Below, piece after piece: positions 1 to 64,000 of a DNA stretch of 64,000 nucleotides. The translations under genes were made by a program, and so were the position numbers. Numbering within the stretch: position 1 is the first letter of the stretch; the number at the start of each line of letters is the position of its first letter. The notes below the pieces were generated by a model. The model did not search any database. It saw only the letters and a list, made by a program, of their open reading frames with translations, and was not told the origin of the DNA. The stretch is taken from positions 1 to 64,000 of the forward strand of contig JBCCHT010000012.1 in NCBI GenBank assembly GCA_039028615.1, read 5' to 3'. The DNA is from Myxococcota bacterium (GTDB lineage Bacteria; Myxococcota_A; Polyangia; Nannocystales; Nannocystaceae).

Positions 1-72
1 CCCCCCCCCCCCCCCCCCCCCCTACACCCTGGGGGGGCCGGGGGGCCGCGCCCCCCCCTCCGGGGGCCCCCC
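1..72. repeat. Low-complexity poly-C/poly-G tract at window start
   Basis: 22 consecutive C followed by several G and C runs of 5-7 nt; possibly a contig-end artefact. Confidence 0.7.
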
Positions 73-79
73 ACGAGGC

Positions 80-604
80 TCAGCCGGGTGGCTGCGCGGG
101 CATGTAGCCCGCCTTGATGATCTCGTCGATCACCTCGCGAGCGACCCGCTCGCCGTAGGCCTGCCCGATCTTCTGCGACTTGCTGGTGATCGACGGCAAC
201 GAGGCGGTGAAGCGCCGGCCGTTGGACGACTCGTAGAACGCCACCAAGGCCGCGATGTCCTCGTGGCTGAGCTCTTCCACGTAGATGTCGGCGATCTGGT
301 TCTTCAGCTCGTTCATGTCGAAGCGCACACGGACCTTGTCCCAGAACTCGGGTGGCACACCAGTGATCGACCGCTGCAGCGTATCGAAGAGCGGGTCCAT
401 CACCTGCTTCGCGACCTCGGCCGCCCCCGTCAGCTCGAGCAAGTGCAGCGCGTCCTGTCGCTTCGTGGCCGGATCGAGCTGGGTGGGCACCGTGACCAGG
501 CACGGAGCCGTGGTCGCGGTTTGGCCCTTCTTGGTGCACCCCCCGGGCACGACCAACAACAACGGAACCACCAGTCGGGACAACCAAGGCAGCGCAGCAT
601 TCAT
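80..604 (-). CDS. DUF2059-like putative lipoprotein
   Basis: Hydrophobic N-terminus ending in PGGC; motif IY.EELSHEDIAALVAFYESSNGRRF typical of DUF2059. Confidence 0.75.
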   Translation of the reverse strand: MNAALPWLSRLVVPLLLVVPGGCTKKGQTATTAPCLVTVPTQLDPATKRQDALHLLELTGAAEVAKQVMDPLFDTLQRSITGVPPEFWDKVRVRFDMNELKNQIADIYVEELSHEDIAALVAFYESSNGRRFTASLPSITSKSQKIGQAYGERVAREVIDEIIKAGYMPAQPPG

Positions 605-622
605 CGGCCGGCGACTATAGCC

Positions 623-1768
623 TCAGCGTCCCAGCGGCTCCAGCAAGCCCGCGTCCAGCATGCGGCCCGAGGTGAAGCGCGTGCGCAAGCGGGCAATGGC
701 CGCTCGCGGCAAGGCCAGCCCCGCGGCTTCGGCTGCTTCGCGAACCAGCCGTCGCTCGCCGCCTTCGATCTTGCCGTCGAGCACCGCCGCGACGGCGAGC
801 GCTCGCAGGGCCAGTCGTCGGTCTTCGATCGGGGCCGAGGCCAGGTCGCGCAAGAACACGTCGGTGTCGTCCAGGTCGGCCTTCGGAGGCGGCCCGATCT
901 CCTCGCGCAGCGCGTCCATGAGCGCCGCCACGTTGGGGTGCAGCTCGTGGGTCCGCACCACCGTGGCCGCCACCGCTCGCCAGATCAGATCGGTCTGAGC
1001 GTTGCCTTCTTCGCAATGCGGCAGCTCCAGCAACGCCGTGAAACGCCGCGCCGCCGAGGGCCCGATCGCCCGCAGCCGCGCCTGACGGATCACGATGAGC
1101 GCCACCCACCCGTTCCAGAACGCGGTGACCGGCACACTGACGAACACCAGCCACATCCGCAGCGCGGCCCGACCCGCCGCGCGTCGCAGCACGAGCTTGA
1201 TGAGGAAGCTGGTCAGCCCGATCTTGGCCTTGTAGAGCAGCCCGATGGCCACCGCCCGCCAGCGGGTGACTTCGCGGAGCGGATCGATGGCGTAGCCGTC
1301 CGGCGGAGGGTTGGGCAGCTCGAGCGCCGCGCGGACCAACGCCGCTGCCATGGGGGAGCGCGGCGTTGGGTCGGTGGCGCCGACGAACAACGGCGTGCCC
1401 GTGACCCGGGCGATCGACTGCACCGCATGCAAGCCGGCCAGGTACAACAGCACCACCTCGAGGATCGCAGTGAGCCCGATGACGGGGCCGAGAAACGCCC
1501 AGTACGACGCGAGCCCGAAGATGCCCGAGTCGGGATCGGGCGCGAGGTTGGCATCGGCCCACTGCTCGGCCAGGCCCCCGAGCAGTCCCGAGGCGGCACC
1601 GAGCAGCGCCGACTCGATCACCAAGGTCCACTGGATCTTCAGCAGGGCCCGTTGTTCCGCTTCGTCGAGGCGGTGGGCATCGACCTGCACCTCGCTTGCA
1701 CCCAGGCGCGCCTGTCGGCGCATCATGTAGCGCATCCCCACGCGTTGCAGCACCGGGGTCTCGGACAC
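623..1768 (-). CDS. Membrane protein with C-terminal TerB-like segment (LBF_2804-like hypothetical)
   Basis: Several TM helices; C-terminal AVLDGKIEGGERRLV resembles the TerB DG...E motif. Confidence 0.5.
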   Translation of the reverse strand: MSETPVLQRVGMRYMMRRQARLGASEVQVDAHRLDEAEQRALLKIQWTLVIESALLGAASGLLGGLAEQWADANLAPDPDSGIFGLASYWAFLGPVIGLTAILEVVLLYLAGLHAVQSIARVTGTPLFVGATDPTPRSPMAAALVRAALELPNPPPDGYAIDPLREVTRWRAVAIGLLYKAKIGLTSFLIKLVLRRAAGRAALRMWLVFVSVPVTAFWNGWVALIVIRQARLRAIGPSAARRFTALLELPHCEEGNAQTDLIWRAVAATVVRTHELHPNVAALMDALREEIGPPPKADLDDTDVFLRDLASAPIEDRRLALRALAVAAVLDGKIEGGERRLVREAAEAAGLALPRAAIARLRTRFTSGRMLDAGLLEPLGR

Positions 1769-1839
1769 GATGCGCAGTATACCGGAAGCCGCGCCAACGA
1801 CGCCCTTGCCAGACCTCCGACGCGCCTTAGGTTGGCGGC

Positions 1840-2394
1840 GTGAGTAGCTCTGCCGCCGTTTGGTCCTCGGCTCCGGTCCCCGTCGAGTCCCCGTCCGATG
1901 CCGTCGCCGAGGCCGAGGCCATGGCCGAGCAACACCTCGCGCGCGAAGAAGAAGTCCGCCGCGTGGGTCAGCTGGTGCGCTTCCTCGACGACGCGGTGCG
2001 AGTCCCCGGCACGCGCTTCGGCATCGGCCTCGATGCCTTGCTCGGGTTCTTCCTCCCCGTGGTCGGCGATGCGATTACCGGCGTCGCCGCGCTGTCCGTG
2101 CTGGGCACCGCGATGCGTCGTGGCGTGCCACGGGTCGTGCTCGCCCGCATGCTGCTCAACATCGTCATCGATGTCGTGTTCGGGATGATCCCCGTGGTCG
2201 GCGATGCCTTCGACCTGCTGTGGCGCTCCAACACGCGCAACCTCGCCCTCCTCGAGCGCCACCAGGGCGAGCTGGAGCCCAAGGCCCGGGCGGGTGACTA
2301 CGCCATCGTGGCCACCGCCGTGGGTGTCGTGGGGCTCAGCATCGCGGCGCCGTTCATGCTCGCCTGGTGGATGTTCGCCCTCCTGTTGGGCTGA
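1840..2394 (+). CDS. DUF4112 domain membrane protein
   Basis: LDDAVRVPGTRFGIGLDALLGFFLPVVGD and G.IPVVGDAFD.LWRSN.RN motifs; start may be the ATG at 1921. Confidence 0.85.
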   Translation: MSSSAAVWSSAPVPVESPSDAVAEAEAMAEQHLAREEEVRRVGQLVRFLDDAVRVPGTRFGIGLDALLGFFLPVVGDAITGVAALSVLGTAMRRGVPRVVLARMLLNIVIDVVFGMIPVVGDAFDLLWRSNTRNLALLERHQGELEPKARAGDYAIVATAVGVVGLSIAAPFMLAWWMFALLLG

Positions 2395-2458
2395 CCCACG
2401 GCCGTCGCTGCGGCAGGCCCACAACCGAACGGAAAGACGGTCACAATGACCGCGAAAG

Positions 2459-3088
2459 TTGCTGCACACTCTAGTGATCCATGTCACTCTTGGGGGCGTG
2501 GGACTTCAGGTCTTCGCAGCGGTGGTCGCACTCGCTCTGGGGGTCACGGTCGGACCGGTTTTCGGCGACGCGAGCCTTCCAGTCGAGGCTGAGAGCAACA
2601 CCAAGAGCCCGGTTGCAGTCGCAGCCGATGGCGAAGCGGCGCCCTCGTTCGAGGGCGACTTCCGCTTCTCCGGCGGCAAGAAACAACGCCAAGGCGTCGT
2701 GGATGCCATCGAGCGTGCGGTGCAAGCCCTGCTTCCCGTCTTCCACGACCTCGCACGCGAGCGGCTGGGCAAGGCCAACCGGGTCCCCAATCGCATCGTG
2801 ATGGAGCGCGAGGGTAACGACATCATCGTCAAATACGGCGATCTCGCGCCGATGCGCGCCCCCGTCGACGGCAGCCCCGCCACGTGGCGCAACCGCGAGG
2901 GCACCAAGTGCAAGCTGACCCACGAACTGCGGGGCAATCGACTGGTGCAAACCAGCTGGAGCGCCAGCGGCCGTCGGGTGATGGTGTGGACCCTCAGCGA
3001 GGACGGCAGCAAGCTGAAGGTGCACAGCACCATGTCCTCGATGCACTTGCCGGTCGACATCGACTACCGGTTGACCTTCCGCAAGTAG
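2459..3088 (+). CDS. Hypothetical secreted protein
   Basis: Signal-like hydrophobic N-terminus, high-GC3 codon usage, beta-rich C-terminus; start uncertain. Confidence 0.6.
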   Translation: MLHTLVIHVTLGGVGLQVFAAVVALALGVTVGPVFGDASLPVEAESNTKSPVAVAADGEAAPSFEGDFRFSGGKKQRQGVVDAIERAVQALLPVFHDLARERLGKANRVPNRIVMEREGNDIIVKYGDLAPMRAPVDGSPATWRNREGTKCKLTHELRGNRLVQTSWSASGRRVMVWTLSEDGSKLKVHSTMSSMHLPVDIDYRLTFRK

Positions 3089-3161
3089 AGAATCCGGGCA
3101 AGTCGGCGCCCGCGTGAGCTGCCGCCTGCAATTGAAGCGCTTCGGTCGCTATGGTGGATTC

Positions 3162-3833
3162 GTGACTCTGAGCCACCGTCGGACCTTGGCTGCTGCTTCG
3201 CTGGCGTTCGCGTGGGCGTGCCAGACCCAGCCGGAGCCCGGCACGGGAGACGACGGCAGCTCGGGTGCCGCGAACGAATCCGCGCCGACCCCTGCGGCCA
3301 CCACCGACGACGACGCATCGACCTCGGGCGCCGCGGCGACCACCGATGCCGCGGGCGACACCTCGGGCACCACGGAGATCGGCACCGCAACCTTCGCCGT
3401 GGACGAAGGCGTGCTTCCCCCGGAGTACTGTCCAGAAGGTGCCGAGGTCTCGCTCGAAGTCGGTCTCGGCGACGTGGACTTCCGCCCGATCGACTCGGGT
3501 CCCGCTCAGCTCATCCAGGGGCACCAAGGTGGCTACCACGTGGTCCTGGGCCTCCGCGGCACGGGGTTCGACCTGGCCGACTGGGGCGAAGGCCACCTCT
3601 ACGCCACGGTGGGCGGCGAGGTCGTGGCCGACTACGACACCATCGTGGTCATGAACTGTAGCGACGCGGGTGACTACTCCGAGGCGCTGTGGCTGAACCT
3701 CATCTTCGAGACCAATGCCCCCGCGCTGCTCGGACAGGTGGCCTCGGTGCAGGCTCAGTTCACGGACATCTCCGGGCAAGTGGCCTCGGTCGAAGCGGAG
3801 ATCACCATCTCCGAGACCGTCGTCCATCAGTAG
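3162..3833 (+). CDS. Putative lipoprotein
   Basis: Lipobox-like FAWAC, Thr/Asp/Ser-rich linker, G.QGGYHV motif common in myxobacterial lipoproteins. Confidence 0.65.
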   Translation: MTLSHRRTLAAASLAFAWACQTQPEPGTGDDGSSGAANESAPTPAATTDDDASTSGAAATTDAAGDTSGTTEIGTATFAVDEGVLPPEYCPEGAEVSLEVGLGDVDFRPIDSGPAQLIQGHQGGYHVVLGLRGTGFDLADWGEGHLYATVGGEVVADYDTIVVMNCSDAGDYSEALWLNLIFETNAPALLGQVASVQAQFTDISGQVASVEAEITISETVVHQ

Positions 3834-3936
3834 CTCGTGCCCCGTTGGGGGCAATTGAAGCGGTCTGAAAGCTGTTTGTCGTCGGCGGCTCGACGTCTCG
3901 GGGCGCGGCTGCCACCATCGGCCGACAAGGTCCCCC

Positions 3937-5091
3937 ATGACGCTCCTGCGCACCAGCTCTCTCGTTTGTCTCGGCCTGCTCGCGCTGGCCTGCGGTCCCA
4001 AGCAGCCCCCGACTCCGCCCGCGCCTCCGCCCGAGCCCGTCGAAGAGCCGGAGCCCGTCGACCCGATCCCCGCGGAGTTCGGCGCCCTGACCCCACACTT
4101 GCTGGTCAACGACGTCGCCGCGGCAGCCGAGTTCTACGGCAACGCGCTGGGAGCCGAGACCGTCTACACCCTGCCCGCGCCCGATGGCTCGACGGTCATG
4201 CACGCCGAGCTCAAGGTGGGGGACAGCACGCTGATGCTCGCGCCCGCCAGCGAAGAGGCCAAGGACCCCATGATGCTCGGCGGCTCGCCGGTTCGCATGA
4301 TGCTCTACGTCGAGAACGCGGACGCGGCCTTCGAGGCGGCCATCGCCGCGGGAGCCATCGCCGAGATGCCCGTGGCCGATCAGTTCTGGGGCGATCGCTA
4401 CGGTGCATTCATCGATCCCTTCGGGCACTCGTGGGCCGTGTCCACGCATGTCGAGGACCTGACCCCGGAGCAGATGCAGCAGCGGGCCGAGATCGCCAAC
4501 TCGAAGAAGAAGCGCCGCCGCAAGAAGAAGGGCAAGCCCGCCTGGGCCGCGGTGGAGGGCACGCCCGCCACGCAGAAAGTCCCGGAGGACTACCACACCA
4601 TCACGATGTCGCTGACCGTCAACGGCGCCTCGGATGCGATCGATTTTTACACCAACGCCTTCGGTGCGACCGAGCGGGCGCGCATGCCCATGCCGGACGG
4701 ACGCCTGATGCACGCCGAGGTCCAGATCGGCGACGCCGTCTTGATGCTCGCCGACGAGTTCCCCGAGATGGGCGCCGTGTCGGCGCAGACCCTGGGCGGC
4801 AGCCCGGTCACCCTCCATCACTACGTCCAGGACGCGGATGCGACCCACGCCAAGGCGGTCGAGTCGGGTGCCAGCCAGGTCACCGCGGTGGAGCAGCAGT
4901 TCTGGGGCGATCGCTACGGCTCGCTCACCGACCCTGCGGGCATTCCCTGGGGCGTCGCCACGCAGGTCGAGAACGTTACGCCCGAGCAGATGCTCGAGCG
5001 CATCCAGGCGATGGGCCAGCCGGCAGAGGGCGGCGCCGAGACGCCGGCCGAGGGTGAGGCCGAAGCGCCCGCCGAAGCCAGCGCGCCCTAA
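3937..5091 (+). CDS. Lipoprotein with two tandem VOC/glyoxalase (PhnB-like) domains
   Basis: Lipobox LALAC; two copies of MHAE...GD..LMLA and QFWGDRYG...DP.G..W. Confidence 0.85.
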   Translation: MTLLRTSSLVCLGLLALACGPKQPPTPPAPPPEPVEEPEPVDPIPAEFGALTPHLLVNDVAAAAEFYGNALGAETVYTLPAPDGSTVMHAELKVGDSTLMLAPASEEAKDPMMLGGSPVRMMLYVENADAAFEAAIAAGAIAEMPVADQFWGDRYGAFIDPFGHSWAVSTHVEDLTPEQMQQRAEIANSKKKRRRKKKGKPAWAAVEGTPATQKVPEDYHTITMSLTVNGASDAIDFYTNAFGATERARMPMPDGRLMHAEVQIGDAVLMLADEFPEMGAVSAQTLGGSPVTLHHYVQDADATHAKAVESGASQVTAVEQQFWGDRYGSLTDPAGIPWGVATQVENVTPEQMLERIQAMGQPAEGGAETPAEGEAEAPAEASAP

Positions 5092-5229
5092 ATAGGGCCC
5101 TCGCGAGCGAGCACGACGGACCCGTTGTGGGCTCGCCCGCGAAGGCGCGGAGGCGCGGAGGCCCGCCATAGCGCGAGCCCCCACCATATCGAGACCGATC
5201 GCGGGCAGACGCGATCGGTCTCGTTCGTC

Positions 5230-7692
5230 TCACATATCGTCGGGACAGGGATCGTCGATCAGGAACGTCATCTCGGACAGCGCCTGGACCTCCGGCGTGT
5301 CGCCCAGGATGAGCGGCATGCCGCACGCATCGTGGAAGGCCGCCGCGTAGGCCTCGGGGTCGCTCATCTGTCCGATGTCGTCGAGGCCGGGGATGACCAC
5401 CGCGTAGGTCGTGCCCGGAACCATGACCGTGCCGTACTGCGCGTGCGAGATCGAGACGTCGAGTTCACCGATGAGGCGGTTGCCGACGTCGACCTGCAGG
5501 CAGGGAATGGCCCCTGCGGCGACCTCCTCGGGCGTCGCGTCGGGATCGCAGTCGAGGCCGCCCGCCACCAGGGGCCCATCGGCGCTACCTTCGTGCAGCT
5601 CGATCTTGCCGAGGTTGCGCGGCCCCTGGTCGTAGTAGGCGGAAAACTGCATCGCGACGTCGGTACACGCGTGAATGCGCAGGTTGTCGGTGGGGAATAG
5701 CGAGTTCGGCACGATGCGGAACTGCGAGGTCTCGAACACGAGCTCGGACCGACCGTCGAGGGTGCCGCCTTCTTCGGAGGTGATGAACTCGGCGTCCTCC
5801 GAGTCGGCGAAGATCATCCGATAGGTCGAGCCGGAGCACAGCGCGAGGTCGTGGTCCTCGTATAGCTCGGGCAGGAAGTCCTCGTTGGCGATCCAGCCGT
5901 CGTTGGGATCGCGGTCACCGACCAGGCCCCGCCCCTCGGCACAGGCCTCGATGTCGTTGCGTCGCATGTTGCCGATGTCTGCGATGTTCAGGCGCATGGC
6001 GGAGTGGTCCTCCTCCCAGCGCAAGCCACCCACGCCGCTGACGAAGGGCACCGCATACCCGCCCTCGGGGGATGCCCGCCCGGGATCGCTGGCGGAACCG
6101 AGGGGGGCCTCGCACCAGGCTTCGAGCGCTTCGTCGCACAGGTCGGGCTGGCCTTCCTCGCACGCGCAGGAGCTCTCGGCCGGGAGCAGGACGTCGCGAT
6201 CGTAGCGAGCAATGGGGCTCACCCCCGGCTGCTCGAGCGGGTCGCAGCCCGGGGCACCGCCCAGCCCGGCGTCGCAGCACTGCGCGGGATCGAGTTCGTC
6301 GAAAAAGCCGGGGTCGCACTCAGCGAGGCGGTCCCCCGCATCGCCGGCCCCGAACGCGGCATCGGCCACGAAGCAGCCCCCCGCGGCCCGGGCATCGAAG
6401 CGACGATCGACGCAGTAGGAGTCGCCGTTGCCGATCGTCTCGCAGGTCGCGAACCACTCCGCCCGACACACCCGGTTCTCGCAGTTCTGATTGCTCGCGC
6501 ACGCCTCGCCCTGGGCGTTGACGCCGATACAGGTCTGACCGTCGGCGCAATGGGACTCGCTGCCACAAGGCTCTCCCAGCCGCTCGACCGCGGCCGGACG
6601 CTCGTCGGGATGCGTCTCGCGGATCTTGTCGTACCAGGGCACATCCCAGGTCTCCGAGCCTCCGTCCCACGCATACGTATAGAGGGTGTCCTCGGAGTGA
6701 CGATCGACCTGCAGCTGCAGGCCCGCACACTCGATGAGGGAGTCGCCCGCGGGGTCGCACGCCATGGCCGTGCCGTCGCGAACGGTGCGGGGGGTACCGC
6801 TGTCGTCGACGCCGTAGCGCATGACGGCGGTGCTGAGCAGGAAGTCACAGGACGAGCAGCACGTATCGGCGCCGCCCTCGGGGGTGTTGCACGACTGGCC
6901 CGTCGTCGACCGTAGCCGCCCCGGCCGGGGGTCGAAGACCATCGAGGGGGCCATGCGCAGCGGTCGGAGGGTTCCGCCGTCGTCCCAGGTGCCTTGGCAC
7001 AGCTCCTCGAGCTCGTCTTCGGAATAGTTGATGCCCTGCGCGGTCAGGCGCTCGGCACAGGTCTCGTTGATCAACCGGGTGATGAGGTCCGGGTTTTCGG
7101 TGACGCCCTTGTGGAAGTCACCGCGATAGGCAGTTCCCGGTCCTTCGAGGCGGACCGCCCCCGTGTGCCATAGATAAGGCTCCTCGAGGCTCGGGTTGTC
7201 GGGGCGGGGGCGAGTCCGCTCGAAGGACTGCACGTCCACGGGGGTCTCGAAGCCGACGAACGTGGCGAAGGCCATCCTCGCGCCGAAGCGGCAATACTCC
7301 TCGGCGCCCACGGGGGACTCCATCGCCCCCTCCGTCTCGGGGCACGAGACGGCCGGGCCATCCGCATCGGGCAGCGGCGAGACCGTCTCGGGGCATCGGT
7401 CTCCCACGCAAATATCGGATCCGAACAGATGGATGAGTTCCCCCGTGAAGCCCGGGGCCGTGATCATGGAGACCGCGAAATCGGGGTCGCAGATGCCATC
7501 GCAGTTGTTGGCGGTATCCGTGCCATCGGCCGTGCCGTCGGCCGACGTGGCACCATCGGTGTCCGTCTCACCTCCGGTCCCGGTCGCGGTCACGTCACCG
7601 ATGACGCCTGGACCCACGCCACACGCGGGGAGCAACAATAGGGCGCCCGCGAGGCCACGGGCAGGAAGAGTCATGATGGGGCGAACGTGCAT
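5230..7692 (-). CDS. Large Cys-rich acidic lipoprotein (about 820 aa)
   Basis: Lipobox LLPAC, Thr/Asp linker, dozens of Cys; the track ORF 5230-8448 is over-extended at the 5' end. Confidence 0.75.
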   Translation of the reverse strand: MHVRPIMTLPARGLAGALLLLPACGVGPGVIGDVTATGTGGETDTDGATSADGTADGTDTANNCDGICDPDFAVSMITAPGFTGELIHLFGSDICVGDRCPETVSPLPDADGPAVSCPETEGAMESPVGAEEYCRFGARMAFATFVGFETPVDVQSFERTRPRPDNPSLEEPYLWHTGAVRLEGPGTAYRGDFHKGVTENPDLITRLINETCAERLTAQGINYSEDELEELCQGTWDDGGTLRPLRMAPSMVFDPRPGRLRSTTGQSCNTPEGGADTCCSSCDFLLSTAVMRYGVDDSGTPRTVRDGTAMACDPAGDSLIECAGLQLQVDRHSEDTLYTYAWDGGSETWDVPWYDKIRETHPDERPAAVERLGEPCGSESHCADGQTCIGVNAQGEACASNQNCENRVCRAEWFATCETIGNGDSYCVDRRFDARAAGGCFVADAAFGAGDAGDRLAECDPGFFDELDPAQCCDAGLGGAPGCDPLEQPGVSPIARYDRDVLLPAESSCACEEGQPDLCDEALEAWCEAPLGSASDPGRASPEGGYAVPFVSGVGGLRWEEDHSAMRLNIADIGNMRRNDIEACAEGRGLVGDRDPNDGWIANEDFLPELYEDHDLALCSGSTYRMIFADSEDAEFITSEEGGTLDGRSELVFETSQFRIVPNSLFPTDNLRIHACTDVAMQFSAYYDQGPRNLGKIELHEGSADGPLVAGGLDCDPDATPEEVAAGAIPCLQVDVGNRLIGELDVSISHAQYGTVMVPGTTYAVVIPGLDDIGQMSDPEAYAAAFHDACGMPLILGDTPEVQALSEMTFLIDDPCPDDM

Positions 7693-7757
7693 GGTGTCTA
7701 CCCCTCGCCTTTCCCGGCTTCGACCCAACCCGTGATCGCGATGGGATGAATCGTTCG

Positions 7758-8534
7758 TCACTTCGACGAACAAGCCGCTCGCACGCGCCCCGCGTGCGCG
7801 GAGGCGGGAAAGGCCCGCAAGAACAGCCGAGCTTCCGCCCGCGCCTGCGGCCCCTTGCCCGCGGCACACAGCGCTTCGATGCGAAGCACCAGCCGATCCT
7901 CGCGCATCTGGCCCTTGGGGAAGGCACGCGCGTGGGCGTCGAGGACCTCGAGGGCGCGGGTCGGGCGTTGGTCCCGAAGCGCGCGACGGGCTTTTTGTAC
8001 GAGGATGAGCTCGGCTTGAAGCTCGTCGAAGGCCGGGTCGGCGGCGGGCTCGGGGGAGTCTTGGGCGGTCGATGCCGCGGGGGCGGGCCGTGGCCGGGAG
8101 GAGGGCTTGGACTCGACGGGCTGCGCGGGCGCAACGGTAGGGGGAGGCACCAGCTCCGCTCGATCGGCCGCCACGGCTTCGACGGCCGGGCTCGTGCTCG
8201 GCTTCGGGCTCGCGGCGCCGACCACCTCGCGGGGCGTCTGGGCGGGCGCAGAGTGAGGGGCCTGAGAAGGATTGCGGGGCGTGACCGGCTCGCTGCGCCA
8301 GGGGTTGAGCGCCAGCACCACGGCCGCGGCCGCAATGACCAACGCGCCCGCGCCCACCATCAGCCACGGCGAGCTCGAGATCGTGGGGCTCGACTCCACC
8401 GAGGGCTGAGGCGCCCCCGCGTCGAGCGAGCCTTCGATCCGCGCCCACACCTCGTCGCGCTGCTCGGGCGCATACCCCTGCGCTTCGCGATAGGTGCGGA
8501 GCATGGCGCGGGCCTGGGGACTACGACGGGCCAT
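7758..8534 (-). CDS. Putative anti-sigma factor (single TM, Pro-rich linker, TPR-like C-terminus)
   Basis: Overlaps the stop of the ECF sigma gene; EL.LV..AR.AL...AL..LD.H...FP.G...E.R motif typical of myxobacterial anti-sigma factors. Confidence 0.7.
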   Translation of the reverse strand: MARRSPQARAMLRTYREAQGYAPEQRDEVWARIEGSLDAGAPQPSVESSPTISSSPWLMVGAGALVIAAAAVVLALNPWRSEPVTPRNPSQAPHSAPAQTPREVVGAASPKPSTSPAVEAVAADRAELVPPPTVAPAQPVESKPSSRPRPAPAASTAQDSPEPAADPAFDELQAELILVQKARRALRDQRPTRALEVLDAHARAFPKGQMREDRLVLRIEALCAAGKGPQARAEARLFLRAFPASAHAGRVRAACSSK

Positions 8535-9153
8535 GAGCGGAACTCCCCTCGCGATCGAGTGCCTCGAGATACTGCGCAAAGGCCTTTCGGGCGGCGCGCA
8601 GGCGGGCGTAGACGGTGTTGACGTTGGTGCCCAGCGAGCGCGCGACCTCGGCCCCGGGCATGCCTTCGATGTCGGCGAGGGCAAAGACGATGCGTTGCTT
8701 GGCGGGGAGCCCTTCGAGGAAGGCGTCGATGTGGGCGACGACGCGGCTGCGGGCCAGCTCTTCGTCGGGGCGGCCGTGGGCCGAGGGCGAGGGCACCACC
8801 CGCAGGCGTCGCTGGTGGCGAGCCGAGGATCGGCGGTGGTGCAGCACCACCCGTCGCGTGATCCCGAACAGCCAGCTGCGGAGCGTGCCTCGGGCCCCGT
8901 CGAAGTCGGGGAGGCGGCGGTGAGCAATGATGAACACGTCGTGCACCACGTCGTCGAGGTGGCGTTCGGGCACGCCCAGGTGCCGAGCGCTTCGCAGCAC
9001 GAAGTCGGCGTGGGCGCGATAGACCTCCGCCAGCTCGCGCCGCCAAGGGTCGGGCGAGGCGGCTGCGCGAGAGGATCCCGAGCGGCGATGGTCGGCCACC
9101 GCTCCCTCTTTCCCGGCTCGGCGCCAATCCGTGATCCGCCGCCACGCATTCAT
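8521..9153 (-). CDS. ECF RNA polymerase sigma-70 factor
   Basis: Region 2 DDVVHDVF...LRSWLFGI and region 4 EVARSLGTNVNTVYARLRAAR; ATGA overlap with the upstream gene. Confidence 0.9.
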   Translation of the reverse strand: MNAWRRITDWRRAGKEGAVADHRRSGSSRAAASPDPWRRELAEVYRAHADFVLRSARHLGVPERHLDDVVHDVFIIAHRRLPDFDGARGTLRSWLFGITRRVVLHHRRSSARHQRRLRVVPSPSAHGRPDEELARSRVVAHIDAFLEGLPAKQRIVFALADIEGMPGAEVARSLGTNVNTVYARLRAARKAFAQYLEALDREGSSAHGPS

Positions 9154-10337
9154 GGCAGGCGCAGCTCCAGCCCCAGCAGACCGCGGGCCTGGACGGGGCC
9201 GATCTCGTGGATCGTGCCGAGGCCGACGATCTCGAATTCGGACCGCAGGAGGGGCACTGCGACCTCTCCTCGGGCAAACAGCGCAAACCGCGGCACCACC
9301 GGCCAGGCCACCCCCAGGCCGCCCACGGGGGCGAGCCAGGGCAGCCGCGCGACCTGCGTGCGAGGCACGCCGTAGCCGCGGCCGATCGTCTGGCCCCCGT
9401 CGAGGCCCAAGCACAAGGGGGTCTCGACCGGGCCGAAACGGGGGCTCGCGCAGGCCCGCGCCCCGACCGTCCAGTGGTCGAAGCGACCGCCCGCGTCGGC
9501 GGAGTTCGGCGAGCTCTGCTCGGTGGGAAAGCGATAGCTCCCGGTGAGCTCGGCGCGAAACCAGCGGACGATGACCCCGGCCGACAGCGTCGCCCCGAAG
9601 CCCACGCCGGGCAGCGCCAGGCCATCGACCAGGCCCGCGCCCGCGACGAAGCCTCGCCAGGGCGGCTCGGGATCGGCACGCACCATGTCGGCGCCCGTCC
9701 GGGCCTCGATCTCCCCGATGGGTTCGATGGCCTCGGTGTCCCCCTCGGTCTGGGGGGGCTCGACCACGAACGCAGGCTCGGACTCGGGCTCCTCGGCCGC
9801 GGGTTCGACCGGGGCGGGCTCATCCGGCTCGATCGGCTCGTCCAGGTCGGTCGTGGCCAGCCGGTCGAGCACGGTGGGATCGACCGCGATCGCGATCGCC
9901 AGCGCAGCCGCGTTCACCACCGTGTTGCAGGCGGGCGCATGAAACCGTCGCTCCCCGCGGTTCGGCCCCGCCTCGAAGCGCGTGACCACCTGCCAGCGAT
10001 CGGGGTGCTGCTCGACGGTGGCCTCGACCCGGACGGGCGTGCGCATGCTGGAGCCAGCCATGAGCCGATCCATCGCCACCGTAAAGGTCGACGCGGGACA
10101 TTCGGCGGGGGCTTGCCAGGAAAGCTCGACGGGCGGACCCGCCGAAGCCTCATCGGCCGCGGGCTGAGCGTGGACCCGTCGGGGGCCCGCGATCATCGCG
10201 AGGGAAGCCGCCACCAGGGCCGAGCCGAGCCGCCGCCGCGTTGTGGACCGAAGCACCGAGGGACCAACTGTCCCAACGACCCGCGCTTTCACACCGCGAT
10301 GCACCCGAGACTCGCGCATAGTGCGGGGTTTGCCCAA
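9150..10337 (-). CDS. Secreted protein with C-terminal beta-barrel-like domain
   Basis: Signal peptide, W.AP.ECP motif, amphipathic strands ending GLELRLP; coupled to the sigma gene; start uncertain. Confidence 0.6.
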   Translation of the reverse strand: MGKPRTMRESRVHRGVKARVVGTVGPSVLRSTTRRRLGSALVAASLAMIAGPRRVHAQPAADEASAGPPVELSWQAPAECPASTFTVAMDRLMAGSSMRTPVRVEATVEQHPDRWQVVTRFEAGPNRGERRFHAPACNTVVNAAALAIAIAVDPTVLDRLATTDLDEPIEPDEPAPVEPAAEEPESEPAFVVEPPQTEGDTEAIEPIGEIEARTGADMVRADPEPPWRGFVAGAGLVDGLALPGVGFGATLSAGVIVRWFRAELTGSYRFPTEQSSPNSADAGGRFDHWTVGARACASPRFGPVETPLCLGLDGGQTIGRGYGVPRTQVARLPWLAPVGGLGVAWPVVPRFALFARGEVAVPLLRSEFEIVGLGTIHEIGPVQARGLLGLELRLP

Positions 10338-10365
10338 TCCAAGCGCTCCAGCGACGGCGAGCCGC

Positions 10366-11415
10366 TCAGCGGACCGCGATGCGGGCCACGTGCGCGTCCA
10401 CGAGCTCGCCGACCACCGCCGCCGTGCTCACGTTGCGCTCGCCGAGCGCCTCCACCAAGGCATCGCAGCGATCGGGGGAGACCGCGATGAGCAGCCCGCC
10501 CGAGGTCTGCGCATCACACAAAAGCAGCTGCCCCGGCTTTTCGACGCCCTCGGCCCAGTCGACCGACTCGTTGAGGAAGCGCCAGTTCGCATGGGTCCCG
10601 CCCGGGGCGATGCCGGCTTCGACATAGGCCACCGCCGCCTCGATGGCGGGCACGTTGGCCCGCTCGATCACCGCTCCGCACTTGGAGGCCGACACCATGT
10701 TGCGCAGGTGGCCGAGCAGGCCGAACCCGGTGATGTCGGTGGCCGCGTGCACTCCTTGGTCGGCCACGCCCACCGCCTCGATGGCCTCGGCCGCCGCGCG
10801 GTTCAACGTGCTCATGACCACGATGGCCTCGGCGATCGCTCCGCGCGAGTCCTCGTCGTTCTTGGCCGCGGTGGTCACGATGCCGGTCCCGATGGGCTTG
10901 GTGAGCACCAGCTTGTCGCCGGGGCGGCCCTTGGCATTGCTGACCACGCGGTCGGGGTGCACGACCCCGGTCACCGCGAGCCCGTAGATGGGCTCCTCGC
11001 TGGCGATGGTGTGACCGCCCGCGATGTCGATGCCCGCCTCGCGGGCCTTGTCGGCGCCGCCGCGGAGAATCTCGCCGAGGATCTCCACGTCGAGCTCGGC
11101 GGGAAAGCCCACCAGGTTGAGCGCGGAGATCGGTCGCCCGCCCATGGCGTAGACGTCGCTGAGCGCATTGGCGGCCGCGACCGCACCGAAGTCGTAGGGC
11201 TCGTCGACGATCGGCGTGAAGAAATCGGTGGTGAGCACCAGGGCTCGCTCGTCGTCGAGGCGATAGACCGCGGCATCGTCGGCGGTCGAGCTGCCCACCA
11301 TGACCTTCGGGTCGGTGATCGGCGGCAGGCGCTCGAGCAAGGGCAACAAATAGCCGGGCGGTTGCTTGGCAGCGCAGCCCGCCCGCTTGGCGGTCTTGGT
11401 CATTCGAATGGCCAT
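10366..11415 (-). CDS. selD: Selenide, water dikinase (Cys-type)
   Basis: AGCAAK active site, DDAAVY, TTDFFTP, ANALSDVYAMGG, TDITGFGLLGH, DAQTSGGLL. Confidence 0.95.
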   Translation of the reverse strand: MAIRMTKTAKRAGCAAKQPPGYLLPLLERLPPITDPKVMVGSSTADDAAVYRLDDERALVLTTDFFTPIVDEPYDFGAVAAANALSDVYAMGGRPISALNLVGFPAELDVEILGEILRGGADKAREAGIDIAGGHTIASEEPIYGLAVTGVVHPDRVVSNAKGRPGDKLVLTKPIGTGIVTTAAKNDEDSRGAIAEAIVVMSTLNRAAAEAIEAVGVADQGVHAATDITGFGLLGHLRNMVSASKCGAVIERANVPAIEAAVAYVEAGIAPGGTHANWRFLNESVDWAEGVEKPGQLLLCDAQTSGGLLIAVSPDRCDALVEALGERNVSTAAVVGELVDAHVARIAVR

Positions 11416-11525
11416 GGTGCGCCCGCAGTATACGACCGACCCGGGTACCCAGTGGCTGCCCACCGTGGTCCCGGGTCGAGTTGCGAGGCGGCGCCCGCGA
11501 GCGCCCCTCGATCCTTGGCCAGCGC

Positions 11526-12944
11526 TCAGCGCTTGCGCGGGTTCTGGATGTGGACCGCCTCGCCCACCGCGTGCTTGGCCGCTTCCATCACCGCTTCGCC
11601 CAAGGTGGGGTGCGGGTGGATGGTGAGGCCGATGTCCGGGGCGTAGGCGCCCATCTCGATGGCCAGCGCCGCCTCGGAGATGAGGTCGCTGGCCTCGGGA
11701 CCGACGATGCTGACCCCGAGCACGCGCTCGTCCTTGGCGTCGATGACGACCTTGACGAAGCCCTTGGTCTCGTCGATGGCCATGGCGCGCCCGAGGGCGG
11801 CGAAGGGCATCTTGCCGACGTTGACCTTGTAGCCCTTGGCCTCGGCTTCCTTCTTGCTCAGGCCGGCGGTGGCGATCTCGGGCTCGGTGAAGACCACGGC
11901 GGGGATGACCCGCGCGTCGTTGATGGTCTTCTTGCCCGCGATGACCTCGGCGACGACCTCGGACTCGTGGCTGGCCTTGTGCGCGAGCATGGGCTGGCCG
12001 ACCACGTCGCCGCAGGCGTAGATGCCGGGCACGTTGGTCTGCTGGCGCTCGTCGACGGGGATGAAGCCCTTGTCGTCGAGCTTGACCCCGGCCTTCTCGA
12101 TGGACAGGCCCTTGGTGACGGGGCGACGACCCACGGCCACGAGCACGCACTCGGCCGCGACCTCGCGGATCTTGCCGTCGATCTCGACCTGGACCACGGC
12201 CTTGCCGTCTTTCTCGGTCCAGCCCTTGGCGCGCGCCTTGGTGATGATCTCACCGCCGCCGCCCTTGATCTCCTTGGCGACCAGCTGGGCGAGGTCTTTG
12301 TCCATGGAGGGCAGGATGCGATCGAGACCCTCGATGACGATGAGCTTGGTGCCCACGCGCTGGAAGGTCTGGCCGAGCTCGAGGCCGATGTAGCCGCCGC
12401 CGATGACGATCATCGACTCGGGCACGTGGTCGAGCGCCAGGGCCCCCGTGCTGTCGAGGATGCGCTTTTGGTCGGGCTCGAAGCCGGGGATGACGATGGG
12501 CACGGAGCCCGTGGAGATGACGATGTGCTCCGCCTCGACGATGTCGCTGGGCTTGCCGTCGGAGTAGGTCAGCTGGACCCGCTTGGGGCCCAGGAACTCG
12601 GCGGTGGCGTTGACGTAGTCGGTGCCGTTGCCCTTGACCAGGCCCTGGACGCCGGAGGTCAGCTTGCGGACGATGCCGCCCTTCCACTCCTGCATCTTGC
12701 CCATGTCGACCTGGGGCGTGCCGAACGACAGGCCCATCTTCTCGGCGCCCTCGGCCTTGTGGGCCAGCTTGGTCGCGGAGATGAGCGCCTTGGAAGGGAT
12801 GCAGCCCACGTTGAGGCACACGCCTCCGGGCTGGTCCTTTTCTACGAGCATGGCATCGACGCCGAGCTGCCCGAGACGGATTGCACAGGGGTAACCGCCG
12901 GTACCCGCACCAATGACGAGAGCCTTCTTCTTGATCGTGGCCAT
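11526..12944 (-). CDS. lpdA: Dihydrolipoamide dehydrogenase (E3)
   Basis: GAGTGG, GGVCLNVGCIPSKAL, GGGYIGLE, MLAHKA, HPHPTLGE. Confidence 0.96.
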   Translation of the reverse strand: MATIKKKALVIGAGTGGYPCAIRLGQLGVDAMLVEKDQPGGVCLNVGCIPSKALISATKLAHKAEGAEKMGLSFGTPQVDMGKMQEWKGGIVRKLTSGVQGLVKGNGTDYVNATAEFLGPKRVQLTYSDGKPSDIVEAEHIVISTGSVPIVIPGFEPDQKRILDSTGALALDHVPESMIVIGGGYIGLELGQTFQRVGTKLIVIEGLDRILPSMDKDLAQLVAKEIKGGGGEIITKARAKGWTEKDGKAVVQVEIDGKIREVAAECVLVAVGRRPVTKGLSIEKAGVKLDDKGFIPVDERQQTNVPGIYACGDVVGQPMLAHKASHESEVVAEVIAGKKTINDARVIPAVVFTEPEIATAGLSKKEAEAKGYKVNVGKMPFAALGRAMAIDETKGFVKVVIDAKDERVLGVSIVGPEASDLISEAALAIEMGAYAPDIGLTIHPHPTLGEAVMEAAKHAVGEAVHIQNPRKR

Positions 12945-12953
12945 GAGAATTTC

Positions 12954-14270
12954 CTAGATGCCTGCGAGCAAAAGCAGGGTGGGATCCTCGAGGTAGCGCT
13001 TGACCTCCTGGAGGAAGCTAGCACCCTCGAAGCCATCGACCACGCGATGGTCGAGCGACACGGACAAGTTCATGAGGTGACCCACCACGATCTCGTCGTT
13101 GTCGTTCACCACCGGGGTCTTGCGAATGGCATGGACCCCGAGGATACCGACCTCGGGATGGTTGAGGATCGGCGTCGCGAGCACGCCACCGATGGTGCCG
13201 AGGCTCGTGATGGTAAAGGTCGATCCGACGAGCTCGTCGCGGCTGGCCTTGCCCGTGCGGGCGGCCTCGCTGACGCGCAGAATCTCGCGGCCGATGTCGA
13301 GCAGGCTGAGCCGGTCGGCGTCGTGCACCACCGGAACCATCAGGCCCTGGTCGGTGGCGGTGGCGATGCCGATGCTGTAGCGCTTCTTCAGGACGATCTG
13401 CCCCGCCGCCTCGTCGAGCATGGCGTTGACGATGGGGTACTTCTTGAGCCCCAGGATGACCGCCTTGACGATGAAGGGCAGGTAGCTGAGCTTGACGCCC
13501 TGCTCGAGCGCGGCCTCGCGGGCCTGCTTGCGCACCTTGACCAGCGCGCTGACGTCGATTTGCTCGACGTAGGTGTAATGGACCGCGCTGGTGTACGACT
13601 TGACCATGCCCTCGGCGATGCGCCGACGCATGCCGCGGAAGGGAATGGTCTCGTCGGCGGCGGGCGCCCCGAGGTCGCGACGAGCGGCGGGAGCGGCCGG
13701 AGCCGAAGCAGCGGGAGCCGGAGCAGACGGTGCCGCCGGAGCAGCCACGGCCGGCGCGGGCGCGGGCGCGGCGGGGGCCGGGGCCGAGCGAGCCTCGAGC
13801 ACCTCGGTCTTGGTGATCCGCCCCTGACGGCCGGGCACCCGGCCCAAGTCGATGCCCTCTTCGCGGGCCAGCGCGCGGGCAGCCGGAGTCGCGAGGATCT
13901 TGCCGGTCGCCGGATCGCGGGGAGCCTCGCCGCTGGCGGGCGGCGGAGCAGACTGCGTCACGGGCGGAGCGGACTGCGTCACGGGCGGTGCCGACGCGGG
14001 GGCTGGGGCGGGCGCGGGCGCCTGCACGGCGGCACCGGCCTCACCGAAGATCGCAATGACCGCGCCGACCTCGGCGACTTCGCCTTCCTCGACCACGATG
14101 CGCTCGACGGTGGCGGCGACGGGCGAAGGGATCTCGACGGTGGCCTTGTCGGTCATCACCTCGACGAGCCCTTCGTTGGCGGCGACGCTGTCACCGGGCT
14201 TCTTGAGCCAGCGAACGATCTCGCCTTCGACGACCCCTTCGCCGATGGCAGGGAGCTTGAACTCGGACAT
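12954..14270 (-). CDS. Dihydrolipoamide acyltransferase (E2), single lipoyl domain
   Basis: Lipoyl motif MTDKATVEIPSP, PSBD ATPAARALARE.GID, catalytic DHRVVDG; GGAGG RBS upstream. Confidence 0.95.
   Translation of the reverse strand: MSEFKLPAIGEGVVEGEIVRWLKKPGDSVAANEGLVEVMTDKATVEIPSPVAATVERIVVEEGEVAEVGAVIAIFGEAGAAVQAPAPAPAPASAPPVTQSAPPVTQSAPPPASGEAPRDPATGKILATPAARALAREEGIDLGRVPGRQGRITKTEVLEARSAPAPAAPAPAPAVAAPAAPSAPAPAASAPAAPAARRDLGAPAADETIPFRGMRRRIAEGMVKSYTSAVHYTYVEQIDVSALVKVRKQAREAALEQGVKLSYLPFIVKAVILGLKKYPIVNAMLDEAAGQIVLKKRYSIGIATATDQGLMVPVVHDADRLSLLDIGREILRVSEAARTGKASRDELVGSTFTITSLGTIGGVLATPILNHPEVGILGVHAIRKTPVVNDNDEIVVGHLMNLSVSLDHRVVDGFEGASFLQEVKRYLEDPTLLLLAGI
13942..13988. repeat. 21-bp tandem duplication in the E2 linker (PPVTQSA x2)
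   Basis: GGCGGAGC(A/G)GACTGCGTCACG occurs twice in tandem. Confidence 0.85.
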
Positions 14271-14300
14271 GGACAACGACCTCCGTGACGCGTGAAAACG

Positions 14301-15263
14301 CTAGTAGCTCGCGCTGCGAGTGATGGCTTCGGCCACCCGTGCGACGGTGGGAATGGCATCCCCTTCGTCGGACGGTCGCACAGGAGCATCGGCCCCGGTC
14401 ACGCGCAGGACCGGAGCATCGAGGTGCAAGATGGCCGCGTCGGCGAAGTGAGCGGACAGTTCCGCCCCCACGCCCCCCGCACGCGGCCCGGCATGCACGA
14501 TGACCAATCGGCCGGTGGCTCGCGCCTCGGCCTGCAATGTCGACAGATCGAGCGGGGCCAAGCAGCCCACGTCGACCACCGCGGCGTCGACCCCGGTCTG
14601 CGTGACCGCGTCGAGGGCCACGTCGAGCGCGGCTCCCCAGGCGAACACGGTGACGCGGCCGCCGTCGCGAACCCGATGCGAAGCGGCGGCGCTCCGGCCC
14701 AGGTCATGGGCGAGCGGGCCTCGCGGGGCGGACAGCAGCAAGGTGCGCGGCAACAGCAGGACCGTGGGGCCCTCGCTGGCCGCATGCTCGACCGCTGCTC
14801 GGAGCCAGGCCCCCGCCTCTTCGGCCTGCCCGGCACAAAGGACGTTGAGTCCCGACACGCGCGCGAGCACGGCCTCGACCGCCTCGGTCGCGGCACCGCC
14901 CAGGCCCAGGCCCGGTCCGCACGGCGCGATGAAGCACAGCGGCGTCGACACGCCGTCGTCGCTGCGCCACGACCAGGCTGCGGCGTCTCGCAGTCCCGCG
15001 AGACCTTCGAGCAAGGCCTCGACACCGGGCAGCACCACGATCGGGTGCCGTCCCGCCATCGCCAGGCCGGCCGCGTGGGCGGCCAGCACGGTAGGGGTCA
15101 ACGGGGTGGAGAGCGCGCGCTCGCGCAGCGCCTCGTCGGCGACCACGTCCTTGGACAGACCCAGCATTCCGCCGTCGGCGACGTCTTCGCCCAGCAGCAC
15201 GCGACGGTCGTCGTCGCGCAGCAGGTCGGCCAGTCGTGCGGCCAAATCTTCGAGCACGGTCAC
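14301..15263 (-). CDS. 2-oxoacid dehydrogenase E1 beta-like subunit, degenerate active site
   Basis: LLGEDV..GG, TPL, TGRLVIVH, LDAPVLRVTG.D.P; GTGA overlap with E1 alpha; catalytic Glu and His not found. Confidence 0.85.
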   Translation of the reverse strand: MTVLEDLAARLADLLRDDDRRVLLGEDVADGGMLGLSKDVVADEALRERALSTPLTPTVLAAHAAGLAMAGRHPIVVLPGVEALLEGLAGLRDAAAWSWRSDDGVSTPLCFIAPCGPGLGLGGAATEAVEAVLARVSGLNVLCAGQAEEAGAWLRAAVEHAASEGPTVLLLPRTLLLSAPRGPLAHDLGRSAAASHRVRDGGRVTVFAWGAALDVALDAVTQTGVDAAVVDVGCLAPLDLSTLQAEARATGRLVIVHAGPRAGGVGAELSAHFADAAILHLDAPVLRVTGADAPVRPSDEGDAIPTVARVAEAITRSASY

Positions 15264-16186
15264 GATGCGCCTCCCGATTGCGAAGCGGTTTCCAGTGCGG
15301 TCACCGCGTTGTCGAGCTGGCTGCGGATGTCCGCCTCGACGACGTCCTCGAAGGTCGACGACCACTCACCGCGGGAATCGAGGAAGCGTCGCAGTCGCTC
15401 GATGGGGTCGCGATGCGCAGGGGGATCGTGCAGCTGCGGGGTGACGACCACGTCGACCACGCCCGGCCCTCGCCCTTGGCGGGCCCGCTGAGCCGCGGAC
15501 GCGATGGTGTTGTGCACCGCGACCGGGTCCGCTCCGTCGACGCGCCGGGCCCACAGGCCACAGCTGCGCGCGCGGTCGGCCACGCTGTCTCCGAGCACGC
15601 CCGCCTCGGCCGGCGCCCCGTTGGGCCACAGCTGGCTGCGCACCACGATCACCATGGGCAGGGTGCAGCTCGCGGCCAGGGCCAAGGTCTCGGTGAAGGC
15701 GGCGGTCGTGCTCGAGCCCTCGCCGCACGAGGCGAACACCGCCCGCCCCTTGTCTTCGCCGTGGGCATAGCCAGCGGCGATGGCCAGGTGCATGGCCAGG
15801 GCGTCCGTGCCCGCGCCGATCTTCAGCGCCGTGCTCGAGACGTGCCCGGGTCGGTCCCGACCCTCGCGACCCGACACGCGGAACACCAGCTCCTGCGGCG
15901 TCATCCCGCGCGCCAAGGCGATGGCGGCATCTCGACCTCCGCCGAAGATCCACTCCGCCTCGTCGGCGATGCGAGCCATCGCGACCAACGGTGCTTCTTC
16001 GCCCGCGGCGGGAGCCCACATCGGCAACCCGAGTCGGCCGAGCCGCAGGTCGAGACTTCGAGCCTCCACCAGCTGCTTGTAGTAAGCGCGGGCGTCGAGG
16101 CTACCAAGGGTCGCCCCGTCTACGAGCCGGCCCTCGGCATCGAGCAGGGCGGCAGCTCCTTCGGGATCCCAGGGCGTGGTCTCCAT
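15260..16186 (-). CDS. 2-oxoacid dehydrogenase E1 alpha-like subunit, degenerate TPP motif
   Basis: GEEA, RVDGADP.AV, R.G.GP, DPIERLRRFL; GDG...NN replaced by GEG...RS. Confidence 0.85.
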   Translation of the reverse strand: METTPWDPEGAAALLDAEGRLVDGATLGSLDARAYYKQLVEARSLDLRLGRLGLPMWAPAAGEEAPLVAMARIADEAEWIFGGGRDAAIALARGMTPQELVFRVSGREGRDRPGHVSSTALKIGAGTDALAMHLAIAAGYAHGEDKGRAVFASCGEGSSTTAAFTETLALAASCTLPMVIVVRSQLWPNGAPAEAGVLGDSVADRARSCGLWARRVDGADPVAVHNTIASAAQRARQGRGPGVVDVVVTPQLHDPPAHRDPIERLRRFLDSRGEWSSTFEDVVEADIRSQLDNAVTALETASQSGGAS

Positions 16187-16398
16187 GTCGGTTTCGATTC
16201 GAGTCGGCGAGGAGACAAGAGGCCCCCTACGGCCGTTTCGCGCGCCTTCGAGCCGCTTTTAGCCGTGGCTCCGCAGACCGTCAAGGCACCGCGAAGCGGC
16301 CGGGCGGCTCCACGCCGTGGGTTTTGTCGGGAAGCCTTGTTCACACCGGGCCGCCTGCTTTGTGGTGGGACCCAGCTCACAACCACCGGTCGCGCGTT

Positions 16399-17904
16399 AT
16401 GGTGATCGCGATGTCCCCCAAGCCCCCGAGTCCCCCTCGGTTTTCGCTCGAGTCCGGCCGGGAACGAGGCTTCGAACGCGTCCTCAAGTGGGGCGTGCTC
16501 GCCGTCGTCGTCGCGGGTCTCGTATGGACGATCCCTCACTGGCCCAATGCATGGCGTTGGGTGAACGGGCGGGAAATGCTGTACGTGCCCGAGCACGACC
16601 CGAACCTCGACGCCGTTGAACTCGAGCAGGTCCACCGTGAGCTGTGGACGAAGTTCTTGGTGGCCGCGGCTCGAGCCACGCCGGGCTCCGACGACGAGCG
16701 ACTGAACGAAGCGCGCAAGACAATGCGCACGGCCATCGGGGCCGACGAAAACCTCACCGAGATCTTCGACGAGCTCGACGGCATCGTGACCACCGATCGC
16801 CTCGAGGGCGCGGGCGCTCAGCGACGCGCGCTGTGGCTGACCCGGGCGTGGAACCACTACCTCGACCTCGAGGGGCAGCCCTACTTCCTGCATGGGCACA
16901 TCACCGAAGACCGCCTGCCGATCTTCTACGCCCACATGTACAAGGTGGTCGCCGACGCCTCGGCCACCGTGGGCGAAGAGGAGCTGCGGGTGCGCGCGGT
17001 CAGCCGCCTCGATCGCATCAACCTGCGCGAGCCCTACCTCGGCTACGCCAGCAACGCCGACGAGAGCGCCATCGTGCTCTCCGATCGCATCATGGAGCTG
17101 GCCATCGACCGGGTGTGGCCCCTGCTCGGCTCGACCAGCCGCGACCGCCTCGACCAGATCTTCCGCCCCATGGTCGTGGCCGAGCTCCGCCGCGCCATGC
17201 CCGGCGAGACCCTCGCCCTGCTCACCAAGGCCGCCGCCCTGCGCTCGACCCTGGTGGAGACCCGCAAGTCGATCCTCGGGCGTCGGTGCAGCTACCTGTG
17301 GATCCCCCGCCCGCCGGCCATCGGCTACACCCGCGACGAGCTCGACCGCCTCAGCGAGTTCGTGGGCGAAGGCCCGTGTGCCGGGGTGACCGGCGAAGAA
17401 CTCAACACCCTGTGGAAGACCAGCGAGAAGCTCCAGGGCTTCGAAGGCCTCGACGAGGCCGCCGAGCGGCTCGCCGCCTGGGTCGCCCGGTCCATCGCCA
17501 TCCACGAGCTGCGCCTCGCCGCCGACGAGCTACTGCTCGACCCCCGCGAGCCTCGCAAGTGTGGGCCCTGCACCTCCGGCGACGCGCGGGAGGTTCGCTC
17601 GCAGGCCGCCGCCTACATGGCCGAGCTGGCCTGGGCCGATGCCCCCGCGACCGCGCTGTATCGCATCTGTATCACCTCCGCGTTCCTGGGCCCGCACGCG
17701 CGCGCCCGCGAGATCGTGACGCAGGCGCTGGGCGGCTCGTGCCGCGAGGGTGCACCCCCCGAGCTGACCGAGTCGGCCCGAGCCCTCGCCACCAAGGAGT
17801 TCGGCAACTCCGAGACGATCGTGCTCGGAGCCGACTTCCCCGAGCGCCTCCCGGTCGTGCCCGCCCGAGACCAGCAGCCCGAGCGCAACCCGGACGCAGG
17901 CTGA
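16399..17904 (+). CDS. Single-TM hypothetical protein with degenerate zincin-like motif
   Basis: N-terminal TM, several Cys, IAIHELRLAAD. Confidence 0.65.
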   Translation: MVIAMSPKPPSPPRFSLESGRERGFERVLKWGVLAVVVAGLVWTIPHWPNAWRWVNGREMLYVPEHDPNLDAVELEQVHRELWTKFLVAAARATPGSDDERLNEARKTMRTAIGADENLTEIFDELDGIVTTDRLEGAGAQRRALWLTRAWNHYLDLEGQPYFLHGHITEDRLPIFYAHMYKVVADASATVGEEELRVRAVSRLDRINLREPYLGYASNADESAIVLSDRIMELAIDRVWPLLGSTSRDRLDQIFRPMVVAELRRAMPGETLALLTKAAALRSTLVETRKSILGRRCSYLWIPRPPAIGYTRDELDRLSEFVGEGPCAGVTGEELNTLWKTSEKLQGFEGLDEAAERLAAWVARSIAIHELRLAADELLLDPREPRKCGPCTSGDAREVRSQAAAYMAELAWADAPATALYRICITSAFLGPHARAREIVTQALGGSCREGAPPELTESARALATKEFGNSETIVLGADFPERLPVVPARDQQPERNPDAG

Positions 17905-17964
17905 ATGCTCGGGCCTACCGAGACGAAGGGGTGAGGCTCGCTCACCCCGTAGCGATGGTCGGGG

Positions 17965-18786
17965 TCAGGCGACGCGGGACTGCTGTCCCGCCCCGTTGCC
18001 GCACAGCGGAAGGTTCTCGATGGTGGCCGGCCACTCGCCGTGCTCGAAGGGGTACTGCATGAACTCGCGCACCCGCTGGGCGAACTCGGGAATCTCCTCG
18101 TCGCTGAGCCCCGAGGCGTCGATCTGCGGACCGACGAACACGTCGACCGTCTTGCCCGGGTAGAACAGGAACGAGCCCTTGCGATTGACCTCGTACATGC
18201 CCTTGACGATGATCGGCACCACCGGCATCTCGGCGTTGCGGGCCATCATGAACACGCCCCGGCGGAACTTCTGAATCTTGCCGTCCTTGGTGCGGTGCCC
18301 CTCGGGGAAGGTCAGCACCGACATCCCGATCCGGCGTCGCTCGGCCGCGGCCTCGCTGAGCTTCCGAATCGTCTCCGTGCGGGACACGCTGCGGTCGACC
18401 GCGATGCCCTTGGAGACCATCATCATCCAGCCGTAGATGGGCAGCTTGAACTGCCAGGCGTTCATCAACCCGGAGAACGCATGGGGGATGACGCAGGTCG
18501 CCACCATGCCATCGATGAGGTTGATGTGGTTTTGGACGTAGATGGCCCGCTGCTCGGGATCGAAGCCGGGGTGGTGATGCACCCGCAGGCGCGTCAGCGT
18601 CAGCGGTACGCAGGCCGCGAACATCGGGCCCGTCACCCACATGTGGACCTTCTGATACGGGAATCCGATCACCCGTAGGAGGATGGAGAGCACCACGCCC
18701 ACGAACATCACCGCGAACGAGGTCGTCCAATACAGTACGGTAAAGATAGTGATCCCGGTTCGGCGCAACACGGTGCCGCGAAGCAT
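17965..18786 (-). CDS. 1-acyl-sn-glycerol-3-phosphate (PlsC-like) acyltransferase
   Basis: NHINLID, FPEGHRT, FRRGVF, PVVP motifs. Confidence 0.9.
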   Translation of the reverse strand: MLRGTVLRRTGITIFTVLYWTTSFAVMFVGVVLSILLRVIGFPYQKVHMWVTGPMFAACVPLTLTRLRVHHHPGFDPEQRAIYVQNHINLIDGMVATCVIPHAFSGLMNAWQFKLPIYGWMMMVSKGIAVDRSVSRTETIRKLSEAAAERRRIGMSVLTFPEGHRTKDGKIQKFRRGVFMMARNAEMPVVPIIVKGMYEVNRKGSFLFYPGKTVDVFVGPQIDASGLSDEEIPEFAQRVREFMQYPFEHGEWPATIENLPLCGNGAGQQSRVA

Positions 18787-18800
18787 ACCGCTCCCCGCGA

Positions 18801-18996
18801 TGACGCCGTGCGGCCAGCGTCACACCGGTCGATGTGAGCGAGCGAACCAACCGCGGTTAATCGTGTGAGGAAGGCCGCCAACTTCGCGAAGACCTCGGCG
18901 TTTCTCACGGCGGGCTTGGCGTTGCGTGCACCACCGTGCACGGCCGATCGCACGCAACGGCATCATGCGATCCGTCTTCGCCGATCTCGCATGCGA
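18801..18996. other. Cluster of palindromes and inverted repeats (candidate structured RNA or operator array)
   Basis: Perfect 10-bp palindromes at 18849, 18882, 18934 and 18987; perfect 10-bp inverted repeat 18920-18929/18950-18959. Confidence 0.55.
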
Positions 18997-19034
18997 ACTC
19001 GGCACGTCGCCCTCCGAGGGCGAACGGCGACCGG

Positions 19035-19448
19035 TCAGGTGCTCGCGCGACAGACCTCGCCCGGTCCGTCGGCAATCGTCACGCAGGTCATGCCATCGGG
19101 ACAGCCGCCCTTGCCCGCGCCGCCCTTGCACCGGATCTCGCACGCGAAGAACTCGGGACCGCGCGGGCCCGCGATGCCGTAGTAGCTGATGCACTCGCGC
19201 GGCGGTGCACAGGGCTCGCCGTCGCAGTCGGTCGCACCGGGTTCACCCGCGGAAGGGTCGGTCGGCGTCTCGGGATCGGCGGGTGTCTGTGGGTCGCTCG
19301 GGTCCGCGGGCGGCGGCGTCTCGGGCTGCGCTGGCGTGCCTTGCTCGGGCGGCGGGCTCGACCCGTCGGCGGCCGGCTTCTTGCCCCCGTCGCAGCCCAT
19401 CGCGACGACCAACGACAGGGAACACAGGGCGACCGCGAGACGCTGCAT
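19035..19448 (-). CDS. Small Cys-rich lipoprotein
   Basis: Lipobox VAMGC, Pro-rich linker, C-terminal YYGIAG..GP.F..CEI.C domain with 8 Cys. Confidence 0.8.
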   Translation of the reverse strand: MQRLAVALCSLSLVVAMGCDGGKKPAADGSSPPPEQGTPAQPETPPPADPSDPQTPADPETPTDPSAGEPGATDCDGEPCAPPRECISYYGIAGPRGPEFFACEIRCKGGAGKGGCPDGMTCVTIADGPGEVCRAST

Positions 19449-19602
19449 GCCGACGACGATAGCCCGTTTCGACCCGGGCTCGCGCGGCACGATCCGGGCG
19501 CGCTCGCGCCCGTGTAGCCGAGCGAGCCCGATCTGGCCACCGGGGGTCCACGGAAACGGCTTTCGCCGGCAATGCCGGGTCCTGCGTGCTAGATCATGAT
19601 CA

Positions 19603-20370
19603 GTGCTGACCGTCGCTTCCCTCCTCGCCGCGATGACCATCGCGGGTGCTTTTTGGGTCGGCGTCCTCGCGGCCCGGCGCCTGCGCGACTGGGGTGAGGG
19701 GCGTCGGGCTCTGGAGGAAGGCGGCCCCGCTCCGCTGGCCTTGGCCGCGGTCTCGGGCGCCCCCCCCGACGACGATGCCACCCGTCGGGTTCGGGCCCTG
19801 GTGGCGCAACGCCTCAAAGACCACCAGTGGAGCGGCGACCGAGCCCTGCCCCGCGCCTCCGGGTCCAGCGATCGCAGCGAGTCCTCCGCGGGCGAACGCG
19901 AAGACGCTCGGCTGAGCACCCTGCGGGTGGGCGACGTCGTCGTCCTCGACGGGGCGGGCACCGAGGTCGGCAGCGACTTCATCGTCGAAGGCGTCATCAA
20001 CCTTCGCGAAGGCGGCACCACCACGGTCGTCGCCAACTTGGCCGACGGCGACCGTCGTCGCTGGCTCGTCGGCACCGAGTCCCAGCCCCGCTGGCTCCTG
20101 CTCGAGCCCGTCACCGACCACGGCCTCTCCGGCGAGCCGCCTCGCAACATCCGGCGCCCGGGTGGCCTGTACAACCTCGAGCGTCGCGGCCAGGCCAGTG
20201 CCGCCTGCGTCGGCTCGCACGATCGCCCGCCGCAGTCTCGCGCCGCCACCTACCTGTACCGCGCCGCCAGCCGCCAAGTGCTGTGGCTCGAGCGCTGGGG
20301 CACCGAGGTCGTCATGGGCGAAGGCGAGGCCATCGACGCCTCGTCCGTCTCGTTCCTCCCCGGGTCCTGA
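19603..20370 (+). CDS. DUF4178-like membrane-anchored protein
   Basis: N-terminal TM; LRVGDVV, L.DG..RRWL, LERRGQA, LWLERWG pattern. Confidence 0.6.
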   Translation: MLTVASLLAAMTIAGAFWVGVLAARRLRDWGEGRRALEEGGPAPLALAAVSGAPPDDDATRRVRALVAQRLKDHQWSGDRALPRASGSSDRSESSAGEREDARLSTLRVGDVVVLDGAGTEVGSDFIVEGVINLREGGTTTVVANLADGDRRRWLVGTESQPRWLLLEPVTDHGLSGEPPRNIRRPGGLYNLERRGQASAACVGSHDRPPQSRAATYLYRAASRQVLWLERWGTEVVMGEGEAIDASSVSFLPGS

Positions 20371-20439
20371 GGTTCAGCCCGAGCGCCTCGGGAGGCGATG
20401 ACGCCGCGCTCGTCGACGAGCGCCGCGTTGCCCCCAACG

Positions 20440-21549
20440 TCATTCGCAGGACGTGCTGTCGAAGCGTTCGCTCTGGATACGAAACGACGCGGCCGTACCT
20501 TCGGCCGCCGACAAGCGAAGCGTGTAGTTCCCAGCCGAAAGACATGCTGTCAATCCGAGCCAGGCGCCCGCATCCTGGGGAAGGGACGCGTCGACTTCAT
20601 CGCACGCGGCGTCGCACTGCCGAAGCCGAATCCTCGGGTCCGCTTCAGGGTTTTCCGAGTAGATGTCGAACGAGTATCGGCCGTCGGCGGGGACGTTGAG
20701 CGACAGCATGGTCCAAATCTCGCCAGAGCGAGGCCCCAACGTCGTGGGTTCGTCGCATCCCACTCGGACCGAGAGGTCGACCTCGTCGCCATCGTTTGCC
20801 GGAAACTCGATCGGGTTTCGTCCGCAGTCGAATCCGTCGTAGCGAAAATGGGTGGAATCGCAGATCGGATATTCCGCCTCGTAGTCTGCGATCATCTGGT
20901 CCATCGAGATGCCGACAACCGCCTCGACCGACGCCGCCAGGCCTTCGTAGTCATCGTCGATGGACGTCGCGTCTGCGAGCTGGACGAGCGCCTCGTCTCC
21001 GTAGAACGCCGGCAAGTAGGATACGAAGTGACCGAGTCGCGGGTAGTGAACTCCGTCGGGGAGCAAGTAGGGCCCCGTGTCCCGGAGTACGGTTTCGATA
21101 TCGCTGTTGTCGACATGTCCCGCCAAAACTCGGTCGTCTCCGAACGCCACGGCCAAGCCCTCTTCCAGGCCCCGCTGGGCGCGACCATCACGAGCAGCAT
21201 GGAAAAGCTCGTGCTCGTCCAGGCGCAACACCGAGAACGCGATGGAGCCATCCGCACAGCCTACCGTGGAGCCTTCACAGTAGTCGTTGAGCGTCGTCCC
21301 TGGTGTCCAGACATAGTCGACGGTCGCGACCGGACGGTTGAACAACGCTCCGATGTGAGCAGCACGCTCGTCCAGATGTTCGAACGTACCGCTACAGATT
21401 CGATCGATCGGCTCGTTGCTCCGGTACCGGAGGTCCTGTCCCTCCCAAACAACCGGAGGAAGCTCCACGGGGTCGGGTCGGCATGCCGCCAACACCAACC
21501 CCGCACCGAGAGCACCCGACCGGCTACTTCTTCTTCTCGTCGCGGTCAC
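20440..21549 (-). CDS. Lipoprotein, putative gluzincin metallopeptidase
   Basis: Lipobox LAAC; HELFH followed by LEEGLA. Confidence 0.7.
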   Translation of the reverse strand: MTATRRRSSRSGALGAGLVLAACRPDPVELPPVVWEGQDLRYRSNEPIDRICSGTFEHLDERAAHIGALFNRPVATVDYVWTPGTTLNDYCEGSTVGCADGSIAFSVLRLDEHELFHAARDGRAQRGLEEGLAVAFGDDRVLAGHVDNSDIETVLRDTGPYLLPDGVHYPRLGHFVSYLPAFYGDEALVQLADATSIDDDYEGLAASVEAVVGISMDQMIADYEAEYPICDSTHFRYDGFDCGRNPIEFPANDGDEVDLSVRVGCDEPTTLGPRSGEIWTMLSLNVPADGRYSFDIYSENPEADPRIRLRQCDAACDEVDASLPQDAGAWLGLTACLSAGNYTLRLSAAEGTAASFRIQSERFDSTSCE

Positions 21550-21958
21550 TGGGCATCAAACTGCCGAAGAACGCCCCGAGCGTCTCGCTCGCGGCCCCGA
21601 TGGCGCGGTTGGCCTCGGTCTCCGCCCGCCCGAGCGCCTCGGCCACCGTGCCGTCCTCGATGGCCTGCTTGCCGCGATTCACCGCCGTCTGCAGGTGACC
21701 GAAGACCGTGCCTTCGTGATCGTTGACCGCCGCCTTGCCCTTGACCTCGTCGGTGACGAAGGCCGTGCCGCACGACGAGCACTCGAGCACGTGATGCGTG
21801 CCGTGGGTGAACATCTCCACGAAGTAGAGCCGAAACTGCTTGGACACGACCCGCTCGGCGAACTCGGTCGTCTGCGTGCACTTGGGGCAAGACCGAGTCA
21901 CGCGCACGCCATCGGCCACGGGCTCGGTGCGGTGCTTGTCGCCGAAGATGACGAACAT
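21524..21958 (-). CDS. Zinc-ribbon domain protein (zinc_ribbon_15-like)
   Basis: MFVIFG start, CPKC ... FRLYFV ... CSSC. Confidence 0.8.
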   Translation of the reverse strand: MFVIFGDKHRTEPVADGVRVTRSCPKCTQTTEFAERVVSKQFRLYFVEMFTHGTHHVLECSSCGTAFVTDEVKGKAAVNDHEGTVFGHLQTAVNRGKQAIEDGTVAEALGRAETEANRAIGAASETLGAFFGSLMPSDRDEKKK

Positions 21959-22030
21959 ACTCCATAGGGTAGCACCCGGCCGTCGCCCGGGCGGGGCACG
22001 AACGAACCACTTCCGATAGCATCCCGCGGG

Positions 22031-22819
22031 ATGACGTGGCTCTATCCAGTCGGAGACATCGCGCAGGCCGTGGCGGACGCGGCGATTAGCGAGGCCATCG
22101 AGTTTCACGGAGAGTATGGCGAGTGCGACGACATCACGCCGCTCGTCACCGCCGTCGCGAAGCTCGGGTTGCCCAAGGCGACCTCGCTGTGCATCCACCC
22201 CGAGGTCGACGGCGCGGAGTATCCCCTCGGCGACCTTCGACCCCTACGCGCAGGGCTGCCTTCGCTGGAGACGCTCGACGCCCGTGGTGTCCTCGAACGC
22301 ATCGCGGGGATGCCCACCCTGCGAGAGTGTCGCCTGTGGGTGACCCCGCTGAACGACGCGGCGCTCGCCGACCTCGAGTCGGAGTCGTGGCCGATGCTCG
22401 AGTCGCTGATCATCGAGGTCGACGCGTCCCCCTACCCGGAGGGCTTCAGTGTCTCGGGCGACGCGAGCCGACTCCACGAGCTCGAATGGCCACAGTGGCG
22501 GCTGCCCCGGCTCCGCGCGCAGCAGCTCCCCCAGCTTCAGACGCTCGAGCTATGCGCCAGTCATGATGCGTACGTGGTCCTGCAGCACCTGCTGACGGAA
22601 GCCGAACTGCTCGCACGACTGGATGCGCTGAAGATCACGGCCGGGTACATCTCTCGCCGCACCGCGCAGCTGATGCTCGATCACGCCGAGCAACTGACGG
22701 GCATCGAGGAGCTCGACATCGACCCTCACGTGGGCTGGGCGGTCGACCGGGAGTTCGCCGACACGGTCGAACAGGCCCTGCCCAACGTCATGGTGTCGCC
22801 GAACATCGGGTACGGGTAG
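22031..22819 (+). CDS. Leucine-rich-repeat-like hypothetical protein
   Basis: Repeated LPSLETLDA / MPTLRECRL / WPMLESLII / LPQLQTLEL units. Confidence 0.6.
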   Translation: MTWLYPVGDIAQAVADAAISEAIEFHGEYGECDDITPLVTAVAKLGLPKATSLCIHPEVDGAEYPLGDLRPLRAGLPSLETLDARGVLERIAGMPTLRECRLWVTPLNDAALADLESESWPMLESLIIEVDASPYPEGFSVSGDASRLHELEWPQWRLPRLRAQQLPQLQTLELCASHDAYVVLQHLLTEAELLARLDALKITAGYISRRTAQLMLDHAEQLTGIEELDIDPHVGWAVDREFADTVEQALPNVMVSPNIGYG

Positions 22820-22828
22820 TGGCAGGCT

Positions 22829-23620
22829 TCAGCTGCGCTGGCGTCGACGGCCCTGCCAACGCAGCAAGGGCCCGAGCACGCGGCCGCTGGCCGGGGCGAG
22901 GTCGGCGGCCTTGGCCATCCACCCCCGCGAAGGCGGCAGCAAGACCTCGAGCGGCCGCTCCTGCAGCGCCCGGACGATGGCGTCGCTGACGTCCTGCGGG
23001 CTCAGCTCGCGGGGGCCGGAGAAGGTCATCGCGGCCGCTGCGACATCGCGCTGAACATCGAGCATGGGGGTGGCCACCGCATCGGGGCAGACGACGGAGA
23101 CCGCGACGCCGTGCGGCTCGAGCTCGAGCGCCATCGACAGCGAGTAGCCGCGCACGGCGTACTTCGTGGCGCAGTACATGGCCAAGCCGGGCACGGGGGC
23201 CAACGCCGCCAGCGAAGCCACGTTCACGATGTGCCCCGCCCCGCGCTCCAGCATGCCAGGCAGCACCGCTCGCATGCCGTACATGACGCCCTTGAGGTTC
23301 ACGTCGACGTGCAGGTCGATGGCGTGCTCGGGCAGCTCGTGCGCCCAGCCGGGGATCAGCACCCCGGCCACGTTGATGAGCGCGTCGAGACCATCGAAGA
23401 CCTCCCCCGCCTCGTCGACCGCCGCGGTCCAGTCGTCGGGACGAGTCACGTCCAGGCGACGCACGCAGGCTCGCTCGGCAGGCCAGCGCGCGGCCAAGCC
23501 GGCCAGCGGCGCCTCGTCTCGATCGGTGGCCATCACGCGGTGTCCGCCGTCGACCAGGGTCTGCGCGAGATTGCGGCCGATACCGCTGGCACAGCCGGTC
23601 ACCAGGATTCGCATGCTCAT
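22829..23620 (-). CDS. SDR family oxidoreductase
   Basis: TGCASGIG, NVAG, NVAS, YCATK. Confidence 0.93.
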   Translation of the reverse strand: MSMRILVTGCASGIGRNLAQTLVDGGHRVMATDRDEAPLAGLAARWPAERACVRRLDVTRPDDWTAAVDEAGEVFDGLDALINVAGVLIPGWAHELPEHAIDLHVDVNLKGVMYGMRAVLPGMLERGAGHIVNVASLAALAPVPGLAMYCATKYAVRGYSLSMALELEPHGVAVSVVCPDAVATPMLDVQRDVAAAAMTFSGPRELSPQDVSDAIVRALQERPLEVLLPPSRGWMAKAADLAPASGRVLGPLLRWQGRRRQRS

Positions 23621-24702
23621 GCCCCGCCCGGTCGCGTCGCGGTGCCGTAGTTCAGCTCACCCACGTAGAAGCTGGGCTTGATGCCCGGCGACAGACGATG
23701 GGGAGTCATCTCGGAGGACGGCGCCACGTTGAAGAAGTCGGCGTTGCGCTCGGAGCAGCCGGCGATTTCCTTCTCCTGCACCATCGACAGGTACTGATCG
23801 ACGGCGCCCTCGAGTGTGTTGCCGTTGAGCACGACCTCGGCCCCGGTGACCGAGGCATAGCGCCGCAGGCCGGGGATGCTGGACTTGTCGGGGGAGTAGG
23901 AGTCGGCGCTGACCCCATTTTCGCTGATCACGAACAGCCCGGCCGGCGTGTGCACGACGATGGAGTGGTTGCCCTCCGTGTGCCCCGGCGTGCGGACGAG
24001 CGCCACGCTGTCCCCCAGCATGACGTCGTCGTCGAGCAGGACCACGCGATCTTCGGGGACGCCCTCGGTGCCGTGCGGGCAGTACCAGTCGGCCTGCGTC
24101 GGCAGCAGCCCCTGCGCCGACACCCACTCCTGGCGCATGACCAGCAGCTTGGCGTTGGGAAAGAACGCCTTCCGGTTCGCGGTACCCAGCCAGCCGCGCA
24201 GGTCCTGCGTGTGCAGGTGGTCGTAGGTGATGTAGTCGATGTCCTCGGGGCGCAAGCCGAGCTGGTCGAGGCATCCCGCGACGTCGTTGCGGTCCGGCCA
24301 CATCAGCTGCGCGACCGCGCCCTTGACCCCGCCGACCTTGCGACCGAGCCGATCGAAAAAGGGCGTCTTGGCGTTGCCGTCGCGATCGAGCGGTTCCGCG
24401 AGCAGGGTCTTGATCCCCTGCGGCGTGTCGAATTGCACCACGAAGAGCCGGTTGAGGATGTGGATGTAGGGCGTGGGCACCGAGCACGCATCGCGCAGGG
24501 CGTAGCGGGTCGGGTACGGCACCTTGACCAAGTCGAAGGACCGAGTGAAGCGAGCGACGGGCCCGTCGAGCATCTGCTCGCGGAAGGCTCGGGCCTGCCG
24601 CCGGATCGCCGCCAGCCGATCGATCGGCGTCGGGTGCCGACGAACCCCATCGAAGTGGTCGACGGGACGAATGAGGGGGTCGTCGTAGTTCGTGGTGCTC
24701 AC
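23617..24702 (-). CDS. Metallo-beta-lactamase-fold protein
   Basis: YITYDHLHTQD and TPGHTEGNHS; ATGA overlap with the SDR gene. Confidence 0.8.
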   Translation of the reverse strand: MSTTNYDDPLIRPVDHFDGVRRHPTPIDRLAAIRRQARAFREQMLDGPVARFTRSFDLVKVPYPTRYALRDACSVPTPYIHILNRLFVVQFDTPQGIKTLLAEPLDRDGNAKTPFFDRLGRKVGGVKGAVAQLMWPDRNDVAGCLDQLGLRPEDIDYITYDHLHTQDLRGWLGTANRKAFFPNAKLLVMRQEWVSAQGLLPTQADWYCPHGTEGVPEDRVVLLDDDVMLGDSVALVRTPGHTEGNHSIVVHTPAGLFVISENGVSADSYSPDKSSIPGLRRYASVTGAEVVLNGNTLEGAVDQYLSMVQEKEIAGCSERNADFFNVAPSSEMTPHRLSPGIKPSFYVGELNYGTATRPGGA

Positions 24703-24782
24703 GGCCGCGAGCGACCGTACGGCGCGCCCTCGCTGTGGGTCAAGCAACCCCGTGCTCGACGAGCTAGCATGGTGCCGTTCCC

Positions 24783-27700
24783 GTGAACGACGAAGACCAG
24801 CCGTCCGTGGAGACCGCCACCGCGACCCCCATCACGGTCGCGGCGGAGACCCGGTCCAATCCGCGCGTGGGTCGTTCGATGCCGCCGACGGAGACGCCTC
24901 GAGGCTCGCGCGAGCAGGTCGCGGCGGGCGCTCGCATCGACCGCTTCGTCGTGCTCAACCCCGCCGGGGCAGGCGGCATGGGCGAGGTCTATGCCGCCTA
25001 CGACCCAGAGCTCGATCGCAAGGTCGCGCTCAAGCGCCTGCGCGCGGAGAACTCGGGGCCCAAGGCCACGAGTCGGCTCCGTCGCGAGGCCCAGGCCCTC
25101 GCTCGCCTGACCCACCCCAACGTGGTCGCGGTGCACGACGTCGGCACCCATGCCGGCCAGGTCTTCGTGGCCATGGAGTACGTCGAGGGCGAGACGCTCA
25201 AGGCGTGGCTCAAGCGTCACCCGCTCGAGCGTCGCGACCGAGCCACCGTCCTCGAGATGCTGGCCCAGGCCGGCGCGGGGCTGCTCGCCGCCCACGAACA
25301 GGGGCTGATGCACCGCGACTTCAAGCCCAGCAACGTGCTGGTCGGTCGTGACGGGCGGGTCCGCGTGCTCGACTTCGGCCTGGCCCGTCCGGTGACCCCG
25401 CGGCGCTCGTCGGACGATCGCACCGAGCCCGGGTACGCGCAGGATCAACCGAGCGGCACTCCGATGGACGTGGAGCTGACCGCCACGGGGGCCATCCTCG
25501 GCACCCCGGCCTATATGGCCCCCGAGCAATTTCGCGGCCGCGCGCTCGACCACCGCACCGACCAGTTCTCGTTCTGCTTGGTCGCCTGGGAGGTGCTCTT
25601 CGGCCGACGCCCCTTCAAGGGCTCGGAGGCCGAGGCCTACCTGTCCGCCATCAAGCGTGGGGTCCCGGCCAAAGCCCCCTCCCATGGGCCCGTGCCCGCC
25701 GAGCTCGAGCAAGCCCTGATCCGGGGCCTGGCCTACCGCCCCTCGGCCCGTCACCGCTCGCTGCAGCCCGTGCTCGATGCCCTGGGCCGAGTCTCGAAGC
25801 CCGCCGCCAGCCGCACCACCCGACGGATCATCGGCACGATCGCGCTGCTCACCGTGGCCGGGACCGCGGCGGCGGCCTATCGCATCGGGGCGGGTCAGGT
25901 CGCCGACATCTGTGCGGGCGCCGAGGCGGCCTTCGACGCGGCGTGGGGCGACGATCGGCGGCAACGGGTCGAGAAGGCGCTGTCCTCCTCCCCGCTCGAC
26001 TTCGCCGACTCCACCTGGCAGCGGCTCGAGCCTACCCTCGACGAGTACCGAGATCAGTGGACCGCCTCGCACCGCGATGCCTGCGAGGCCACCTCGGTCC
26101 GCAAAGACCAGAGCAGCGCGATGCTCTCGATGAGAATGGCGTGCCTCGACCGCTCCGCCCGGGCCGTCACCAGCTTCCTCGACGTGCTGGAAACGGCCGA
26201 GCCCGACGCGATCGAAAATGCGCTGACCTCCGCCTACCGCCTGCCTGCGATCGACCACTGCGACGATCTCCGTCAGCTCAGCACCGAGGTCGAGCCGCCC
26301 TCCGATCCCGAGGTCGCCGCCCGCGTCGGCCAGCTGCGCGACCAGCTGGCGAGCATCGGGGCCCAGGTGGATGCGGGCCGCTACGACCACGCGCTCGAGC
26401 AGCTCCAGCGCATGCGCGGCGACGTCGAGAGTGCAGGCTATCGCCCGCTTCGCGCCGAGCTGTTCGCCCTGCTCGGCCGCGCGCACGGACACCTCGACGA
26501 GAGACGCCAAGCAATCGAAGCGGACGTCGAGGCCTACGTCGACACCCGCGCCAGCGGACGGACCCTCGACGCCCTGCGCATCGCCACCGCGCTGGTCCGC
26601 CACGCTCACAACCGCGACGAGCTCGAGTCGCTCGCAGCCTGGGAAGCGGTGGCTCGCGCCGACGCCGAGCGCATCGACACGCCCGTGGCCCGCTACTACG
26701 CCGCCGCTTCCGAGGTCCTGCTCGCCGATGCCCGCGGCCAGGTCGAGCTCGCGGCGTCGCTGTCGGAGCAGGCCGTGGCCGAGGCCGAGCGCGGCACCTC
26801 GTACCCCAACCTCATCGAAGCGCTCGGGCAGCACAGCCACATGCAGCTGCTCGCCAGCGAGTACGACACCGCGGCAAAATCGATGAGCGAGGCCATCGCG
26901 CTGGCGATCGATCACTGGGGCCCCACGCACCCCCGGCTGGCCCGGCTCCATCGGCTCCAGTGCGACTCGCTCACCAACGTGGGGCGCCACGCGGAAGCCC
27001 AGGCCGAGTGTGAAAAGGCGGTGAGCGCCTTCGAGCTCAACCATCACCCGCAGTCCAAGGCGCTGCCCACCGCGCTCCACAGCCTGGCCTTCGCGGTGCG
27101 CTACCAGGGCAAGGTCGACGAGGCGGTCGCGCTCCAGAAGCGAGCGTTGTCGCTGCTGCTCGCGGGTGACGACGACGCGCCGATGATCGCCATGGTCCAG
27201 CTGGCGTTGGCCCAGACCTACCGCCGTCGCAACGAGCTCGAGCCCGCGCTCGAGCTGCTCGACGAGGCCCAAGACCGCCTGTCGCGGGCCGGAGACGCCC
27301 GCCGCGACAACCTCGGCTCCGCCTTCTACACCCGAGGCCTGGTCCTTCGCGACCTGCAGCGCCTCGACGAAGCCGACGACTACTTCCGCCAAGCGCTCGA
27401 GATCTGGCGCGAGACCCTGGGCCCCGAGCACATCAACGTGGGCCGAGCGACGCTGGGCATCGCCTCCGTCCTCGACTCCACGGGCGACCCCCTCGAAGCG
27501 GCCAAGCTCGTCGAAGACCTGCTCCCGCTCTACAAGCGCAAATTCCCGCAAGAGCTCCACGTCCTCGAAAACCACCTCGGCATCTCCTACGCCCAGGCCG
27601 GACAGGTCGAGCGGGCACTCGTTCACCACCTCCGCAACCGCGAGCTCGTCGCCGCGATCTACGAGCCCGACAACCCCCGGGTGGAAGACGCCGACTTCAA

Positions 27701-28094
27701 CATCGGGTCGACGCTGCTCGATCTGGGCCGACCCGAGGAAGCGAAGCCCTACCTCGATCGCTCGTACCAGCTCCGAACCGAGCGCCTCGAACGCGAACAC
27801 CCTCGGCTGCTCTCCTCCGTGGAGGCGCAGTGCTATCTGTACGACGCCCTGGGTCACCACGAGCAGCTGGTGCCCACGTGCAAGTGGATGCTCGAACTCC
27901 TCTACGAGGCGCCGTACACCCCGATGCAAAAGGCGGGAGCCAAGTTCACCGTGGCCAAGTTCCTGTGGAAGGCGCCCGGGGCTCGCGCGCAGGCCCTCGC
28001 GATGGCCCGCGAGTGTCGAGAAGAGGCCATCGCGGCCGGCGATGTGCCTCCCGAAGAGCTCCTCACGTGGCTACGAAGCCACCGCGTGCCCTGA
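24783..28094 (+). CDS. Ser/Thr protein kinase with TM segment and TPR repeats
   Basis: GAGGMGEVY, VALK, HRDFKPSN, DFGLA, GTPAYMAPE; C-terminal TPRs (GPTHP, LGPEH). Confidence 0.95.
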   Translation: MNDEDQPSVETATATPITVAAETRSNPRVGRSMPPTETPRGSREQVAAGARIDRFVVLNPAGAGGMGEVYAAYDPELDRKVALKRLRAENSGPKATSRLRREAQALARLTHPNVVAVHDVGTHAGQVFVAMEYVEGETLKAWLKRHPLERRDRATVLEMLAQAGAGLLAAHEQGLMHRDFKPSNVLVGRDGRVRVLDFGLARPVTPRRSSDDRTEPGYAQDQPSGTPMDVELTATGAILGTPAYMAPEQFRGRALDHRTDQFSFCLVAWEVLFGRRPFKGSEAEAYLSAIKRGVPAKAPSHGPVPAELEQALIRGLAYRPSARHRSLQPVLDALGRVSKPAASRTTRRIIGTIALLTVAGTAAAAYRIGAGQVADICAGAEAAFDAAWGDDRRQRVEKALSSSPLDFADSTWQRLEPTLDEYRDQWTASHRDACEATSVRKDQSSAMLSMRMACLDRSARAVTSFLDVLETAEPDAIENALTSAYRLPAIDHCDDLRQLSTEVEPPSDPEVAARVGQLRDQLASIGAQVDAGRYDHALEQLQRMRGDVESAGYRPLRAELFALLGRAHGHLDERRQAIEADVEAYVDTRASGRTLDALRIATALVRHAHNRDELESLAAWEAVARADAERIDTPVARYYAAASEVLLADARGQVELAASLSEQAVAEAERGTSYPNLIEALGQHSHMQLLASEYDTAAKSMSEAIALAIDHWGPTHPRLARLHRLQCDSLTNVGRHAEAQAECEKAVSAFELNHHPQSKALPTALHSLAFAVRYQGKVDEAVALQKRALSLLLAGDDDAPMIAMVQLALAQTYRRRNELEPALELLDEAQDRLSRAGDARRDNLGSAFYTRGLVLRDLQRLDEADDYFRQALEIWRETLGPEHINVGRATLGIASVLDSTGDPLEAAKLVEDLLPLYKRKFPQELHVLENHLGISYAQAGQVERALVHHLRNRELVAAIYEPDNPRVEDADFNIGSTLLDLGRPEEAKPYLDRSYQLRTERLEREHPRLLSSVEAQCYLYDALGHHEQLVPTCKWMLELLYEAPYTPMQKAGAKFTVAKFLWKAPGARAQALAMARECREEAIAAGDVPPEELLTWLRSHRVP

Positions 28095-28107
28095 GCCGAC
28101 GCAATTG

Positions 28108-28141
28108 AAAGAGCCCCCGCCGACCGCAGTCGGGGGGGCTC
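28108..28141 (-). terminator. Rho-independent terminator between convergent genes
   Basis: GAGCCCCC(G)CCGAC-cgca-GTCGGGGGGGCTC stem, followed by TTTCAATT on the minus strand. Confidence 0.75.
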
Positions 28142-28166
28142 GGGCACGAGGCCGTGGCCTCGAGGC

Positions 28167-29252
28167 TCAGCCTTCGGCCGTTTCCTCGGCCGCGGGTGCA
28201 GGCGCGGGCGCGGCTTGCTGCGTGGCCTCGGCGCTGCTGGCTGCGGCGGCAGCCTGCTGCTGCGCGATGGCGGCCGCGCTGCCCTCGATTTCCATGCGGG
28301 TCCGAACCTCTTCGAGGATCTTGCCCGCCGCCGGCCGCAAGGTGACCAGCATGAAGTCGTAGACGTCGAGCATGTCCTTGGGCACGTGGTTGGCGTTGGT
28401 CAGCGTGTCGCGGACCGTGCGGCACATGGTGAGGATGCGGGTGTAGACGCGCCCCTCGGGCTTCGAGGAGTAGCGCAGCCGGGGGTAGGCCCACTGCGCC
28501 TGCTTGGCCAGCAGGGTGGGCCGCACCGCGACGTGAGCCTCGGGCTGCACCAGCGCGGGGATGGCCGACGTGAGCGGCCACGAAAGCTGCTTGCGCCCCG
28601 CCTCGAGCAGGGTGCGGCAGTACTCGTCGAAGCGCGGCTCGTAGTCGCCGCTGCCGTACAGCACGCTCCGCAGCGCATGCGACAGCGAGGCGCTGGGCTG
28701 GGCCCGCGCGACCGGCTCGGCCTGCGCCCGGGTGACCAAGTCGGTGCCGTGCACGATGTCCGTGATCCGCTTGAGGATCTCGGCGTGGTCGCCCGCCCCG
28801 ATCAGCTCGTTGAGCGCGTCCGGGGACAGCAGCTCTTGGGCGTTGAACGAGGCCGCATCGCGATGACGCTTGAGCCGACGCGAGACGCCCTCGCCGCGGT
28901 GACCGTTCTTCCACTCGTTGCCGGCGAAACTCTCGGCGTACTGCTCGAGGAAGACCTCGAGCTGCTCCTCGAAGGTCAGGCGCTCCTCTTCCTGGCTTCC
29001 GTCGCCTTTGCCCAAGCCGGCGGCACGCCCCAGCTTGGCCATGAGCGTCGCCGCGTTCTCCGGCAGTTGCTCGGGCTCTTCGAGGAACTTGTAAAATGCC
29101 TCGGCGAACACGCGCTGCGTACCGTCTTCAAACTGGTACCCGCGCTTGCCGTCGCGCTCCCAGGTCATGACGGCGAGCCCCCACTGCTTGCGCTTGACGT
29201 GGTGGTACAGCCGGTCGCCGGGTTGCGGGGCAGAGTCCTCAGTGGTGCTCAT
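28167..29252 (-). CDS. Hypothetical protein: small SH3-like (DUF3553-like) domain plus helical domain
   Basis: HHVKRKQWGLAV N-domain; FLEQY..SF, W.LT...AL..P, Y...P....Y, DMLDVYDFM. Confidence 0.65.
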   Translation of the reverse strand: MSTTEDSAPQPGDRLYHHVKRKQWGLAVMTWERDGKRGYQFEDGTQRVFAEAFYKFLEEPEQLPENAATLMAKLGRAAGLGKGDGSQEEERLTFEEQLEVFLEQYAESFAGNEWKNGHRGEGVSRRLKRHRDAASFNAQELLSPDALNELIGAGDHAEILKRITDIVHGTDLVTRAQAEPVARAQPSASLSHALRSVLYGSGDYEPRFDEYCRTLLEAGRKQLSWPLTSAIPALVQPEAHVAVRPTLLAKQAQWAYPRLRYSSKPEGRVYTRILTMCRTVRDTLTNANHVPKDMLDVYDFMLVTLRPAAGKILEEVRTRMEIEGSAAAIAQQQAAAAASSAEATQQAAPAPAPAAEETAEG

Positions 29253-29570
29253 TCAGCTTCCTCGTCGAAGGTCGTCGGTCGATCCGTGAGGCTCGGCCGT
29301 TTGGCTTCGGGGTAGGCGAAACCGCTGGTCACGCCACCCGAGTTGGTTCGCGTCCGGGCGAGCGCGACACCGTGTGAAGTCGTCGGAGGCTACCACGGCC
29401 CCCAAATGCCCGCAAACGCACGATTTGCTCCCTTTTTCGGCCTTTTAGCCCGCTGCCGGGCCCCGCGAACGAGGGCGATCACACACGGCAGGGGCCGCTC
29501 GGAGGCGCCCCGAAGCACGCACGGAGAGCGACCCGCGCACCCCATTTTGAGGTGAAATCGGACCACGATC

Positions 29571-30776
29571 ATGGACCGCGTGCTTGCCCCCGGGGACCGT
29601 TTCGGGCCCTACCTCGTCCAGAAAGTTCTGGGCTGCGGCGGATTCGCTGCGGTGTACCGAGTCGACGCTCCCGACAAACCCGAGCCGCTCGCGCTCAAGC
29701 TGTCGCTGCGCCCGGTGCTCGACCCCGCGACCGCCCGTCGTTCCCTGCGGGAGATCTCGATCCTTCGCAGCCTGACCAACACGCACGTCGTGCGCATCCA
29801 CGAGGCGGGTCGCGACGAGGACGGGCACGTGTTCCTGCTGATGGACGAGCTCGACGGGGCGCAGCTCGACATGTGGCACGACTTCGACACGCCCATGCCT
29901 CCGGGACAAGCGCTGTGGGTCGCGCACCAAGCCTGCCTCGGCCTGGCCGAAGCCCACGCCCGCGGCATCGTGCACCGCGACATCAAGCCCGAGAACTTGT
30001 GGGTCGAGCCGGATCAGAACGTCAAGGTGATCGACTTCGGGCTCGCCCGCGCCTGGGATGCAGCCAGCACGATCGGCGTGGGCGTGACCCTGGGCGGCAT
30101 GCTGGTCGGCACGCCGCGCTACATCCAGCCGGAGCAGATCACGGGCGCTCCGCTCACCCCCGCCAGCGACGTCTATAGCCTCACCACCATCTTGTACGAG
30201 CTGCTCACCGGGCACAGCGTGTACTTCGCCGACCGCCCCTTCTCCGAGGTCCGCGAGGCCTATCGCGACGAACCGGTGGCGTGGATCCGCGGGCATGTGC
30301 GCGAGGCGGTGGTGCCCCTCGAGCGCTACCCGGCGGGCGCTGCCCTGCCCGAGTCGCTGCGCGAGCTGATCTATCGGGGCCTGCACAAGGACCCCGAGCA
30401 GCGCCCCACCGACGCCCGCGAGCTCGCCAACGCGCTGGGCGAAGTGCTGCACTACGAGCTGGGGGCCGTGCTCGGAGCCACGCTCCGCGTCGTGTACCCC
30501 TACGGCGGCGACGAGGACTTGTTGGTCTTGCCGGGCAGTCACCGCATCGGTCGCGGCACGCACTGCGAGGTGCGGCTGCCCGCCGAGTCGGTCGCCGAGG
30601 AGCACGCCGTCCTCGAGTGGGCCGGCGCGCCCGACCTGCCCGAGCTCCACCCCATGCGCAACGACGGCTCGGTGAAGATCGACGGCACCGCGGTCACCCA
30701 GCGCTGCCCCGTGCCGCGCGGCGCGAGCATCGAGATCGAAGGCTACGCCCTTTCGATCACCTACCCCGAGGACTGA
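29571..30776 (+). CDS. Ser/Thr protein kinase with C-terminal FHA-like domain
   Basis: GCGGFAAVY, ALK, HRDIKPEN, DFGLA, GTPRYIQPE; IGRG..CEVRL...V..EHA. Confidence 0.92.
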   Translation: MDRVLAPGDRFGPYLVQKVLGCGGFAAVYRVDAPDKPEPLALKLSLRPVLDPATARRSLREISILRSLTNTHVVRIHEAGRDEDGHVFLLMDELDGAQLDMWHDFDTPMPPGQALWVAHQACLGLAEAHARGIVHRDIKPENLWVEPDQNVKVIDFGLARAWDAASTIGVGVTLGGMLVGTPRYIQPEQITGAPLTPASDVYSLTTILYELLTGHSVYFADRPFSEVREAYRDEPVAWIRGHVREAVVPLERYPAGAALPESLRELIYRGLHKDPEQRPTDARELANALGEVLHYELGAVLGATLRVVYPYGGDEDLLVLPGSHRIGRGTHCEVRLPAESVAEEHAVLEWAGAPDLPELHPMRNDGSVKIDGTAVTQRCPVPRGASIEIEGYALSITYPED

Positions 30777-30848
30777 TCGGTTCGACAACGGTACGGCTGC
30801 GGCGCCCCGTCGCGACCCGGCGATCCGTTATAGTCGTGCCCGAGACCG

Positions 30849-31955
30849 ATGAACGTGGACAGCGACATCCTTCACGAGCCGCTCGCCCAGGCGACCGGTG
30901 CCCGCGCCTGCGGAGCCAAACGCGGCCTGGCCAGCCTCGGCGGCAAGATCGAGGGCGCCCGCCTCGAGCGAATCCAAGACTCGCCGCATTTCGACGGCAA
31001 TCGGTTCGTGAACCCGGTGGAGACCGCCCTGGCCAAGCCGAGCCTGGGCTTGATGTGGAAGTACCTGTTCGATCGCAACGAGCGTGAGCCCGTCGATCCC
31101 TTCCCGCTGCTCAACCCCGACCCCGCCTCGCTCGTCGCGGGCAAGGGCGAGGCGCTGCGCGTGACCTGGCTCGGCCACAGCACCGTGCTGCTCGAGATCG
31201 ACGGACGCCTCGTCCTCACCGATCCCGTGTTCGGGCCGCGAGCTGCCCCCGTGTCGTGGATGGGCCCCAAGCGCTTCCACCCCGTGCCCATCGAGCCGGA
31301 GCAGCTGCCCCCGCTCGACCTCATCGTCGTCTCCCACGATCACTACGACCACCTCGATTTCCCCACCATCTCTCGGCTCGCCCATCGCGAGACGCGGTGG
31401 GTGACCTCGCTGGGCGTCGGGGCCCACCTCGAAGCCTGGGGCGTACCGCCCGAGAACATCACCGAGCTGGGCTGGTGGGAAGAAGCCGACATCGGTGGAC
31501 TCCAGGTCGTCGCGACCCCGTGCCGTCACTTCTCTGGGCGGGGCCCCGGCACCGCCACCGCGACCTTCTGGTCGAGCTGGGCACTGCGCGGGCCGAAGCA
31601 CTCGGTCTGGTTTTCCGGCGACACCGGACCCTGGGACGAAGGTTTTGCGGAGATCGGCGAGCGCTTCGGCGGCTTCGACCTCAGCATGATCGAGGTCGGC
31701 GCCTGGAACCCGGCGTGGGGCAGCATTCACCTCGGCCCCGAGAAGGCGATGCGGGTCCACGAACAGGTCCGCGCCAAGACGATGATGCCCGTGCACTGGG
31801 GCACCTTCAGCCTCGCGCTGCACGACTGGGATCAGCCGATTCGCCACGTCATGGACCTGGCCGAGACCGCGGGCGCGCAGATTTTGTCTCCCATGATGGG
31901 GGCCACCGTGCACCGCGAGTCGGGTGTCGACGCCTACTGGCTCGGCCGTCGCTGA
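30849..31955 (+). CDS. MBL-fold hydrolase (NAPE-PLD/RomA-like)
   Basis: TWLGHST, LTDPVF, SHDHYDHLD, RHFSGR, FSGDTG, PVHWGTF. Confidence 0.92.
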   Translation: MNVDSDILHEPLAQATGARACGAKRGLASLGGKIEGARLERIQDSPHFDGNRFVNPVETALAKPSLGLMWKYLFDRNEREPVDPFPLLNPDPASLVAGKGEALRVTWLGHSTVLLEIDGRLVLTDPVFGPRAAPVSWMGPKRFHPVPIEPEQLPPLDLIVVSHDHYDHLDFPTISRLAHRETRWVTSLGVGAHLEAWGVPPENITELGWWEEADIGGLQVVATPCRHFSGRGPGTATATFWSSWALRGPKHSVWFSGDTGPWDEGFAEIGERFGGFDLSMIEVGAWNPAWGSIHLGPEKAMRVHEQVRAKTMMPVHWGTFSLALHDWDQPIRHVMDLAETAGAQILSPMMGATVHRESGVDAYWLGRR

Positions 31956-32054
31956 TCGGCCGAACTCGCAGCGGGGCGGCACGACGCTCGTCGGGGCCGA
32001 CCTCGTCGCGAGTTTGGTTCGAGGGCTGATGCGGGCGCTGGCTACCGCCCGCTC

Positions 32055-32435
32055 TCAGCTCGGCGGGCAGGGCTCTTCGGGCTGTTCCCCGACGTCCTCG
32101 CCATCGCCCCCACCTTCGTCATCGTCGTCGTGCCAGTAATCGTCGTCGTCGTCCCAGTAGTCGTCATCGTCATCCCAGGAATCGTCGTCGTCGTCCCAGT
32201 AATCGTCGTCGTCGTCCCAGTAATCGTCGTCGTCGTCCCAGTAATCGTCGTCGTCGTCCCAGTAATCGTCGTCGTCATCCCAGAAGTCGTCGTCATCATC
32301 GACGACGCCGTCATCGTCGTCGTCGTCGTCGTCGCCAACGATGACTTCGCAGGTCACGTGACAGCTGAACCGGGCGACGCTGAACCCTACGAAGCCGATC
32401 AGGCACAAGCGCGCGAGGGGACCGAGCCGAGCCAT
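32055..32435 (-). CDS. Small exported Asp-rich repeat protein (DDDDD[YFS]W x8)
   Basis: Signal-like N-terminus with Cys residues; repeat variation is mostly synonymous GAC/GAT or TAC-preserving in this frame. Confidence 0.75.
   Translation of the reverse strand: MARLGPLARLCLIGFVGFSVARFSCHVTCEVIVGDDDDDDDDGVVDDDDDFWDDDDDYWDDDDDYWDDDDDYWDDDDDYWDDDDDSWDDDDDYWDDDDDYWHDDDDEGGGDGEDVGEQPEEPCPPS
32133..32300. repeat. 21-bp tandem repeat, 8 copies
   Basis: Consensus CCAGTAATCGTCGTCGTCGTC, head-to-tail with no spacers. Confidence 0.95.
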
Positions 32436-32677
32436 GCGATCCTTTACCACGTGCTCTGCGCAGAGCCTGTTCCGATCGGTCGAGAAAAAACTTCGACCCG
32501 ATGAATGAAAAAGGCCGAGGTCGTCATCCCATTACTGTCGGGGTTCGCTCCCACGACATCTCATAGTGCATGCAGTGGCCGAACCGCACGATGAGCGCGA
32601 GCAGGCGAGACTGAGACCACGAGCCCGACCTCGCCTCACCTGATCGTTCAGACAGCACGGATTGGAAGCGCAGCCGC

Positions 32678-34030
32678 TCACTTCGACGACGCCGCCGCTC
32701 GGACCGACTCGCCCAACACCTGCACGAGCGTGTCGGCTTCCTCCGTCGACAGCACCAAGGGCGGTGCGAAGAGCATGTGGTCTCCCTGCGTCAGCTCCAC
32801 CGTGCCTCGACCGGCGTAGGTCACCACCCCGCGCTCGAGCGCTTCGGCCTGCACGCGCTTGCCGAACATCCGCGACGGCTCGAAGGGCGCCTTCGTGGCC
32901 TGGTCCGCGACGAACTCCACCCCGAGGAACAAGCCCCGCCCCCGCACGTCACCGACCCACGGCAGCTCGCGCAAGGTCTCCAGTCCCGCCCGCAAGTGTT
33001 CGCCGACCGTGCGCGCGCGCTCCACCAACGCGTGCGCTTCGATGTAGTCGAGCACCGCGTGCCCCACCGCCGCCGCCAGCGGAATGCAGCAATAGGTCTG
33101 TCCGCTCCAGAACGGCTCGCCGCTCGCTCGAATCGGCTCGAGCACGCGGTCGTGGGCAATCACGGCCCCCAGGGGTAGGTAGCCGCCGCTGATCCCCTTG
33201 GCGCAGGCCAGGATGTCCGCGTGGGTACCGAAGTGCTCCGCACCGAACCGTAGACCGGTGCGACCGAAGCCGGTCATGACCTCGTCGGCGATCATCACGA
33301 TGTCGTGCGCCCGACAGATCGCGGCCATCCGCTCGAAGTACCGCCGGGTCGGAGCCACCGCGCCCAAGGCCGCGCCCACGACCGGCTCCGCCACGAACGC
33401 CACGATCTCGTCGGGGTGCTGGCCCACCAGGGTCTCGAACTGCTCGACGAGCTGGTCTTCGTACTCCGACTCGCTCATCGACTCCGGCCGCCGATAGGGA
33501 AAGCACGGCGACACGTGCAGATGGCCCACCATCAGGTCGGTATAGAAGCTGCGCCGCACCTGCATGCCGCCCAGGTCGAGCGCGGTGATCGAGTTGCCGT
33601 GGTAGCTGCCCCAGCGGCCCACGATCCGTCGCCGCGTCGTTCGCCCCTTGGCGCGGTGGTACTGAAACGCCAGCTTCACCGCGTTTTCGATCGCCTCGGT
33701 GCCGCCGCTGATCGTCCACGCCCGGTTGAAGCCCTCGGGCGCGAAGCCAGCGAGGCGCTCGAGGTAGCCCTCGAGGACCGGGCTGTGAAACACGTGGGTG
33801 GGGTGCACGGCCAGGGTCTTGGCCTGGCTCGCCAGCACCTCGGCGATCTCCTCGACCCCGTGCCCGATGTTGGTGACCGCCGCGGTGCAGCCGCTCGCGT
33901 CGAGATACGCGCGGCCGCGATCGTCGAAGAGCTGGGCGCCCTTGCCCGACACGATCATCGGGTACTGCGCCTCGTAGTCGGCACAGATGAGCTGCGAGTT
34001 GATGATGTGGCGCGGAGCGGGACCGGACAT
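32678..34030 (-). CDS. Class III PLP-dependent aminotransferase
   Basis: YLDAS, SGGTEAIENAVKLA, SYHG, FVAEP, ADEVMTGFGRTG, AKGISGGY, VRGRGL. Confidence 0.95.
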   Translation of the reverse strand: MSGPAPRHIINSQLICADYEAQYPMIVSGKGAQLFDDRGRAYLDASGCTAAVTNIGHGVEEIAEVLASQAKTLAVHPTHVFHSPVLEGYLERLAGFAPEGFNRAWTISGGTEAIENAVKLAFQYHRAKGRTTRRRIVGRWGSYHGNSITALDLGGMQVRRSFYTDLMVGHLHVSPCFPYRRPESMSESEYEDQLVEQFETLVGQHPDEIVAFVAEPVVGAALGAVAPTRRYFERMAAICRAHDIVMIADEVMTGFGRTGLRFGAEHFGTHADILACAKGISGGYLPLGAVIAHDRVLEPIRASGEPFWSGQTYCCIPLAAAVGHAVLDYIEAHALVERARTVGEHLRAGLETLRELPWVGDVRGRGLFLGVEFVADQATKAPFEPSRMFGKRVQAEALERGVVTYAGRGTVELTQGDHMLFAPPLVLSTEEADTLVQVLGESVRAAASSK

Positions 34031-34102
34031 ACCAGCCCCTTCATACAACGAAGGGGCGGACCCTACGGCCCGCCCCCTGGACGAAAGGACCAAACCTCGA
34101 AG

Positions 34103-34843
34103 CTAGAACCGCATGGACACTCCCACCTGGCCACCACCGCGAGTGGGGGCCGCGGCGAAGGTCAAATCACGCTTGAATCGGCGATGCCGGGCTCCGCCCA
34201 CGATGGCCATGCCCAGGCCGACCGCCTGCGCGACACCGAGGGTCGTGGTGAGCAGGGCGCCCGTGGCCGAGCGAGAGTGGAACGCGGCAATGAAGGGGCC
34301 GGCCACCGGGATCACCATCGAGTAGCCGTAGTTCCGCATGCGACCGGGGGACGTCGAGTCGATGGTGATGGTGCCGATGAGCGCCGAGACGCCGTACACC
34401 GAGCCCAAGGTCGCCCACCCGGCGTTGCGAAGACTGCGAGCGCGGTTGACCTCGGCGACCTTGCGAAGTCGGGCGAGCTCGGCCTTCGAGGGGGCGGCCA
34501 TCGTCTGCGGGGTCATGGCGACCTGCACCTGAGCCGGCATGGTGACGGTGGCAGGCACGGTGGCGACCGTGGTGGGGGCGGGCGTGGCCACGACCGGAGC
34601 GGGCGCGGGGGCGACCACGGCGGGGGCCGGAGCCGGAGCCGGAGTCGACGCGACGGTGTTGTTCACCACGATGACCGGGTTGCCGTCGGCGGCACGCGCC
34701 TCGGTGGTCGTGGTCGTGGTAGCGGGAGCCGGGGCGGGAGCCACCGCGGGCGCGGCGAACGCGACATTGGCGCACAGCGACACGAACCCACCCAGGGCCA
34801 GGGTGACGATGCGGGACGAAACGGACGGGCGGGGACGGTTCAT
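34103..34843 (-). CDS. Hypothetical secreted/membrane protein with Pro/Ala/Thr-rich linker
   Basis: Signal peptide (AFA), IPVAGPF motif, C-terminal GVSMRF. Confidence 0.7.
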   Translation of the reverse strand: MNRPRPSVSSRIVTLALGGFVSLCANVAFAAPAVAPAPAPATTTTTTEARAADGNPVIVVNNTVASTPAPAPAPAVVAPAPAPVVATPAPTTVATVPATVTMPAQVQVAMTPQTMAAPSKAELARLRKVAEVNRARSLRNAGWATLGSVYGVSALIGTITIDSTSPGRMRNYGYSMVIPVAGPFIAAFHSRSATGALLTTTLGVAQAVGLGMAIVGGARHRRFKRDLTFAAAPTRGGGQVGVSMRF

Positions 34844-35046
34844 CGGGGCCTCCAAGTTCAAGCTCTCGCTTCGGGTTGTGCCCCCCACCCCGCCAACGAT
34901 CACCGGTCGGCAAAAAAAGCCGCCGAGGGCCCAAATCGCCGCCGCGACGCGCCCCCAACGCGTTGTCCGTAAACCGCCAAACCGGCCTCCGGGGGAGCCA
35001 GGACGCCGATTTGCGCCAAACAAGGGCCGGAGAGATAGTCCCCCCC

Positions 35047-37626
35047 ATGCTCGCCGAGCGGATCCCCAACGAGGAGGCGCTTGCGCTCGCCCCCTCCGTG
35101 GGCTGGCTGATGTTCCTGTGCGCGGTCTTCACGGTGGTGATCTTCATCAGCTACCGCGAGGGCTGGCGCCGCCTGTGGCTTCGCACCGAGGATCCGCGAA
35201 CGATGGGTGCCTTCCGCATCGCCTTCGGGCTTTGCGCGATGTGCAACGTCAACGGCCTGTGGGAGCTGTTCGAGTACCTGTTCACCGACGAAGGTCTGTT
35301 CATCACCGACGTCGCCCGACAAGTGTTCGCCCGCGAGCAATTCAAGGGCTTCGGCAACGGCCTCGACGGCGACCCCTACGGCTTCTTCGGCCTCGCCGGG
35401 TTCTGGCAGTGGCTCAAGGGCCCCAAGTACTCGCTGCTCTTTTTCAACAGCACCCCCTCGTTCTTCTGGGCCCACCTGGTGGCCTTCGAGGTGGTGATGG
35501 TGATGTTCATCGTGGGGCTGTGGACCCGCTACACCAAGTGGATCGCTTGGTTTTTGTTCCACAGCATCATCCTGCGCAACACCGTGTACTGGGAGGGCAC
35601 CGAGAACGTCTATCGGTGCTTCTTCTTCTACGTGTGCCTGTCCAAGTGCGGGCACGCCTATAGCGTCGACAACTGGCTGCGCTGCCGTCGGCTCCGAGGG
35701 CGACGCAAGCTGAGCGAGCCGGGGCGCCCGGGCGACGGCGCGGGAGCGGCCCCGGACAACGACCACCCCGAGGGCCTGGCCGCGGTCTACCGCCTGATCC
35801 CCGCGTGGCCGCGGCTTCTGGTCATCCTCCAGTGCGCGGCGCTGTACTGCTACACGGGCGTCGTCAAGAACGGCACCGTCTGGTGGAAGGGCGACGCGTT
35901 CTACTACGCGCTCAACCTCGACCACTTCTATCGGATCCCGCCGCAGTGGCTGTCGTCGGTGTTCGGGACCAACCTGTTCCGGCTCAACTCCCACATCGTG
36001 CACTTTTGGGAGAGCTTCTTTCCCCTGGCCGTGTTCGGCTTGATCGTGCGCTGGGTGCTGCACGAGGACATGCCGAAGATCGGCCGCACCTCGCGACGCA
36101 TCGCGACCTTCGCCTGGGTGGGCCTCGGCCTGTCCGCGCTGGCCGTGTCGATCGTGGCCTACCCCGTGCACTTCGTGCAGCCCCGCAACAGCTGGTTCAC
36201 CCTCGACCGCGTTCGCGGGGTGTTCACGGGCGGATGGCTGACGTTGATGCTGCTGGTGTCCTGGGGCTGGTATCGCCTGCGCTACCGCCCCTTCCGCCCC
36301 ACGCTGCGCGGCCACACCTTCACCCTCGACCTCGACTGGTTCTGCCGCTGGTTCTTCGGGCGACGGGTCTGGGTCTCGCTGGGGCTCATCTTCCACTTCC
36401 ACCTGACCCTGCTGATGAACATCGGGTGGTTCCAGCCCGGGGCCATGGCGGGGTTCATCTGCTTCGTGAGCGGGGCCGAGATGGCCATGCTGCTGACGGT
36501 GATCCGCCGCAGCAGCGCGCGGCGGCTGTCCTTGTTGCCCAAGCGCTGGCGCACCCTGCCCGACCCGATCCCGGCCGAGGACCCCACCCTGCCGCACCTG
36601 CATCGCGACGCGGCCCAGCTGCCGCGCAACGCGATCATCATCGCCGCGCTCGGAGCCATCGCCGGGGTGCCGCTGCAGGTCTACGACGTCCTGCACTTCG
36701 GCTGGACCCTGCTCGGCCTGTTCGCGTTCCTGGCCGGGGCCGCCTGGCGCGAAGCCAGGGCTACCCGCGGCGAGACCCTCGACGTGGTGCCTCGCTACGG
36801 CGCCATCCGGGGCGAGGGCGACGAGGACGAAAAGAGCCCGCGCGGGGCCCTGCGCATGCCGTGGGCCTACGGTCCGCTGGGGCGCTTCCTCATCGGCAGC
36901 CTCACCCTCTATCACGTGGTCGGCGTCGCCTGCTGGCTGCTGCCCGACAAGGACTGCCTGTCGTGGCGCACCCAGACCCACGAGCCCTTCAAGAAGTGGC
37001 TCGAGATGACGCACACCACCCAGGGCTGGCGGATGTTCGCTCCCAACCCGCCGCGCTCCAACATGTTCTTGCGGGTCAAGGTCTACACCAAGGGTGGCGA
37101 CGTCTTCGACATGAACACGGACGTCTATCACCCCTCGCAGCGTCCGAACCCGTGGATCTGGTACACGCGGCAGCGCAAGATCAACCGCCGCATCGCGGGC
37201 AGCGAGGGCGGCCACGGCAGCTGGTACCAAAAATGGCACGCGCGATGGTTCTGCCGACGGTGGATCCTCGAGCACGACGGCGAGGTGCCCGAGAAGGTGG
37301 AGATGTCCAAGATCACCTACTCGATCCCCAGTCCAGAGACGGTGGCGACCAAGGGCCCCTACGACCCCTGGGACCGGCTCGAGAACAAGAGCAAAGAGAA
37401 GGTCATCCACACCGCCTTCTGCGAGGAAGAGGTCGGCGCCCAGCCGGTCAACGTCATCCGCGCCCGCTACGGCCTGGATCCCACCGACAACGTCAAGCGC
37501 TGGAACATGCTGCGCAACAAGAAGCGCCGCTGGGATCGAGACCGCGAGCGCGAGGCCAAGGAAGCCGCCAAGAAGGAGGCCGAGGCCGAAGAGGGCAACA
37601 AGCAGGACGACGCCAAGGCCGACTGA
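35047..37626 (+). CDS. HTTM-domain membrane protein fused to a DUF5819/SdpA-like domain
   Basis: GAFRIAFG, AYSVD.W, WPRLL..LQ...LY..TG..K....WW.GDA, WE..FP, FH.....MNIGWF; C-terminal QGWRMFAPNPP. Confidence 0.8.
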   Translation: MLAERIPNEEALALAPSVGWLMFLCAVFTVVIFISYREGWRRLWLRTEDPRTMGAFRIAFGLCAMCNVNGLWELFEYLFTDEGLFITDVARQVFAREQFKGFGNGLDGDPYGFFGLAGFWQWLKGPKYSLLFFNSTPSFFWAHLVAFEVVMVMFIVGLWTRYTKWIAWFLFHSIILRNTVYWEGTENVYRCFFFYVCLSKCGHAYSVDNWLRCRRLRGRRKLSEPGRPGDGAGAAPDNDHPEGLAAVYRLIPAWPRLLVILQCAALYCYTGVVKNGTVWWKGDAFYYALNLDHFYRIPPQWLSSVFGTNLFRLNSHIVHFWESFFPLAVFGLIVRWVLHEDMPKIGRTSRRIATFAWVGLGLSALAVSIVAYPVHFVQPRNSWFTLDRVRGVFTGGWLTLMLLVSWGWYRLRYRPFRPTLRGHTFTLDLDWFCRWFFGRRVWVSLGLIFHFHLTLLMNIGWFQPGAMAGFICFVSGAEMAMLLTVIRRSSARRLSLLPKRWRTLPDPIPAEDPTLPHLHRDAAQLPRNAIIIAALGAIAGVPLQVYDVLHFGWTLLGLFAFLAGAAWREARATRGETLDVVPRYGAIRGEGDEDEKSPRGALRMPWAYGPLGRFLIGSLTLYHVVGVACWLLPDKDCLSWRTQTHEPFKKWLEMTHTTQGWRMFAPNPPRSNMFLRVKVYTKGGDVFDMNTDVYHPSQRPNPWIWYTRQRKINRRIAGSEGGHGSWYQKWHARWFCRRWILEHDGEVPEKVEMSKITYSIPSPETVATKGPYDPWDRLENKSKEKVIHTAFCEEEVGAQPVNVIRARYGLDPTDNVKRWNMLRNKKRRWDRDREREAKEAAKKEAEAEEGNKQDDAKAD

Positions 37627-37757
37627 GCGTCACCGTCCTTTAGGTCCCGAAAGTCGCGTGGGGCGGCCCGCAAACGCGGACCCGTCCCGCGACAAAACGC
37701 GCTTCCTCGCCACGAGCGCCGGTTCTACGGCGTTCTTTGCTGGTATATATCCGAGCC

Positions 37758-39803
37758 ATGCGGAATGGACTGGGGATACTCGGAAGTGGTTTGCTCGGAC
37801 TGACCTTGGGCGGGTGCGGGGACGACCTGCCCTCCGGGAGCGGGGACGGCAGCACGACCAGCGCTTCGACGGGGACGACCGCCGCGGACGAGACCGGCAC
37901 CGATGCCGCCGACGAGACCGGCAGCAGCGGCGGTAGCTCCACGGGCGAGCCCGAGGAGCCCTGGGACGGCGAGTGGCCCACGCTCGAGTGCGACTCCATC
38001 GTGCCCAGCCACTGCGCCTTCCCCTACCCCAACAACGGCTTCACCGTGGCCGACGACACCACGGCGACCGGGCTGCGGGTGGAGCTGAGCGAGGCGATGA
38101 TGCCCGTGGCCACCAACGGGGTCAGCACCACGCGCGACATCTTCAATACGCGTGATGGTTGGTCGCCGGGCATCGCTCTTTTGGCCGAGCTGCCCGGCGC
38201 GACGATGGAGGGCTTGGCTCGCCCCGACAACATCGACTGGTCGCTCGACCCCGAGTCGCCCACCGTGCTCATCGACACCGAGACCGGCGAGCGCGTGCCT
38301 CACTGGGCACAGCTGGACATGACCACTGACGACGCCTCGCGGCGGACCTTCATGATCCGCCCCGTCGTTCGCCTCGAGGACTCGCGCCGCTACATCGTCG
38401 CCATTCGCAACGTGGTGGACGACACCGGAGTGCCCATCGAGGCCTCCGAGGCCTTCGCCGCCCTGCGCGACCGCACCGACTCCGACGACGATACGGTCGA
38501 GGCCCGCCGCGGCCTCTACGGAGACATCTTCGCGCGACTCGGCGAGGCCGGGGTCGCCCGCGACGACCTCCAGCTCGCCTGGGACTTCACCACCGCCAGC
38601 AAGGAGGACAACACGGGCTGGCTCGTCGGCATGCGCGACGAGGCCCTGGCCGGGCTGCCCCCCGAAGGGCCCGCCTACACCCTCGACACCATCGACATGG
38701 ACTGGAGCGAGGACGTCGCGATTCGCATCGTCGGGCAGATGGAGGTGCCGCTCTACCTCGACATTCCGGGCATCGGCGGCGTCATCAACCTCGACGAGGA
38801 CGGGCGCCCAGCGCAAAACGGCACCGCCCAGTATCCCTTCGAGGTCCTCGTCCCCTACAGCGCCATGGACAACCCGGCCGCGCTGCTCCAGTTCGGGCAC
38901 GGGCTCTTCGGCGGCCACGAGTCGATCCAGAGCCTCGGCGAGTTCGCCAACCGCCACAACCTCGTGATCTTCGCCTTCGACTGGATCGGCATGTCCAACG
39001 AGGACCCGCTGCCCATCGGTGGCTTGCTCGCCGGGGGTGACCTCTCCGCCTTCCAGACCCTGCCCTCGCGCCTCATGCAGTCGCACGTCAACGCGCTGGT
39101 CGGCATGCGCATGATGATGAACGGCTTCGTCAACGATCCGCTGGTCGACTTCTCGGCCAGCGGCGGCGGCATCGACCCCAACGAGCGCTACTACTTCGGG
39201 GGCAGCCTCGGCGGCATCATGGGCTCGGTCTACATGGCGCTGACCACCGACGTCGAGCGCGGCGGCCTGGGTGTGCCGGGCCAGTCGTTCAACCTGCTGC
39301 TGCCGCGTAGCGTGCTCTTCGACCCCTTCTTCGACATCCTGACCGCCACCTACGACGACCCGCGGGACATCCAGCTCATCCTGGCCGCGGCCATGCTGCT
39401 GTGGGACCGCGCCGAGCCGACGGGCTTCTCCAAGTACATCCGCGAGGACATGCTGCCCGGCACCCCGGCGCATGAAGTGCTCTTGCAGGTCGCCATCGGC
39501 GACAACCAGGTCAGCAACTACGGCTCCTACGTCATGGCCCGCACCATCGGCGTGCCGCTTTTGACCCCCTCGGCCCAGTCCATCTGGGGCATCGAAGAGG
39601 TCGAGTCCGGGCACATGGGTTCGGCCATGATCGAGCACGACTTCGGGCTTCCGCCCATCCCCATGGACAACGTGCCCGCCACCGCGGGGCCCGATCCCCA
39701 CGCAGCGATCTGGGACTACGACGTGGGCATCGATGAGCTCGAGCACTTCCTCCGCACGGGCGAGGTGATGCAGTTCTGCGACGGCGCCTGCGACCCGGAG
39801 TGA
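37758..39803 (+). CDS. Lipoprotein alpha/beta hydrolase (lipase-like)
   Basis: Lipobox LGGC, PYPNN..T, DGWSP, FGHGLFG, nucleophile elbow G.SLGG, GD..V, DPH. Confidence 0.8.
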   Translation: MRNGLGILGSGLLGLTLGGCGDDLPSGSGDGSTTSASTGTTAADETGTDAADETGSSGGSSTGEPEEPWDGEWPTLECDSIVPSHCAFPYPNNGFTVADDTTATGLRVELSEAMMPVATNGVSTTRDIFNTRDGWSPGIALLAELPGATMEGLARPDNIDWSLDPESPTVLIDTETGERVPHWAQLDMTTDDASRRTFMIRPVVRLEDSRRYIVAIRNVVDDTGVPIEASEAFAALRDRTDSDDDTVEARRGLYGDIFARLGEAGVARDDLQLAWDFTTASKEDNTGWLVGMRDEALAGLPPEGPAYTLDTIDMDWSEDVAIRIVGQMEVPLYLDIPGIGGVINLDEDGRPAQNGTAQYPFEVLVPYSAMDNPAALLQFGHGLFGGHESIQSLGEFANRHNLVIFAFDWIGMSNEDPLPIGGLLAGGDLSAFQTLPSRLMQSHVNALVGMRMMMNGFVNDPLVDFSASGGGIDPNERYYFGGSLGGIMGSVYMALTTDVERGGLGVPGQSFNLLLPRSVLFDPFFDILTATYDDPRDIQLILAAAMLLWDRAEPTGFSKYIREDMLPGTPAHEVLLQVAIGDNQVSNYGSYVMARTIGVPLLTPSAQSIWGIEEVESGHMGSAMIEHDFGLPPIPMDNVPATAGPDPHAAIWDYDVGIDELEHFLRTGEVMQFCDGACDPE

Positions 39804-39828
39804 GCGGCCTACGGCCGGCCCCGGCGGC

Positions 39829-40695
39829 TCAGTCGAGTTCGTCGGGGTGCTGGGGAATCGGCTCCCCGCCGTCGCGCTCCTGCACCGCCTGCTGAAACCC
39901 GACCTTCTCGGCGCGGGCCTTGAAGGCCACGCCGGGCGGGTTGTGGCGCGACATGCCGTCGAAGAGGGTGGCCAGCATCTGGGTATTCGGCAGCCCGGTG
40001 GCGTCGCAGTACTGGTTGATGAGCAGCGTGTGCATGGCCAGCTGAGTGCGGGGCGCGGACGCGATGCGACGGGCGAGCTTCATGGTCGCTTCGTCGAGAG
40101 CATCGGCGGCGGCGATTTCGTTGACCAGTCCGATGCGGTGAGCGTGGTGGCCATCGATGAGGTCGCCGGTCAGCAGCAGGTGCTTGGCGTGCACCGGGCC
40201 CACGCGGTGGGCCCACATCGCCGTGGTGGGGCAGCCCCAGACGCGGGCGGGCGGATAGCCGATCTTCGCGTCTTCGGCCATCACGATGAGGTCACAGCAA
40301 AGGGCGATGTCGCTGCCCCCCGCGACGGCGTAGCCGTGGACCTTGGCGATCGTGGGCTTGGGGCTGCGCCACAGCGACATGTACTGCTCCGTGCAGCGGT
40401 GCATGAAGCGAAAGTCGACCATGGGATCCCAGGGCATGTCCTGCACGCCCGCGTTGGTGCCCTTGGCCTCCGCGAACATCTTGAGGTCGTAGCCGGCGCA
40501 GAAGGCCCGGCCCGAGCCCTGCACGATGACGACGTGGACCGAGTCGTCTTCGCTGGCCATGCGCGCCGCCGCCTCGATCTCGCCCGGCATGTGCTCGTCG
40601 ATGGCGTTGAGCCGATCGGGGCGGTTGAGCGTGAGGGTGGCAATGCGACCGTCGGTCTCGTAGGCGATGCTGCGGAAGGATTTCGATGTCGTCAT
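39829..40695 (-). CDS. Enoyl-CoA hydratase/crotonase family protein
   Basis: LNRPDRLNAI, AFCAGYDL, AKVHGYAVAGG, LLTGD. Confidence 0.93.
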   Translation of the reverse strand: MTTSKSFRSIAYETDGRIATLTLNRPDRLNAIDEHMPGEIEAAARMASEDDSVHVVIVQGSGRAFCAGYDLKMFAEAKGTNAGVQDMPWDPMVDFRFMHRCTEQYMSLWRSPKPTIAKVHGYAVAGGSDIALCCDLIVMAEDAKIGYPPARVWGCPTTAMWAHRVGPVHAKHLLLTGDLIDGHHAHRIGLVNEIAAADALDEATMKLARRIASAPRTQLAMHTLLINQYCDATGLPNTQMLATLFDGMSRHNPPGVAFKARAEKVGFQQAVQERDGGEPIPQHPDELD

Positions 40696-40699
40696 GCGC

Positions 40700-41500
40700 T
40701 CACTCCTCGGCGGCGGCTCGCGCCTTGCACTCGGCGGCGGAAGGTTTGGGCATCGTCCCGCCGACCTTGGTCAGGTACAGGTCGGCCTTGCTGGAGACGA
40801 TCATCCAGTGCGCCTCCGTCTTGGAGATCTCGGTCGGGTCGCCGCTGTTGTACGCCCGCGGATAGTTGATCATCACGATCTCGTGCATCTCGAGGATCTG
40901 GCCGAGCGCCTTCGACTTCTCCGTGATCCGGGGGTTGCTGACGAACAGGTCCCGCTGCCACCGATCGATCTCCATGATGGTGTCGCGCTTGAACTCGAAC
41001 CACACGTCTTCGGCGTCGGCTCCTCCCGCGACATAGGCCTCACCGGCCTCGACCATCTCGACGCGAAAACACTGAAGGTCGGTAAAGTACCCGTCGAGAA
41101 GCGCCCGGTTGTCCTCGTCCCAACGGTAGAGGTGCTTTTCCCCCTCGGGATCCTTGCGATCCCACGCGCGGAGTTCGGCCTCGGTGGGGGGCGCATACTT
41201 GCGCGGTGGAGGCGGCTCGGGCTCGTCGAACTCGGGCTCGGGCTCGGGTAGGAGCGGAGCGATTTCGAAGACTTCGGGAACGGCCTTCGCATCTTCGACT
41301 TGCTGGGCGATCTTCGCCGATAGGCCCGGCCGAGGTTCGGCCTCGTCATCCGCGTCGGGGGACGATTTCTCCGGTTTCTCGGGTACGGGCTCGGGCTTCG
41401 CAGGCGCAGCCTCCTGTGCGGGAGGGGGCTCGTCCGACGGCGACGACTGGCACGCCGCCAGCACGAACATCGACGTCAGCGCTCGCCCGAACCAGCTCAT
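40700..41500 (-). CDS. Hypothetical lipoprotein
   Basis: Lipobox LAAC, Pro/Glu-rich linker, helical C-terminus. Confidence 0.7.
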   Translation of the reverse strand: MSWFGRALTSMFVLAACQSSPSDEPPPAQEAAPAKPEPVPEKPEKSSPDADDEAEPRPGLSAKIAQQVEDAKAVPEVFEIAPLLPEPEPEFDEPEPPPPRKYAPPTEAELRAWDRKDPEGEKHLYRWDEDNRALLDGYFTDLQCFRVEMVEAGEAYVAGGADAEDVWFEFKRDTIMEIDRWQRDLFVSNPRITEKSKALGQILEMHEIVMINYPRAYNSGDPTEISKTEAHWMIVSSKADLYLTKVGGTMPKPSAAECKARAAAEE

Positions 41501-41546
41501 GCGGCGGCAGCATAACACTACCGCCCAGCACGGCTCGACGCTCGCA

Positions 41547-42521
41547 TCACCCCGGCGGAGGCGGCAGCACGACCTCGGTGCTCCATGGCGCGCCGAGATT
41601 GTTGCACCCAGGCAGCCCCATGTCCCCCAGATCGGTCAGCGAGCCATCCGCCTCGAGCCGATACAGCTGGCGGCTGCTGGTGCACGCATAGATCTGCTCC
41701 GTCAGGGGATGAAACTCGACGCCGACGTACTCGAAGTCCAGCGGCAACGCGTTGGCCAGCACGCCCATCCCCGTGAGCTGGTCGATCTCGTAAAGCGCGT
41801 CCGTCGAGGCATTGATCCCATAAAGCCGCTGCTCGACCTCGTTCCAGGTCCCGCCCAGCGTGGTCCAATCTTGTCCGAGCGGCCCCACCGCGGTGGCCTG
41901 CCCGGTCTGCGCGTCGATATGGATCAGCTGATCGGTCAACGCGTCGAGGCCATACAGGTCGTTGCCCTCGTCGGGCGAGATGCCCCAGACCTGCGAGTAG
42001 CCGAACTCACCGACATGCGTCGCGATGCACGAAGGCAGCTCGAACTCCCATAGCCCGGTGTTGCTCGAAAAGAGCAGCCGGTCATCACGCGAAAACGTCA
42101 CGCTGGGGCTCTGGCCGGAGTAGGGCTGGCCCGTCTCGGCATCGGTGAGCACACAGACATCGGTCGCTTCTGCCGTCTCGATGTCGATGTGGAACAGGTG
42201 CCGTTGCCCATCGACGTTACCGATGTGGACGAGCCACGAGGGAGTTTTCTCGGGAGGATCGAGCGGCCCACCATCGGGGGTCGGCACATCGAAGATCGGG
42301 GGCTCGTCACCATCGTCGTCGGAATCGGTGCCCGTGTCCGCGCCCGGAGACGACGTCGCCCCCGGGGAGTCGGTCGACGTGTGCTCGGACTCGGAGCCCG
42401 AGGACGCAGGCGACGATGAGGTCAACCCGGGCTGACCATCGCTCCCGGACGACGCCGGATCGGAATCGGTCGTGCCGCAGCCGAGCACGGCCGCGACCAA
42501 GGACAGAGAATGGAGGCGCAT
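41547..42521 (-). CDS. Lipoprotein with beta-propeller-like repeats
   Basis: Lipobox VLGC, Ser/Thr linker, repeated LY.ID..TG units. Confidence 0.75.
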   Translation of the reverse strand: MRLHSLSLVAAVLGCGTTDSDPASSGSDGQPGLTSSSPASSGSESEHTSTDSPGATSSPGADTGTDSDDDGDEPPIFDVPTPDGGPLDPPEKTPSWLVHIGNVDGQRHLFHIDIETAEATDVCVLTDAETGQPYSGQSPSVTFSRDDRLLFSSNTGLWEFELPSCIATHVGEFGYSQVWGISPDEGNDLYGLDALTDQLIHIDAQTGQATAVGPLGQDWTTLGGTWNEVEQRLYGINASTDALYEIDQLTGMGVLANALPLDFEYVGVEFHPLTEQIYACTSSRQLYRLEADGSLTDLGDMGLPGCNNLGAPWSTEVVLPPPPG

Positions 42522-42767
42522 GCGCAACACGCCGGGCCCTTCTCCAAACCGCGTACCAAGATTCCGACGCAGGAAATTCCGGTGACTTGAACGACAGCCC
42601 GTGCGCAGCCAGGGCCGCTTCGTTCCGCGCCGATCCGCGAAGGGAACGCGCAGGCCCGGGGAATGCTCGATGCCGCCGAAGTCAGGCGCGGTCGGTTTCG
42701 CGTGAGCCGAGCGCCGCCGCCCCGACCGAGCACCGCGGGCGGACTGCCAAAGGCCGCGAGGTGAGCC

Positions 42768-43616
42768 TCAGGGCAGGGCGTGGCCGAAGAAGTAGCGCTT
42801 GCCCGCCTCGAAGCCTTCCAGGGTCTTGTCCTGACGAAGGCGATTGAGCACATACGAAATCTTGGCGAACTGCGGAGCGCAGTCGTCGTCGAGACACCCT
42901 GCAATTGCGGCCCCGGTCATCCCCTCGATGAGCGACAAGCGGTCGAAGATGTACCCCCCCGAGGGGTCCTCCTCGGCACACAGCTCGGAGATGCTGCGAG
43001 CGACGGCATCGAGGTCGAGCGGCGCCCCGTGGTGCATCGCCGTGCCTTCGCCGTGCTCCTTCACCAGGGCATCCGCGAACGCGTCGACCTTCTCCACGTA
43101 GGCCTCGTCGTCGAGCGGGCTGTCGACGAGCTCGCGTGCGTCGATGTCGGGCTCGAGGATCGCGCTCACGGCATCCATGGCGCACTCGCTCTCGAAGCCG
43201 GCGACCCGAGCCCGATGGCGGGCGAGCGCTTGTCCGATCCGCGGGTCAGCGGTGAGCAGCGCGACGTCGCAGATCTCGAGGCGGATGTCGGGATCGGCGT
43301 GGTTTTCGAGGACTTCGGATAAACGCGGAAGGAGGGCTGACGGGGCCGCCTGCGCGAAGATCCGAACGGCGCAGTCCCGCAGGTGCACGCTGTCCCCTCC
43401 CATCGCGACCTCGATGAGCGCCTCCACATTGCGAAAGTCACCCGCCTGCGCCTGCGCGGTGACGCACAGCAATCGCTCCCAGAGGTTGTTGCTGGCCAGG
43501 TACCCGTCGTCGCGCAGCTGGGGCGGGGCGGCGGCTACGAACGAATAGCCGTGCGTACAACGCAGCCAGTCGGGGCCGACGAAGTCGGGACGAGAGTTGG
43601 CGTAAGAAGTGCTCAT
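42768..43616 (-). CDS. Putative immunity protein (helical, HEAT-like)
   Basis: ATG starts 1 nt after the toxin stop; acidic helical protein. Confidence 0.6.
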   Translation of the reverse strand: MSTSYANSRPDFVGPDWLRCTHGYSFVAAAPPQLRDDGYLASNNLWERLLCVTAQAQAGDFRNVEALIEVAMGGDSVHLRDCAVRIFAQAAPSALLPRLSEVLENHADPDIRLEICDVALLTADPRIGQALARHRARVAGFESECAMDAVSAILEPDIDARELVDSPLDDEAYVEKVDAFADALVKEHGEGTAMHHGAPLDLDAVARSISELCAEEDPSGGYIFDRLSLIEGMTGAAIAGCLDDDCAPQFAKISYVLNRLRQDKTLEGFEAGKRYFFGHALP

Positions 43617-43617
43617 A

Positions 43618-44481
43618 CTAGCTGTTGCGCGTGATGGCCCGGTTGGTGATGTCGTTGATCTGGTCGTCGACGGATTGAACCCGCGCGGCCTCGGGATCGG
43701 GCTCTTGCGGCTTCTGGACGAGCGGCTGGTGTACCGGACACCCGCCGGTCTTGATGCTGTGCGGATGGTGCAGTTCGTCACCATCGCCCGTCATCCCGGC
43801 CTTCTTGCGAGTCTTGCGGTAGTCACCACGTGCCTTGGAGTTGTCACGCGGGGACCTCACTTTGAAGATGCCGTCCTTGGGCGGAAGCATCTCGGTGAGG
43901 TCGGGGTGATCGGCGGCGATCTGATCGAACTCTTTGCGCTCGTCCTCGGAGAAGAACTCGTCGTAGGGCTTGCCGTCGGACTTGTTGGTGCCGTTGGCCT
44001 TCTTGCAGGTGGGGCACTTTTCCGGGGAGCCCTTGGCGGGCAGCGACACCATCTGGATGACACCGGCCAAGGTGGCGGAGTTGGGCGGGCTGCCGCTGCC
44101 GCCACAGTTGTTGAGCATGGGGTCGGAGAGCAAGTGGACGTTCTTGCCCTCGATCTTCACGTCGAGCGAACCGGGCCCCACGAACTTGGTAATGCCGTGC
44201 GTGTTGGCCGAGACCAGCCCGCCGCCGGTCCCCTTGGAGGCCACGTCCCCCATGCTCTTGAAGGTCGCGCCCTTGATGGCGACCGTCTTGCCCTCGATCT
44301 TGACCTTCTTGGAGTAGCCCTTGGGCGAGTCTCCGCTCTTGCCGATGTTGGGCAAGGGCGCGGGCACGAAGGGTGCGGGCGGGCCCGGCATCTTGCAGAT
44401 GTTGGGTACCGTGGCCGCGGCGATGCCGTTGCTGCCCTTGGTGACCGGGGTCTTGGGAGGATTGATGCCGACCTTGGCCAT
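43618..44481 (-). CDS. DUF4150 (PAAR-like) protein with C-terminal putative HNH-fold toxin
   Basis: PNICKMP, V.IEG, GS.DVKIEGKNV..L.D....N; C-terminal ELHHPH....GGCP; AGGAG RBS. Confidence 0.85.
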   Translation of the reverse strand: MAKVGINPPKTPVTKGSNGIAAATVPNICKMPGPPAPFVPAPLPNIGKSGDSPKGYSKKVKIEGKTVAIKGATFKSMGDVASKGTGGGLVSANTHGITKFVGPGSLDVKIEGKNVHLLSDPMLNNCGGSGSPPNSATLAGVIQMVSLPAKGSPEKCPTCKKANGTNKSDGKPYDEFFSEDERKEFDQIAADHPDLTEMLPPKDGIFKVRSPRDNSKARGDYRKTRKKAGMTGDGDELHHPHSIKTGGCPVHQPLVQKPQEPDPEAARVQSVDDQINDITNRAITRNS

Positions 44482-44493
44482 GACGCTCGCTCC

Positions 44494-45546
44494 TTAGGAA
44501 GGTCGCTCCAGCACGACCGCCGCCCGAAGGCCGGCATCGGACCCCGCGAAGAGCAGAGTCGTCGAGCCGCGATGATAACCACGCTGCCAGCCCGCGACCG
44601 CGAGGGCAACCAGGAGTGGGCCCGATGCGGCCCCGATATCGCCCCATTGACCGGCCGGGGCCTCGAAATCGCCGGCCTGCGTGAGCGCCCGATGGCTCCG
44701 CAGCGCGACCATGCCCCACTCTTCGGAGCGCATGCGCTCGCCGTTGAGGTCGCACAGCACGCGATCGGTGGACTGCCCGTTGCCGAGCAGCGAGGCGGCC
44801 GCCTTCTCGATGGCCGCGCTCAGGCCTCGCCCCAGGTTGACCGGATCGGTCGCCGGATCTTCGGACGCCGACGGCTCCCGTGCCACGCCCGTGCCCTGGA
44901 TGGTGGCCAACGACGGCAGCCGCAGGGTCCGCAGCGCGGTATCGCTGACCACCGCCACGCACCCCGCCGCCTCGCCGGGGAAGAACGACGAGCGAGTCTC
45001 CCGGGTTTTGATGCGTCGGCCCTCACCGAGCCAGCGCAGGGTGTCCGCGTCGAGGTAGCTGTCGACCCCGAGGACCAGCGCCACCTCGAAGTGTCGCTCG
45101 CCGATGAGCTCGACCGCTCGGTGCAAACCGAGCAAGCCCGCCGCGTGCCCGTGGCCCACCGTGTGGATCCCGAACGGATGCTGCGCGGGCGCGATGGACC
45201 CGAGGTACTGATGGAGCCGCTGTTCCTCCGCCGCACCGAACCCGGGACGATGCTCGGGGAGGGCGAGCATCAAGGCGAGCGGCGCATCGGGCCGATGGGG
45301 CGGGACCGAGCGCAGGGTGTGCTGCAGCGGCGCAGACAGCAGCGCGGCCATGCGTTCCCAGCCCATCAGGGTGTCGTCCAGCCGCCCGTCGACCGCGGCG
45401 CGCAATGGCTCTCCGGTGGAGTCGACCAGCGTCTCGTGGGCCTCGATGCGGACGATGCCCGCACGCACGGCGGCGGCACTGGTCGTCGCGTCGAGCCCCA
45501 GCGGGGTCCGAGCCCCCACGTCCACGATGTGACAGATCCGTTTCAC
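44494..45546 (-). CDS. PRK06147-like ketoacyl-synthase-fold T6SS accessory protein
   Basis: TPLGL.A..SAAAVRAGI, GVDSYL, F.PGEAAG, DLNGE..R.EEWG, WGD.GAA; GTGA overlap with DUF2169. Confidence 0.88.
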   Translation of the reverse strand: MKRICHIVDVGARTPLGLDATTSAAAVRAGIVRIEAHETLVDSTGEPLRAAVDGRLDDTLMGWERMAALLSAPLQHTLRSVPPHRPDAPLALMLALPEHRPGFGAAEEQRLHQYLGSIAPAQHPFGIHTVGHGHAAGLLGLHRAVELIGERHFEVALVLGVDSYLDADTLRWLGEGRRIKTRETRSSFFPGEAAGCVAVVSDTALRTLRLPSLATIQGTGVAREPSASEDPATDPVNLGRGLSAAIEKAAASLLGNGQSTDRVLCDLNGERMRSEEWGMVALRSHRALTQAGDFEAPAGQWGDIGAASGPLLVALAVAGWQRGYHRGSTTLLFAGSDAGLRAAVVLERPS

Positions 45547-46547
45547 TCTGGATTGCGGGCTTCGACGTTGACGACGTCGAGGTAGTCGAGGTCGGCGGCG
45601 GCGACCGGCAGGCTCGATTGCCACACGACCAACACCCGGCGGTCGTCGGGCTCGATGATGACGGTGGTCACCCGCGCGGGGGCCGGGCGTGCCTTGGAGC
45701 CGAAGAAGGAAGTGGTGGAGATCGTGGTGGGCGGCAGCTCGAAGGACAGATGTCGATCGGGGGTGAGGTGCACCAGCTCGAAGCGCGTGCCCCCGCCGAG
45801 GTATCGACCCGGCTGCTGGTCGCGAGGCGAGCACAGCGTGGCGCGGGGATCGTAGTCCTCGGGGAGCAGCGGCTTGCGGGTCTCCACCCAGCGCGCATCG
45901 TAGGTTCCCCCCAGCTCGAGCCGCGGCGACCAGAAGCTGCACAGGGCGCCAAAGCCTGCGGGCCCCACCTTGGAGGCATTCTGGCCGGGGTACAGGATGT
46001 TGGGTGCGGGCGTGTCGACCAGGTGTGCCGACCGGGTCGCGAACCCGACCCCGACTGGGTTGCGGGGATCGAGCCGATGCTTGCTCTGGTCGGGATCGGT
46101 GGTGTCGTGCCCCCCGAACGCCCGCTCGTACACGATGGGCATGCGCTCGAAGGGCCGCGGCGTGGTGGTGGTGAGACCAGCGACCCCCGCGTAGTAGACG
46201 TTCTCGCCGCGGACGTTCAGGACCTTTTGCTGGTCGTCTATCCGCAGGGACACCGCGACCTCCTCGACCGGGCGGTTGGGCGCATAGGCATGGCCGTTGA
46301 CGACCACGTCGGTAGATGGCTTGAGCGGCCCAAGCTCGAGGTCCCAGCGCAGACTCGAGGCGCCGTCTTCCCCCTGGTAGTCCGGCTCGAGCGCAGGCGG
46401 GAGCTGGGTCTCGGCCACGCGCAACCGCCCCTGAGCATCGACCTCGTAGGTCGCCCGAACGGCGACGATGAACTGATGGCGCCCGTCGACGTCACGGACC
46501 CAAGTACGATCGACCTCGAAGGGCGACTCGTTGACTACGGCCCACAT
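45543..46547 (-). CDS. DUF2169 T6SS effector adaptor
   Basis: N.SPF, K.STDVVVNG.AYAP, YERAFGG, NPVGVG, PAGFG....W.PR....GTYD..W, P.LP.DYD. Confidence 0.92.
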   Translation of the reverse strand: MWAVVNESPFEVDRTWVRDVDGRHQFIVAVRATYEVDAQGRLRVAETQLPPALEPDYQGEDGASSLRWDLELGPLKPSTDVVVNGHAYAPNRPVEEVAVSLRIDDQQKVLNVRGENVYYAGVAGLTTTTPRPFERMPIVYERAFGGHDTTDPDQSKHRLDPRNPVGVGFATRSAHLVDTPAPNILYPGQNASKVGPAGFGALCSFWSPRLELGGTYDARWVETRKPLLPEDYDPRATLCSPRDQQPGRYLGGGTRFELVHLTPDRHLSFELPPTTISTTSFFGSKARPAPARVTTVIIEPDDRRVLVVWQSSLPVAAADLDYLDVVNVEARNPE

Positions 46548-46601
46548 CTCAGGCGCCGGAGTATAGGGCCGGGTCGCAGAGCCGGCAATCGACGAAACCG
46601 C

Positions 46602-47831
46602 TCAGTCCGCCGCCGGCTGCTCGTCGGTCGGCGACTCGCGGACGCGCATGACCACGACCCACAGCGTCGCGCCCACGATGAGCGCGGCGGTGACCAGCGG
46701 AGTCCCGGGGCTCACCAGCTCGAACGTGATGCCTCCCCAAATGGGACCGACGATGCGTCCCAGCGAAGCGGCCGAGGTCGACAGGCCCAGCGTGAAACCC
46801 TGGTTCTTCTCGTCGGACTGCCGACTCACCAACGCGTTGATGCTCGGCGCCATGAGCCCATTGCCCGCCGCGATGCCGGCACTGCCCACGAAGATGAGCC
46901 ACACGCTCGGAGCGAGACCCACGGCGGCCAAGCCGAGGGCCAAGACCACGACACCCACCATCAGCGTCCGTCGCTCGCCGAGGCCCGCCACCATGCGCCC
47001 GACCAGCACGCCCTGGGTCAGCACGATCACCACGCCGACGAACGCGAAGATTCCCCCCGTCTGCTGGGCCCCCCACGAAAGCCGGGCCTCGAGCAGCAGC
47101 GCGTAGGTCGACTCCATGGCGGAGAACGCCATGAAGAAGGTGAAGTTCAGCAGCACCATGTAGCCCAGCTGCGTGCCGAGCAGGACCTTGCGGACCGACG
47201 CGAAGGTCAGCCGGATGCGGGCACCGGCCGCGGCGGGGCCCCGGGTGCGATGGCTCTCCGGCAGCCAGATGAGCGCCATGATCCAGTTGGCCACCGACAG
47301 CCCGGCCGCGACGAAGAAGGGCAGCTCCGGGCTCTCGGGCGTCGCCAACAGGCCGCCGATGGCGGGGCCGAACACGAAGCCGAGGCCGATCGCCGAGCCC
47401 ATCAGGCCCATGTACTTGGCGCGCTTGGCCGGGGCGACCCGGTCCGCGACGTAGGCGTGCGCCGTCGAGATGTTGGCCCCGGAGATGCCGGAGAGCACCC
47501 GGGCCGCGAACACCATCCACAAGGTCGTCGCGAAGCCCAGCACGAGCATCGACAGGCACGTGCCGCCGATCGACACCAGCATCACCGGGCGACGACCCAC
47601 CCGATCGCTGAGCCGACCCAGTAACGGCGACGCCAAGAAGTGCGCGGCCGAAAACGCGGTGGACAGCAACGCGACGACCTGGGGCGAGGCCCCGAAGCTC
47701 GACGCATAGAACGGCAGAACGGGGATTATGATCCCGAAGCCCACCAGGTCGATGAACAGGGTCAGCCACAGCGTGGCAAATGCCGCGATGGGCACCTCCT
47801 GTTCATCGGGCGTGGGGCCGGGTTGGGACAT
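46602..47831 (-). CDS. MFS transporter, TetA/DHA1-like
   Basis: DLVGFGIIIPVLP, GRLSDRVGRRPV, GFVFGPAIGG, LPES; about 12 TM. Confidence 0.92.
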   Translation of the reverse strand: MSQPGPTPDEQEVPIAAFATLWLTLFIDLVGFGIIIPVLPFYASSFGASPQVVALLSTAFSAAHFLASPLLGRLSDRVGRRPVMLVSIGGTCLSMLVLGFATTLWMVFAARVLSGISGANISTAHAYVADRVAPAKRAKYMGLMGSAIGLGFVFGPAIGGLLATPESPELPFFVAAGLSVANWIMALIWLPESHRTRGPAAAGARIRLTFASVRKVLLGTQLGYMVLLNFTFFMAFSAMESTYALLLEARLSWGAQQTGGIFAFVGVVIVLTQGVLVGRMVAGLGERRTLMVGVVVLALGLAAVGLAPSVWLIFVGSAGIAAGNGLMAPSINALVSRQSDEKNQGFTLGLSTSAASLGRIVGPIWGGITFELVSPGTPLVTAALIVGATLWVVVMRVRESPTDEQPAAD

Positions 47832-48003
47832 GACGAGGCGGAAATGGACCTTGGCATGTCGCGGTAACGCGAGCCAGTGCCGGCCCACGAAGCATCGGAG
47901 ACGCTCTTTTCATCGCCCGTGACATGAGCAAAATCTCACGCGACAATGCGGGGCACGGCGCGCCGCTTCCCCACCGCGGCCACGTCGTCCCCCGCCACCA
48001 CCC

Positions 48004-49503
48004 GTGAGCACCACCGTCCTCTTCGTCGGAGTCGTCGTCTTTGCCTTCGTGGCGGGCCGAATACTCGACCGCTTCACCCACAAGGCATTCGCGCTTTCGG
48101 GGGCGGAGTACCTGTTGCTCGGGGCGATTCTCGGACCCTTTGCGCTCGGGGTGCTCGACGCCGAGGTCCTGCATGCGCTCGACCTTTTCGTGTCGACCGT
48201 GCTCGGCGTCATCGGGTTTCTCGTGGGGCTCTCGATTCGCCAGGTCCGTGCGAGCACCGAGGCGTTCCTGGCCGGCGGCGGGGCCACGGTCGGCATCATC
48301 GTCAGCGTCGCGGCCGTCGCCACGCTGATCATCCAGCTGCTCGACCCCAGCCTGCTCTACGTCGAGCCGCTGCTGTTCGAGCCGCTGACGGCCAGCTCCG
48401 ACTCGCTCGTCTCGCTGTGGATCTCCCCGGAGGCGCTGTGGATCGGGCTGACGGTGGGCGCCGCCGCAGGTACGTGCAGCGCCGCGCTGGTCGACGCCGC
48501 CCTGCTCCGCTTCGGAGTCGGGGCGGAGCGAGCCGCCCTGCTCCGCGCCATGGCGTCCTCGGCCCAGCTGCTCGCCGTGTTCGCGTTCGGCCTCGCCATG
48601 GCCGGGAGCCGAGCCACCACCGCAGCCAGTGCTCTCGGGCTGACCGTCGTCGAGTGGTCGACCATCACCATCTTGTCCGGCAGCTTCACGGGCTTGCTCT
48701 TCAGCATCTTCCTCGGGCGCGAGGGCGACCCCATGCGGCTGCTGGTCGCGGCCGTCGGCGTCATCGTGTTCGCGGCGGGCATCGGGGCGGCGTTGGGCGT
48801 CTCGCCGCTGTTCGCCAACCTCTTCGCCGGGCTCACCCTGGCGCTGACCTCGTCGCATGCGGCCCGGCTCGACGAAGCGCTACGGCCCCTGCGATTTCCC
48901 ACCACGGTGTTGGTGCTCTTGCTCGCGGGTGCCACCTGGGCGCCCGCCACTGGCTGGTACTGGGCGCTCGTGCCCGGCTACGTGCTGCTGCGTGTGCTCG
49001 CCCGTCGCGTGTTCAGCCGGGTCGCCGTCAGTACCTTCGTCGACGAGCCCGCCCACGCGCGGGGCATCGGCCGGGCGCTGCTGGGGCAGGGAGTGCTGGC
49101 CAGTGCCATCTCGCTGGCCTTCGCGCAGCGCTTCCCCGAGCTGGCGGGTCCGGTGACGTCGACCGTGCTCGGCGGCGTGTTGATCACCGACCTGTTCGCG
49201 ATGCGATCGTTGCGGCGGTACCTGGCCGACGCGGGCGAGATCAAGGCGCTCGCGCCTCCCGACCTCGCGCCGGAACCCGAGCCTGCGTCGCACGATGACC
49301 ACCAGGGGCACGGCGACTCCGAGCCGGCTGAGCAACCAGAGCCCGTCGCAGACGCAGACAAAGAGACCGAGCCCGCAGAGCCGGCCGAGTCCACATCGGG
49401 ATCCAGCGAAGAGCCCGAGCCGACCCCTGCGCCCGCGTCCGAAGCCAACGAAGAGCCCGAGCCGACACCCGAGCCCGCTTCCGACGAAGGAGCCTCCTCA
49501 TGA
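48004..49503 (+). CDS. Cation:proton antiporter (CPA)-like membrane protein with acidic tail
   Basis: SGAEYLLLGAILGP, GFLVGL, LGVSPLF, GQG.LA..I.L; about 12 TM; Glu/Pro-rich C-tail. Confidence 0.7.
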   Translation: MSTTVLFVGVVVFAFVAGRILDRFTHKAFALSGAEYLLLGAILGPFALGVLDAEVLHALDLFVSTVLGVIGFLVGLSIRQVRASTEAFLAGGGATVGIIVSVAAVATLIIQLLDPSLLYVEPLLFEPLTASSDSLVSLWISPEALWIGLTVGAAAGTCSAALVDAALLRFGVGAERAALLRAMASSAQLLAVFAFGLAMAGSRATTAASALGLTVVEWSTITILSGSFTGLLFSIFLGREGDPMRLLVAAVGVIVFAAGIGAALGVSPLFANLFAGLTLALTSSHAARLDEALRPLRFPTTVLVLLLAGATWAPATGWYWALVPGYVLLRVLARRVFSRVAVSTFVDEPAHARGIGRALLGQGVLASAISLAFAQRFPELAGPVTSTVLGGVLITDLFAMRSLRRYLADAGEIKALAPPDLAPEPEPASHDDHQGHGDSEPAEQPEPVADADKETEPAEPAESTSGSSEEPEPTPAPASEANEEPEPTPEPASDEGASS

Positions 49504-50837
49504 GAGCACTGATCTTGGGCGGTGGAGAAGCCGGCCGCTTCATCGCGGCATCCCTCCCCGACGATTCCGAAATCGTCCTCGTCGACGACGACCCCGAGGC
49601 GCTCGCGGCCGCCGAAGAAGGCCTCGACGTGTTGACCCTCCGCGGCGACGTCACCCACCGCGGCGTGCTCGAGCGCGCAGAAGCCCACCAGGCCGACGTC
49701 GCGGTCGCGGTCACCGGTCACGACGCGATCAACATCGCCGCCGCCGTCATGGCCAAGGAAGCCGGCGTCGGCAAGACGGTCGCCCGCGTCGACGATCCCG
49801 GCTTCTACAAGACCGAGCAGGGCCTCGAGCGATCGATCGCGGGCATCGACGCCTGCATCTGCGCCTCCCGCCTGGTCGGTCGCGAGCTGCTGCGCATGGT
49901 CACCTCGATCAGCGCCTCGTTCACCTTCAGCCTGGGCGGCGGTGCAGCGCACGTGGCCACCGTCAAGATCGACGAGACCTCGCCCCTGCGCGGTGAGGCC
50001 CCCGCCCGCCTCCGCTCGCGCAACGAGGCGGTCATCCGCAGCGTACTGCGAGGCGGCAACCTCCGCGCCCCGACCGAGGTCGAGATGCTCGAGGAAGGCG
50101 ACCGCATCCTGCTCGTGGGCACCCCGCTGGCGATCGCGGAGTTCGGTCAGCGCACCCACGCCCGCAGCCGCGCCGTGCTCATCGGAGGCGGCGACGTCGG
50201 GGTCCAGCTCGCCAACCTGTTCTCCACCCTGGTCGGCGACGTGCGGCTCATCGAGTCGTCGCGGGCCCGCTGCGAGGAGCTCGCCCGGCTCGTCCCCAAG
50301 GCCACCGTGCTCCATGGAGACGGCACCAGCCTGGGCTTCCTCCGCGAAGAACGGGTCGGCCTCGCCGAGTGGGTGCTTTCGGTGACCGGCTCGGACGAGG
50401 TCAACCTCATGGCGTCGCTGCTCACTCGCGAGCTGGGCGTCGAGCACACCTTCTCGCTGATGCACCGCCCGGGCTACGCCTCCGTCTATCAGCACTTGGG
50501 CATCGAGGGCACGACCAGCGCGCACGAGGTCATGGCCCGCACGCTGCGAGGACTCTTGCCCGGTCGCGAGCTGGTCGGCGCCGCTCGACTGACCGGGACC
50601 GACTTCGACCTGCTCGAGCTGCGCGTGCCGCCGCTGCCCCGCCCCATCGCCCCACGGTCCTTGCCGCTGGGCGCCAGCGGCCGGGTCATCGGGGTGGTCG
50701 GCAACCAAGAAGAGGTTCGCCTGTACGAGCCCGGCACCCGCGTCAGCGGAGGTGAACACGTGGTGGTGGCCGCTCCCGCCGCGCGCCGCCGGGAAATCGT
50801 CCGCGCCATTCGACGACTGGGGACCCACGACGAATGA
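49500..50837 (+). CDS. trkA: Trk potassium uptake regulatory subunit
   Basis: Two RCK-N domains (GGGEAG, GGGDVG), HGDGT, VTGSDEVNL; adjacent to trkH. Confidence 0.9.
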   Translation: MRALILGGGEAGRFIAASLPDDSEIVLVDDDPEALAAAEEGLDVLTLRGDVTHRGVLERAEAHQADVAVAVTGHDAINIAAAVMAKEAGVGKTVARVDDPGFYKTEQGLERSIAGIDACICASRLVGRELLRMVTSISASFTFSLGGGAAHVATVKIDETSPLRGEAPARLRSRNEAVIRSVLRGGNLRAPTEVEMLEEGDRILLVGTPLAIAEFGQRTHARSRAVLIGGGDVGVQLANLFSTLVGDVRLIESSRARCEELARLVPKATVLHGDGTSLGFLREERVGLAEWVLSVTGSDEVNLMASLLTRELGVEHTFSLMHRPGYASVYQHLGIEGTTSAHEVMARTLRGLLPGRELVGAARLTGTDFDLLELRVPPLPRPIAPRSLPLGASGRVIGVVGNQEEVRLYEPGTRVSGGEHVVVAAPAARRREIVRAIRRLGTHDE

Positions 50838-52279
50838 ACGCCCGGGTCGTCAGCGGCCTGACCGGCCTGCTCATCGGAATCGTAGCGCTGCTGCTGCTCG
50901 CCCCTGCGATCGTGGCCGCCTACGACGGGCAGGCGCGCTCGGTCGGAGCCTACGGGTCCACGGCCATCGCCGCCCTGGCGGTCGCCGTGGGCCTGCGCCG
51001 CTTCGGCCGGGGCGCGTCCGACGAGATCCACCGCAAGGACGCCCTCGGTGTCGTCGCCCTGACCTGGCTGTGCCTGGGGATCTTGGGCGGCCTGCCCCTG
51101 CTGATCGAGGGCTCGATCCCCGACCCGATGGGCGCGCTATTCGAGGCCGTCTCCGGCTTCACCACCACCGGGGCGACGGTGGTCGCCGACGTCGACGACC
51201 TCAGCCGCGCCACCAACCTGTGGCGCTGCCTCATGCACTGGGTCGGCGGCATGGGCATCGTGGTGCTCTTCGTCGCCGTGTTCCCCATCCTGGGCGTCGG
51301 CGCCAAGCACCTGTTCAAGTCCGAGGTCCCGGGGCCCATCACCGAGGGCCTGCGCCCGCGCATCCGCCAGACCGCCGTGGCCCTGTGGTGGATCTACGGG
51401 GGTCTCACCGCGCTGGCCACCGTGCTGCTGGTCGTCGCCGGTATGCCGGTATTCGACTCGGTCTGCCACGCCATGTCCACGCTGGGCACGGGCGGGTTCT
51501 CGTCGCGGGGGGCGAGCATCGGCGCCTACGACAGTGCGGCCATCGACTGGATCATCACCACCTTCATGCTGATCGCGGGGCTCAACTTCGGGCTCTACTA
51601 CGGCCTGCTCACCGGGCGCTGGTCGGAGCTATGGCGCAACTACGAGCTGCGCTTTTATCTCGCGATCAACGTCGCGGTCATCGCCCTGGTCGCCGTGTCG
51701 ATCCACGCCCGACACGGCTCCGCCATCGAGGCGGTGCGCTTCGCCGCCTTCCAAACCGCCGCGGTCACCACCACCACCGGGTTCATGACCGAGGACTTCG
51801 ATACCTACCCGGACATCGCCCGCATGGCCCTGTTCGGCTGCATGTTCATGGGCGCCTGTGCGGGCTCGACCGCGGGCGGCATCAAGGCCTCGCGGATCTT
51901 CATCCTCGGCAAGATCGTCCTCCGCGAGCTGCGAGCGGCCGTGCGCCCCAACGTGGTCCAGACCATCCGGGTCGGCGGGGGCAACCTCAGCCGCGACGTG
52001 GTGCGGGGCATCACCACCTTCTTCGTGGCCTACCTGGCGCTGTTCGGCATCGCCTCGTTCGTGCTGGTCGCCTTGGGCCTCGACATCCTGTCGGCCATGA
52101 GCGCCGCCGTGGCCTGCCTGTCGAGCGTGGGCCCGGGCCTGGCCGAGGTGGGCCCCGCCCAGAACTTCGGGTTCGTGCCCGGCCTGGGCAAGGGCGTGCT
52201 GTGCCTGTGCATGATCGCGGGCCGCCTCGAGATCTTCGCCCTCTTCGCCGTCTTCAACCCCGAGTGCTGGAGGAAGTAG
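50834..52279 (+). CDS. trkH: Trk potassium uptake channel subunit
   Basis: FEAVSGFTTTGAT, W.GGMG, TGGFS, TTTGF, GSTAGGIK, SVGPG, GRLEI. Confidence 0.96.
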   Translation: MNARVVSGLTGLLIGIVALLLLAPAIVAAYDGQARSVGAYGSTAIAALAVAVGLRRFGRGASDEIHRKDALGVVALTWLCLGILGGLPLLIEGSIPDPMGALFEAVSGFTTTGATVVADVDDLSRATNLWRCLMHWVGGMGIVVLFVAVFPILGVGAKHLFKSEVPGPITEGLRPRIRQTAVALWWIYGGLTALATVLLVVAGMPVFDSVCHAMSTLGTGGFSSRGASIGAYDSAAIDWIITTFMLIAGLNFGLYYGLLTGRWSELWRNYELRFYLAINVAVIALVAVSIHARHGSAIEAVRFAAFQTAAVTTTTGFMTEDFDTYPDIARMALFGCMFMGACAGSTAGGIKASRIFILGKIVLRELRAAVRPNVVQTIRVGGGNLSRDVVRGITTFFVAYLALFGIASFVLVALGLDILSAMSAAVACLSSVGPGLAEVGPAQNFGFVPGLGKGVLCLCMIAGRLEIFALFAVFNPECWRK

Positions 52280-52283
52280 CGGG

Positions 52284-55200
52284 ATGCGTCGGCTCTTCGT
52301 AGTGATTGCCCTGCTGGCCATGATGGTCAGTCTGCGTGCGCTCAAAGCCGAGACCTCCGATGGCTCCGACCCGCTGACGCTGGCCGCGATCGGCTTCGTG
52401 GTGCTCGCCGCGTTCGCGCTCGCCGAGCTCGGCGCCCGGCTGTCGCTGCCCAAGGTCACCGGCTACATCCTCAGCGGCGTCGCCCTGGGCCCCTTTGCCG
52501 CCAATGTGCTGTCCGCCGACGAGGTCGTCGAGCTGGAGATGTTCAGCACCTTGGCCCTGGGTCTCATCGCCACCACGGCCGGGCTCGAGCTCGACCTGCG
52601 TGCCCTCGCCCGGCTCACCCGCACGCTCGGCGCCACCATCGGGGTCAAGATCGTCACCGGCCTGCTGCTGGTGGGCGGGGCCCTGGTCGCCTTCGAGTCC
52701 TTCACCGGTACTTTGGGGCTGAGCGACACCACCACCATGGTCGCCATGGGCCTGGTGTTCGGCGCCCTGTCGCTCGGGACCTCGCCCGCCATTGCCCTCG
52801 CCGTGCAGAGCGAGAGCGGAGCCAAGGGGCGGCTCACCGAGATCGTCCTGGGCGCAGCCGTGGTCAAGGACGTGGTGGTCGTCGTCGGCCTGGCCATGGC
52901 CCTGGCGGTGAGCAAGGCCCTGCTGGGCGGCGGCAGCCTCGGCATCGACGTGGTGCTCCACCTCGGGCAGGAGCTCGGGTCCTCGGTGCTCGCGGGCGCG
53001 GTCTTGGGGGTCATCCTCATCGCCTACCTGCGCTTCGTGAAGACCGAGATGTTGCTCTTCGTCGCCGCCATGGTCCTGGTGGTGGCGGAGATCAGCGCGG
53101 TGCTCCACCTCGAGCTGCTGCTGGTCTTCATCGTGGCCGGCGTCGCGGTCCGCAACTTCTCGCCCTACGAGCACGACCTGCTGTCGCCGCTGCAGACCAT
53201 CTCGCTGCCCGTGTTCATCGTGTTCTTCACGACGGCGGGGGCGAGCATCGATCTCGGCGCGACGTGGTCGGTGCTGCCGCTGGCGCTGGTGCTGTGCGGA
53301 GCTCGGGCGGGGGGTTACTACGTCGCGTCCCGGGTGGGCGGCGGTTTCGGCAACGAGCCCGATGCCGTGCGGCGCCTGGCCTGGCTGGGTTATCTGCCGC
53401 AGGCCGGCGTCACGCTGGGCCTGGTGGGCTTGGCCGGCACCGCGCTGCCCGAGCTCAGCGAGCCGCTCGCCTCGCTGGGCATGGCCGTGGTCGCGGTCAA
53501 CCTGCTGGTCGGCCCCATCACGCTGCGCGTCGCGCTGCGGGGCGCGGGTGAGACCGCCGACGCTCGCCCGGCCGAGCAAGAAGAAGGCGAGGTCGCGCCC
53601 GTCCCCGTCGAAGAGCTGCCCGAACAGCTCGAGTCTCCCGAGCTCCGCGCCATGCTCCTCGAGCTGCGGGAGTCGCTGGCCCAGCCGTGGGAGCGCTGGC
53701 GCAAGGGCACGCTGGAGCCCAACGCCTGTCGCTGGCGCACGAGCATCGATCCCTCGGGCAGCTCTCGCGCCAACGATCACGGGGCGGCCGCGGTCCTTCG
53801 CGGCCTCGAGCGCGTCGCTCTCGAGCAAGAGCACGACCCGGCACAGGGCCTGCGTACCGTGCTGCGGCAGCAGCTGCATCACCTCCAGGCGCTGCCCCCC
53901 ACCGCCGTCGTGCCGCTCGAGGAGCGCAACGCCCGGCCCGGCCCCGACGACTCGCACTTCGCCCGCTGGCTCAAGCGGATCGCCGCGGTCGGTGCGTTCA
54001 TCGGAGGACGCCGCGGACGACGGAGTCGCCGCGCTCCCGTGCGCATCACGGCGCGCACGGTCATCGAGCCCGCCATGGCGCGGCTGGCCGAAGAGACCCT
54101 CCGCGACTGGCAACGCTACGAGGTCGAGTGCCTCGAGACCCTCGAGCGCGTCGCCTTGCACACCGGCTCGGGCGAGGACGCGGTCACCGAGCTGCAGCAA
54201 CGCCAGCAGGTGCTGCTCGACAAGGTGGCCTCCAACCACCGCGCCACGCTGTGGGCGGCCACCCGCGAGCTCGCGCGCCGCCTCGCCGTGCTGGGAGCCC
54301 CGGGCGCGCCCGCTCGGACCCGCTACTCCACTGTCGAGCGCGAGCTGACGGCCAGCCTCGACCGCCTCGACGCCGACGCCGAGGAGTGGCCCTCCCGTCG
54401 CCGCGCCGCCGTCGACCGCCTACGATTCAATGCCGAGACCGAGCGGGTCGAGCACAGAGTGCGCGCCCGGTTGCAGCAAGAAGTAGTGGCCCCGCTCGAC
54501 AACGCCTTCGAGCGCATCGAGGTGCTGCTCCGCGAGCAATACCAGCGACTCGAGAGCCTGCCGCGCTGCGCCGACTTGGCCGATGACGACGCGTGGGCCC
54601 GCGCCGACGCCCAGATCCGCGCCGTGCTGCCCAAGCCCGCCGCCAAGGAGCTCCGCAGCCTGAGCACCCGCGTGCGCCGAGCCACCTCCAGCGACAACGC
54701 CAGCGCCGAGCTCCGCAGCTTCGTCTCCGATGGCGACCAACAGATCACGGTGGTCGCCTCCCTCGACGCGCTGTCGCGAGCCGCCCGCCCGGCCGAGGTC
54801 GAGATCGTCACCGTGAACGTCCGCGAGCTCAAGGAGGTCCAGCTCGCGGGGCGGGTCTTGCCGCTCATCGAAGAGTGCCTCAGCGACGCTGCCATGGCGT
54901 TCTCCGCCGTGCGCGATCAGATGCGCGAGGTCGTGAGCCTCGCCGAGTTCGGCTTCGAAGCCGCGATGCGGGCACGCGGCGACGAGAGCAGCTCCATCAC
55001 CCAGCTCGACGAGGCGCTGTCGCGGGGGCAGAGCATGCTCGAGGCGCTTCAGGCGGGGGCGGCCCGCAGCTGGGTCGACGGGCGACCGCGGCTGCTCGGG
55101 GTCGTCAACGGCCTCGCCGAGCAACTCTCCGACATGGTGACCGCCACGGCCGGGGGCGACCACGGGTCGGCCGCGGCTCCGGTGAGCACGTGGGCCCGCC

Positions 55201-56441
55201 TTCGCCAGCGCGTGCTCCGTTGGCAGCGGCGGACCTTCACCACTCTACGACAGCTCATCCACGCCCTGCGGACCGGTGAAGTCGGTCAAGCGGCAGAGGA
55301 CCTCGCGCTGCGCTATCGCCTGCGGGCGGGCCTCGAGCTGTTCGACGCCCACGCCATCGCATCCTACCTCACCGAGCAGCAGGAGCTCCGGCGCGACCGC
55401 CTCGGAGGCCTGCACGCGTCGCTGTTCTCGCCCGAGCCCCTTCGCGATCCTCGGCTCTTCGTCGCCAACCGCGAGTCGCTCGGCACCATCGTTCGCGCCG
55501 AGCGTTCCTGGCAGTCGGACTATGCCAACGGCAACGGTGTGCTCGTCGTGGGAGCCACGGGCACGGGCAAGAGTTCGACCCTCGGCATCGCCCAGCTCAA
55601 GCTCGGCACGCGCCGGGTGATCTCCGTGCGTCCCACCCCCGAAGCCACCAGTCTTCGCGGTGCGCTGGCGCGGGCGCTCGGGGTGAGCGACGACGAAGAC
55701 GCCATCGACGGCGCCCTGCGACCGACCCCGTCCATCGTCGTCATCGACGACCTCCAGCGCTTCTTCCCGCCCACCGCCGCGGGGCTCGGGGCCCTCGCCT
55801 CGTTCATCAGCCGCGTCGTCTCCACCCGCGAGACCACCTTCTGGCTGGTGGGCATGGCCGAGGAGTCGATGTTCACCTGGCAGAGCCTGCAGGCCCTCGA
55901 CGAGGCCTTCCCCTGTCGTATCCATCTGAACCCGCTCGACCTGAGTACCCTGGCTGCGGTCATCGAGGCCCGCCGCGAGCTCGGCGGTCAGCGCTGCGTC
56001 TACCCGGCACCGCGCGGCGCCTGGCTGGCCAAGGTCCTGCGCCGCTCCCCGCAAGAGACCTACCTGCGGCGCCTGAGCACCGCGGCGGGAGGGAGCCTGC
56101 GCCGCGCCATGGACCTGTGGCGGGCGCATGCCGAGGTCGACGACGATGCCCTGCACCTGCGGCCCATCACCGCGATCTCGTGGCGACTGCCCTTCGTCCA
56201 GCAGCTGCGGCCCGAGGCGCAGGCCATTCTCACCCTGCTCGTCCGACACGGAGACCAGCCCGCGGCCGCCATCGCGACCGCGCTGGGCCTCGATGCCCCC
56301 GCCCTCGAGGTGCACCTGCGCTTCTTGGTCTCGAGCGGACTCATCTGCGACGACGCGGGGGCCTACGGGATCGCCACCTTCGTCAAAGACGACCTCATCG
56401 CGGCCCTGCGAGAGACCGGCTCGGTAGGAGGAAGCGTCTGA
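52284..56441 (+). CDS. CPA antiporter fused to long helical region, P-loop ATPase and winged helix
   Basis: N-terminal about 420 aa: LPKVTGYILSG.ALGP, TSPA, KDVVV, FF..AGA.ID, PQAGV; Walker A GATGTGKSS (55551), Walker B IVVIDD; C-terminal L..LV..GLI. Confidence 0.82.
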   Translation: MRRLFVVIALLAMMVSLRALKAETSDGSDPLTLAAIGFVVLAAFALAELGARLSLPKVTGYILSGVALGPFAANVLSADEVVELEMFSTLALGLIATTAGLELDLRALARLTRTLGATIGVKIVTGLLLVGGALVAFESFTGTLGLSDTTTMVAMGLVFGALSLGTSPAIALAVQSESGAKGRLTEIVLGAAVVKDVVVVVGLAMALAVSKALLGGGSLGIDVVLHLGQELGSSVLAGAVLGVILIAYLRFVKTEMLLFVAAMVLVVAEISAVLHLELLLVFIVAGVAVRNFSPYEHDLLSPLQTISLPVFIVFFTTAGASIDLGATWSVLPLALVLCGARAGGYYVASRVGGGFGNEPDAVRRLAWLGYLPQAGVTLGLVGLAGTALPELSEPLASLGMAVVAVNLLVGPITLRVALRGAGETADARPAEQEEGEVAPVPVEELPEQLESPELRAMLLELRESLAQPWERWRKGTLEPNACRWRTSIDPSGSSRANDHGAAAVLRGLERVALEQEHDPAQGLRTVLRQQLHHLQALPPTAVVPLEERNARPGPDDSHFARWLKRIAAVGAFIGGRRGRRSRRAPVRITARTVIEPAMARLAEETLRDWQRYEVECLETLERVALHTGSGEDAVTELQQRQQVLLDKVASNHRATLWAATRELARRLAVLGAPGAPARTRYSTVERELTASLDRLDADAEEWPSRRRAAVDRLRFNAETERVEHRVRARLQQEVVAPLDNAFERIEVLLREQYQRLESLPRCADLADDDAWARADAQIRAVLPKPAAKELRSLSTRVRRATSSDNASAELRSFVSDGDQQITVVASLDALSRAARPAEVEIVTVNVRELKEVQLAGRVLPLIEECLSDAAMAFSAVRDQMREVVSLAEFGFEAAMRARGDESSSITQLDEALSRGQSMLEALQAGAARSWVDGRPRLLGVVNGLAEQLSDMVTATAGGDHGSAAAPVSTWARLRQRVLRWQRRTFTTLRQLIHALRTGEVGQAAEDLALRYRLRAGLELFDAHAIASYLTEQQELRRDRLGGLHASLFSPEPLRDPRLFVANRESLGTIVRAERSWQSDYANGNGVLVVGATGTGKSSTLGIAQLKLGTRRVISVRPTPEATSLRGALARALGVSDDEDAIDGALRPTPSIVVIDDLQRFFPPTAAGLGALASFISRVVSTRETTFWLVGMAEESMFTWQSLQALDEAFPCRIHLNPLDLSTLAAVIEARRELGGQRCVYPAPRGAWLAKVLRRSPQETYLRRLSTAAGGSLRRAMDLWRAHAEVDDDALHLRPITAISWRLPFVQQLRPEAQAILTLLVRHGDQPAAAIATALGLDAPALEVHLRFLVSSGLICDDAGAYGIATFVKDDLIAALRETGSVGGSV

Positions 56442-57313
56442 TGACTCGACTGAAGACCGCCGCCCTCGCGACCTGCTCCCTGCTCACCGCCTGCCGCTCC
56501 CGCTCTCTCGAGGCCGAGGACGCGGCCATCGTCCGTACCTACGCCGACGAGCTGGGACCGGAGCTGCTCGCCGAGCTCAGCCACGTGCTCGACGTACTCA
56601 CCCCCGGCCGGGTGCTCGTCGCCCTGACCTTGGTCGCCTTCGTGGTGATCATGCAGCGGGTCCTGCTGCTCTCGGTCCGCATCGCGTGGCGGCTGGGCTG
56701 GGACCCGCAGCGCCGCCTCGCTCGCATCCGCAGCCTGGCCGAGATCGTCCTGCTGCTCTCGGTCGGCCTGCTGCTGGTGTGGATGGTCTTCAAGGTCGTC
56801 CCCTTGCTCACCTGCCTCGCCGCCATGTCGATCGCGCTCATCGTCGCGGTCGCGCTCCCCGGGGGTCTCCAGGACTTCGCCGCGGGCATCTCCCTGGCCA
56901 ATCGCTCCCGCTTCCTCGAGGGCGACCAGATCGAGGTCGGCCCGCACTCGGGCACCGTGCGCCACATCGGCCTCGTTCGCACCATGCTGCGACTCGGCGA
57001 CCGCGGCTCGCTGTGGATCCCCAACCGCGAGGTGGTGCGCAGCGCGGTCATGGTGGGTCGCGAGCAGCAAGCCCTGCCACTGACGGTGGAGCTGCCCGGC
57101 GGGCGGCTCGGCCCCGACCGACGCGAGCACCTGCGACAAGTCGCTCACCTGTCGCCCTATCGTCGGGCCGGCAGTCGCCCCACCCTCGAGCGCGAAGGCG
57201 ATCGCTGGACGCTCTCCTTCCAGACCTGGTGCACACGTCGGCCCGAGATTGCCGCCCGCTCCGTGGAACGCCAGCTCGCCGACATCGTGCGGCAGTGGGA
57301 GGCCCGCTCGTGA
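56441..57313 (+). CDS. MscS-family mechanosensitive channel
   Basis: LQDFAAGI, F.EGDQIEVG...GTV..IGL.RT.L, IPN; TGATG overlap with the upstream gene. Confidence 0.88.
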   Translation: MTRLKTAALATCSLLTACRSRSLEAEDAAIVRTYADELGPELLAELSHVLDVLTPGRVLVALTLVAFVVIMQRVLLLSVRIAWRLGWDPQRRLARIRSLAEIVLLLSVGLLLVWMVFKVVPLLTCLAAMSIALIVAVALPGGLQDFAAGISLANRSRFLEGDQIEVGPHSGTVRHIGLVRTMLRLGDRGSLWIPNREVVRSAVMVGREQQALPLTVELPGGRLGPDRREHLRQVAHLSPYRRAGSRPTLEREGDRWTLSFQTWCTRRPEIAARSVERQLADIVRQWEARS

Positions 57314-58860
57314 ACACTCGCTCCCGCGCCGCCCGGCTCGCGCTCGTCGTCGGCATCGGCCTGCTCGGGGCCTGCAAGCTCGAGCCGATCGAAGACCTCG
57401 AGATCTCCGAGCCGGCCCCGCCGACCCTGCCCGATCGCGTGGTGCCCCTGTCCACCGAGCGCCCCGTCGGTGACCGCCAGGCCGAGCGCTGGGACGCCTC
57501 GCTGAACCGTTACCTCGGCTTCATCCACGGCGAGCCGCTGCAAGGACGGCGACCGGGCACCGAGGGCGCGACGCTGACGGTGGGCTTCGTCATCAGCGTG
57601 CTCGAGGGGGCCGGTCTGTCGCCCAACGGCCCCGACCTCGGGTGGACCCAACCGGTCGGCATTCGCATCGTCGAGATGCACGACCCCGTGCTCACCGTGC
57701 GGCACGCGGCGAAAGAGGGCGAACGAAAGGCCCCTGCCCCGCTGCGCTTCACCGAGGACCTGTGGCTCGAGCACCGCGGTGCCGCGGGCGAGTTCAGCCA
57801 TGCGCTGCGCATCGACGGCCCCGAGCCCGCCGTCGACCCCGAAGCCACGCCCGAAGATGGCCAGGCCCCGCTCGAGCGGCTCCAGGCGCCGCCCTTGCCC
57901 GTGCCCGAGGACGGCCGCTCCGTACGGGACCTGTATCGCGAGGTCTTCGACACCGCCTGGCGTGATGGAGTCGGCGTCGCCGTCATGCCCATCCCCGGCC
58001 CCGACCAGGTCGAGGCGCGGGCCATCGCCGAGTCGTGGCGGCGCCCCGACGTGCAATCGCTGCTGCCGGGGCGAGACCCTCCCGCCGCCCTCGATCTCGA
58101 GGGCTTCGTCCCGCCCGAAGTCCACGCCGCCTTGCTCGAGGCCCGCGACCGCCCCGGCTCCAGCATCGACGTCGACTTCCGCGTCGACGAGCGATGGTTC
58201 GAGGACTCCAACGTCATCGGTCGAATCGCTGGAGGTCGGCGCCCCGAGCAGGCCGTGGTCGTCGTCGCCAACTGGGACGCGGGTGAAGACGAAGCCGGCG
58301 CTCCCTCCAACGGCTCGGGCCTCGCCGTCCTGCTCGCCCTCGCCGAGGCCTCGGGTCGCTGGCGCAGCGTCGGCCGTCGTCCCGAGCGCTCCCTCATCTT
58401 CGTCGCCACCGCCGCGGGCAGCCTCTCCCACCGCGGCGCCACGCGCTTCATCGAGTCCAGCGGCATCCGCCCCTCCAACATCATCGCCGTCATCAACCTC
58501 GAGCAGCTCGGCGGCGCCGGCTCGGACCTCCTCGTCCTCGACGGCCACCACTCCAGCCTCTCCGACGACGTCACCACGCTCGACGCCACCGCCCGCATCG
58601 TCCCCGACGACGCCGCCCGACACGGCCACCGCCCCTTCGTCGATCGCCGGATCCCCGCCGTCACTCTCAGCCGCCCCGCCGAGCCCGGCGAAGACGGCGA
58701 GCCCCCCGAGCTTTCGATCGCCGCCCTCCGCAACGACGCCGAGCTCGCCTTCCGCCTCCTGTGGGAACTCTCCGACCGCCGCGAGATCCCCCGCCTCGCC
58801 GAGGCCGACCCACCATCGCCCGACGACGGCACTCGAGCTGCGGCGGGCACGACCCCCTGA
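57310..58860 (+). CDS. M28 peptidase-like lipoprotein, probably inactive
   Basis: Lipobox LGAC; GRRPGT.G, NVIGRIAG...PEQ.VVV.A.WD, N.SGLA.LL.LA, RSLIFV, INL; Zn ligands substituted. Confidence 0.78.
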   Translation: MNTRSRAARLALVVGIGLLGACKLEPIEDLEISEPAPPTLPDRVVPLSTERPVGDRQAERWDASLNRYLGFIHGEPLQGRRPGTEGATLTVGFVISVLEGAGLSPNGPDLGWTQPVGIRIVEMHDPVLTVRHAAKEGERKAPAPLRFTEDLWLEHRGAAGEFSHALRIDGPEPAVDPEATPEDGQAPLERLQAPPLPVPEDGRSVRDLYREVFDTAWRDGVGVAVMPIPGPDQVEARAIAESWRRPDVQSLLPGRDPPAALDLEGFVPPEVHAALLEARDRPGSSIDVDFRVDERWFEDSNVIGRIAGGRRPEQAVVVVANWDAGEDEAGAPSNGSGLAVLLALAEASGRWRSVGRRPERSLIFVATAAGSLSHRGATRFIESSGIRPSNIIAVINLEQLGGAGSDLLVLDGHHSSLSDDVTTLDATARIVPDDAARHGHRPFVDRRIPAVTLSRPAEPGEDGEPPELSIAALRNDAELAFRLLWELSDRREIPRLAEADPPSPDDGTRAAAGTTP

Positions 58861-58871
58861 GGCGATCCGCT

Positions 58872-59963
58872 CTAGCCTCCGGCGCCGACGGTCACCACCG
58901 GTCCGCTGCCGCCCGGGGTGGACATGAGCGAGAACAGGTAGGTGAGCATGACAAAGACGTTCTGGGAGTCGGTATCGTCGGCGGCGATGTAGAAGGCGCG
59001 GCCGTTGTAGTCGACGCTGGCGTAGGCATCGCTGGGCGCCTTCTTGGCCTCGCGAACCTGCAACAGGGCATCGGCCAAGGCAGCGGGCCGACCTGCGACT
59101 CCTTCCACACCCTGGGACAGGTAGTACATGCTGGCCATCATCGACCGACCATGCAGGGTGACCTGGTGGGGGGTCGACTCGCCGCTATGGGGTGACAGCG
59201 CGTAGCGATAGGCGTCGGGATCGAGGCCGAGCAACGCACGGACTTCCGCGACCTGCGTGCGACCGGCGTCGGTCCCCGGGATGGCGAACACGAGCTCGTA
59301 GCTGCCATCCGCCTTCACGCCCGTGGTGATGGCGTGACTGCGCTGGAGCTCGCTGAGCATGCGCCCCAGTCGCTGGAAGTCGGTCTGCTCCTCGCGCCAG
59401 GGATTCTCAGGGGCGAACTGGCCGTTGATCTGCTGCACGCAGCAGGCGAGCACGGCATCCCAGGGCCAGCCCGCTTGCACGAGCTGAGCGATGGCCGAGG
59501 AGGACAGCGGGGTCGCGAGACGATGAACGAAATCCTCTCCTTGCAGCGGGGTATAGGTGATGGTGGGTCGCTCCTCGACCATGACGCCGGCCGCCGCCCC
59601 CACGCTGGCGGGCGGAACGAAGCCCCCGGGGCCGACGGTGTTGTAGGCCCCGTTGATGCCGGCGTTGGTCGACACGGCGTACTGGGTGACGACGCTGCTG
59701 ACCTGCAGGAACACGGGCAGCCGACGGTGCCGCAGCCGTACGATGTTGAGCAGCATCTGCTGCTCGGCGGACTGGGCGATCGACGCGGTGTAGTCGAAGC
59801 GCACGTCGGGCAAGCTCCGCGCGCCGACTCGAGTGGCACAGGCGCTGAGCGTGAGCAGGACGAGCATGGTGACAACCGCCCCAAACGCCCGCAGTCGCGG
59901 GATTCGGCGGCTTCGGGCGAACGAGTGGGGGGTCGAACGGGTGTCGGTGGGATGGTCGTGCAT
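58872..59963 (-). CDS. Conserved hypothetical lipoprotein
   Basis: Lipobox LSAC; QMLLNIVRLR...PVFL, E.PTITY.PL.GE.F, YNGR.FYIA.DD; start uncertain (59963 or 59867). Confidence 0.7.
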   Translation of the reverse strand: MHDHPTDTRSTPHSFARSRRIPRLRAFGAVVTMLVLLTLSACATRVGARSLPDVRFDYTASIAQSAEQQMLLNIVRLRHRRLPVFLQVSSVVTQYAVSTNAGINGAYNTVGPGGFVPPASVGAAAGVMVEERPTITYTPLQGEDFVHRLATPLSSSAIAQLVQAGWPWDAVLACCVQQINGQFAPENPWREEQTDFQRLGRMLSELQRSHAITTGVKADGSYELVFAIPGTDAGRTQVAEVRALLGLDPDAYRYALSPHSGESTPHQVTLHGRSMMASMYYLSQGVEGVAGRPAALADALLQVREAKKAPSDAYASVDYNGRAFYIAADDTDSQNVFVMLTYLFSLMSTPGGSGPVVTVGAGG

Positions 59964-59998
59964 ACGCCGGGCCCTCGCTTCAATCCCGAGCATGGCAC

Positions 59999-60012
59999 TT
60001 GCGAAGGAGCAA
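59999..60012. promoter_or_regulatory. Candidate LysR box in the divergent promoter
   Basis: TTGC-GAAGGA-GCAA dyad containing T-N11-A, about 35 nt upstream of the LysR start. Confidence 0.4.
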
Positions 60013-60047
60013 AGAAACGCACCAAAATGCAATCGAGACCCGCAATC

Positions 60048-60953
60048 ATGCAAAGATTAGAGAACTGGGACGACCTGCGTTTTTTCCTCGCTGTGGCCCG
60101 TACGGGGGGTCTATCCGCCGCATCTCGAGAGCTGGGAGTCAACCAGTCCACGGTCTCGCGCCGCATCACCCAGCTCGAGGAGGGGCTGGCGGCACGCCTG
60201 TTCAACCGCCAGGCCCGGGGCTACGAGCTCACCGCGGTGGGCGAGCGCATGCTGGGGCTGGCCACCATCATCGAGGACGATGTGCTGGCGCTGAGCCGCA
60301 TGGTGATCGGAGCCGACCGCGACCTGCGGGGCACGATCCGCGTGACCACGGTGGACGAGCTCTTCGAACGCATCGCGCCGCACCTCAAGCGCTTCAGCGA
60401 CGAGTACCCCGGGATCGACATCGAGATGAACTCGGACAACCGCGTCTACAGCCTGGCGCGCGGCGAGGCCGACGTGGCGATCCGGCCCGGCCTACGACCG
60501 ACGGAAGACGCGGTGGTGGGCCGCAAGCTGGTGGCCTCGCCGCTGTCTGCCTATGCCTCTCCCGCCTATCTGGCCGCGAACAAACGACCCCGCCGCATCG
60601 CCGACCTGGCCAAACACACGCTGGTGAGCTTCGGCCACGGGCGCCCGAGCGACCCGGAGCTCCGCGCGATGCTCGAGGAGGGTCGCGTCGTGCTGCGCAC
60701 GGGCAGCATGACCGGGCAAGCCATCGCCGCCCGGGCAGGGATGGGCGTGGCGGTGCTTCCCCGGTTCATGGGCGACCCGGATCCGCAGCTCGAGCGCCTC
60801 TTCGGCGTGCCCACCGTTGCCCCCACACACCTGTGGCTGCTGATCCACGCCGACCTGCGGCAGACAGCGCGCGTGCGCGCATTCGTGGACTTCATGACCG
60901 AGTCGATCATGGCCGAGCGGGCCCTGTACGAAGGCACGCGCAAGCGAAGCTAG
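60048..60953 (+). CDS. LysR family transcriptional regulator
   Basis: NWDDLRFFLAVAR.G.LSAA...LGVNQSTVSRRI..LE, LFNR...GY.LT, GEADVAIR. Confidence 0.96.
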   Translation: MQRLENWDDLRFFLAVARTGGLSAASRELGVNQSTVSRRITQLEEGLAARLFNRQARGYELTAVGERMLGLATIIEDDVLALSRMVIGADRDLRGTIRVTTVDELFERIAPHLKRFSDEYPGIDIEMNSDNRVYSLARGEADVAIRPGLRPTEDAVVGRKLVASPLSAYASPAYLAANKRPRRIADLAKHTLVSFGHGRPSDPELRAMLEEGRVVLRTGSMTGQAIAARAGMGVAVLPRFMGDPDPQLERLFGVPTVAPTHLWLLIHADLRQTARVRAFVDFMTESIMAERALYEGTRKRS

Positions 60954-61012
60954 CCCTTCCCACGCCGGCCACTTTTTCGGAACTTCACCCGGTGCGGGCT
61001 GTCCCTGCCTCC

Positions 61013-63470
61013 ATGAGCCGCCCTGGCGCCGCATTGGTTCTGCTCGCCCTGATGCTGGCGCCCGCACGCGCCCACGCGGACGAGCTGTCCGCCACCCGCT
61101 CGCAGCCACTGACCGAGGTCTCGCACTCGGTCCAGCTCAGCATCGATGGCGACGTCGCCACCTACGTGGTGCGGCGAACCTTTGCCAACACGGGTCCGCG
61201 CGCCGACGAAGCTCGGCTCGAGCTCGACCTGCCCATGGGCGCCGCGGTCACCGGCCTGCGCATCCGCGCCCGTGACCGCTGGTACCGCGCCGAGCTGATG
61301 GATCGCGACGAAGCGGCCGCCAAGTACCAGGAGCTCACGGGGGTGGGCGCGTGGGAGGCCAAAGACCCCGCGTTGATGCAGTGGGCCTGGGCCGACCAGA
61401 TGCGCCTGCAGGTCTTTCCCGTGCTCCCGGCGGGCACCAACACCGTCGAGTACACGCTCACCGCTCCGCTCCACTATCGCGACGGGCGCTACGTGCTCTC
61501 GTACCCCCGCGCGAGCACGACGGGCGAAGACTCACTGCCGCTCGCGACCCCGGTCATTCGCATCGACCCGGGGCACGGCGACGTCACCACCATGGTCCGC
61601 GTCGATGGCCAGCCCGTCGCTCCAGACACGCCGATCGTGCTCGGGGCTCCGGTCACTCCGCCGTGGATCGGCGACGGCGAGCCGTCCCCCCACCGTCGGC
61701 TACGGGTGGAGCAAGCTCGAGGTCGCCGAGCGTGGCGACGCCCGCTCGGCCCGGGTCGACGTGGACATCGACCACACCTACCGGGGCGACCTCGAGCTGT
61801 TCCTGGTCACCCCCAGCGGCAAGCACCTGCACCTGTCGAGCTTCTCCGGGCAAGACAACGACATCCACGATCACTTCGACGTGCAGCTCCCGCCCGAGAC
61901 GCGAGCCGAGGGCACCTGGCACCTGCTGGCCGCCGACGGGGCGGGGCTCGACGTCGGCACCATCGACGCGTGGAGCCTGACGCTGGCCGAAGACAAAGAC
62001 CCGGCCGACCCCAACTTTCGCAAGGTCGCCTCCGCCGACGTCCCCGTGTTCATCCCCGACGCGCCCGACGGCGGCACCGACGAGGGGCTCGCCCTCATCG
62101 AGGTCGAGGCCGCCCCCATCGACGAGCTCGCCGGGCGATACGGCCGGGTCGAGGTCGACGAGGCCACCCACTTCCTGCGTCTGGACCTCGAGGCCGCCGC
62201 CGAGCTCCAGCCCGCCCCCGAGAAGGCCTCGGTGGTGTTCGTCGTCGATGCCTCGCACTCCACCGTCGGCGTGATGGAGCAGCTCAAGCTCGCGCGTGGC
62301 TACATGGCCCACGTGCCCGATGCCGAGGCCCAGGTCGTGCTCTTCCGCCGCGTCGCCGAGCGAGTCACGAGCGAGTTCCTCGCGGCCGACGACCTGTGGG
62401 CCGCGATGGAGCGGGCCGAAGGCGAAGGCCGCCTCGATCCGGGCAACGGCAGCGCCCTGGAAAACGGCCTGCGGCTGGCGGCCAAGGCCCTGCGTGGCCG
62501 TCGGGGCCCCAAGCGCATCGTGCTGCTCACCGATGCTCGCCTCCGCACTCGCTTCCGCGTCGAAGATGGCGAAGACGCGGCCGGCCTCGCCCCCCGCAAC
62601 ACCATCACCCATATCGTCGTCCCCGGGCCCGACCGTCGCGAGAACCGACTGTTCCGCGCCGACGACCACGCGCTCGCGTCGATCCCCGCGACCACCGAGG
62701 GGGTGTTGTTCGAGCTCCAGCCGCTGTTCTGGGCCGACGACAAGGAGTTCCAGACCATCGCCCTCGACCTGGTGCGCCCCACCGCCATCGATGAATTCGA
62801 ACTCCACGGCATCGACCTCGATGCCGCCCCCAGGGTCCCCGAGGTCTTCCGCGAGGGCAGCGCCTACGGCTTCATGCTGAAGTCCACCGAGTCACCGTCC
62901 AGGGTCCGCGTCACGGGCAAGATCTGGAACCGCGAGTTCAGCCGGGTCATCCGGGCCGATCGTCGCTTCGGCCGGGCCACCGCCGCCTTCGTGTTCTCCG
63001 AAGACGAACACCACGGCCTCGACTACGAGCAGATGATGAAGCTCGCCATGCATGGCCGCGCCGTCTCTCCCGTGACCTCCTACCTCGCGACCGAACCGGG
63101 CGTGCGCCCGTCGACCATCGGCCTCGAAGAAACCGGCCGCGGCGGCGGAGGCACGGGCGAAGGCACCATCGGCCTGGGCAGCACCGGGCTCATCGGCAAG
63201 GGCGGCGGAGGCGGCTCGGCCCCCAAGGCCTTCACGCTGGAGGAGCTGCTCGAAGGCGGCGTGTCGGCGTGCGTCGAAGCCCATCACCCGGCCGCAGGCT
63301 GGCGCGTCGAGCTCGAGGTCGAGACCACCTCCCAGGAGATCGTCGACGTGCAGGAGGTCTCCGGGCCAAGGGCGCTGCGCAGGTGCCTGCTCGAGGCCGC
63401 GTGGGCGGTGACCTTGACCTGGAACTTCGACGACGAGCGCAAGACACATCACGTGCGGCTCGGGGCCTGA
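61013..63470 (+). pseudogene. Secreted VIT + proprotein-convertase P-domain + vWA protein, +1 frameshift near 61686-61691
   Basis: 5' frame gives a signal peptide and VIT domain; 3' frame gives the P-domain (DIDHTYRGDL...GTW.L...D..GTIDAWSL) and MIDAS DASHS; deleting one C from the C6 run joins them. Confidence 0.75.
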
Positions 63471-63534
63471 ATCGCCAAAATCATCCCGTTCCCCTCGCCA
63501 CGCCGGCCGAGCAGTGGCAGATCCATATCGAGCC

Positions 63535-64000
63535 GTGACACGCCGATGCACGCCCCGCCCCGGCATCCGGGCCGCCTTCGCCTCGACCTCGTTGGGCATG
63601 GCGCTGCTCTTTGGCCTCGGCTGCCACCCCCACGGGAAGCCGCTCCGCGAGCCCTCGTCCGAGCAGCGATGCTACGACGGTGATGCGTCCGGCTGTCTGG
63701 AGGCCGCACGGGAGCACGAGGCCGGGCCGAGTTCCGAGCCGGCCATCGAATTGGTCGAGCGCGCTTGCTCGATGGACTCGCCACAGGGCTGCTTCCAGGC
63801 GGGCCAAACCCACCGCGAGCGCGACCAGCCCGGTCGAGCCCGCACCATGTACGCCCGCGGCTGCCGACTGGGTCACGAGCCGAGCTGCGAAGAACGCGGC
63901 CGCCACGACATACGGTCCGCGCTCCTGCGACACCCGTGGCTGTGGGCTTGTGCGCAGCAAGCCGGAGGCTCCCCGGGCGACGCCGAGACCGTACACATCC
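63535..64000 (+). CDS. Partial lipoprotein with Sel1/Hcp-like Cys repeats (runs off window)
   Basis: Own translation: ...MALLFGLGC...CYDGDASGC...ERACSMDSPQGC...YARGCRLGHEPSC; no stop before 64000, so absent from the ORF track. Confidence 0.75.
   Translation, partial: MTRRCTPRPGIRAAFASTSLGMALLFGLGCHPHGKPLREPSSEQRCYDGDASGCLEAAREHEAGPSSEPAIELVERACSMDSPQGCFQAGQTHRERDQPGRARTMYARGCRLGHEPSCEERGRHDIRSALLRHPWLWACAQQAGGSPGDAETVHI

Follow-up and report, generated by a model that had tools for sequence, protein, structure and literature searches.

MscS channels are usually viewed as self-sufficient tension valves, and CPA proteins as homodimers with small regulatory tails. Among the described systems closest to the locus analysed here are KefC and KefB, CPA2 K+/H+ exchangers which have KefF and KefG as partners and carry a C-terminal RCK domain, the latter being a criterion of Kef-like K+/H+ exchangers. 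The TrkAH K+ channel, a further relative, is opened by ATP and closed by ADP according to PMC6987127. Within the window, by which we mean the whole 64,000-nucleotide stretch of DNA that was analysed, we looked at a cluster of six genes (g1 to g6, Table 1) whose parts are known families and whose assembly is new. Judged by titles, abstract openings and passages of PMC10219603, the literature searches yielded no published description of this system.

Table 1 Features of the six-gene cluster, with positions in the window, strand and basis of assignment
Feature	Position	Strand	Basis
Candidate operon promoter, sigma-70-like	47919..47947	+	consensus match 9/12
g1: degenerate CPA-fold membrane protein, 499 aa	48004..49503	+	hhalign, motif state
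g2: TrkA, 445 aa, double RCK	49500..50837	+	Pfam E 2e-38
g3: TrkH, 481 aa	50834..52279	+	Pfam E 1e-63
g4 residues 1-425: CPA2-type membrane domain	52284..53558	+	profile, motif GTSP...K195-D196...R341, conserved K122
g4 residues ~440-1035: long helical arm, ~600 residues	53601..55390	+	weak internal duplication
g4 residues ~1040-1385: AAA+-fold P-loop domain, lid and winged helix	55401..56441	+	model, motifs
g5: MscS-like protein, 290 aa	56441..57313	+	Pfam MscS beta-domain E 1e-9, over cut-off
g6: M28-family pseudo-peptidase, lipobox-like start (Cys22)	57310..58860	+	Pfam E 3e-14, over cut-off

Overlapping genes and a conserved core of three

All six ORFs lie on the plus strand, span 48004-58860 and have a GC content of 0.88-0.96 at third codon positions. 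ATGA junctions join g1 to g2 and g2 to g3, a 4-nt gap separates g3 from g4, and the g4/g5 and g5/g6 junctions read TGATG and GTGA respectively. The original prediction had described six co-oriented and nearly all overlapping genes and was exact in its coordinates and junctions, and Pfam matches to TrkA, TrkH, Na_H_Exchanger, MscS and M28 agree with the gene identities it had given. The candidate promoter sits in a 115-nt gap between g1 and a divergent MFS gene, the sigma-70-like scan giving 2 sites against 0.2 expected from shuffles, by consensus match only; a terminator scan gave 4 sites against an expected 2.2 +/- 1.6. Tight junctions are also found in the relatives, with spacings of -4 or -1 in 37/38 cases for g1/trkA, 29/39 for trkA/trkH and 50/65 for g4/g5, where a 4-nt overlap occurs in 46/65. 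As TGA stops in GC-rich genomes favour the -4 overlap, we regard conservation of gene order as stronger evidence than the overlaps themselves.

Gene order was compared across 80 related loci. An MscS-like g5 lies directly 3' of g4 wherever the locus includes 600 nt of flank (66/66), and g1 lies upstream of g4 in each of the 72 loci that were informative. These three genes, g1, g4 and g5, make up the conserved core. Intact TrkAH sits between g1 and g4 in 38 of these 72 loci; in 29 of the 34 without Trk, g1 directly precedes g4 and overlaps it by 4 or 1 nt. The M28 gene was found in 12 of 60 loci and is restricted to Nannocystaceae-like genomes. A fixed six-gene system was rejected, the complete set occurring in just 13/80 loci, every one Nannocystaceae-like or unclassified. 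The neighbourhood expected to be conserved is kept in relatives as regards the g1/g4/g5 order but not as regards Trk, missing in 34/72, or M28, missing in 48/60, and the single six-gene module that had been proposed is not what the loci present. Pairwise identities of the five core and Trk gene products across 29 loci all correlate at 0.72-0.84, consistent with joint inheritance; as shared ancestry explains these correlations we did not count them as evidence of contact. Loci L135, L185 and L186 have a Ktr-type channel downstream and so present another arrangement that includes a K+ channel.

The NTPase-MscS pair

The tightest link in the cluster is that between the NTPase and the MscS-like protein. 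In 30/30 further hand-picked loci an MscS-like gene adjoins an NTPase that either stands alone or is joined to an APC/SLC12-type transporter, a CPA or a signal-peptide/TM domain. The genome studied here has 4 NTPase-module genes, each of which precedes an MscS beta-domain gene, and the remaining 7 of its 11 MscS beta-domain matches have no NTPase partner. NTPase-MscS pairs without a fused transporter are common in Bacteroidota and CPA pairs without the NTPase or an adjacent MscS exist (L133, L136, L139 and L037), which indicates that the parts can work apart.

Of the genomes sampled, 53 of 251 in one phylum and 57 of 151 in another contain the NTPase module, and Plesiocystis pacifica SIR-1, Enhygromyxa salina and Paraliomyxa miuraensis are cultured carriers. 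NTPase and MscS as an invariant pair, also with other transporter families, had been missed in the original prediction.

We favour, at a probability of about one half, the reading that the cluster is a conserved operon-like unit whose g1/g4/g5 core forms a single membrane assembly. Its NTPase would then be a nucleotide-binding switch that docks on the MscS-like channel and tethers an ion exchanger to it. An explanation that we consider unlikely is co-regulation only, with independent salt and turgor proteins encoded on one transcript and the NTPase regulating just its fused transporter, like RCK in KefC, without contact to g5. Osmotic gene clusters are common, the g4 tree shows 13 or more changes of Trk state, the genes downstream of the cluster vary freely among loci and the CPA pairs without NTPase exist, all of which would fit such an explanation. 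Co-regulation leaves unexplained however why the MscS-like neighbour is kept in all 30 loci where the NTPase is transporter-less or differently fused, and why every NTPase copy in this genome has an MscS partner when the majority of MscS matches have no NTPase.

The NTPase module and its MscS-like neighbour

Structure models were made for g4 residues 440-1385 and for g5. The g4 model (pLDDT 90) has an AAA+ core, a lid and a winged helix at its C terminus, in which it resembles the Cdc6/Orc1, RuvB and archaeal ATPases (together 2qby, 1w5s, 8efy, 2qen, 2fna) as well as STAND NOD modules, with Z scores of 14-16, Foldseek E values of 1e-7 to 1e-5 and 12-20% identity to known AAA+/winged-helix ATPases; the AAA+ core with its helical lid (model residues 601-940) gave Z 15.9 to NSF-D2 and 15.2 to Cdc6/Orc1. 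Pfam matches in the C-terminal part, to AAA_22 and HTH, are weak. The module has a Walker A motif of the GK[ST] type (GATGTGKSS), a Walker B motif (IVVIDD) and an invariant R1230. Among 120 homologues the Walker A lysine position holds K in 67, R in 51 and C in 2, and the position of the catalytic Glu in the hhhhDE Walker B pattern holds D in 101, N in 9, G in 8 and E in 1. The g4 family thus differs from Cdc6/RuvB-type ATPases in being without the Walker B Glu and in often having Arg for the Walker A Lys, and further in that the module is joined to a membrane transporter via the 600-residue arm. No named family or usable named cluster was found for this arm, and its only matches in a structure search with the model of residues 440-1385 were designed helical bundles. 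The NTPase-helical-winged-helix layout would also fit a STAND module, but the best fold matches are Cdc6/RuvB and nSTAND1 matches fall below cut-off; unlike STAND NOD modules, g4 has no STAND-type sensor repeats after the winged helix, where the protein ends.

Behind its membrane helices g5 has the beta and alpha/beta cytoplasmic domains of MscS, a fold shared with E. coli MscS, YnaI, MscK and plant MSL (Foldseek E 9e-11 to 7dlu). It departs from this family in its near-obligate NTPase neighbour, a family-specific SPYR motif, a model which terminates in a helix and a lipobox-like start (Cys18), such a start being present in 20 of 65 homologues. The pore helix appears to depart as well: the TM3 pore helix of MscS is Gly/Ala-patterned, and columns 122-148 of the g5 family are variable and hydrophobic, with G149 the sole conserved residue (52/54). 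As this helix is poorly conserved, g5 may not be a tension-gated channel.

Such divergence would suit an alternative in which the MscS-like protein is a membrane scaffold or sensor and no release valve, the NTPase forming a STAND-like signalling wheel with a regulatory output, in which the winged helix might bind DNA or protein, and no ion flux. The hhhhDD Walker B, weak nSTAND1/AAA_16 matches in homologues, weak MarR/HTH matches on the last domain and fold matches that include the DNA-binding Cdc6/Orc1 and CED-4/resistosomes point in the same direction. We nevertheless judge this alternative improbable: neither sensor repeats nor an effector domain follow the winged helix, the family-named fusion partners are all ion or solute transporters and the HTH matches of g4 are under the curated cut-off.

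Two CPA proteins, one without the ion-binding Asp

The membrane domain of g4 matches Na_H_Exchanger over profile positions 2-373 of 375 (E 4e-24, 85.8 bits against a cut-off of 26.2). A passage of PMC6181914 gives Asp at position 7 and Arg or Lys at position 8 as the CPA motif criterion, and g4 has D196 and R341 at these positions. In the g4 family D196 is kept in 70/71 members, R341 in 71/71, K195 in 70/71 and K122 in 65/71, and in alignment D196 coincides with the Asp in the ND motif of NHE6. At motif position 5, where CPA1 has Glu, residue 191 is A, S, I, M, L or T; electrogenic CPA2 proteins (NhaA/NapA/GerN) carry Asp and Lys at positions 6 and 8, where g4 has K195 and R341; and at position 4, Ser or Thr in Kef-like proteins, the GTSP of g4 has Pro168. 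The Pfam search found no TrkA_N (RCK) match in g4. At L170 and L196 the CPA domain of g4 is eroded below detection.

In common with KefC/KefB, g4 fuses a CPA2-type membrane domain to a cytoplasmic nucleotide-binding regulator and has a neighbouring partner gene. It differs in the regulator, a helical arm and AAA+/winged helix in place of RCK, in the site, an unusual KD with Arg at position 8 as against QD with Lys, and in the partner gene, which encodes a second CPA-fold protein. On TIGR00932, where the cut-off is 238, g4 scored 50.9, and its orthology to KefB was rejected. Some sources attach a 'KefB' label to homologues of g4 and g1.

It is very improbable that K122, K195 and R341 form an anion site around the single Asp, with the CPA pair moving an anion and Trk supplying K+ as counter-ion, for although the three residues are conserved and the same NTPase module also occurs joined to APC/SLC12-type carriers and, in single loci, next to SulP and CLC genes, the Asp is the one aligned with NHE6 and related fusions have AD, GD or NN at the site in place of KD.

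By hhalign g1 is a CPA paralogue that matches the membrane domain of g4 over its full length (probability 99.6, 380 columns), yet it has zero Pfam or NCBIfam matches in family profile searches and its profile gave 0 matches to PDB sequences at E 1; a distant homologue at L136 is the sole case noted above the Pfam cut-off. The Asp found at motif position 7 of active CPAs is absent, the ion-binding position being occupied by Q188, and in the g1 family an Asp lies within 2 residues of the site in 2/68 members and a Glu at the site in 7/68. Both proteins are thus CPA homologues as had been predicted, but as g1 is without the Asp essential in CPAs the label of two antiporters was overstated. It may still be functional and not dead, since its Arg (R330) is invariant and the acidic residue of the last helix (D396) is kept in 65/68. 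With helix limits set by hand, helix-wise conservation gave no separation of g1 from g4 and the core-to-dimer conservation ratios of g1 (0.48/0.61) and g4 (0.61/0.74) lie close together, so g1 is not singled out as a mere scaffold. The tail of g1 is rich in Pro and Glu.

Proposed mechanism

In the favoured reading of a single membrane assembly, g1 and the g4 membrane domain would form a heterodimer, as suggested by the dimerization domain of CPAs and by both genes always travelling together. With the one Asp, g4 would carry out electroneutral cation/H+ exchange and g1 would be the structural or regulatory half. The AAA+/winged-helix module would bind nucleotide, hydrolyse it slowly or not at all, oligomerise and touch the cytoplasmic cage of g5, and exchanger activity would be coupled to channel state (turgor) or to ATP/ADP. 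ATP/ADP-gated TrkAH would be co-regulated with the core as a partner for K+ uptake that many loci have and many lack, and g6 would be a late passenger.

More tentatively, and with the odds against it, the locus may belong to an undescribed and widespread class of machine in which an AAA+/winged-helix switch caps an MscS-like channel, a helical arm wires interchangeable transporters to it and tension or ATP/ADP gates secondary transport. The cargo would here be the first heterodimeric CPA, made of an active subunit with a Lys-Asp site and a pseudo-subunit, and elsewhere an SLC12-type carrier. An ATPase-fold partner dedicated to MscS-like proteins would, if true, offer a testable reason for the many MscS paralogues of bacteria. 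The pairing of an Asp-less with a Lys-Asp CPA would test published CPA motif rules, and the unit, if true, would link salt and turgor control to the nucleotide state of the cell.

TrkAH and the pseudo-peptidase

As TrkAH proteins g2 and g3 are ordinary, motif-intact members, differing from the described channel in that they sit between two CPA genes with overlaps and in NCBIfam scores slightly below cut-offs (290 against 293 and 306 against 331). There are two TrkA_N stretches in g2, both with intact GxGxxG loops (GGGEAG and GGGDVG), and g3, the only TrkH-family match in the genome, has intact and conserved TTTGAT, LGTGGFS, TTTTGF and SVGPG motifs, which we take to be those of the TrkH selectivity filter, along with GRLE.

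A role for g6 as an essential envelope partner was rejected on its presence in 12/60 loci only. It is of the same sequence family as the M28 metallopeptidases, and an intact paralogue on contig C49 is 26% identical to it. The His/Asp/Glu-Glu/Asp/His set of metal and catalytic residues of active M28 peptidases is substituted in g6, which in comparison with three intact paralogues has N321, S333, G370-S371 and E398 and no YH, and with both the metal ligands and the catalytic Glu pair lost the pseudo-peptidase originally proposed is supported.

Conservation of the gene cluster

The original prediction, that six overlapping co-oriented genes (g1 to g6) form one ion-homeostasis operon and possibly a physical complex, agrees with the window sequence in all six ORFs and all five junctions. 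As a unit it was drawn too wide, the six-gene form being a lineage elaboration of a core, but the system behind it does exist, occurs widely and, in the literature covered, has no description. A purine-rich tract precedes each of g2, g4, g5 and g6; g1 has a GTG start codon with no such tract upstream, but its homologues align with it from the first residues on.

We matched g4 in 26 of 41 related genomes, its nearest relatives in the g4 tree being Nannocystaceae/Nannocystales records, and tblastn on regions of related genomes recovered the whole gene order in several cases and, elsewhere, g1-g4-g5 lacking Trk. Among the best 80 of 373 confirmed stretches, from a scan of 42 of the 64 parts of the contig collection, g1 precedes g4 in all 72 informative loci (eight with short flanks were dropped), the NTPase is present in 67 and an MscS-like gene follows it in 66/66 loci with 600 nt of flank; TrkA and TrkH lie between g1 and g4 in 38/72, an M28 gene follows in 12/60 with 2.5 kb of flank and the six-gene set is complete in 13, but kin are not independent and these counts are therefore not statistical tests. 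Record titles place the loci in Myxococcota, Bdellovibrionota, Fibrobacterota, Acidobacteriota and Ignavibacteriota, and the CPA pair alone also in Calditrichota and Bacillota.

Coordinates of genes and domains (L, retrieved loci; G000, this genome, GCA_039028615.1)
Feature	Position	Description
DUF2169, unnamed 482-aa and PAAR-like domain genes	window 43618-46547, -	row; Pfam matches
MFS gene	window, start 47888	divergent; left limit of cluster
g1, g2, g3	window 48004-52279, +	CPA-fold protein, TrkA, TrkH
g1 tail	window 49250-49500	acidic, Pro/Glu-rich C-terminus, ~85 residues, imperfect internal repeat
g4, g5, g6	window 52284-58860, +	CPA/helical-arm/NTPase fusion, MscS-like, M28-family pseudo-peptidase
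Convergent gene	window, end 58872	right limit of cluster
Same convergent gene (393 aa)	window 58872-60953	no Pfam match; lipobox-like start; divergent from LysR regulator
g4 CPA domain	residues 1-425	
g4 helical arm	residues ~440-1035	
g4 P-loop module	residues ~1040-1385	
NTPase copy 1	window, g4	CPA fusion
NTPase copy 2 (L190)	G000:C20:114131-120096	AA_permease-type carrier fusion, 1730 aa
NTPase copy 3 (L191)	G000:C18:45048-49666	TM fusion, long N-terminal region, 4-6 membrane helices, ~1230 aa
NTPase copy 4 (L192)	G000:C71:19310-23971	TM fusion, long N-terminal region, 4-6 membrane helices, ~1230 aa
g4-like protein adjoining TrkAH	L170:8065-12462	N-terminal domain without CPA profile match; 11 hydrophobic segments left
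g4-like protein adjoining TrkAH	L196:7463-12085	N-terminal domain without CPA profile match
Ktr-type channel, single-RCK subunit	L135:14512-17021	directly after MscS-like gene
Ktr-type channel, single-RCK subunit	L185:2667-5125	directly after MscS-like gene
Ktr-type channel, single-RCK subunit	L186:2523-5009	directly after MscS-like gene
g1-like/KD-type CPA pair, Eubacteriales	L136:6980-10272	no NTPase; after PTS EIIA gene
g1-like/KD-type CPA pair, Eubacteriales	L139:4732-8017	no NTPase; after PTS EIIA gene

The NTPase module and its MscS-like neighbour

Among 50%-identity clusters, 681 relatives of the soluble g4 part were counted; there are also look-alike clusters with no CPA, and these are commonest in Bacteroidota and Acidobacteriota. 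Profile searches found the module in 53/251 genomes of the phylum of locus L138 and in 57/151 of the window's own. Thirty further loci, picked for varied ORF lengths (20 of 54 matches from the former phylum, 10 from the latter), all have an MscS-like gene next to the NTPase, downstream of it in 27 and upstream in three, the NTPase itself being stand-alone or fused to an AA_permease/SLC12-type carrier, a CPA or a signal-peptide/TM domain. Each of the four copies in this genome is likewise followed by an MscS beta-domain gene. Stand-alone pairs in Bacteroidota-phylum genomes (L171, L173, L174, L176, L177, L179, L181-L183) often neighbour RecQ, type III pantothenate kinase, ankyrin or M49 peptidase genes, and some of these NTPases (~440 aa) have no helical arm.

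The predicted structure of g4 residues 440-1385 is confident (pLDDT 90, pTM 0.60); in structure comparison the closing third resembles RuvB, Cdc6/Orc1 and archaeal ATPases in having an AAA+ core, lid and winged helix. There is also a weak sign of duplication within the arm (hhalign probability 73.7, E 3e-5, against 0.1 for controls). Across 120 aligned full-length sequences Walker A reads GxxGxG[K/R][ST] (K in 67, R in 51), Walker B reads hhhhDD with Glu once, and R1230 is invariant; given these motifs, nucleotide binding with weak hydrolysis would fit better than a motor.

Predicted structure and fold comparison make g5 MscS-like; it carries the family SPYR motif, its pore helix is variable, and a loose pattern finds a lipobox-like start in g5 itself and 20/65 homologues. 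In the MscS-like homologues of L084, L085, L098 and L099 a signal-like start is followed by long His-rich N-terminal extensions. Compared with three intact paralogues of this genome, g6 lacks the M28 metal ligands and Glu-Glu pair, a loss in which 12 homologues agree.

The two CPA domains

In the available part of PMC6181914, which defines an eight-residue CPA motif, Asp7 is essential and kept in 94% of CPAs, Glu5 marks CPA1, and Asp6 with Lys8 marks electrogenic CPA2. Since g4 has GTSP, no Glu5, Lys6 (K195), Asp7 (D196) and Arg8 (R341), its sequence predicts a CPA2-type, non-electrogenic carrier, with Lys at position 6 absent from the variants given in that part of the text; K122 is conserved too. 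The ion carried may be Na+, to which Pro at position 4 points under the rule of that source, or K+, to which the Trk neighbourhood points.

g1 is homologous to the g4 CPA domain across the whole membrane part and is shown to be degenerate, with Gln at the Asp7 position and an Asp nearby in 2/68 homologues; that it is inactive we only infer, since R330 and, in 65/68, the last-helix acidic residue are retained. Its tail differs in length between homologues. PTS EIIA is possibly another regulator of the Eubacteriales CPA pairs. No NTPase was detected with the distant CPA pairs of L037, L038 and L040-L042; in all of these except L040 the two genes seem to have exchanged the acidic site, which is DE-like in the first and AD/GD in the second.

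The Trk genes

g2 is an ordinary TrkA and g3 an ordinary TrkH, both with their motifs intact; g3 is the sole TrkH-family match in this genome (96.7% complete). The g4 tree requires at least 13 changes of Trk state but, being unrooted, does not separate gain from loss; repeated loss is the simpler reading because the Trk position is constant and g1 abuts g4 in Trk-less loci (-4 or -1 overlap in 29/34). The three loci with a Ktr-type channel have no TrkAH in the middle and, as they may be kin, count as one event.

A possible membrane assembly

The NTPase-MscS link is invariant and the g1-g4 link comes next, from which we infer that the core is one membrane assembly (probability about 0.5). The NTPase module would dock on the cytoplasmic cage of the MscS-like channel and the helical arm would tie a CPA heterodimer to it, so that ion exchange may be coupled to turgor or ATP/ADP. 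TrkAH, a channel that ATP opens and ADP shuts (PMC6987127, abstract), could therefore read the same signal. Against such an assembly, its parts can also be found apart from one another, the CPA domain has eroded in L170 and L196, and g5 may not be tension-gated. That these genes are only co-regulated is doubtful in our estimation, a scaffold or signalling role is unlikely, and anion transport is improbable. The open-licence literature yielded no description of this system.

Upstream of the cluster, the DUF2169/482-aa/PAAR-like row is of a kind typical of type VI secretion adaptor/effector cassettes.
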